Below, in pieces: positions 1-30,720 of a stretch of DNA of 30,720 bases. The translations under genes and the position numbers were made by a program. The DNA is taken from positions 1 through 30,720 of the forward strand of contig JBIOIY010000038.1 of NCBI GenBank assembly GCA_044450345.1, given 5' to 3'. Below the pieces are notes generated by a model, which saw nothing but the letters and a program-made list of their open reading frames with translations, was not told the DNA's origin and ran no database searches. Each line of letters begins with the position of its first letter. Within the stretch, counting starts at the first letter, position 1. This DNA is from Thermodesulfovibrionales bacterium (GTDB lineage Bacteria > Nitrospirota > Thermodesulfovibrionia > Thermodesulfovibrionales > UBA6898).

Positions 1-266
1 AACCATTCGTTTGGACGGCTACAGTAGAATCAATCATGACAAAACTCTCTCGCTGCAAACAAACGTTGGAAAAGATTCAGCCGGGCTGTACGTTACCACG
101 TTCTCGAAAGACAAGAAGGAATAACACCAGTCGTTTATGAGACACTACATTAGTTACATTGGCTGCCTCACTCTTATTGATCTTTGGTGCTAAACACATT
201 ACATCATTCTTGAGAAGAGAAAAACAAACTGAAACCGAACAATCAAATCAACCCGACGCAGAATAG
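1..266 (+). pseudogene. 3' part of first cassette gene, apparently disrupted
   Basis: Frame 141-266 encodes a hydrophobic helix and ends in TAG inside attC1. All three + frames have stops between 25 and 140, so no continuous ORF enters from the window edge. Confidence 0.4.
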
Positions 267-323
267 GGTCGGCGGTTTTTTTTACAGGCTGGTTGCCTGC
301 GCGGGTTATTTATTTCGTTATAT
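234..323 (+). repeat. attC site 1
   Basis: ACCGAAC...AAATCAACCCGACGCA...TGCGCGGGTTATTT...GTTATAT; R''/L''/L'/R' layout; close paralog of attC at 5114-5202. Confidence 0.9.
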
Positions 324-330
324 GCACTAA

Positions 331-750
331 ATGAATAAAAAAGAGAAAATAATAATCGGATATTTCCTGCTGTCTTGTCTCGGTGCTTTTTTAATATATC
401 CAAGGCCAAGCGAGGTGCTCGCACTATTTATTATTGGCAACGGTATCTTGGTTGTTCTTTTGGTGGCTGTGCCCAAGTTAATGAAAACATATGAATTTAC
501 AGAAAAGAAATATAGCACTAAAAACCTAATTGGTTACAGCATCCCAATTCTTATCGTAATTTACGCTGGTTGTTTTCTAAATGTGGCAATTGTTTCTCTA
601 TACGAAAAAAGGATAGTATGGAACATTCTTACAACTCGAAGAGGAAAGGCCTATCTTGCAATTGATATAGGTCTATTGTTTCTATTCCTCGCTTATTGTG
701 GCGTGTTTTATCTGCGGCACAAGCGCTGGCCTAAAATTAATGAAATATAA
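331..750 (+). CDS. Cassette-encoded hypothetical membrane protein (~4 TM)
   Basis: 139-aa ORF starting 7 nt after R'; four hydrophobic stretches. Confidence 0.8.
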   Translation: MNKKEKIIIGYFLLSCLGAFLIYPRPSEVLALFIIGNGILVVLLVAVPKLMKTYEFTEKKYSTKNLIGYSIPILIVIYAGCFLNVAIVSLYEKRIVWNILTTRRGKAYLAIDIGLLFLFLAYCGVFYLRHKRWPKINEI

Positions 751-767
751 ATCAAAAATGAAAAAGC

Positions 768-858
768 ATATAACACCAGCATCCAGCCGACCGCGTGTAA
801 GCGTGGTGCGTTTTTCAATTTGTCTTTGTGGCGCGTCGGCTGATGCAAGTCGTTAAAT
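768..858 (+). repeat. attC site 2
   Basis: ATATAAC-accag-CATCCAGCCGAC...GTCGGCTGATGC-aagtc-GTTAAAT. Confidence 0.92.
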
Positions 859-875
859 GCTAAATTGATAAAAAA

Positions 876-1197
876 ATGATAATAATAGGCTCCATATTTC
901 TGGCCCTAATGGGCATTCTTCTCTATGCGCTCTTCAATTTTGACTCACTGGTAAAAATCGAATATCAAAGACATAATGAAACCAAGAGGGTTCTTTTGGC
1001 ATGCTTCTGAATGCTCATGGCTTGGCAGTGCAATAGCCACAAACAAATTATCATTCATCTGGCTTTTCAGGTCACCGCACTGGATTCATAACGACGACGA
1101 AGCAACAAACCGCCTAAAAAAACTGCGAAGACTTGTGCTGATTTTTAATATCGGCATAGTTATTTGGTTCATAATCGCCATGACCCTAACTACATGA
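876..1197 (+). pseudogene. Frameshifted cassette membrane-protein gene
   Basis: ATG 876 gives MIIIGSIFLALMGILLYALFNFDSLVKIEYQRHNE and stops soon after. The apparent continuation KPRGFFW...TLTT is in another frame (976-1197), with the break at ~980. Confidence 0.7.
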
Positions 1198-1213
1198 ATA
1201 TCAGGGAAGAAAC

Positions 1214-1300
1214 ATTTAACAAAATCAAGGCGACGGTGAATAAGCCTCTGTGGGTTTCTCAAAAGCTAGTTGCCCCTGCGCCTCATTTCCCTCGTTACCC
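1214..1300 (+). repeat. attC site 3 (R''-L'' spacer shortened)
   Basis: ATTTAAC-a-AAATCAAGGCG...CGCCTCATTT-ccctc-GTTACCC. Confidence 0.8.
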
Positions 1301-1365
1301 TTAGAAATATAGAAAAATGATAATGTATAATATAGCCAAAGGGTAATTTAACAAAAGGAGTACAC

Positions 1366-1566
1366 ATGTCAAAGGTTGAAGAAATTAAAGAAGCCATTGA
1401 CTCATTGCCGGAGCAGGAATATGTCGAGTTGCGGCGTTGGTTATCCGAAAAGGACTGGGCAAAATGGGACCGGCAAATTGCTGAGCATTCCGATTCGGGA
1501 AAACTGGATTTTTTAATCACAGAAGCAAAAGAAGCAAAATCAAAAAATAAACTTCGGGAACTTTAA
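1366..1566 (+). CDS. Putative type II antitoxin
   Basis: 66 aa, AGGAG RBS, 'WDRQI...SGKLDFL..EA' pattern of small antitoxins paired with RelE/ParE-like toxins. TATAAT at 1326 suggests the cassette has its own promoter. Confidence 0.8.
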   Translation: MSKVEEIKEAIDSLPEQEYVELRRWLSEKDWAKWDRQIAEHSDSGKLDFLITEAKEAKSKNKLREL

Positions 1567-1827
1567 TTGCACCGTTCGACAGATCGCTTCTGGGAATGTT
1601 TCGACCGGCTGCCCGACCCAGTTCAAAAAACGGCAAAAAAGAATTTTGAACTACTGAAAACCGATTCCTCTCATCCATCGCTTCATTTCAAGAAAATAGG
1701 AAAGTTCTGGTCAATAAGGGCCGGAATGAATTACAGAGCTCTCGCCGTACAAGATGATCATGATTTCATCTGGGTTTGGATCGGGACCCATGACGAATAC
1801 GAAAGAATAATTAAACAGCAAGGGTAA
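1567..1827 (+). CDS. RelE/ParE-superfamily toxin
   Basis: 86 aa with 'HPSLHFKK', 'WSIR', 'YRAL' and 'WIGTHDEY' motifs; abuts the antitoxin. Confidence 0.88.
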   Translation: MHRSTDRFWECFDRLPDPVQKTAKKNFELLKTDSSHPSLHFKKIGKFWSIRAGMNYRALAVQDDHDFIWVWIGTHDEYERIIKQQG

Positions 1828-1888
1828 CAACCGCATCCAGCAGACGGGGATAACGCCTTTTCGTTCTTTATTCCGTCCGCCGTTGGCC
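1822..1888 (+). repeat. attC site 4 (L' box deleted)
   Basis: GGGTAAC-aacc-GCATCCAGCAGACGG...CCGTCCGC-C-GTTGGCC; the expected TGATGC partner of L'' is missing. Confidence 0.75.
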
Positions 1889-1912
1889 TGCAATAAGGAG
1901 AAATGTGAGACT

Positions 1913-2446
1913 ATGAATTCAAAGATTGTTATCAGAAACGAGACGCATAATGATGTTTGCGCGATAACTGAGGTGACTATCGCAGCGTTCAAGACCTTGG
2001 AGATCAGCAACCATACGGAGCAGTTCATCGTCGAAGCGCTACGTGCCGCCAAAGCTCTTACGGTATCGCTGGTTGCAGAAATGGATGGCCGAGTGATAGG
2101 ACATATTGCCTTTTCTCCCGTGACCATTTCCGATGGCACCCCTAACTGGTATGGACTTGGACCTGTTTCGGTGCTGCCCGCGTACCAGCGGCAGGGTATC
2201 GGTAAAGCGCTGATACAGGAAGGGTTGTCACGTCTCAAAGACATGAATGCTCAAGGATGTTGTCTCGTGGGACATCCGGATTACTACGGGAAATTCGGAT
2301 TCACAAACATGTCCGGACTTGTGCTTGCGGGAGTGCCACAGGAGGTCTTCTTCGCTCTATCTTTCGGCGGGCATACTCCGCAGGGCACTGTCGCTTTCCA
2401 TGAAGGGTTCAAAGCGGATGGCAATCATGAGGGTGCAGGCAACTAG
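1913..2446 (+). CDS. GNAT family N-acetyltransferase (YhbS-like)
   Basis: 'LGPVSVLPAYQRQGIGKALI' acetyl-CoA motif A and 'GHPDYYGKFGF'; TAAGGAG RBS before ATG 1913. Confidence 0.92.
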   Translation: MNSKIVIRNETHNDVCAITEVTIAAFKTLEISNHTEQFIVEALRAAKALTVSLVAEMDGRVIGHIAFSPVTISDGTPNWYGLGPVSVLPAYQRQGIGKALIQEGLSRLKDMNAQGCCLVGHPDYYGKFGFTNMSGLVLAGVPQEVFFALSFGGHTPQGTVAFHEGFKADGNHEGAGN

Positions 2447-2454
2447 TTCCGGAA

Positions 2455-2502
2455 TTCCAACCAGGCGCACAAGCCGTCAAGCGGCTTAGCTTGTTGTTAG
2501 GC
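2455..2502 (+). repeat. attC site 5 (very short, 48 bp)
   Basis: TTCCAAC-caggc-GCACAAGCCG-tcaag-CGGCTTAGC-ttgtt-GTTAGGC. Confidence 0.7.
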
Positions 2503-2509
2503 GGTAAGG

Positions 2510-3412
2510 ATGAAAACAATGAAAATACAAAACACTGTAAGCAAAGCTGGACTGAAAGCTTCCTTCCCCAAAGCTGCCATCTGGCTCTGGCTTTCGATTG
2601 TAGCGGCCCTTTTGGCCATAACTGGCAGCATCATTGCCCTATCCGTAAATAGAATCTACGCTGGATTAACTCCCGCCTTCTTGGTGCAGGCATTGGCACA
2701 GGATATAGCCAATCTGGCGGTTGTCTCACCGATGTGGCTTATCCTTGCAGCACTGGCGTTACGCGGCTCGTTGCGTGCTTATCTTCTCTGGTTGGGCGTG
2801 CTGACATTTACCGTCTACAACTATGTGATATACACGTTTTCAATACCGTTCGGGTCGTTATTCCTGGTGTGGGTTGCCGTGTTTGGAATGTGCACCTATT
2901 CACTGATCGGTGGCATCACTGCAATTGACCACAAGGTAGTCGAGTCATCTTTCACAAGTCGACGTGCGATCCTCGTTGTGGCTTGGTCTCTAATTATCAC
3001 AGCAATTCTCTTCAGTTTTCTATGGCTTTCTGAAGATGTGCCTGCCATCCTTTCCAACACAAGACCTCAGAGCCTGATTGACATGGCACTACCAACACAT
3101 CCTGTACACATCCTCGATCTGGGATTCTTCATACCAGCAGTCATCATTACTGGCATATTACTTTTCAAGAGAAAACCGCTTGCGTATGCCCTCGCACCAT
3201 CTTTCATTGTCTTCCTAATCTTGACGGGCATACCAATCTTGCTCACGCCTGTCATTCAGGCAGCGCGCGGCAAGACAGCAGCGTGGGGCGCAGTTGCACC
3301 AATCGGCACGCTCACCGCAGTGTTGCTTGCGTTGCTAGTGTGGTTACTCTCAACAATACGCCCCCAAGCGAAAACCGCCCAACAAACGCAAACCGTTGGG
3401 CGGCTTACCTAA
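2510..3412 (+). CDS. Cassette-encoded polytopic membrane protein (~8 TM)
   Basis: 300-aa hydrophobic ORF starting 7 nt after R'; it reads through the collapsed attC6. Confidence 0.85.
   Translation: MKTMKIQNTVSKAGLKASFPKAAIWLWLSIVAALLAITGSIIALSVNRIYAGLTPAFLVQALAQDIANLAVVSPMWLILAALALRGSLRAYLLWLGVLTFTVYNYVIYTFSIPFGSLFLVWVAVFGMCTYSLIGGITAIDHKVVESSFTSRRAILVVAWSLIITAILFSFLWLSEDVPAILSNTRPQSLIDMALPTHPVHILDLGFFIPAVIITGILLFKRKPLAYALAPSFIVFLILTGIPILLTPVIQAARGKTAAWGAVAPIGTLTAVLLALLVWLLSTIRPQAKTAQQTQTVGRLT
3377..3401 (+). repeat. attC site 6, collapsed to R''+R' only
   Basis: GCCCAAC-aaacgcaaacc-GTTGGGC; ACCGCCCAAC matches the entry GTTAGGCGGT (2496) with one mismatch. Confidence 0.78.
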
Positions 3413-3431
3413 TCAGAGAGGAAAAGAAGAA

Positions 3432-3986
3432 ATGCCCAAGAACCCTACGCGCGAAACAACTACCCATCAACAAACAGCAATAACATTAGGATGTTGTTCT
3501 GCAATACTCGCAAGCGTGCTCACCATCTTCTTTATCGTGCTTGCTGTCGGGACTACTCTCGTTTCCCCTACGAGAGCATGGAGTAGGATACAGACTTATG
3601 CCGAGAATTTCAACTTGCTCGAAAGGAAGTATTCCAGTTGGTTGAACGTATATCACCATGCAAGGGAGAACCCGGTGATCAAGTTTTTTGTCTTAAAATC
3701 AGGGAAATGGTCCATGGCCGATGTCATGGTGGTTGCCATATTTATGGCCTATATCGGATTTAATGGGATTATTGATAGCCAGTTCGATCAATTACGCTCA
3801 GCAAGCCAGGAACTGGTGATCTTAACTACGAATGGCACTTCCCTTCAGCCGGGGTATTACCCGTTCCTGACATACACCCTGTTGGCGTTATTTTTGTCAG
3901 GATTCCTAACCAGAAAATCTCAGGCATATGAGCGTAAGAATCCATACGGGGAAAAGGGGACCGATTTATTTTCTATTGGCGCCTAA
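3432..3986 (+). CDS. Chimeric ORF with PqiA-like C-terminal half
   Basis: 'GKWSMADVMVVAIF' and 'TSLQPGYY' are paraquat-inducible protein A motifs. The N-terminal ~65 aa look unrelated. GAGG precedes ATG 3432. Confidence 0.65.
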   Translation: MPKNPTRETTTHQQTAITLGCCSAILASVLTIFFIVLAVGTTLVSPTRAWSRIQTYAENFNLLERKYSSWLNVYHHARENPVIKFFVLKSGKWSMADVMVVAIFMAYIGFNGIIDSQFDQLRSASQELVILTTNGTSLQPGYYPFLTYTLLALFLSGFLTRKSQAYERKNPYGEKGTDLFSIGA

Positions 3987-4044
3987 CCATCGGTTCCAGT
4001 CGGACGCGGGCTGTTGCCCGCGCCGCTGATCCGCAACGTTCTGC
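3981..4044 (+). repeat. attC site 7
   Basis: GCCTAAC-catc-GGTTCCAGTCGGACGCGGGC...GCCCGCGCCGCTGATCC-gcaac-GTTCTGC. Confidence 0.92.
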
Positions 4045-4361
4045 GCAGAAACAATAATTAATTCATGACAATAACAGATCCAAAGGTATATAAAGCAAAC
4101 GGAATATATTTCCACATGGGCTTGCTCGCGTGTGTATTGTCTTTCGCGGTACTTAGCATGATAATTTTTATGTACGCTCATCATTGGATCGTTAAGACCG
4201 TCACCCTCATGCTCTGTCCCTCGGCTATATATTACCTCAGATATTTATTACAGAATTCTGAAATTGAAATCAGCATTGCGCCCGAAGGCATAATTTATAC
4301 CGGAATCGAGAAGAAAGGTCTGAAGATAAAGAAATACGAAGATACACTACGGTGGGATGAA

Positions 4362-4960
4362 GTCAACTACCCCCGACCTTGTCGGGGGCTTGAACAGCCT
4401 CGTGCTACGCACTCTTATTTCCATATCCGAAGCTGTTCTGTTTTCTTTTCCTCATCTTCCTGCGCAGCTATATATTTCCTTATCGTCTCTTCGTCCACTC
4501 CAACCGTACTCACGAAATACCCTCTTGCCCACATGTGCATCCCCCAGTATCTTCTTCTCAGATCTTCATGGTTCTTCATCATGCGCTCCGCACTCTTACC
4601 CTTCAGTATTTTCATCACTTCTGCCGGTGAATATTTCGGCGGTACGGACAAAAACATATGCACATGGTCTGACTGAATGCTCCCTTCGATAATCACAAAC
4701 TCTTTCCAGTTGCAGAGTTGTTCCAATATCTCTTGCAACTCTTTTTTGATCTGCTCGTCAAAAATCCTAAACCGATACTTCGGTACCCAGACAAAATGGT
4801 ATTTGCACTGATACACAACATGAGAGCTCTTCAAATACCGTTCCATGCATCAATTTTAACACAGGGCTTTTCTCCCACCAATTTCTTTGGTGGACATATT
4901 CGGTGTGGGGCCTTCGCCCCCACGCCCCACCACCGATTCCATCGGTGGTTTAGCTCGTTA
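4362..4960 (-). mobile_element. IS200/IS605-family element, tnpA only, 599 bp
   Basis: Subterminal hairpins CCCCCGAC-ctt-GTCGGGGG (4370-4388) and ACCACCGAT-tcc-ATCGGTGGT (4929-4949); no target duplication; boundaries inferred from restoration of the host ORF. Confidence 0.9.
4415..4846 (-). CDS. tnpA: IS200-family HUH (Y1) transposase
   Basis: 'YHFVWVPKYR', HUH motif 'DHVH', 'WARGYFVSTVG' and catalytic Tyr in 'IRKYI'. Confidence 0.97.
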   Translation of the reverse strand: MERYLKSSHVVYQCKYHFVWVPKYRFRIFDEQIKKELQEILEQLCNWKEFVIIEGSIQSDHVHMFLSVPPKYSPAEVMKILKGKSAERMMKNHEDLRRRYWGMHMWARGYFVSTVGVDEETIRKYIAAQEDEEKKTEQLRIWK

Positions 4961-5113
4961 ATTAAAAACGTTCATATAGAACAGCCGGAAAAAGGACCGA
5001 TAAAAATTCAAACCACACACGGCTCACTCCCGTTTTGGAATGCCGAGAATCCAAACGTAAATACCGAGATCGTTCGTGAACTGAACAAATATATAACGAC
5101 GGAAAAGAAGCGC

Positions 5114-5202
5114 GCAGAACAACCAAATCAACCCGGCACGGATTAAGGCTGGTTTGGTTTTTACACAGGTCTTCCCCGCACGGGTTATTTTTTTCGTTAT
5201 GT
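5114..5202 (+). repeat. attC site 8
   Basis: GCAGAAC-aacc-AAATCAACCCG...CGGGTTATTT-ttttc-GTTATGT; paralog of attC1. Confidence 0.9.
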
Positions 5203-5270
5203 TAGTGAGTTGATTTTCCAGCCATACTTTTATATTGCAATTATAGCCATACCGGTGGTAAGTTAAACTT

Positions 5271-5539
5271 ATGGAGGACATCCGCTTTGAGTGGGATGAA
5301 GAGAAGGATGAAGAAAATCAGTCGAAACACAATGTATCTTTTTCATTGGCGCAATATGCCTTTTTCGATCCGCATCGTATTATTGTTGAAGATATTAATC
5401 ACCGCGATGATTTTATTGTATAGGGCGGGCTGGCGAAGGAATACTAACGGTAAGATTCACCTATAGAGGAAATATTATCCGAATTTATGGAGCCGGATAT
5501 TGGAGAAAAGGGAGGAGGATATATGAGGAGCAAAATTAG
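5271..5539 (+). pseudogene. brnT: BrnT-family toxin, frameshifted
   Basis: MEDIRFEWDEEKDEENQSKHNVSF...EDINHRDD in one frame (stop 5421-5423). YCIGRAGEGILTVRFTYRGNIIRIYGAGYWRKGRRIYEEQN* continues in another frame from ~5414. Confidence 0.88.
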
Positions 5540-5762
5540 ATATACTGATGAACCATTGGGCGAGCTGAGAGTAATTAAAGACTTTCTTCCCTCACCGGAC
5601 CAATTGGTCTTAAAGGAAGAAAACGTCAAGGTTACGATTGCTCTAAAAAAAACCAGTATAGAATTCTTCAAGAAAGAGGCAAGAAAGCATCACACCTCTT
5701 ATCAAAAGATGATTAGACAGTTGATAGACTGGTACGCCTCGCATTATAAGAAAAGCGCATAA
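5523..5762 (+). CDS. BrnA/CopG-like antitoxin
   Basis: 'DFLPSPDQL...KVTIAL...IEFFKKEA...YQKMIRQL' ribbon-helix-helix; overlaps the brnT end; GGAGG RBS. Confidence 0.88.
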   Translation: MRSKIRYTDEPLGELRVIKDFLPSPDQLVLKEENVKVTIALKKTSIEFFKKEARKHHTSYQKMIRQLIDWYASHYKKSA

Positions 5763-5790
5763 CGCGTCAATCAGGGCTACGGGGAATAAT
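5757..5790 (+). repeat. Terminal attC half-site (R'' only)
   Basis: GCATAAC overlaps the antitoxin stop and pairs with entry GTTATGT; no downstream L'/R' before the convergent HD-GYP stop. Confidence 0.6.
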
Positions 5791-5794
5791 TGAA

Positions 5795-7042
5795 CTATCT
5801 TTCTCCTACGATGCGCAGAAACACCTCGACTACCCGTGGGTCGAAGCATTTTCCGGAGTTGTCCCTCAGGTAGGAGATGACCTTCTCCTCCGGCCATGCC
5901 TTGCGGTAAGGACGTTCTGAGCTCAGTGCGTCCCATTGGTCGACAACCGTGAAGAGCCGCGCGGGCAGCGGGATCTCGTCACCCTTCAGTCCCTGTGGAT
6001 ATCCGCACCCGTCCCACCTCTCGTGATGACAGTATGAAATAATAGAGGCCGGGCCGAGAAATGAAATCGGTTCGAGCATCTCCCTCGCGTAAACCGTATG
6101 TTTCTCCATTATCTTCTTCTCAGCATCATCGAGCGGACCGGGCTTCGACAGGATATGGTCCGGAATCGCCATCTTGCCTATATCATGTATGAGGGCACCC
6201 CTCTGGATGTGTCCGATATCTTCTTCACTGCAGTTCATCTCCCGGGCCAGACGCACACTGAGGGCGACTACTCTTCGGCTATGCCCTTCGGTTTCACTGT
6301 CCCGATATTCCAAAACCTTGGCCAGTCCCTCAAGGGTGAGGTGATACGTCTTGAGCAGTTCCTCTTCAGCCTGCTTTATATGTGCGATATTTCTTTCCGT
6401 GTTATGAATGATTACCCAGACCAGTGCGCTCGCAGCCATCAGCAGGACCCCCGCTGAAAGACAAAAGCCCGCGTCCGTTACAACGCGCGCAGGTGCATAT
6501 GACCCTTTGATTTCAAGATACGCCAGCACGGCCAGGGACCCGATCGAGGCGAGGGTGAGTACCGGTATTGCACGCTTGCCGAAGAACAGGCTGCCCACAA
6601 TGATAATCAGAGGATACACCAGCATGCCCGAGTCCTGCAGCCCCCCGGTGGCGTAAAGGTTGTAGTCTGCGGCACACACTATCACTGCGAGAGTAAGCGA
6701 AGCGGATTGCAGGTAGCGGCCCCGGGAATTCAGCCAAAATGCAGGAATGCAGAAGACAGACATGGCAAGGAGGGCAATCGCTATATTCCACGCATGAATG
6801 TAAACGTTCACCAGAAAGAGGGTGGCTCCGGCTACCACAATTACCCTGAGCATGGTGGCAAGGATCCTTTTCTGCTGCGCACGCTCATAAGGGGTTACGC
6901 CGGCCTGGCCGAACCGTTCTTTAACAGACAGGGATGCAGGGGGCGGAATGAGGCGCTTCAGTCCTTTGCAAAAAAACAGGACGCGCAGGGAACACGACGC
7001 GATCTCAGAGGTCCCTTTATTGTCCGAGCTGATCTTCCCCAT
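5795..7042 (-). CDS. Membrane-bound HD-GYP cyclic-dinucleotide phosphodiesterase
   Basis: N-terminal TM helices; 'ETEGHSRRV', 'HDIGK' and 'HHERWDGCGYP'. Start codon uncertain. Confidence 0.93.
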   Translation of the reverse strand: MGKISSDNKGTSEIASCSLRVLFFCKGLKRLIPPPASLSVKERFGQAGVTPYERAQQKRILATMLRVIVVAGATLFLVNVYIHAWNIAIALLAMSVFCIPAFWLNSRGRYLQSASLTLAVIVCAADYNLYATGGLQDSGMLVYPLIIIVGSLFFGKRAIPVLTLASIGSLAVLAYLEIKGSYAPARVVTDAGFCLSAGVLLMAASALVWVIIHNTERNIAHIKQAEEELLKTYHLTLEGLAKVLEYRDSETEGHSRRVVALSVRLAREMNCSEEDIGHIQRGALIHDIGKMAIPDHILSKPGPLDDAEKKIMEKHTVYAREMLEPISFLGPASIISYCHHERWDGCGYPQGLKGDEIPLPARLFTVVDQWDALSSERPYRKAWPEEKVISYLRDNSGKCFDPRVVEVFLRIVGER

Positions 7043-7187
7043 CTAACGATCCCTCCAACGGCAGACGATATACTTTACGGAATCCTCATGGAAGTTGTCA
7101 ATATATCATCAACCCGAAAAATGCATTTCAAACAGAATATTGCAGGGACACGATAGCAAAGAGGGGAGCGGGGGAACGAACAAAATC

Positions 7188-8021
7188 CTACTTCACGATC
7201 TTCATGCTTATGTCGGCAGCGGTGGCCGAATGGGTAAGTGCCCCTACCGAGATCAGGTCGACCCCTGTCTCCGCCACCTCTCTCACATTGGCAAGGGTGA
7301 TGTTGCCGGACGCCTCTATCGTCACCCTTCCCCCGGCGCATGCGACCGCCCCGGCCATGTCTTCTACCGACATATTATCGAGCATGACGATGTCAGCGCC
7401 GGCGTCGATGGCCTCCTGGAGTTCTTTAAGGTTCTCGACCTCGACCTCTATCCTCGCCAGATGGTGACCGGATTTCGCCAGAGCAACGGCGTCCCGGATA
7501 CTGCCGACCTCTTCTATGTGATTGTCCTTGATGAGTATACCGTCATAAAGTCCGAAGCGGTGATTGGTCCCTCCCCCTACTCTTACCGCGTATTTTTCCA
7601 TGAACCTCTGGCAGGGGGTGGTCTTCCGGGTGTCGAGTATCTTCGCCTTTGTTCCCCGCACCGCGTCGACGAATTGGCTCGAGAGCGTCGCAATGCCCGA
7701 AAGTCTCTGAAGGATGTTGAGGCTTATCCTTTCTCCCGCAAACAGTGCTCTCGTCTTGCCCGCGACCTCCGCGAGTACGTCTCCTCTGGAAACCTTAGAA
7801 CCTTCGTTGTAAAAGATCTTGAAGGAAACTGAAGCGTCGAGTATGCGAAAGACTTCTTCAGCAAACGGCATCCCGGCAAGAACGAAATTGCCCTTGGCTA
7901 TATAAAGGGCCTTCGATTCATTCTTCCCGGGCACCAGGAGGGACGTGGTAATATCGCCATGGCCTAAGTCTTCTTCTATCGCGCGCGTTATCAGCTCGAT
8001 CACGTTCGAGGGGATGTCCAT
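7188..8021 (-). CDS. nadC: Nicotinate-nucleotide diphosphorylase (carboxylating)
   Basis: 'EDLGHGDITT', 'DTRKTTP', 'NHRFGLYDGILIKDNH', 'MLDNM' and 'EASGNI'. Confidence 0.97.
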   Translation of the reverse strand: MDIPSNVIELITRAIEEDLGHGDITTSLLVPGKNESKALYIAKGNFVLAGMPFAEEVFRILDASVSFKIFYNEGSKVSRGDVLAEVAGKTRALFAGERISLNILQRLSGIATLSSQFVDAVRGTKAKILDTRKTTPCQRFMEKYAVRVGGGTNHRFGLYDGILIKDNHIEEVGSIRDAVALAKSGHHLARIEVEVENLKELQEAIDAGADIVMLDNMSVEDMAGAVACAGGRVTIEASGNITLANVREVAETGVDLISVGALTHSATAADISMKIVK

Positions 8022-8022
8022 A

Positions 8023-8508
8023 CTACTTCCTTCTCAGAATCGACAACAGCCCCCATATGCCCCCGATGACCGCGCCTGCGGCCGCAGCGGATTTCCAGTC
8101 AAGGAGGGTCGTGAGTTCACCCTCGACCTTGTTGGCAATTACCAGCAGCGCCGCACTCTTGTCCGCCTTCACGCTTCCCGAGACGACGACTGCCGCCGCG
8201 CTCCGGTTGAGGGTCGTTTCATACCTCGAAAGGGAAAGAGGCGAGCAGGAATAATTGAAGGTGGTGTTGTTTCCGACAGTCACGGCGCTGACGCTCTGGG
8301 TTAAGGTGATCTCGCTCCCGTGGAGCAGCACGCCCGCGCATTGGGTCGCCTCGATCTTCTCGCCGTCCACGCTGAGGGCGCCGACCTGCTGCATCTCGAC
8401 ATGGCCCCCCTCGACATTTCTGACCGTACTCTGGCTTATAGTGATGAATTCGCCCTCGATGATCTCGAGATCTTCCTTCCGGATGTCCTTCTCCTCTTTT
8501 TCCATCAT
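8023..8508 (-). CDS. Hypothetical protein with repetitive beta-strand pattern and C-terminal TM
   Basis: 161-aa ORF translationally coupled between valS and nadC. Confidence 0.8.
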   Translation of the reverse strand: MMEKEEKDIRKEDLEIIEGEFITISQSTVRNVEGGHVEMQQVGALSVDGEKIEATQCAGVLLHGSEITLTQSVSAVTVGNNTTFNYSCSPLSLSRYETTLNRSAAAVVVSGSVKADKSAALLVIANKVEGELTTLLDWKSAAAAGAVIGGIWGLLSILRRK

Positions 8509-11177
8509 GCTTTACCCCCTACTTCGTAGAGTTTCTTGATATTCTCCAGCATCCTGTCTTTTTTCTTCAGGCATTCCTCATACTTTTCCTTCTCTTTCGC
8601 GATAATCTCCTTCGGCGCCCTTTTCAGAAAATCTTCATTGAGCAGTTTCTTATTCAGGAAAACGATACTCTCCCCTACTTTCGCCGCGTCCTTTCTCAGT
8701 CTATCAATTTCCAGATCTATGTTCAACAGACCCTCAAGCGGGACATATACCTCGACGAAATCTCTGACGGCAGCAGCAGCACCCTTGGGCTTTCTCACCC
8801 CGGCGCCTATCTCGATGATTTCGGCCTTTGCGAGCTTCTTCATATACGCGAGGTTCCTGTTCAACACCTCCGCCGCCTTCACCGTAAGGGTCTTTATGCA
8901 GGCATTCAGCTCGAGGGAAGGAGAGAGGTTCAACTCCCCTCGTATCGTTCTGACGCCGTTCACGGATTCCACAATTATCGCCATATCAGCCTCGGCGCCT
9001 TCATCCCTCGGGAGTGCGCGGGGAAAGCCTGCAGCCAGGATACTCCTGAGCGGTTTTTCCGGGGCGCCGCCCCGGGGCGTTACGTGCTGCCATATCTCCT
9101 CTGTGACGTAGGGCATAAAAGGATGAAGCAATCTAAGGGTCTGGTCAAGCAGATAAAGCAGGCATTTCCTTACCTGTTCCCTTCCTTCGGATTCGTCATA
9201 GAGGACCGGCTTGACCATCTCGATATACCAATCGCAGAGTTCACGCCAGATAAACTGGTAGACGGCGTTTGCGGCATCGTTGAACCGGTATTCTTCTAGG
9301 GAGGCGTTTACCTCATCCGCCGCGGCCGCGAGCCTGCTCAAGATCCACCTGCTCCCGATGTCCAGACCGTCGAAAGACATTTTTTCCGGTGCTTCCGCTT
9401 CACCCGCGTTAAGCAGTATGAAGCGCGATGCATTCCAGAGCTTGTTCACAAAATGTCTGTAGCCCTCAACCCGTTCCTCGGAGAACTTAACGTCACGCCC
9501 CTGGGCCGCGAACGCCGCGAGGGTAAAACGGAAGGCATCCGTGCCGTACTTTTCCATCATAATAAGCGGGTCGATAACGTTCCCCTTTGATTTGGACATC
9601 TTCTGCCCTGATGCGTCTCTCACAAGGGCATGGATGTAAACGTCTCTGAAGGGGACGTCTTGCATGAACTTAAGGCCCATCATGATCATACGGGCTACCC
9701 AGAAAAATATTATATCGAACCCGGTCACGAGCACCGAGGTCGGATAGTATTTCCGGAGCTCCGGGGTCTCCGCGGGCCAGCCGAGCGTCGAGAAGGGCCA
9801 TAGGGCCGAGGAAAACCATGTGTCGAGAACGTCTTCATCCTGCCGCACTCCACCGCCGCATTTTGCGCACGTTGCAGGCGCCTGCCGGGATACGATCACT
9901 TCTCCGCAGTCATCGCAGTACCAGGCCGGGATGCGATGCCCCCACCATATCTGCCTCGATATGCACCAGTCGTTGATATTTTCCATCCAGGAGAAGTATG
10001 TGTTCTCCCAGCTCTTCGGGATTATCCTGATCCTGCCGTCTCTGACGGCGTCCATGGCCGCGGCGGCGAGAGGGCCGACCTTCACATACCATTGGAGTGC
10101 GGAAAGCGGTTCGATGACCGTCTTACAACGGTAACACTGGCTGATGGAATGCAGGTACTTATCCTGCTTCTCGATGAGGCCCCCGGCCGTGAGATCATTC
10201 AAGACCGCTTTTCTGGCTTCATACCTGTCGAGACCCGCGTATTTCGGACCTGCGTCGGCCGTCATCCTTCCGTCGGGCCCGATAACCGTGATTAAATCGA
10301 GCTGCGGCTCCTGCCTTTTGGCTATCGCTTCGTCGTTAAAATCATGCGCGGGAGTTACTTTGACTGCGCCCGTGCCGAACTCCGGGTCCACGGCGGAATC
10401 GGCAACAATAGGGATCTTTCTTCCGGTGAGGGGCAGCAATATCTTTTTGCCGATCATTCCCTCATAACGGCCGTCCCCGGGATTCACTGCGACCGCAGTA
10501 TCGCCGAGCATTGTTTCAGGACGTGTCGTGGCGACGACTATATGTCCGCTGCCGTCCTCCAGGGGATATCTGATGAACGTAAGCTTGCCCTCGTATTCCT
10601 CGTGCTCCACCTCGATATCCGAAAGTGCGGTATGGCATCTGGGACACCAGTTGATCAATCTCTTGTCACGGTAGATCAGTCCCTGCTCATAAAGGCTTAC
10701 AAAGACTTCTCCGACAGCATCAGACAGTCCGGCGTCGAGAGTGAACCGTTCCCTTGTCCAGTCGCAGGAGGCCCCCAGCCTTTTGAGCTGATGGATGATC
10801 TTGCCGCCGGATTCGACCTTCCATTTCCAGACCCGTTCGATAAAGGCGTCCCTGCCGAGCCGGTGCCTGTCGAGGCCCTCGGCCGCCAATTGCCTCTCGA
10901 CGACGTTTTGCGTCGCGATGCCGGCGTGGTCCATGCCCGGGACCCATAGCGTGTCAAAACCCGACATCTTCTTCCATCGGATAAGGATGTCCTGGAGGGT
11001 CGCATTGAGGGCGTGTCCCATATGGAGCGAACCCGTTACGTTGGGCGGCGGGATGACGATGGAAAAGGGGTCCTTGCAGGACGCCGGGTCGGCAACAAAA
11101 TAATTCCCGGCGGTCCAGTACTCATACCACTTTTCCTCAACGCCCTCTGGATTATAGCTTTTATGTAACTCAGTCAT
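8505..11177 (-). CDS. valS: Valine--tRNA ligase
   Basis: 'PPPNVTGSLHMGH', 'DWCISRQIWWGH', 'KMSKS' and C-terminal coiled coil. Confidence 0.99.
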   Translation of the reverse strand: MTELHKSYNPEGVEEKWYEYWTAGNYFVADPASCKDPFSIVIPPPNVTGSLHMGHALNATLQDILIRWKKMSGFDTLWVPGMDHAGIATQNVVERQLAAEGLDRHRLGRDAFIERVWKWKVESGGKIIHQLKRLGASCDWTRERFTLDAGLSDAVGEVFVSLYEQGLIYRDKRLINWCPRCHTALSDIEVEHEEYEGKLTFIRYPLEDGSGHIVVATTRPETMLGDTAVAVNPGDGRYEGMIGKKILLPLTGRKIPIVADSAVDPEFGTGAVKVTPAHDFNDEAIAKRQEPQLDLITVIGPDGRMTADAGPKYAGLDRYEARKAVLNDLTAGGLIEKQDKYLHSISQCYRCKTVIEPLSALQWYVKVGPLAAAAMDAVRDGRIRIIPKSWENTYFSWMENINDWCISRQIWWGHRIPAWYCDDCGEVIVSRQAPATCAKCGGGVRQDEDVLDTWFSSALWPFSTLGWPAETPELRKYYPTSVLVTGFDIIFFWVARMIMMGLKFMQDVPFRDVYIHALVRDASGQKMSKSKGNVIDPLIMMEKYGTDAFRFTLAAFAAQGRDVKFSEERVEGYRHFVNKLWNASRFILLNAGEAEAPEKMSFDGLDIGSRWILSRLAAAADEVNASLEEYRFNDAANAVYQFIWRELCDWYIEMVKPVLYDESEGREQVRKCLLYLLDQTLRLLHPFMPYVTEEIWQHVTPRGGAPEKPLRSILAAGFPRALPRDEGAEADMAIIVESVNGVRTIRGELNLSPSLELNACIKTLTVKAAEVLNRNLAYMKKLAKAEIIEIGAGVRKPKGAAAAVRDFVEVYVPLEGLLNIDLEIDRLRKDAAKVGESIVFLNKKLLNEDFLKRAPKEIIAKEKEKYEECLKKKDRMLENIKKLYEVGGKA

Positions 11178-11180
11178 AAC

Positions 11181-11218
11181 AAAGAAAGACGGGGAATCGG
11201 CTATGCCTTTTCCCCGCC
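11181..11218 (-). terminator. Intrinsic terminator-like hairpin directly upstream of valS
   Basis: Minus strand GGCGGGGAA-aaggcatagccga-TTCCCCGTC followed by TTTCTTTGTT and then the valS ATG. Confidence 0.5.
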
Positions 11219-11239
11219 CTCGAAATCACAAACTTATGT

Positions 11240-12202
11240 CTATAACTCGGACTTTATTCTTTCAATCTCTTTCGATATCAGAGTGCTCGCAAGATCAGGG
11301 ACCGTTTCCCATATCACCTTTTCGACCTCTTTCGAGAGCGAAGCCATCGAGTCCTTCAACGTCTCCCGCAGCATCTTTTCCACAAGTTCCGGGGCAATCT
11401 CCCAAAGCACCTTATCTATCGAATCCTTCAGGAAAGGCATCAGCGCGGAAACAAGCACCTCCTTGACATCAAGGGGAGCAAGAAATGCCGACACCCTTTC
11501 CCGGACTGTTTTTTCGAAGACTGCGAACAATTCCTCTTTTGAGGGCAGAGCGATCTGAGGCGCAATAGTCTCTGTCCTGGGCCGGGGCTGCTCAACAGCG
11601 ATCTCTTCTTCGGCAAATGCAAGCTCGGCTTCTGCTTCCGCCGATTCCTCTTCCGCAAACGCCTCGACAGACGCCTCAGCAGCAGGGGCTGTAACTTTCT
11701 CCATTGCCCATAGGTCTTCCTCCAGCCCTTTCAGTCCCGCATCCTCCACAACAGCGATCTCTTCCGCCTCTTCTGCGATCTCGAACGCTTCCTCGCCGTC
11801 ATCCGCAACGGTCGCTTCCGCGCCGCCCACAGCAACCATGGTCAGCACTGCATTGATCTTACTTATAAGTTCCTGCGATTCGAACGGTTTTATAACGGAA
11901 TCATCAGCGCCGACCGTCCGTGAGAGTTCCTCGTCTATCGGTTCGAACGCGCCGGCGAGCAGAATTACGGGGACGCCGGAGGTCTTGGGGTTCTGTTTTA
12001 TTTTCTCGCAAAGCTGGTACCCGTTCACCTTGGGCATTTCTATATCGGCAAGGACAATGTCCGGCATGAAGCTCTCTATGACATTGAGGGCGTCTTCCCC
12101 GTTGCTTACGGACTTGATCTCAAAATCTTCTTCAGCGAGAACAAGTTCAACTACCTTCTGAATCGTGATGCTGTCATCCGCAAGCAAAAGCTTATAAGCC
12201 AT
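11240..12202 (-). CDS. RomR-like response regulator (REC + acidic linker + helical C-domain)
   Basis: REC 'LLLADDSITIQKVV...DIEMP...KPF'; Glu/Ala-rich linker; C-terminal 'EKVIWETVPDLASTLISKEIERI'; lies upstream of valS. Confidence 0.8.
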   Translation of the reverse strand: MAYKLLLADDSITIQKVVELVLAEEDFEIKSVSNGEDALNVIESFMPDIVLADIEMPKVNGYQLCEKIKQNPKTSGVPVILLAGAFEPIDEELSRTVGADDSVIKPFESQELISKINAVLTMVAVGGAEATVADDGEEAFEIAEEAEEIAVVEDAGLKGLEEDLWAMEKVTAPAAEASVEAFAEEESAEAEAELAFAEEEIAVEQPRPRTETIAPQIALPSKEELFAVFEKTVRERVSAFLAPLDVKEVLVSALMPFLKDSIDKVLWEIAPELVEKMLRETLKDSMASLSKEVEKVIWETVPDLASTLISKEIERIKSEL

Positions 12203-12229
12203 CCTACACCCCTTAAAGGTATTTCAAGA

Positions 12230-12258
12230 ATTTTATTGTTATGTACTGAAAAAGTCAA
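12230..12258 (-). promoter_or_regulatory. Sigma70 promoter of the romR-like gene
   Basis: TTGACT-17-TAAAAT on the minus strand. Confidence 0.65.
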
Positions 12259-12315
12259 GACTTTTCCGTTTTCAGGACACCCGGCTGAGCCCCCGGCTCA
12301 GCATGAAGAGACGCC

Positions 12316-12519
12316 TCAGCCGCCACCGCCGAAGCCATGCGACGGGCCCGGCGAGGAAATGCCGGCATCAGAACTGGAGCAGCAAAAAGAGGACATGAGC
12401 TTTTTCACCTCAGTAGAAGAGCATTTCGGACAATCCGTATCTCTTTCCGTAGAGCTCACCTTCTGCAGGAGAGAAAATCTTTCCCCGCATGATTTGCAGA
12501 TATATTCGTAAATGGGCAT
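12316..12519 (-). CDS. FmdB-family zinc ribbon protein
   Basis: 'MPIYEYICKSCG...CPKCSS'; GGAGG RBS; TTGACT-18-TAGAAT at 12555-12584. Confidence 0.92.
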   Translation of the reverse strand: MPIYEYICKSCGERFSLLQKVSSTERDTDCPKCSSTEVKKLMSSFCCSSSDAGISSPGPSHGFGGGG

Positions 12520-12600
12520 ATGCCACCTCCTGAAAGTTTCGGTTATTAATAACTATTCTAATGATTCGGCAGGCTTCAAGTCAATGAGGGCGTGGAAATC

Positions 12601-12713
12601 ATAACTCCCCTTAACCCGTCGGTAATAGTAACTCCCCCTTCCCCCCTCTTACCTTAAGAGAGGCGCCATGCCTGCCGGCAGGCAGGGAGCCTGGCGGCGT
12701 TATCTTAAGGGGA
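12601..12713. repeat. Nested palindromic REP-like intergenic repeats
   Basis: TAACTCCCC occurs twice; CCTCTT-acctt-AAGAGAGG hairpin; perfect palindrome TGCCTGCCGGCAGGCA at 12669-12684. Confidence 0.6.
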
Positions 12714-12785
12714 ATGCAAGGGTGGGATACTCCGACTCCGGCATGCGTTTTACATCCCGTTTGATTTTGCTATACTTTAGCTGGA

Positions 12786-13799
12786 ATGAAAGAGGCAATG
12801 GTATATGACAAGCTGGACGGCGGCGATGTCCGTTGCCGCCTCTGCGGCCACAACTGCCTCATCAAGGAAGGCCAGAGGGGCATCTGCGCGGTACGTGAGA
12901 ACCGGGAGGGAACGCTGTACAGCCTCGTATACGGCAAAGTGATCTCAATGAACGTCGACCCTATCGAAAAAAAGCCCCTTTTCCATTTCCTGCCGGCCTC
13001 AAGGTCTTTGTCGATCGCTACGGTAGGATGCAATTTCCGCTGCAAGCACTGCCAAAACTATGAAATATCCCAATTCCCTCGGGAGCGGGACTTCACGATC
13101 CCGGGTAAAGATGTCCCTGCAGAGGACATTGTCGAAACAGCCGGAGAAAACCATTGTGAGAGCATATCCTATACCTATACGGAGCCCACTATATTCTTTG
13201 AATTCGCGTATGACTGCGCACTGGCCGCACGGGAAAAAGGCATAATGAACGTCTTCGTGAGCAACGGCTACTCGGGACCGGAGGCGGTGCGCCTTATCGC
13301 GCCCTGCCTGGGCGCAAATAATATCGACCTCAAGGGGAGCGACAAGTTCTACAGGGAGATTTGCGGTGCCAGACTCGGTCCGGTAAAAGACACGATCAGG
13401 CTCATGAAAGAACTCGGGGTCTGGGTTGAAGTCACCACACTTGTAATCCCGGATCTGAACGACTCTGAGAAAGACCTGACCGACATAGCCGAGTTCATCT
13501 GCTCCGTCGACCCGGCCATCCCATGGCATGTCAGCCAGTTCTATCCGACTTACCGGCTCCTCGACAATCCCCGGACCCCTGTAGAAAAGCTTAAACTGGC
13601 ACGGGATATCGGGTATCGGTCAGGGCTCAAATATGTCTATGAAGGTAATGTCCCCGGCGGTGGCGGAGAAAATACGTCCTGCCCTGTTTGCAAGGAGGTC
13701 CTGATCAAAAGGTTCGGGTACAGGGTCCTCGAAAACAAGATCAAACAAGACAAATGCCCGAGTTGCGGGAGCCGGATTGAGGGGATCTGGGCCGTCTAA
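12786..13799 (+). CDS. amrS: AmmeMemoRadiSam system radical SAM enzyme
   Basis: N-terminal C-x2-C-x3-C, 'DPIEKKPLFHF', 'GCNFRCKHCQN' and 'YTYTEP'. Confidence 0.93.
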   Translation: MKEAMVYDKLDGGDVRCRLCGHNCLIKEGQRGICAVRENREGTLYSLVYGKVISMNVDPIEKKPLFHFLPASRSLSIATVGCNFRCKHCQNYEISQFPRERDFTIPGKDVPAEDIVETAGENHCESISYTYTEPTIFFEFAYDCALAAREKGIMNVFVSNGYSGPEAVRLIAPCLGANNIDLKGSDKFYREICGARLGPVKDTIRLMKELGVWVEVTTLVIPDLNDSEKDLTDIAEFICSVDPAIPWHVSQFYPTYRLLDNPRTPVEKLKLARDIGYRSGLKYVYEGNVPGGGGENTSCPVCKEVLIKRFGYRVLENKIKQDKCPSCGSRIEGIWAV

Positions 13800-14167
13800 G
13801 TTTCGGAGTTGCTGCTTCCCAGGATCATGGCTATCTCCCTCCCCAGTAGTTTGTAGTTGAAGGGTTTCTTCATAAACAAATTCGCCCCCGCATCGATAAA
13901 CAGCTTGCCGGCGTCCATTGCGCTCATAGCTATCACGGGAAGGAGATTTCCTCTCTCCCTGACTTTTCTGACAAGTTCAATCCCATCCATCCCAGGCATC
14001 TGATAGTCAACGATTATGAGACTATATGTTTCTTCTTCAAGGCGACGTAACGCATCCATGCCGTTATCGGCGCAGTTTACGCAGTAGCCGCTTATCCGGC
14101 AAACCTCCGCCAGCATTATTCTAAGATCGGCTTCGTCATCCACAATAAGGATTTTCCCCGTCCCCAT
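13796..14167 (-). CDS. Single-domain response regulator (CheY-like)
   Basis: 'ILIVDDE', 'DYQMPGMDG' and 'KPF'. Confidence 0.93.
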   Translation of the reverse strand: MGTGKILIVDDEADLRIMLAEVCRISGYCVNCADNGMDALRRLEEETYSLIIVDYQMPGMDGIELVRKVRERGNLLPVIAMSAMDAGKLFIDAGANLFMKKPFNYKLLGREIAMILGSSNSET

Positions 14168-14176
14168 AATAAAAAT

Positions 14177-14205
14177 ATTATACTACCATGAGTTGTGTTT
14201 GTCAA
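14177..14205 (-). promoter_or_regulatory. Consensus sigma70 promoter
   Basis: TTGACA-17-TATAAT on the minus strand, 9 nt upstream of the ATG at 14167. Confidence 0.8.
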
Positions 14206-14276
14206 CCATGCACTACTTTAGGTTTATAGACTTTTGACCCGCCTCCGAGCAAAATGGAAGTCAATAATCGACTAAG

Positions 14277-14642
14277 ATGAAAACGCCGAAACTTAAACAA
14301 TATATAGGGCAAATAATCAGGGACGCGCGTCTCTCGTCAGGCATGTCGCAGATGCAGCTTGCGGAAAAAATCGGCATTTCCTACCAGCAGGTGCAGAAGT
14401 ATGAGAGGGGGGCGAGCGAACTGACGCTTACGAGACTTCATCAGATGGCGGAAGCCCTCCAAATTCCGGTCAGCTCATTTCTGCATGGCGACAATCTCGT
14501 CGTTTCGGAAGTGAGAACCGTGTATGGGAAATTGAGCGGCGACGAAGAGACCCTTTTAAGACTATTCAGAAAAATCAAAGGCGAAAAGGCAAAAAAGATC
14601 GCACTTTCAATAATCAGGGCCATTGCGGAACAGGGAAGCTGA
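14277..14642 (+). CDS. XRE-family HTH transcriptional regulator
   Basis: 'GMSQMQLAEKIGISYQQVQKYERG'. Confidence 0.93.
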   Translation: MKTPKLKQYIGQIIRDARLSSGMSQMQLAEKIGISYQQVQKYERGASELTLTRLHQMAEALQIPVSSFLHGDNLVVSEVRTVYGKLSGDEETLLRLFRKIKGEKAKKIALSIIRAIAEQGS

Positions 14643-14748
14643 TCCTTCGCCGCTACCCTCCCTCTCTCGCCGCCTCCGTCATATCGATTTCCTGCTTTGT
14701 TTATTTTCTTCCCCTTAAAGTCAGGGGGACTGAGAGGGAAGAGCCCCT

Positions 14749-15225
14749 TCACCCCGCAAATTTCAACACCATGATCACCGCATCTTCGGCAGGGGAAACA
14801 TAATAATTTTTCCTTGTCCCCAGGACCTCAAAACCGAACTTCTCATACATCGTCTTCGCAAATTCATTCGAGGCCCTTACTTCAAGAAAGATAAACCTGC
14901 AGCCTTCTTCTTTAAGGCGTTCGATACCCACGGAAACGAGTGCAGAGGCAATTCCAAGTCTTCTGTATTCAGGATGTACGGCAAGATCGAGTACATGCCC
15001 CTCATCAATTATCCAGCCTCCACAGATATAGCCGACTGCCCTTCCGCCCTTTTTTGCTACCTTCAGGAATGACCTTTGCTTCTTCACCTCGTTGAAAAAA
15101 GAGGTCTCCGACCAAGGCGTAGTGAACGATGCCCGCTCGATTTCAAGGATCGCCGGAAGATCTGCGGTCCCCATCTCCTCGATAACAATAGTATTACCTA
15201 TGCGGTCTAGGCCTTCTCGGACCAT
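14749..15225 (-). CDS. rimI: Ribosomal protein S18 alanine N-acetyltransferase
   Basis: 'IERASFTTPWS', 'LEVRASN' and 'RKNYY...EDAVIM'; follows tsaB. Confidence 0.93.
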   Translation of the reverse strand: MVREGLDRIGNTIVIEEMGTADLPAILEIERASFTTPWSETSFFNEVKKQRSFLKVAKKGGRAVGYICGGWIIDEGHVLDLAVHPEYRRLGIASALVSVGIERLKEEGCRFIFLEVRASNEFAKTMYEKFGFEVLGTRKNYYVSPAEDAVIMVLKFAG

Positions 15226-15899
15226 TTTACCTCTGCCTCGGATCTCCTGACGTAATAAGGCGCCTGTGCGGCAGTGTCGGCATAATCCCCTTTCTCTGCC
15301 TTCTCAAGCCCGAGCATCGCCACATTTGCAGGAGAAGGCACCATCGTCTGGGGAGGGGCTATCAACGCCCTTTCTTTCATGATATCCGCTATCTTGCTTC
15401 CGTAGAGCGTTACGCCTTCACCCGCAAACAAGACCTCTCCTTCAAGTGCCCTCAGCAGGTCCTCCGGTTTTATCGACGTCTCCGGGACCACGCGGCGAAA
15501 GCCGCCCTCTTCCCACTGGAAGACGGCCGCATAGACCTCACTTCTTCTTGCATCGAGCATGAGGCAGACAGGATAGAAACTATAAGGGAAATTCCAGGCG
15601 AACGCCTCGAGTGTCGGCACGGTAACGATCCTTTTTCCGGTGGCATAGGAAAGCCCCTTTGCGGTGCTCAGCCCTATCCTGAGTCCGGTAAAAGAGCCCG
15701 GTCCTATCGCAACTGCAAATGCATCGATATCGCCGAGGGCAAGTTCGGACTGTTTCAGCACGTTGTCGATGACCGTCATCAGCCTCTCGGAATGGGTGGT
15801 CTTGACGTTCAGCCTTGTCTCGGCGATAAGGCCCTTCTGCCGGTCTACCACCGCCACCCCGCCGAGCATCGTCGATGTCTCTATTGCCAGCACCTTCAT
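15207..15899 (-). CDS. tsaB: tRNA t6A biosynthesis protein TsaB
   Basis: 'LAIETST', 'HSERL', 'GPGSFTGLRIG' and 'DARRSEVY'. Confidence 0.96.
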   Translation of the reverse strand: MKVLAIETSTMLGGVAVVDRQKGLIAETRLNVKTTHSERLMTVIDNVLKQSELALGDIDAFAVAIGPGSFTGLRIGLSTAKGLSYATGKRIVTVPTLEAFAWNFPYSFYPVCLMLDARRSEVYAAVFQWEEGGFRRVVPETSIKPEDLLRALEGEVLFAGEGVTLYGSKIADIMKERALIAPPQTMVPSPANVAMLGLEKAEKGDYADTAAQAPYYVRRSEAEVKWSEKA

Positions 15900-15929
15900 A
15901 GTCCTCTATTATAGCCGAACCGATGGGCG

Positions 15930-17156
15930 TCAGGCTCCTTTTCCCCCCTGGGGATTCCCTGTCCCCATGTGTCCTATTGCAAATACCGCCGAGGCCAGGA
16001 TGCATATCAGGCCTCCGGCAGTAACGGCATCGGCAGTGCCGAACATATCTGCGGCAACGCCCATTATTGAATTTCCGACGGGCACAAACCCGAGGAAGAC
16101 AAACGAATACACGCTCATCACCCTCCCGCGCAGTTCATCCGGCACAGAGACCTGGATAAAACTGTTTGCCGCGGCCAGATAACTGACCATTCCCCAGCCG
16201 CCGACCATTATCACAACTATGGATATCCAAAAGGTGCGCGAAAGAGAAAACACGAAGAGAGCTGCGGAGAAGGAGAGTGCGGCGATCGACATAAACCTTG
16301 ACTTGTTTTCAATGTTCCCCATGACGGCGATGCCCAGTGCGGCAATAAGGGCCCCTATCCCCGAGGCGCCGACGAGGAAGCCGAGCCCCTTTGCCCCCTG
16401 ATGAAAAACCTCTGCAGCGAACACCGGCAACAGGTTGATATAGGGAAGTCCTACGATGCTGAAGATGGCGATAAGGACCATAGCGCGCCTTATCTCACTC
16501 TTGCCCCTTATAAACCTTATCCCCTTCATAAAATCGCTGATGACCCCCTCGGACTTCGCGAGTATCTCTCCCCGCGCGTCCATTTTCGAGAGTGCGAAGA
16601 TCACCGCAAGGAAGCTGGCGGCGTTGATGAAAAAGCAGGCAGGCAGGCCGAGGTATTCAATCGAGAGGCCTGCGATCATCGGCCCTATGATACGTGCCCC
16701 GTTGAAGGCGGCGGAATTCAGCCCTATCGCGTTTACGACATGACCTCGTCCGACCATCTCGATCAGGAAGGATTGTCTCGTCGGCACATCGACCGCGTTG
16801 ATCGTACCGAGGAATGCTGCCAGAACGGCGACCTCCCACACCTTTATGACCCCCATGCTCGTGAGTATTCCGAGGACAAGGGCAGGGACCATCGAGAGCG
16901 CCTGAGTGGCCAGGAGGATGTTGCGTTTGGGAAACCTGTCGGCGATCATGCCGCCGATGAGCGTAAAGAAAAGAATGGGAAGCGCCGCCGCGGCAGCTAC
17001 TATCCCCAGATAGAGAGGAGACTTCGTCAGGCTGTAGACAAGCCATCCCTGGGCAACGGACTGCATCCAGGTCCCGGAGAGTGAGATGACCTGGCCGAAC
17101 CAAAAGAGCCTGAAGTCCCTGTAGCTTAATGCTGAAAACTTTCCCACATTCGGCAT
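15930..17156 (-). CDS. MFS transporter
   Basis: 'ALSYRDFRLFWFGQVISLSGTWMQ' and 'VPDELRGRVMS'; start reassigned to ATG 17156. Confidence 0.93.
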   Translation of the reverse strand: MPNVGKFSALSYRDFRLFWFGQVISLSGTWMQSVAQGWLVYSLTKSPLYLGIVAAAAALPILFFTLIGGMIADRFPKRNILLATQALSMVPALVLGILTSMGVIKVWEVAVLAAFLGTINAVDVPTRQSFLIEMVGRGHVVNAIGLNSAAFNGARIIGPMIAGLSIEYLGLPACFFINAASFLAVIFALSKMDARGEILAKSEGVISDFMKGIRFIRGKSEIRRAMVLIAIFSIVGLPYINLLPVFAAEVFHQGAKGLGFLVGASGIGALIAALGIAVMGNIENKSRFMSIAALSFSAALFVFSLSRTFWISIVVIMVGGWGMVSYLAAANSFIQVSVPDELRGRVMSVYSFVFLGFVPVGNSIMGVAADMFGTADAVTAGGLICILASAVFAIGHMGTGNPQGGKGA

Positions 17157-17429
17157 GATACTATTGTAACCTAAAAAAAGACGCAAGCCCCTCATCTGCA
17201 AGCCGGCATAATGAAGAGGACCGAGGGAGCCCTTTTCGAAGGCAGACCCGGCGCAGGTAGTCATCACCACGCCGGTATAATTCTTCGTCCTATTCTTTCT
17301 CTTTGAAAAAAAAGGGACGAGACCTTTATAATGAAACGCGGATGCCGCAGTGCAAATACGCATAGGGCAGCCCGCCTTCACTCGGAATACTGCAAAGGCT
17401 GCACAAAAAGTTAGCTCTAAGGAGATGAA

Positions 17430-17837
17430 ATGACGGATGCGATAAAACCCTCTCTAAACTTTACCATCATCTGCGACGACATGAGACAGGAGGTGGGCGG
17501 AAAGTTAAGCCTGATGGGACTTTTCGAGAACATATACGCGCCAAAATTTCCCGCAGTCCATCCGAGGATCGCCATTCTTACTGAATGGTCGGGCGGCCAG
17601 GGGGAGTTCGGGATAAAAATGCGCATTCTCGCCCCCGATGGAAAGACCGTGATCAGGGAAACGAATTCCAAAATGACCCTCAACGGCGTGAATTACAAAC
17701 ACCGGGATGTCTCCCTTCACCTAAACGTGGAGTTCAAGACACCCGGTACCTACTGGGTCGAGAATTATCTCGATGAAGAACTGATAAACTCCATTCCCCT
17801 GAACGTCGTACAGGTCAAGGAGCAGCCGGTCCATTGA
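17430..17837 (+). CDS. Hypothetical beta-sandwich protein (DUF6941-like)
   Basis: 'ICDDMRQEVGGKLSLMGLF...F..PGTY'; AAGGAG RBS. Confidence 0.75.
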   Translation: MTDAIKPSLNFTIICDDMRQEVGGKLSLMGLFENIYAPKFPAVHPRIAILTEWSGGQGEFGIKMRILAPDGKTVIRETNSKMTLNGVNYKHRDVSLHLNVEFKTPGTYWVENYLDEELINSIPLNVVQVKEQPVH

Positions 17838-18205
17838 TGAATATCTTTTGGAGGATTGCGGAACAGAGGATCAGGGAGGCGATCGAAAACGGAGAGTTCA
17901 CACGCCTTGAAAAAATGGGCAGGCCGATCGATTTAGAGGACGAGACCTGGGTCCCCGAGGACCTGAGACCGGCATACAGGGTGCTGAAAAACTCGGGATG
18001 CATACCCCCGGAACTCGAATTGAGAAAAGAGATCCTGAGCCTTCGGGATCTTATCGGCACAATCGACGACGATGCAGAGAGGCTGCGGAAGATCAGGGAG
18101 CTGAATTTCAAGATGATGAAACTCGGAGAGATGCGCGGGAAGTCCCTCAACCTCGACCAATTCCCCGAATACGAAATGAAGATATACGAGAAGCTTGCAG
18201 AGTAA
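17834..18205 (+). CDS. DUF1992 / DnaJ-28-like domain protein
   Basis: 'IAEQRIREAIENGEF..L...GRP' and 'YRVLKNSGCIPPE'. Confidence 0.88.
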   Translation: MMNIFWRIAEQRIREAIENGEFTRLEKMGRPIDLEDETWVPEDLRPAYRVLKNSGCIPPELELRKEILSLRDLIGTIDDDAERLRKIRELNFKMMKLGEMRGKSLNLDQFPEYEMKIYEKLAE

Positions 18206-18253
18206 TGCGCGACTTCTGAATTGACCTATACCTTCATGCAGAATACAATAACC

Positions 18254-18340
18254 TGTCATTCCCGCTCGTCGGGAATCCTTCTTGTGCTTCTCAGCAAAAG
18301 CTGCTGGCTGAAGAATGATCCCGTACAAGCCGGGATGACA
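18254..18340. repeat. REP-like inverted doublet (GTCATTCCCG...GGGAATCC type)
   Basis: TGTCATTCCCGctcgtCGGGAATCC ... GATCCCGtacaagcCGGGATGACA. Confidence 0.75.
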
Positions 18341-18432
18341 AACCATGCATATGCAATAGGGTAGTTTTTCTCGCTACGGTCCGTCCCAAAAGTTGTCAAT
18401 GCCGAACCGCTTGAATTATAATTAGAGTCCGC

Positions 18433-18522
18433 GGAGAGGTGCCAGAGCGGTTGAATGGGACGGTCTCGAAAATCGTTGTGGGGGCAACTCCACCCAGGGT
18501 TCGAATCCCTGCCTCTCCGCCA
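18433..18522 (+). tRNA. tRNA-Ser(CGA)
   Basis: GGAGAGG/CCTCTCC acceptor stem, anticodon loop CT-CGA-AA, long variable arm, TTCGAATCC, encoded CCA. Confidence 0.97.
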
Positions 18523-18611
18523 GTATTCTGCCGAGTCCCGAAAACATACTGAAGCCGTTCTAATGCACCCCCGCGCAAAGTTGATGGCGGATCCCTGGCG
18601 GCGACAGATGA

Positions 18612-18640
18612 TTGACAATGCGATAGTGTTGCATTAAGAT
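18612..18640 (+). promoter_or_regulatory. znu promoter with palindromic Zur/Fur-type operator
   Basis: TTGACA-17-TAAGAT; the palindrome AATGCGA-tagtg-TTGCATT (18617-18635) fills the spacer. Confidence 0.8.
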
Positions 18641-18659
18641 AGCCCACAAGGTGAATAGT

Positions 18660-19412
18660 ATGGCTTCTATTTTGTCCGTAAGAAATATGTATTGCGGCTA
18701 TGGATCGGTCGAGGTGCTCTCCGATGTCTCATTTGACATTGAAAAAGGCGACTATATAGGCCTGGCCGGACCTAACGGAGCGGGAAAAACAACACTTGTC
18801 AAAACTGTCCTGGGACTCTCAGAGAAATTCAAAGGCATTATTAAACTGTTCGGTCAGGACCTGAAATCTTTCAACGGTTGGGGCCGCGTAGGTTATCTTT
18901 CCCAGAGGGTAACCGCTTTCAATCCGTTATTTCCCGCCGCGGTCAAAGAAGTGGTCGGGTTGGGGTTGCTGTCCCAAAAGGGATTTCCGAAAAGATTTAA
19001 CCAGGCGGACGATGCCAAAATCAAGCAGTCGCTCGACTTGATGGGTATCTCCGACCTCGACAGGAAACCGGTCAGTGACCTTTCCGGCGGCCAGCAGCAG
19101 AGAGTTTTTCTGGCCCGGGCACTCGTATCCAATCCTGAACTCCTCATCCTGGACGAGCCCGGCACCGCTCTGGATCCGCAATCACGGGAGGACTTCTTTG
19201 AATTTATAAAAAAACTGAACCGCGACAAAGGGATTACGATTATACTTATCACCCATGACACCGCCCAAATCGGCCAATATGCAAACAAGCTCTTATACAT
19301 GGATAAGAAAGTCGTCTTCTACGGAAGCTTTTCCGACTTCTGCAGGTCAGTTGAAATGCACCAATACTTCGGTCATTTTTCCCAGCATCTGATTTGCCAT
19401 CAGCACGAGTAA
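18660..19412 (+). CDS. znuC: Zn/Mn ABC transporter ATPase
   Basis: Walker A 'GPNGAGKTT', 'LSGGQQQR', 'LDEP' and His-containing C-terminus; GTG 18651 is an alternative start. Confidence 0.9.
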   Translation: MASILSVRNMYCGYGSVEVLSDVSFDIEKGDYIGLAGPNGAGKTTLVKTVLGLSEKFKGIIKLFGQDLKSFNGWGRVGYLSQRVTAFNPLFPAAVKEVVGLGLLSQKGFPKRFNQADDAKIKQSLDLMGISDLDRKPVSDLSGGQQQRVFLARALVSNPELLILDEPGTALDPQSREDFFEFIKKLNRDKGITIILITHDTAQIGQYANKLLYMDKKVVFYGSFSDFCRSVEMHQYFGHFSQHLICHQHE

Positions 19413-19413
19413 T

Positions 19414-20235
19414 ATGAGCTTGCTTCACTATCTTGAGTACACTTTTATCCAGAGGGCATATATCGCCGGATCGTTTATCGCCGTGCTCTGTGCCATTCTT
19501 GGACTTTTTTTGGTCCTGAGAAAATTGTCTTTGATCGGAGACGGCCTTGCGCATGTCAGTTTCGGGGCCATTGCTTTCGGACTATTTTTTGGTTTTTATC
19601 CTTTCTATGCTGCAATCCCGTTGGTTCTGGTCGCGTCTTATTTCATCTTGAAACTGACCGAAAAGGCAAAAGTGTACGGCGATGCGGCCATCGGCATCGT
19701 TTCATCTCTCAGCATTGCCGGCGGCGTGATCCTGGCAAGCCTGTCAAGAGGGTTCAATGTCGACCTGTTCAGTTATTTGTTCGGCAATATCCTGGCTATA
19801 AGCGAAAAGGAGGTGTACTTATCACTCGGCTTGTCTCTGGCCGTTTTGCTGGTCATCATCCTGCTTTATAACGATCTATTCTCAGCCACATTTGACGAAG
19901 AATACGCCAAGGTGACGGGCATTAAAACCGAACGTATACATCTCATACTGACCTCCCTTACCGCTATTACGGTTGTGCTGGCGGTTAAGGTGGTGGGCAT
20001 TATGCTTGTGTCGGCCCTTCTGATATTACCGGCAGTTACCGCTCTTCAGATTGCAAAAGGTTTTAAGGCTGCGATGCTGATCGCAATTTCGGTTGCGGTT
20101 ATCTCCGTTTTGGCCGGGATCACCATTTCCTTTTTTTTGGATTTGCCGGCCGGCGCAACCATAGTCATGTTCAATGTCATGATATTCACCATCACTCTGG
20201 CTTTTAGAAAATATTTTTCATCGTTTGCAGGGTAG
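19414..20235 (+). CDS. znuB: Zn/Mn ABC transporter permease
   Basis: 'SLIGDGLAHVSFG', 'DLFSYLFGNIL' and 'VVGIMLVSALLILP'. Confidence 0.92.
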   Translation: MSLLHYLEYTFIQRAYIAGSFIAVLCAILGLFLVLRKLSLIGDGLAHVSFGAIAFGLFFGFYPFYAAIPLVLVASYFILKLTEKAKVYGDAAIGIVSSLSIAGGVILASLSRGFNVDLFSYLFGNILAISEKEVYLSLGLSLAVLLVIILLYNDLFSATFDEEYAKVTGIKTERIHLILTSLTAITVVLAVKVVGIMLVSALLILPAVTALQIAKGFKAAMLIAISVAVISVLAGITISFFLDLPAGATIVMFNVMIFTITLAFRKYFSSFAG

Positions 20236-20290
20236 GACAGTGATACTCCTGCCATCCGGCAAGCTATACATTTTCGCAAAAGGAGCAGCT

Positions 20291-21238
20291 GTGAAAACGA
20301 AATTAACTCTGAGGGTCCTTTTTGTCCTCATCTGTTTATTTACTGTCATCGTTGCATTCAATTCCTGCAGACCTGCCGACAAATCGACCGGTGACGGCCA
20401 TCATAAACTCAGAGTGATCACAACGCTTTTCCCCCTGTACGATATGGCCAAACATATCGGGGCAGAGAAAGCGGAGGTGTCTTTGCTCTTGCCGCCTGGT
20501 GTGGAGGCCCATTCGTTTGAGCCCAGGCCCGGCGATATTGTCAAAATCAACGAGGCCGATATTCTTATCTATACAGGAAAATTCATGGAGCCGTGGGCCG
20601 AAGGTGTCATAAAAGGGGCTGCCGACAAAAATCTTATGGTGGTGGACGCCAGCCTTGGGACAAAAATGGTTCCCGGAGTGTTTCATGACAAAGACGAGCC
20701 CGCGGGATCCCTCGATCCACATATATGGCTGGACTTTGACAACGCCAAAATTATGCTTGAAAATATCTTGCACGCGTTCCAGACAAAGGACAGCGCCGGC
20801 AGGGGTTTTTATGAGCGGAGGGCCGCCGATTACCGCATCAAATTGGCTGAACTGGATTCTGCATATAAGTCTGCCCTGACGTCCTGCAAAAAGAAAGAGA
20901 TCGTCTATGCCGGGCACTATGCATTCGGCTATTTGGCAAATCGATACGGTCTCAAATATCTCGCAGCCCAGGGCGTATCGCCCGATGCCGAGCCCACAGC
21001 GAAAGACTTGGGCAGACTGGTAGAACAGATCAAAAGGGACAGGATCAAATATATCTATTACGAGGAGTTGGCAAGTCCGAAGATCGCTGAAACCATCGCA
21101 GATGAAACCGGTGCTAAGATGCTGATGCTAAACGCCGCCCATAATTTGGCCAGGGACCAGTTTGAAAAGGGCATATCCTTCTTTGATATTCTCAGGAACG
21201 ACCTTGATAACCTAAAGATCGGGCTCGAATGCCGCTAA
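20291..21238 (+). CDS. znuA: Zn/Mn ABC transporter substrate-binding lipoprotein
   Basis: 'EAHSFEP', 'DPHIWLD' and 'HYAFGYL'; AGGAG RBS before GTG 20291. Confidence 0.9.
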   Translation: MKTKLTLRVLFVLICLFTVIVAFNSCRPADKSTGDGHHKLRVITTLFPLYDMAKHIGAEKAEVSLLLPPGVEAHSFEPRPGDIVKINEADILIYTGKFMEPWAEGVIKGAADKNLMVVDASLGTKMVPGVFHDKDEPAGSLDPHIWLDFDNAKIMLENILHAFQTKDSAGRGFYERRAADYRIKLAELDSAYKSALTSCKKKEIVYAGHYAFGYLANRYGLKYLAAQGVSPDAEPTAKDLGRLVEQIKRDRIKYIYYEELASPKIAETIADETGAKMLMLNAAHNLARDQFEKGISFFDILRNDLDNLKIGLECR

Positions 21239-22179
21239 GCTGAAGTAGTATCCTGCTGAGTGATTTCGGATCCCCTTTCCGACCGGTGAATTTTTTCCCT
21301 GATATAGCCGTGCTTTTGCGCGGCATAGTCCAGGTGCAACGTCGCGAGGTCCTCGGCCGGCAAGAGCTCTGGCGGCGCAGGGGCGAAGGTCGTTATGATT
21401 TTTAAATAGCCTTTGCACTTTTCGCATGCCTCCACACGGTTCTTTTCACGCGGGTCTTGGGTATACAGGATGCCGAGCGTCCGGTGATCTTCGTTTCCGC
21501 AGTACAGGCATTGAAGACGGTTGAACTGCCAATCTGCGCCGCACCGGCCGCACCTCAGATGTTTCACCAGGTTGTTGTCCCGCAGCTCTCCGAAAATCGG
21601 CGTCGCGCCGCACACAAAACATTCTCCCCTCTGCCAGTGGATCCCTTCCGACAAAGGTGTCAATTGCCTGCGCCATGCATAAAACGATGGTTTAAGCGCG
21701 TTCTCCGCAATGGTCCGGAGGAGGCCGGAATCGAGGCCTTGATGCCGCGCCGAGGGTCCGTCTCTCTCATCTGAGGGAATATGAGAAAGAAGGCTGCCAA
21801 CGTCCAATCTGTCTTCCTCGATCGCCATCCTGATTTGCCGGGCATTACTGTTATTCCCGCAATTCTCCAGTGAGCCGGCGAGCCGGAGCATCAATGCCCG
21901 TGTCCCCTTTAGATCGACTTCGAGGTCAAGACCGTGGAGCAGGGGGAACCCCTCCTCCATTTTCCTGCGGGCCTGCTCAGGCGTCATACTGATCCGGGCA
22001 GTATGGAGATCCGCCTGACGGAGCAGAGTCAAAATGGCTTCATACGCATCAGCCGCCTCCCGCAGATCCGGCAGTTCACGTCCGACCTCACGCAGACGAT
22101 CCACACCCGGGTCTGAGGAACCGACGGAGCTACCCGCCATCACACACCGCGAATCTTCCCCGCTGGTTTCATTGCGCAA
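21235..22179 (-). CDS. fdhE: Formate dehydrogenase accessory protein FdhE
   Basis: Four CxxC pairs (CFVC, CGRC, CLYC, CEKC) and 'EDLATLHLD'; start may be 22140. Confidence 0.92.
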   Translation of the reverse strand: MRNETSGEDSRCVMAGSSVGSSDPGVDRLREVGRELPDLREAADAYEAILTLLRQADLHTARISMTPEQARRKMEEGFPLLHGLDLEVDLKGTRALMLRLAGSLENCGNNSNARQIRMAIEEDRLDVGSLLSHIPSDERDGPSARHQGLDSGLLRTIAENALKPSFYAWRRQLTPLSEGIHWQRGECFVCGATPIFGELRDNNLVKHLRCGRCGADWQFNRLQCLYCGNEDHRTLGILYTQDPREKNRVEACEKCKGYLKIITTFAPAPPELLPAEDLATLHLDYAAQKHGYIREKIHRSERGSEITQQDTTSA

Positions 22180-22999
22180 TGTCGGTCCGTTCCCCGTCCG
22201 ATGTTTCCCGGCTTCCTCTTTCCCTTACACTGACGAGGGCGGCTAGCCCGGCCAGTAACGTAGTAAATCTCGTGCCCATAGAGGAAATCGCCTTTCGCTG
22301 CGGGACCACCGGATTTTCGGGCAGTCCATACACCTCGGGTTTGTCCATCAGCAGATAAAATACCTTGAGCCCGCCGGCCTGGCTATAGCCGTAGATATTC
22401 GCCTTTGTCTGGCCCCGCTTCCTCAGCTGCGCGAGGCGCGAGTCCGCCTTTGCCTTAAGATCCGGAATATCTCCAAACATGATCGACCCCGTGGGGCATG
22501 CCTTGGCGCATGCGGTCCCGAGGCCGTTATGGATGCGGTCATTGCAGAGCGTGCACTTGTGCGAAGTCCGCGTCTTCTCGCTGAACTTGATCACCCCATA
22601 GGGACAGGCCTTGTTACAGAGCTTGGTGCCAACGCACTTGTCCTGACGGACGATCACATTTCCGAGGTCGGTATGCTCGATGGCGCTTACCGGGCAGACG
22701 TTGAGGCAGGCTGCATCGGTGCAATGTTTACACGAGTCGCTCATAAAAAGCCAACGCGATCCAACGCGGCGGTAATTGACCTGCTCGATGAAGAGCACGT
22801 GTCTCCAGTCCACTGCACTCAGTTTGCCGGTGTTGTCGTATGAGTTGCCGGTAAAATTGAAGGCCACGGGATAGGGCACTCCCGGCACCTTTCTGAAGTG
22901 TTCCGGTTCGGGACCCAGCCCGTTCCATTCCTTGCACGCAACCTGGCATGCCTTGCAGCCGGTGCATATCGATGAGTCTACGAACATTCCCTTTGCCAT
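22169..22999 (-). CDS. fdnH: Formate dehydrogenase iron-sulfur (beta) subunit
   Basis: 'CTGCKACQVACKEWN', 'CKHC...CLNVCP' and 'KCTLC..R'; short hydrophobic C-tail; GAGG RBS before ATG 22999. Confidence 0.93.
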   Translation of the reverse strand: MAKGMFVDSSICTGCKACQVACKEWNGLGPEPEHFRKVPGVPYPVAFNFTGNSYDNTGKLSAVDWRHVLFIEQVNYRRVGSRWLFMSDSCKHCTDAACLNVCPVSAIEHTDLGNVIVRQDKCVGTKLCNKACPYGVIKFSEKTRTSHKCTLCNDRIHNGLGTACAKACPTGSIMFGDIPDLKAKADSRLAQLRKRGQTKANIYGYSQAGGLKVFYLLMDKPEVYGLPENPVVPQRKAISSMGTRFTTLLAGLAALVSVRERGSRETSDGERTDIAQ

Positions 23000-23000
23000 G

Positions 23001-26000
23001 TCACGCACCTCCTCTCTTTCCCGCCCTGACACTGCAGGTGAAGACCTTCCCCTCATGGATCGTGACATTCGGGTCGGCAACAAGGGCGCTAAGGTTGTTC
23101 ACCACATCACCCTGGGCCGTTCCCTGCCATCCCCAATGCCATGGCAGACCGATTTGGTGTATGGTCCTGCCGTCGACAATGAAGGGCCTCATCCGCCGCG
23201 TCACAAGCGCCCGGGCCTCAACCTCTCCGCGGGCAGTTTCGATCGTCATATACTCTCCGTGGACGATGCCTTTCTCCTGCGCGAGTTCCGGCGATATCTC
23301 GCAGAATAGTTCCGGCATCAGTTCCGCCAGCCAGGGCAGCCAGCGGCTCATTGCGCCGCTGAGGTAGTGCTCAGTCAGGCGGTAGGTTGATACGACGATA
23401 GGATACTTCGGATCTGCGACCTTATGATAAGGGTTGCCCTCCACGTTCCATACCTTCGCCAGCGGATTTGCCTGCTGACTGTAAAGGACATTTTTTACCG
23501 GGGATTCATAAGGCTCGTAGTGGGTCGGCAGGGGTCCGTCCACAAGCCCGAATGGGGCGAAGAGCCATGCCTTGCCGTCCGGCCTCATGATAAAGGGATC
23601 ATCACCTCCCAGCCAGTCGAAGCCGAGGCCGTCGTCCCTTCCTTTGGAGCCGGGGGCCTTTGTCGGTTGGAAGTCGATGCCCTCGCCTGCCGGGGATATC
23701 CACTTACCGGCGGCCTGATCCCAAAAGACGAGTTTCTTCCTTTCCGACCACGGAACGCCCTTGAGGTCCGAAGAGGCACGGTTGTACATGATGTGGCGGT
23801 TGGCGGGCCAGGCGAATCCCCAGTGCGGAGATATCCAGTTGTCCCCCTGCCGGGATGCCGCGAGGTTCTTCCCCTCCTCGGGGATGACGCCGGTATAGAT
23901 CCATGCACCGCAGACGGTGGAGCCGTCCTCCTTGAGGTTCGCAAATGACGGGACCGGTTTCTTGTCGCTCCACGTATATCCGTTTATCTCCTTCAGCACT
24001 TTATAGGCCGACGGCTCGTCCTTGATCCTCCAGTTCGCAATCTCCGCGGCGGACGGTTCATAGTCCCAGGTGAGGTTCTTTATCGCCCAGTCCCGGCCAT
24101 ATGAGGAATCCTTGTAAAGCGCCTTCAGACGCTTGCCGAGATGATAGGTGAACCAGAGGTTGCTGCGGCAGTCATCCGGCGGGTCGGCCGCCTTTTCATG
24201 ATATTGGAGCAGCCGCTGCGTATTAGTGAATGACCCCTCCATCTCAGGTACGATCGCCGAGGGAAGGAATATGATCTCTGTCTTGATATCCGCCGTCTTC
24301 AGCTCTCCTGAATTGATCTCCGGCGAATTCCGCCAGAAGGCAGCGGTCTCGGTCTCATAGAAATCACGTACGACCATCCAGTCGAGCTTTGCCAGTGCCT
24401 TGCGCTGAAAACGCGCGTTCTGGCCGCCGACGGCCGGGTTCTGACCCACGCAAAGGAAGCCCCTGATCTTGCCGTCCATCATGTCCACAAACATCGGCAG
24501 ATGCGAATGGTCGCCGGTGATCTTAGGATGGTGGTCGTAGCCGTAGTCGTTTTCCTTCGTGGCCGCATCGCCGAACTGGGCCTTGAAATAAGAAACGGCG
24601 AACTTCGGGTAGTTCCCCCAATAGCTTGTCGATACCGGGACAGCCTCGGTCAGGATGAAGTCCTTCAGAGTGTCATGGTTCAGACGGGCGTCCGGCATGT
24701 TCAGATAGCCGGGCAAGGAGTGATAGAGCGTAGCGATGTCGGTGGAACCCTGGATCGTCGAGTGGCCGCGCAGCGCAAGCACACCCCCACCCGGTCTGCC
24801 TATGTTGCCCAGCAGGGCCTGGAGCATCCCGGCGGTGCGGATGATCTGCACGCCTACGGTGTGCTGGGTCCAGCCGACCGCATAAGTAATGTTCGATGTC
24901 TTATCACGGCCGGAATTGCTCAACAGCGTCTCCGCCACCTCGAGAAAGACCTCTTTGGAACAGCCGCAGATGCGTTCGACCATCTCCGGGGTATAGCGAC
25001 TATAATGCTTTCTTACGATCTGGAAGACGGTGTGAGGGTCCTGCAGCGTGGGATCGGTCTTCGGCCTGCCGGGGATCCTCTGGAGAAGAAGGTCCGTAAA
25101 GGTCTTCGCCTCGCTTACGGAAGGCTTCGGCGCCGGGTGGCGCTGGTAGGACCAGCTCTCCTTCGAGTATGTCTTCTTATCCGTCGAAAGGCCCGAGAAT
25201 ACGCCGTCGAGGTCATCGGCGTCCTTGAAATCAGGACTGACCAATGTCGCGGCGTTGGTATAGTTTACGACATATTCTTTAAAGAACGGGTCGGTCTTCC
25301 ATCGTTCGCTGTTGATGACGTGGGTGATCAGCCCGCCTAGGAAGGCTATGTCGGTGCCCGCCCTGATCTGCGCATGGATGTCGCAATGGGCGGACGTCCG
25401 CGTAAAGCGCGGGTCCACATGCATGAGGACCGCACCGTGATCGGTCTTGGCCTTCAACGGCCAGCGAAATGCAACAGGATGGCACTCCGCCATATTCGAG
25501 CCCATGATCATTACCGCGTCTGAGTTGACGAGATCACGCGGAAATGTAGTCGAACCTCCACGACCGAAGCTTACCCCCAGACCGGGGACAGTGGAGGAGT
25601 GTCATATACGGGCCTGGTTTTCGACATAGACCACACCCATTGCGTGCATCAGTTTTTGCTGGGCGTAGTTCCATTCGTTGTCTATGGTAGCGCCACCCAA
25701 CGACGCCACAGAATAGGTGTTCATGACACGCCTTTTCAACTTGCCGCCCTTTCCGTCCGGCATATCCTGAAATTCGTTGAAGTTGGCGTCCCTTGTCTGC
25801 TTCACCAGCTCGGCGGCGCGGTTCATGGCCCATTCGAGAGACCTCTCCTCCCAGTGATCGCTCCCGGGCGCCCGGTACTTCACCTTTGTCCACCGCAGGT
25901 CGTTTACGACAAGCTGGTACGTGGCGGCGCCTTTTGGGCAGAGGGTGCCCTCGTTGAGCGGAGAATCCGGGTTGCCCTGGATATCGATTATCTTCCCTGA

Positions 26001-26204
26001 GTCGTCGGTCATAACGATCTGCGCGCATCCTACCGAGCAGTACGGACAAAGGCTGGGGGTCTGCTTTCCTGTCTTCATTGAGACGGTCCCTGCCTTCTCC
26101 TGGGCAGCTGCCGTGTCAAGCCCGAGACCAAGGACCTCGGCGGCAACAGCAGTGCCTATAGTGCCCGCAGAGATCTTGATGAATTCCCTCCGGTCGACTT
26201 CCAT
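23001..26204 (-). CDS. fdnG: Formate dehydrogenase alpha subunit, selenocysteine-containing (1067 aa)
   Basis: Tat signal 'DRREFIK' and 'CPYCSVGC...CPKG'. The two listed ORFs are one frame joined by TGA 25602-25604 in 'ENQARI-U-HSSTVPGLG'. Confidence 0.96.
25570..25601 (-). promoter_or_regulatory. Bacterial SECIS element
   Basis: Minus strand after UGA: CACTCCTCCACTGT-CCCC-GGTCT-GGGG; a hairpin with the GGUCU apex like E. coli fdhF SECIS. Confidence 0.85.
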
Positions 26205-26242
26205 AGCCTCTTACCTCCTATTGAAAAAGTGCTTATACTCCC

Positions 26243-26270
26243 AGCATATCCTGAAAAAGGTATTTGTCAA
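26243..26270 (-). promoter_or_regulatory. Putative sigma70 promoter of fdn operon
   Basis: TTGACA-16-TATGCT; AGGAGGT RBS before ATG 26204. Confidence 0.55.
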
Positions 26271-26332
26271 GAACGCAGCAGGGCACGGGTCTTCAGCAGT
26301 CGGATACAGAGGAAAGGAGAACTAACAGGCCA

Positions 26333-26797
26333 TCATCTCCGCTCATGAAAAAACCTCTTCAGAAGCGAAGCGCACTCATCACCAAGGACCCCGGACAAGA
26401 CTTCTACCTGATGGTTCAATCTGACATCGTCCAAAATCTTATAGAGGCTGTCGACCCCTCCGGCCTTGGGGTCCCTGCAGCCGTATACGAGCCTCGCTAT
26501 CCGTGCATTTACGATGGCGCCGGCGCACATTATGCAGGGCTCCTTCGTAACATACAGAGTCGAGTCCGATAACCTCCAGCTGTCGGAAATCCGCGTACCT
26601 CCCCTGAGAGCAAGAATTTCCGCATGAGCCGACGGGTCCTTCAGACATTCTCTGAGATTATACGCGCTCGCGGCCACTTTCCCCTCTTTGACGAGCACCG
26701 CACCCACAGGGACCTCACCCTTTTCAAAGGCGGCTTCCGCCTCCCTCAGGGCCAACTTCATAAAATACACATCTTCTTCGACACGCTCATTTCCCAT
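26333..26797 (-). CDS. tadA: tRNA adenosine(34) deaminase
   Basis: 'EVPVGAV', 'HAE', 'EPCIMCAGA' and 'LLKRFF'. Confidence 0.96.
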   Translation of the reverse strand: MGNERVEEDVYFMKLALREAEAAFEKGEVPVGAVLVKEGKVAASAYNLRECLKDPSAHAEILALRGGTRISDSWRLSDSTLYVTKEPCIMCAGAIVNARIARLVYGCRDPKAGGVDSLYKILDDVRLNHQVEVLSGVLGDECASLLKRFFHERR

Positions 26798-26922
26798 CAG
26801 CAGCGAATTATACCATTTTTACGCGGCCGCCATAGATGAGTGCAACGGGTATAATTACCACTTGATACCAGCGCCGAAATGAAGGAGAATGAAACCATGC
26901 CATTTTGCAGCGGATACTGCAT

Positions 26923-27303
26923 ATGAACCTCAAATACCTGTTTTTCGGTCAATACCTTCTCAAAAAGGGGCTGATAACCTTCGAACAGATATTCCAGGCC
27001 AGGATGGTGCAGAAGAAGACCAACCTGAAGATAGGAGAACTTGCGATAATAAAAGGCTGGCTCACTGCAAAGGACATCGAAAAGGTCCTCGTCATCCAGG
27101 AAGAGACCTCAGAGAAATTCGGGGAGATCGCAGTCAAGAACGGTTTTCTGACCGAATCTCAGGTTGAAGAGCTGCTCGCGCACCAAAAGGAAGAACACAT
27201 ATTTTTTGGAGAGGCCCTCGTCAGACTCGGACTCATCAGCGAAGAAAAAATGATAGAAAACTTCAAGGAATTTAACAGACTGAAGATGAACGATCTTATA
27301 TAG
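26923..27303 (+). CDS. Stand-alone protein of four MshEN-like repeats
   Basis: FFGQYLLKKGLIT, KIGELAIIKGWLT, KFGEIAVKNGFLT and FFGEALVRLGLIS. Confidence 0.8.
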   Translation: MNLKYLFFGQYLLKKGLITFEQIFQARMVQKKTNLKIGELAIIKGWLTAKDIEKVLVIQEETSEKFGEIAVKNGFLTESQVEELLAHQKEEHIFFGEALVRLGLISEEKMIENFKEFNRLKMNDLI

Positions 27304-27311
27304 TCCTTCCG

Positions 27312-28292
27312 TTATTCGTGAAAGGGCTTCCCAAGAATGTCTCTTGCGGCCTGGACGACGGCGTCCACTTTCAAACTTTCCAGGCACTGAACGTCAGGAC
27401 ACCGACGACGGTCCTCTTCCGAACAGGGGGAGCAGGGATAACCTGAAGTAATAATCCGAGTAAGACTTCCAAAAGGCCCCCAAATCCTCGGGTCCGTGGG
27501 ACCGAAGACCGCGATCGTCGGCGTTCCGAGCGCTGATGCCAGGTGAGTTACGCCTGAATCATTGCCCACATGGAGGGATGATGATTTAAGCAAAGTAGCT
27601 ATATACGAAACAGACCGGCCGGCAATAATAGAGGCATCTATTTTATTCTCGGAGAAGAACCTCTCCGATATCTCATGGAGTCCACGGCGTTCAGCCGGTC
27701 CGAGTATGAAATAAAAATAAAACCTCTTGTCCTCGCCAAGCAATTTGATCAATTCCAGAAAATTGCCTGAGGGCCAGCACTTTTTCTTCCCGCCGCTGCC
27801 CGGCTGGACGGTGATGATCGTCCTTCCCCTGTGAATACCGGAGGGAAAGGGCCTCACCTCCAGACAAGGCATTGCACCTGAGACTATTCCTGATCGGTTC
27901 AGCCGTTTCACCTGTGCGGCAGACAGATGCATCACCCGTCCCTCCTCAGGCCTTGTCGGAATAAAAAAACATTTCGGGATATGCCTCCTTAGATTTTTGG
28001 CAAATACCTCATCAATATTTTTCATGAAGATGAAGGCATCGGTAAATGTTCCGAGAAATTTTGCTGCCTTCGGCGATAAAGTACCGCTGACAAAGAATTC
28101 GGCAAAAATCCCATTTTCGACGGCGGACACCTCATCGGCCAACCGGTTATCGATTAGGATGTCTGCGATGTCTGTCCTCGATATGAGATGCAGATGGCCG
28201 ACTCTGCCGCCGGCTTTGAGAGTATATAGGGCGGGAAGCGAAAGGATTAAGTCTCCGAGGGCACCCTGATGCCAGGCGAGGGTCTTTGTCAT
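27312..28292 (-). CDS. Glycosyltransferase family 9 (heptosyltransferase-like)
   Basis: 'GALGDLIL', 'QPGSGGKKKCWP' and 'GNDSGVTHLASALGTPTIAVFGPT'. Confidence 0.93.
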   Translation of the reverse strand: MTKTLAWHQGALGDLILSLPALYTLKAGGRVGHLHLISRTDIADILIDNRLADEVSAVENGIFAEFFVSGTLSPKAAKFLGTFTDAFIFMKNIDEVFAKNLRRHIPKCFFIPTRPEEGRVMHLSAAQVKRLNRSGIVSGAMPCLEVRPFPSGIHRGRTIITVQPGSGGKKKCWPSGNFLELIKLLGEDKRFYFYFILGPAERRGLHEISERFFSENKIDASIIAGRSVSYIATLLKSSSLHVGNDSGVTHLASALGTPTIAVFGPTDPRIWGPFGSLTRIITSGYPCSPCSEEDRRRCPDVQCLESLKVDAVVQAARDILGKPFHE

Positions 28293-28324
28293 AGCGAGTC
28301 GTCCCTTAGTCCTGACAAAAAAAC

Positions 28325-29311
28325 TTACTGCAGCGCCAGCATACCGTCAAGGGCCTTCTTTGCGGGAATTCTGATATGCTCCGGGACCTTGACAAGGTAA
28401 GTATTTTCCTGGAATGCCCTCAGGACACTCTGTAACGTTGTTTTCTTCATATTCGGACATATCATGTCCTTCCTGAGGGGATAAAACACCTTCTCAGGGT
28501 TTTCCTTCCTCAACCTGTGCATGAGCCCTATCTCAGTACCAACAATAAATTCCCGTGAAGAGGAAGACTTCGCGAACCTGAGCATCCCGGAGGTACTCGT
28601 GACATGGTCTGCCCTTTCCAGGACTTCTATCCTACACTCCGGATGGGCCATCAGAAGCGCACCCGGGTGTTCCGCCCTCGCCTTTTCCACGTCATTCGTC
28701 GTGACCCTCTCGTGCACATTGCAGTAACCGTCCCATGCGATCACCTTCTTCTTCGTGTTCCTTTGGGCCCAAACCGAGAGGTTCTTGTCCGGTATACAGA
28801 TGACTTCGTCCCCGGGAAGGGACTCCACTACCCTTACGACGTTTGCAGACGTGCAGCATATATCGCTTTCCGCCTTTATGTCCGCAGTAGTATTCACATA
28901 TGCTACGACGGGGACGCCGGGGTACTTCTTTTTGATGTCCCTCAGCGAAAATTCCGGAGGATATACATAAGGAGGCGGATTATTGAAACCAGGGAAGCTC
29001 TTTCTCACGGGCCGGGGGGAATCCACGTGGATCATATCCGCCATAGGGCAGAGCGCCGCCCGTTCCGGGAGGAGTACCGTCTTTTCGGGTGAGAGGATAG
29101 AGGCGCTCTCCGCCATAAAATTCACCCCGCAAAAGACAATCATGCCGCAGTCGATCGTCGCGGCCGTCTTCGAAAGCTCGAGGGAATCGCCCACAAAATC
29201 GGCTATGTCCTGCACCTCTTCCCTCTGGTAATTATGCGCGAGGATGATCGCGCGTTTCTCTTCCTTTAACTTCAGAATCTGTTCCTGAAGAGCGGACATA
29301 TCCGGAGGCAT
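28325..29311 (-). CDS. nadA: Quinolinate synthase
   Basis: 'ILAHNYQ', 'FCGVNFMAESA', 'YVNT', 'HPEC' and 'CPNMK'. Confidence 0.97.
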   Translation of the reverse strand: MPPDMSALQEQILKLKEEKRAIILAHNYQREEVQDIADFVGDSLELSKTAATIDCGMIVFCGVNFMAESASILSPEKTVLLPERAALCPMADMIHVDSPRPVRKSFPGFNNPPPYVYPPEFSLRDIKKKYPGVPVVAYVNTTADIKAESDICCTSANVVRVVESLPGDEVICIPDKNLSVWAQRNTKKKVIAWDGYCNVHERVTTNDVEKARAEHPGALLMAHPECRIEVLERADHVTSTSGMLRFAKSSSSREFIVGTEIGLMHRLRKENPEKVFYPLRKDMICPNMKKTTLQSVLRAFQENTYLVKVPEHIRIPAKKALDGMLALQ

Positions 29312-30052
29312 CTAAAACCTGACTTTACCTGTTTTCGCTAGAGATGAATTTGTGAAGAGGACAGTGCCGTCGTCGAGGACGACTTTATAGATCCGTACTT
29401 GTTCGGGGGCCGCTGTTGCCTGTTTGGCCGAGTCAGAAAAATTATAGCTGCTTTTACCCTTGAAAAGAGAAATAATCTTTTTCACGTACTGCCTTGTCTC
29501 GGAGATCGGCGGGACGTTGCCGTATTTCTCGACGGTCTTGGGTCCGGCATTATATGCGGCAAGTGCGAGGGTGAGGTCCCCGTTAAACTTTTCGAGCAGC
29601 TGTTTGAGATATTTTGTACCACCCTCGATGTTTTCTTCGGGGTTAAAGGGGTTGACAACGTTCATGTCATACGCAGTGGAAGGCATCAGCTGCATAAGGC
29701 CCATCGCACCCTTCTTCGATACCGCGCGTTGGTTCCCGTTGGACTCCGTCTTGATTACCGCATGGATCAGGTCCGGCTCGATCTCGTACTTCGCGGCAGC
29801 CTGCTGCACATAGCCGCTGTAATCCCGGCTCGTCACAGAAGAGGTCGCGCCGTCGTCGGCCTTCACCGGTTTAGCAGCGCCTGTTTGCTCCTTGATAATC
29901 CTTACTGTTTTCTTACCCATTGGAGCATCGGTATAACAGGCTACACCATTTTCATCGACGTACTTATAAACGTCTGAAGACGCCGGAGATGCATTAAAAA
30001 GTAATAAAAAAACCACTGGGGCAATTATTGCGCGCATAAAAAATCTTAACAT
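29312..30052 (-). CDS. Lytic transglycosylase (SLT domain with N-terminal DUF4124-like region)
   Basis: Signal peptide, 'VYKYVDENG', 'ESNG', 'GAMGLMQLMP' and 'AAYNAG'; start may be 30037. Confidence 0.93.
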   Translation of the reverse strand: MLRFFMRAIIAPVVFLLLFNASPASSDVYKYVDENGVACYTDAPMGKKTVRIIKEQTGAAKPVKADDGATSSVTSRDYSGYVQQAAAKYEIEPDLIHAVIKTESNGNQRAVSKKGAMGLMQLMPSTAYDMNVVNPFNPEENIEGGTKYLKQLLEKFNGDLTLALAAYNAGPKTVEKYGNVPPISETRQYVKKIISLFKGKSSYNFSDSAKQATAAPEQVRIYKVVLDDGTVLFTNSSLAKTGKVRF

Positions 30053-30098
30053 TTAAAGCCCCTAGTGTCAATATTGGCCGCAAAACATGTTAAAATCA

Positions 30099-30128
30099 TT
30101 GACAAACTAAGGCTGCATATAGTATAAA
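30099..30128 (+). promoter_or_regulatory. Promoter of tRNA-Val/tRNA-Asp
   Basis: TTGACA-18-TATAAA, 9 nt before tRNA-Val. Confidence 0.65.
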
Positions 30129-30137
30129 AGTATCTTC

Positions 30138-30213
30138 GGGCGGATAGCTCAGCTGGGAGAGCACAGCCCTTACAAGGCTGGGGTCACAGGTTCGATCCCT
30201 GTTCCGCCTACCA
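30138..30213 (+). tRNA. tRNA-Val(TAC)
   Basis: 76-nt cloverleaf, anticodon loop CT-TAC-AA, GGTTCGATCCC, CCA. Confidence 0.97.
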
Positions 30214-30294
30214 TTTCATTTTGGGTGACAAAAAATGGAATGGTGAGATAGTTCGGATCCTTTATGAATTGCAGAGTTTTTTCAGAAGTTCGCG

Positions 30295-30371
<77 letters not shown>

Positions 30372-30393
30372 TTAAAAACCTTTTAAATTATTA

Positions 30394-30562
30394 TCCGGAA
30401 ACAATTAAGTTTCGCTTAGACAACAAAGTTCTTAATTTTTGAAGTCAGAAGACTTTTTGGCAAACAACAAAGTTTCTTTAAAATCGTAGTTTCCAATTTG
30501 CGGAACTGTCCGGAAACGATTAAGTTCCTACATTTCTGCACAAAATAATTCTGACTTTTTGG
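30394..30562. repeat. AT-rich direct repeats downstream of tRNA-Asp
   Basis: TCCGGAAAC(A/G)ATTAAGTT at 30394 and 30509; ACAACAAAGTT at 30420 and 30464; GACTTTTTGG at 30451 and 30553. Confidence 0.7.
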
Positions 30563-30720
30563 TTTTCTTGCCTACCATATTACGGTTAAGCTTCAATCTG
30601 CTGTTGCAAATAAGAACATGGTAGGGGATTAACGATATTGTGCAATTGAAGATTGAAGTGTGAAGGACGATGCCGCTACGCGCCAGCTACGGATTTTCAA
30701 ACCACCATCTGTATTTATTA

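What the first reader, a model, noticed from the sequence alone, without database searches (positions are those of the whole stretch)
1..5790. Unannotated integron cassette array (at least 9 cassettes) joined to core chromosome
Seen: eight attC sites plus a half-site, with exit boxes that complement the preceding entry box, often beyond the 7-bp core. Several core sites deviate from the GTTRRRY consensus (GTTACCC, GTTCTGC, GTTGGCC, GTTATAT). Known: such complementarity is the hallmark of cassettes that integrated as circles through IntI. Inference: this is a sedentary chromosomal integron or CALIN, possibly in a little-studied lineage, and most cargo is of unknown function.
Basis: partly seen in the sequence, partly recalled or inferred. 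Interest (0 to 1): 0.75.

Follow-up and report, generated by a model that had tools for sequence, protein, structure and literature searches.

The report
Eroding integron array, antiterminator-primed platform
This is a real but decaying row of nine swappable gene cassettes whose front end is cut off in this assembly; at the same chromosomal spot two related species start the row with a promoter and a short signal that likely loads an anti-termination protein, which would let far-off cassettes be read rather than stay silent.

Summary
The array is real: nine cassettes at 154-5790. A model built from 14 attC sites outside the window scores five window sites at 39-71 bits on the bottom strand. 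Three more sites are damaged and the last is a half-site, so "eight attC" overstates the intact ones. The contig starts inside an IS630; an IS200 splits cassette 7. No intI is in this MAG, but the expected upstream genes (coaD, rsmD) are missing too. Other assemblies confirm the junction, show different cassettes there, and one close relative has the site empty. At this site two congeners carry promoter, ops-like motif, intI remnant and array. The motif lies within 1 kb past the intI stop, facing the array, at 10 of 25 relatives' loci (0 of 25 opposite, 0 of 29 in a wider phylum sample). It also follows 12 of 30 RfaH-like genes, including this genome's. Best reading: tail of a chromosomal integron likely transcribed under RfaH-type antitermination. 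The window's own leader is unseen and no RNA was tested. My searches found no paper on this; the scan noted a similar idea in another genome (e1-9570380).

The parts
1..153 (+). 3' end of an IS630-type element inserted in cassette 0; likely why the contig breaks here
   Evidence: 89.5% identical to the end of a full copy with a 379-aa transposase frame on G000:C47; family name recalled from the protein's look
154..316 (+). cassette 0 remnant (3' end of a small gene)
   Evidence: no Pfam family
234..323 (+). attC1, intact
   Evidence: 69.2 bits, bottom strand
331..750 (+). cassette 1 gene, 139-aa hydrophobic protein of unknown family
   Evidence: exit matches entry over 9 nt
768..858 (+). attC2, intact
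   Evidence: 70.9 bits
876..1197 (+). cassette 2, two overlapping frames, probably one frameshifted membrane-protein gene (not tested on homologues)
1214..1300 (+). attC3, intact
   Evidence: 52.4 bits
1366..1827 (+). cassette 3: 66-aa putative antitoxin and ParE-like toxin (bacterial toxin-antitoxin pair)
   Evidence: PF24732 E 6.5e-6; 1292-1647 is 97.75% identical to a cassette in G004's intI-bearing array
1822..1888 (+). attC4, damaged (left arm present, L' missing)
   Evidence: 9.9 bits
1913..2446 (+). cassette 4, GNAT acetyltransferase
   Evidence: PF00583 E 4e-11
2455..2502 (+). attC5, shortened or damaged
   Evidence: 11 bits
2510..3412 (+). cassette 5, 300-aa polytopic membrane protein of a large unnamed family
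   Evidence: 841 homologues among 7995 scored; the 120 listed are 72-96% identical and carry no Pfam family
3377..3401 (+). attC6, collapsed to R''-11 nt-R'
   Evidence: not scored by R1
3432..3986 (+). cassette 6, weakly PqiA-like membrane protein, possibly internally deleted near 3651
   Evidence: PF04403 E 0.003, below cut-off; contigs of three runs diverge before 3651
3981..4044 (+). attC7, intact short type
   Evidence: 38.8 bits
4065..5146 (+). cassette 7 gene (160 aa without the IS), split by IS200
   Evidence: X1, X2 and X4 contigs skip 4361-4959; the flanks are in frame
4361..4959 (-). IS200 element, tnpA at 4415-4846
   Evidence: NF033573 159.6 bits over cut-off 55; boundaries
5114..5202 (+). 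attC8, intact
   Evidence: 63.8 bits
5271..5762 (+). cassette 8: BrnT-type bacterial toxin gene in two frames and a putative antitoxin (DUF6364-like)
   Evidence: PF04365 on both pieces; replaced by 123 other letters in X1 and X2 contigs
5757..5790 (+). terminal half attC (R'' and L'' only)
   Evidence: not scored by R1
5795..7042 (-). HD-GYP domain gene, convergent core flank that marks the site
   Evidence: PF13487 E 6.9e-35; joined to the ncam-coaD-rsmD block with no array in L046

Best explanation
The window holds the far, eroding end of an integron cassette array whose front end is cut off by an IS630 at the contig edge, and that missing front end is likely the family's promoter + ops-like signal + intI (whole or broken) + attI unit, which would load the genome's RfaH-like protein so that transcription reads far into the array. 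Shown: nine cassettes, five intact attC sites, two IS insertions, cassette turnover between strains, and an empty site in a close relative. Shown in other DNA: at the same site (just past the ncam-coaD-rsmD block) G004 and G005 have a sigma70-like promoter, the motif about 125 nt later, an intI remnant on the opposite strand, then cassettes; this genome has the same leader before an attI-like site and an array on C44, and the same motif behind its RfaH-like gene ahead of a polysaccharide operon. Inferred: IntI built the array by attC/attI recombination; cassettes 3-6 and 8 can no longer excise singly; the leader fires through intI (antisense) into the array; RfaH loading suppresses polarity on these foreign genes, which would explain why leader and array persist after intI decays.
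For: Array. Structure covaries in relatives' sites: 11 of 17 pairs with two-sided changes, 93% of cells paired against 31-48% when slid. Mobility: cassette 3 at 97.75% in G004's intI array; X1 and X2 contigs keep cassette 7 and the HD-GYP junction but differ on both sides. Missing head: no rsmD, coaD or ncam in G000; of 13 long frames upstream of the site in L046 only 3 hit G000, at 34-57%. Same site: intI remnants in L143 and L158 with the exact motif 998 and 1319 nt past ncam; no motif and no attC at L045/L046, G001, G002 or G003. Motif with at most 1 mismatch within 1 kb past the intI stop, toward the array: 10 of 25; opposite strand 0 of 25; wider phylum 0 of 29; random 1-kb windows 0 of 600. 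Promoter pattern upstream in 18 of 22 integron-linked copies against 25 of 3000 random windows. NusG paralogue on C24, best match RfaH, K10 and R73 kept; motif after 12 of 30 such genes, 0 of 30 opposite. G003 has the same T-to-C variant at both its rfaH-linked and intI-linked copy.
Against: The window's own leader, attI and intI are not in the assembly; read-laying on G004's copy could not tie a leader to the HD-GYP contig. No RNA or biochemical data. 15 of 25 intI loci lack the motif, 9 of 19 within the family. The motif and promoter patterns were drawn from some of the counted loci (L038, L204, L205, L207 seen first; of six leaders not viewed before, four fit the promoter pattern). Kin are not independent, and the T-to-C match is one clade. 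The paralogue scores below the RfaH cut-off (94.8 against 144.5 bits) and lacks H20 and R23. Four of the 10 motif copies change T6, which E. coli RfaH reads directly (PMC5995543, passages). G015 (99% complete), G021 and G007 have an intI-linked motif but no match to the paralogue at E<=1e-30. Only 7 of 30 sampled motif loci show intI or attC within 1.5 kb.
Confidence: 0.55

Rival explanations
1. It is the tail of an ordinary chromosomal integron or CALIN; cassettes are expressed only from a Pc near attI or from their own promoters, and the ops-like leader is absent here, or is a passenger, or serves mainly to damp intI by antisense transcription.
For: More than half of relatives' intI loci lack the motif. 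The paralogue is divergent. Nothing upstream of position 1 is visible. Distal cassettes are normally silent (PMC8876359, passages).
Against: Leaders of unrelated sequence keep promoter, spacing (mostly 100-160 nt) and motif. They persist where intI is deleted (L027, L143, L158, L172, L174, L175, L185), which pure intI control does not predict. Empty sites lack the leader.
Confidence: 0.3
2. The array never had its own platform here: it was moved in by an IS630-mediated rearrangement from an integron elsewhere (for instance beyond the start of C25), or grew from cassettes inserted at a secondary site.
For: IS630 sits at the array's cut edge. IS-driven splitting and secondary-site insertion are described routes to CALINs (PMC4889954 passages; 10.1101/2022.09.11.507474 sections 27 and 30). 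C25 and C76 have leaders ending at contig edges. Gene order around nadC differs from all 7 congeners.
Against: Two congeners have a platform remnant at this same site. X1 and X2 have cassette 7 at the same junction. The IS630 interrupts a cassette gene, so it lies inside the array rather than bounding it.
Confidence: 0.12
3. The array-to-core junction is an assembly or binning chimera.
For: The genome is a MAG in 86 contigs and the array starts at a contig edge with lower GC.
Against: Single contigs from runs X1 and X2 (two studies) span cassette 7, attC8 and the HD-GYP gene at about 98% identity; L053 shows other cassettes at the same junction.
Confidence: 0.03

Closest known systems
CALIN and chromosomal integron arrays (Cury et al. 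2016, PMC4889954, passages read)
   Same: Two or more attC sites with co-oriented single-gene cassettes, unknown cargo, IS inside the array, several small clusters per genome.
   Different: Most CALINs (95%) have no intI pseudogene nearby, whereas this site carries remnants in both congeners that have an array with visible head; a conserved promoter and ops-like leader lies beyond the intI 3' end.
Sedentary chromosomal integrons such as the Vibrio cholerae array (recalled; search listings only)
   Same: Chromosomal, toxin-antitoxin cassettes, lineage-typical attC of about 90 bp.
   Different: Short, present or absent among close relatives, different integrase types at one site, several platforms per genome.
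Class 1 integron Pc promoter inside intI1 (recalled; PMC8876359 passages on position effect)
   Same: A promoter firing against intI into attI and the cassettes.
   Different: Here the promoter lies past the intI stop codon and is followed by an ops-like motif; that review has 0 occurrences of 'RfaH' or 'antiterminat'.
RfaH/ops antitermination of Enterobacteria (PMC5995543, PMC7593976, passages read)
   Same: NusG paralogue, ops-like motif in a leader downstream of a promoter, a polysaccharide operon as one target, long foreign operons as targets.
   Different: Divergent paralogue below the RfaH cut-off in Nitrospirota; targets would include integron arrays (0 occurrences of 'integron' in PMC7593976); function untested.

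Membership tests
Integron cassette array | attC sites with R''/R' and L''/L' boxes and bottom-strand hairpin with extrahelical bases | tested here: met
   5 sites at 39-71 bits with a model from non-window sites; 3 damaged sites and 1 half-site not met. IntegronFinder's own model was not available.
Integron cassette array | co-oriented ORFs between attC sites, exit complementary to entry | tested here: met
   all cassette genes on +; 5 of 8 cassettes match over 6-9 nt
Integron cassette array | cassettes move between arrays | tested here: met
   cassette 3 in G004's array; different neighbours in X1 and X2; sequence evidence only
Complete integron | intI next to the array | tested here: inconclusive
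   no IntI in G000, but the upstream region is missing
Complete integron | attI before the first cassette | not testable with these tools
   array cut at the contig start
CALIN | no intI nearby | tested here: inconclusive
   same gap; G004 and G005 have only remnants at this site
Sedentary chromosomal integron | fixed at one locus across the lineage | tested here: not met
   site empty in L045/L046, G001, G002, G003; two integrase types at the site
RfaH/ops-controlled operon | ops-like motif on the non-template strand after a promoter, upstream of the genes | tested here: inconclusive
   met at the same site in G004 and G005 and at G000:C44; not observable for the window; ops consensus recalled
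RfaH/ops-controlled operon | RfaH-type NusG paralogue in the genome | tested here: inconclusive
   second NusG-family gene, best match RfaH but under cut-off; 2 of 4 DNA-contact side chains kept
RfaH/ops-controlled operon | paralogue- and motif-dependent read-through | not testable with these tools
   needs RNA or reporter data

The most novel reading that the evidence does not exclude
Integrons of this Nitrospirota family travel as a platform headed by an outer promoter and an ops site that recruits the host's RfaH-like factor, turning the whole cassette array, including this one, into one antiterminated operon that stays expressed and selected after the integrase gene is lost.
Probability: 0.4. 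Interest if true: 0.75.

Novelty: new variant of a known kind. Interest (0 to 1): 0.52.

Why it matters
The textbook view is that only cassettes near the promoter are expressed and that integrase must reshuffle the rest. An antitermination-loaded leader would break that position rule and offer a reason why integrase-less arrays (CALINs) are kept, which is an open question. It can be tested with a simple reporter. The array in the window by itself is ordinary; the interest rests on the platform seen in relatives and elsewhere in this genome.

Tried and rejected
IntI search in the own genome by family, tblastn, blastn and a custom profile found only XerC/D-like and phage-type recombinases. Synteny through nadC was uninformative: bioB follows in 6 of 7 congeners directly and in G004 after one more gene; the HD-GYP gene and coaD proved to be the right markers. 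Rfam gave only 3 tRNAs in the window and nothing relevant for the leaders, so my interim ideas that the leader is a 6S RNA, riboswitch or transposon end were dropped. A DNA search with the whole 176-nt leader hit only 3 of 54 family genomes: only promoter and motif are conserved. PADLOC on 14 cargo pieces gave one weak hit, E 0.032. Minimum-energy folding did not separate intact from damaged sites. My hand-made attC scanner missed two intact sites and gave many false hits. L047's attC-like end is by eye only; R1 did not score it. L053's best site was in the training set. L045 and L046 look like one organism and are counted once. Laying runs on G004's site showed a leader joined near the attI-like stretch in X1 and X6, but on repeat-bearing pieces that cannot be placed. 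All 20 runs held under 0.2 of the words; no habitat is claimed. The protein atlas gave no answer, so cassette 5 has no functional lead. Five partial intI matches of the 30 were not examined for the motif. Literature: searches found no paper joining integrons with RfaH/ops or describing integrons of this lineage (listings only; subscription papers and supplements not seen).
Full report
Observation. The window is a whole contig, G000:C38. Between 154 and 5790 lie nine co-oriented cassette units at 44.3% GC against 53.0% for the rest. I aligned 14 attC sites from outside the window. Their bottom-strand structure covaries: 93% of cells pair, 11 of 17 pairs change on both sides, and slid controls pair at 31-48%. 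The model built from them scores five window sites at 38.8-70.9 bits on the bottom strand, two damaged sites at 11 and 9.9 bits, and nothing in the core part. The 25-nt site at 3377-3401 and the terminal half-site are not scored. Exit boxes match their own entry over 9, 8, 9, 9 and 6 nt in five cassettes but only 3-4 nt in cassettes 4-6.

Anatomy and decay. Positions 1-153 match the end of a full IS copy on C47 at 89.5%, which likely explains the contig break inside cassette 0. An IS200 fills 4361-4959: contigs from three runs skip exactly this stretch and the flanks are in frame. Cargo is a ParE-like and a BrnT-type toxin-antitoxin pair (the brnT gene in two frames), a GNAT, a weak PqiA-like protein and unknown membrane proteins. 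By inference, cassettes 3-6 can now leave only as a block and cassette 8 not at all.

The junction is real and the site is variable. Single contigs from X1 and X2 span cassette 7, attC8 and the HD-GYP gene at about 98% identity, with 123 other letters in place of cassette 8. L053 has other cassettes at the same junction. L046, 96% identical to the window's core, has the HD-GYP gene joined directly to a gene I call ncam (nicotinamidase-like by eye; no NCBIfam hit), coaD and rsmD. Part of cassette 3 is 97.75% identical to a cassette in G004's intI-bearing array, so cassettes have moved recently between species.

Where is the integrase? None is in G000, although 16 of 24 same-family and 4 of 7 same-genus genomes have one. 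G000 also lacks coaD, rsmD and ncam, so the contig that should precede the array is missing from this 91%-complete MAG and absence cannot be claimed. Past ncam, G004 has a bounded array with a 34-aa intI C-terminal remnant, ending before its HD-GYP gene. G005 has an internally deleted intI and an array; its contig ends before any far flank. The two remnants are 94% and 96% identical to intact integrases that share only 37%. G001, G002 and G003 have no attC there. nadC places the organism near Ca. Sulfobium, Thermodesulfovibrionales.

An unexpected head. Both occupied sites carry a short motif just past the intI stop, facing the cassettes (20 and 46 nt), and unoccupied sites lack it. It matches the ops consensus as I recall it; the base numbering agrees with PMC5995543 (passages). 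In G000 one copy follows a second NusG-family gene on C24 and precedes a MarR-EPS regulator and a sugar epimerase. The protein's best matches are RfaH, though under the cut-off, with K10 and R73 kept and H20 and R23 lost. The other three exact copies precede an attI-like site and array on C44, or end near contig edges on C25 and C76. Across 25 of the 30 intI matches, the motif (at most 1 mismatch) lies within 1 kb toward the array in 10 (10 of 19 within the family), against 0 of 25 on the other strand, 0 of 29 in a wider phylum sample and 0 of 600 random windows. A sigma70-like pattern precedes 18 of 22 integron-linked copies, against 25 of 3000 random windows, but only 2 of 6 rfaH-linked copies. 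The motif follows 12 of 30 paralogue genes and 0 of 30 on the other strand. G003 shares a T-to-C variant between its rfaH-linked and intI-linked copies; G002 (rfaH-linked) and G007 (intI-linked) have it too. That is probably one event.

Mechanism. Shown: array, decay, turnover, and the leader in other DNA. Inferred: RNA polymerase starts at the outer promoter, pauses at the motif, loads the paralogue and reads antisense through intI into the array. RfaH is known to protect long foreign operons from Rho (PMC7593976, passages). Leaders that outlive intI fit selection for cassette expression. Against this: the window's leader is unseen (inconclusive), the patterns were partly drawn from counted loci, genomes are kin, three genomes with an intI-linked motif gave no paralogue match, and only 7 of 30 sampled motif loci show intI or attC within 1.5 kb.

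Comparison and verdict. As an array it is a member of a known kind (PMC4889954, passages). It fails the 'sedentary' test and cannot be filed as complete integron or CALIN. Eight literature searches showed no paper linking integrons to RfaH/ops, judged from listings; a 2022 review of cassette expression has no mention. After I had formed and tested the idea, the scan's index returned a similar unreviewed reading from another genome; it is not evidence here. Verdict: real array, new variant through its likely platform, interest 0.52.

Noticed in passing
G000:C44:22209-24087 (L027:5210-7088): Second array with promoter, ops-like motif, attI-like site resembling G004's, two intact attC and no intI: the cleanest in-genome example of the platform without integrase.
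   Followed up: partly
G000:C25:29-240 and C76:429-586: Leader copies ending 28 and about 430 nt from contig edges; C25 is orthologous to the flank of G004's intact integron, so an unassembled intI may lie there.
   Followed up: partly
G000:C10:39690-39753, C17:43486-43552, C3:161172-161236, C48:21206-21286: Further single attC sites scattered in the genome; G004 has 23 and G005 24 model hits in several clusters.
   Followed up: partly
G000:C3:161230 and C44:24081: The same short sequence starts exactly at the GTT of two attC sites, as the earlier finding on IS1182-type elements describes; it is absent from the window.
   Followed up: partly
window 5757-5790; L053, L047, L027, L143 array ends: Arrays repeatedly end in a truncated attC, cut at different points; in L053 the cut also removes the last codons of the HD-GYP gene. 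Mechanism unexplained (deletion, or IntI acting at secondary sites).
   Followed up: no
window 2496-4037: Entry and exit boxes of cassettes 5 and 6 match crosswise (8 and 9 nt) rather than their own, around the collapsed attC6; may be a fused two-gene cassette.
   Followed up: no
window 21235-26204: Formate-dehydrogenase-like cluster by eye (FdhE-like, iron-sulfur subunit, and a large subunit in two frames, 25602-26204 and 23001-25511, possibly a selenocysteine read-through).
   Followed up: no
window 18433-18519, 30138-30210, 30295-30368: Three tRNA genes.
   Followed up: no
L038:11168-11620 (G004): A toxin-antitoxin pair resembling cassette 3's sits between the ops-like motif and the intI stop, without attC.
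   Followed up: no
L041 (G005:C42): An integron whose flank looks phage- or plasmid-like by eye and lacks the motif.
   Followed up: no
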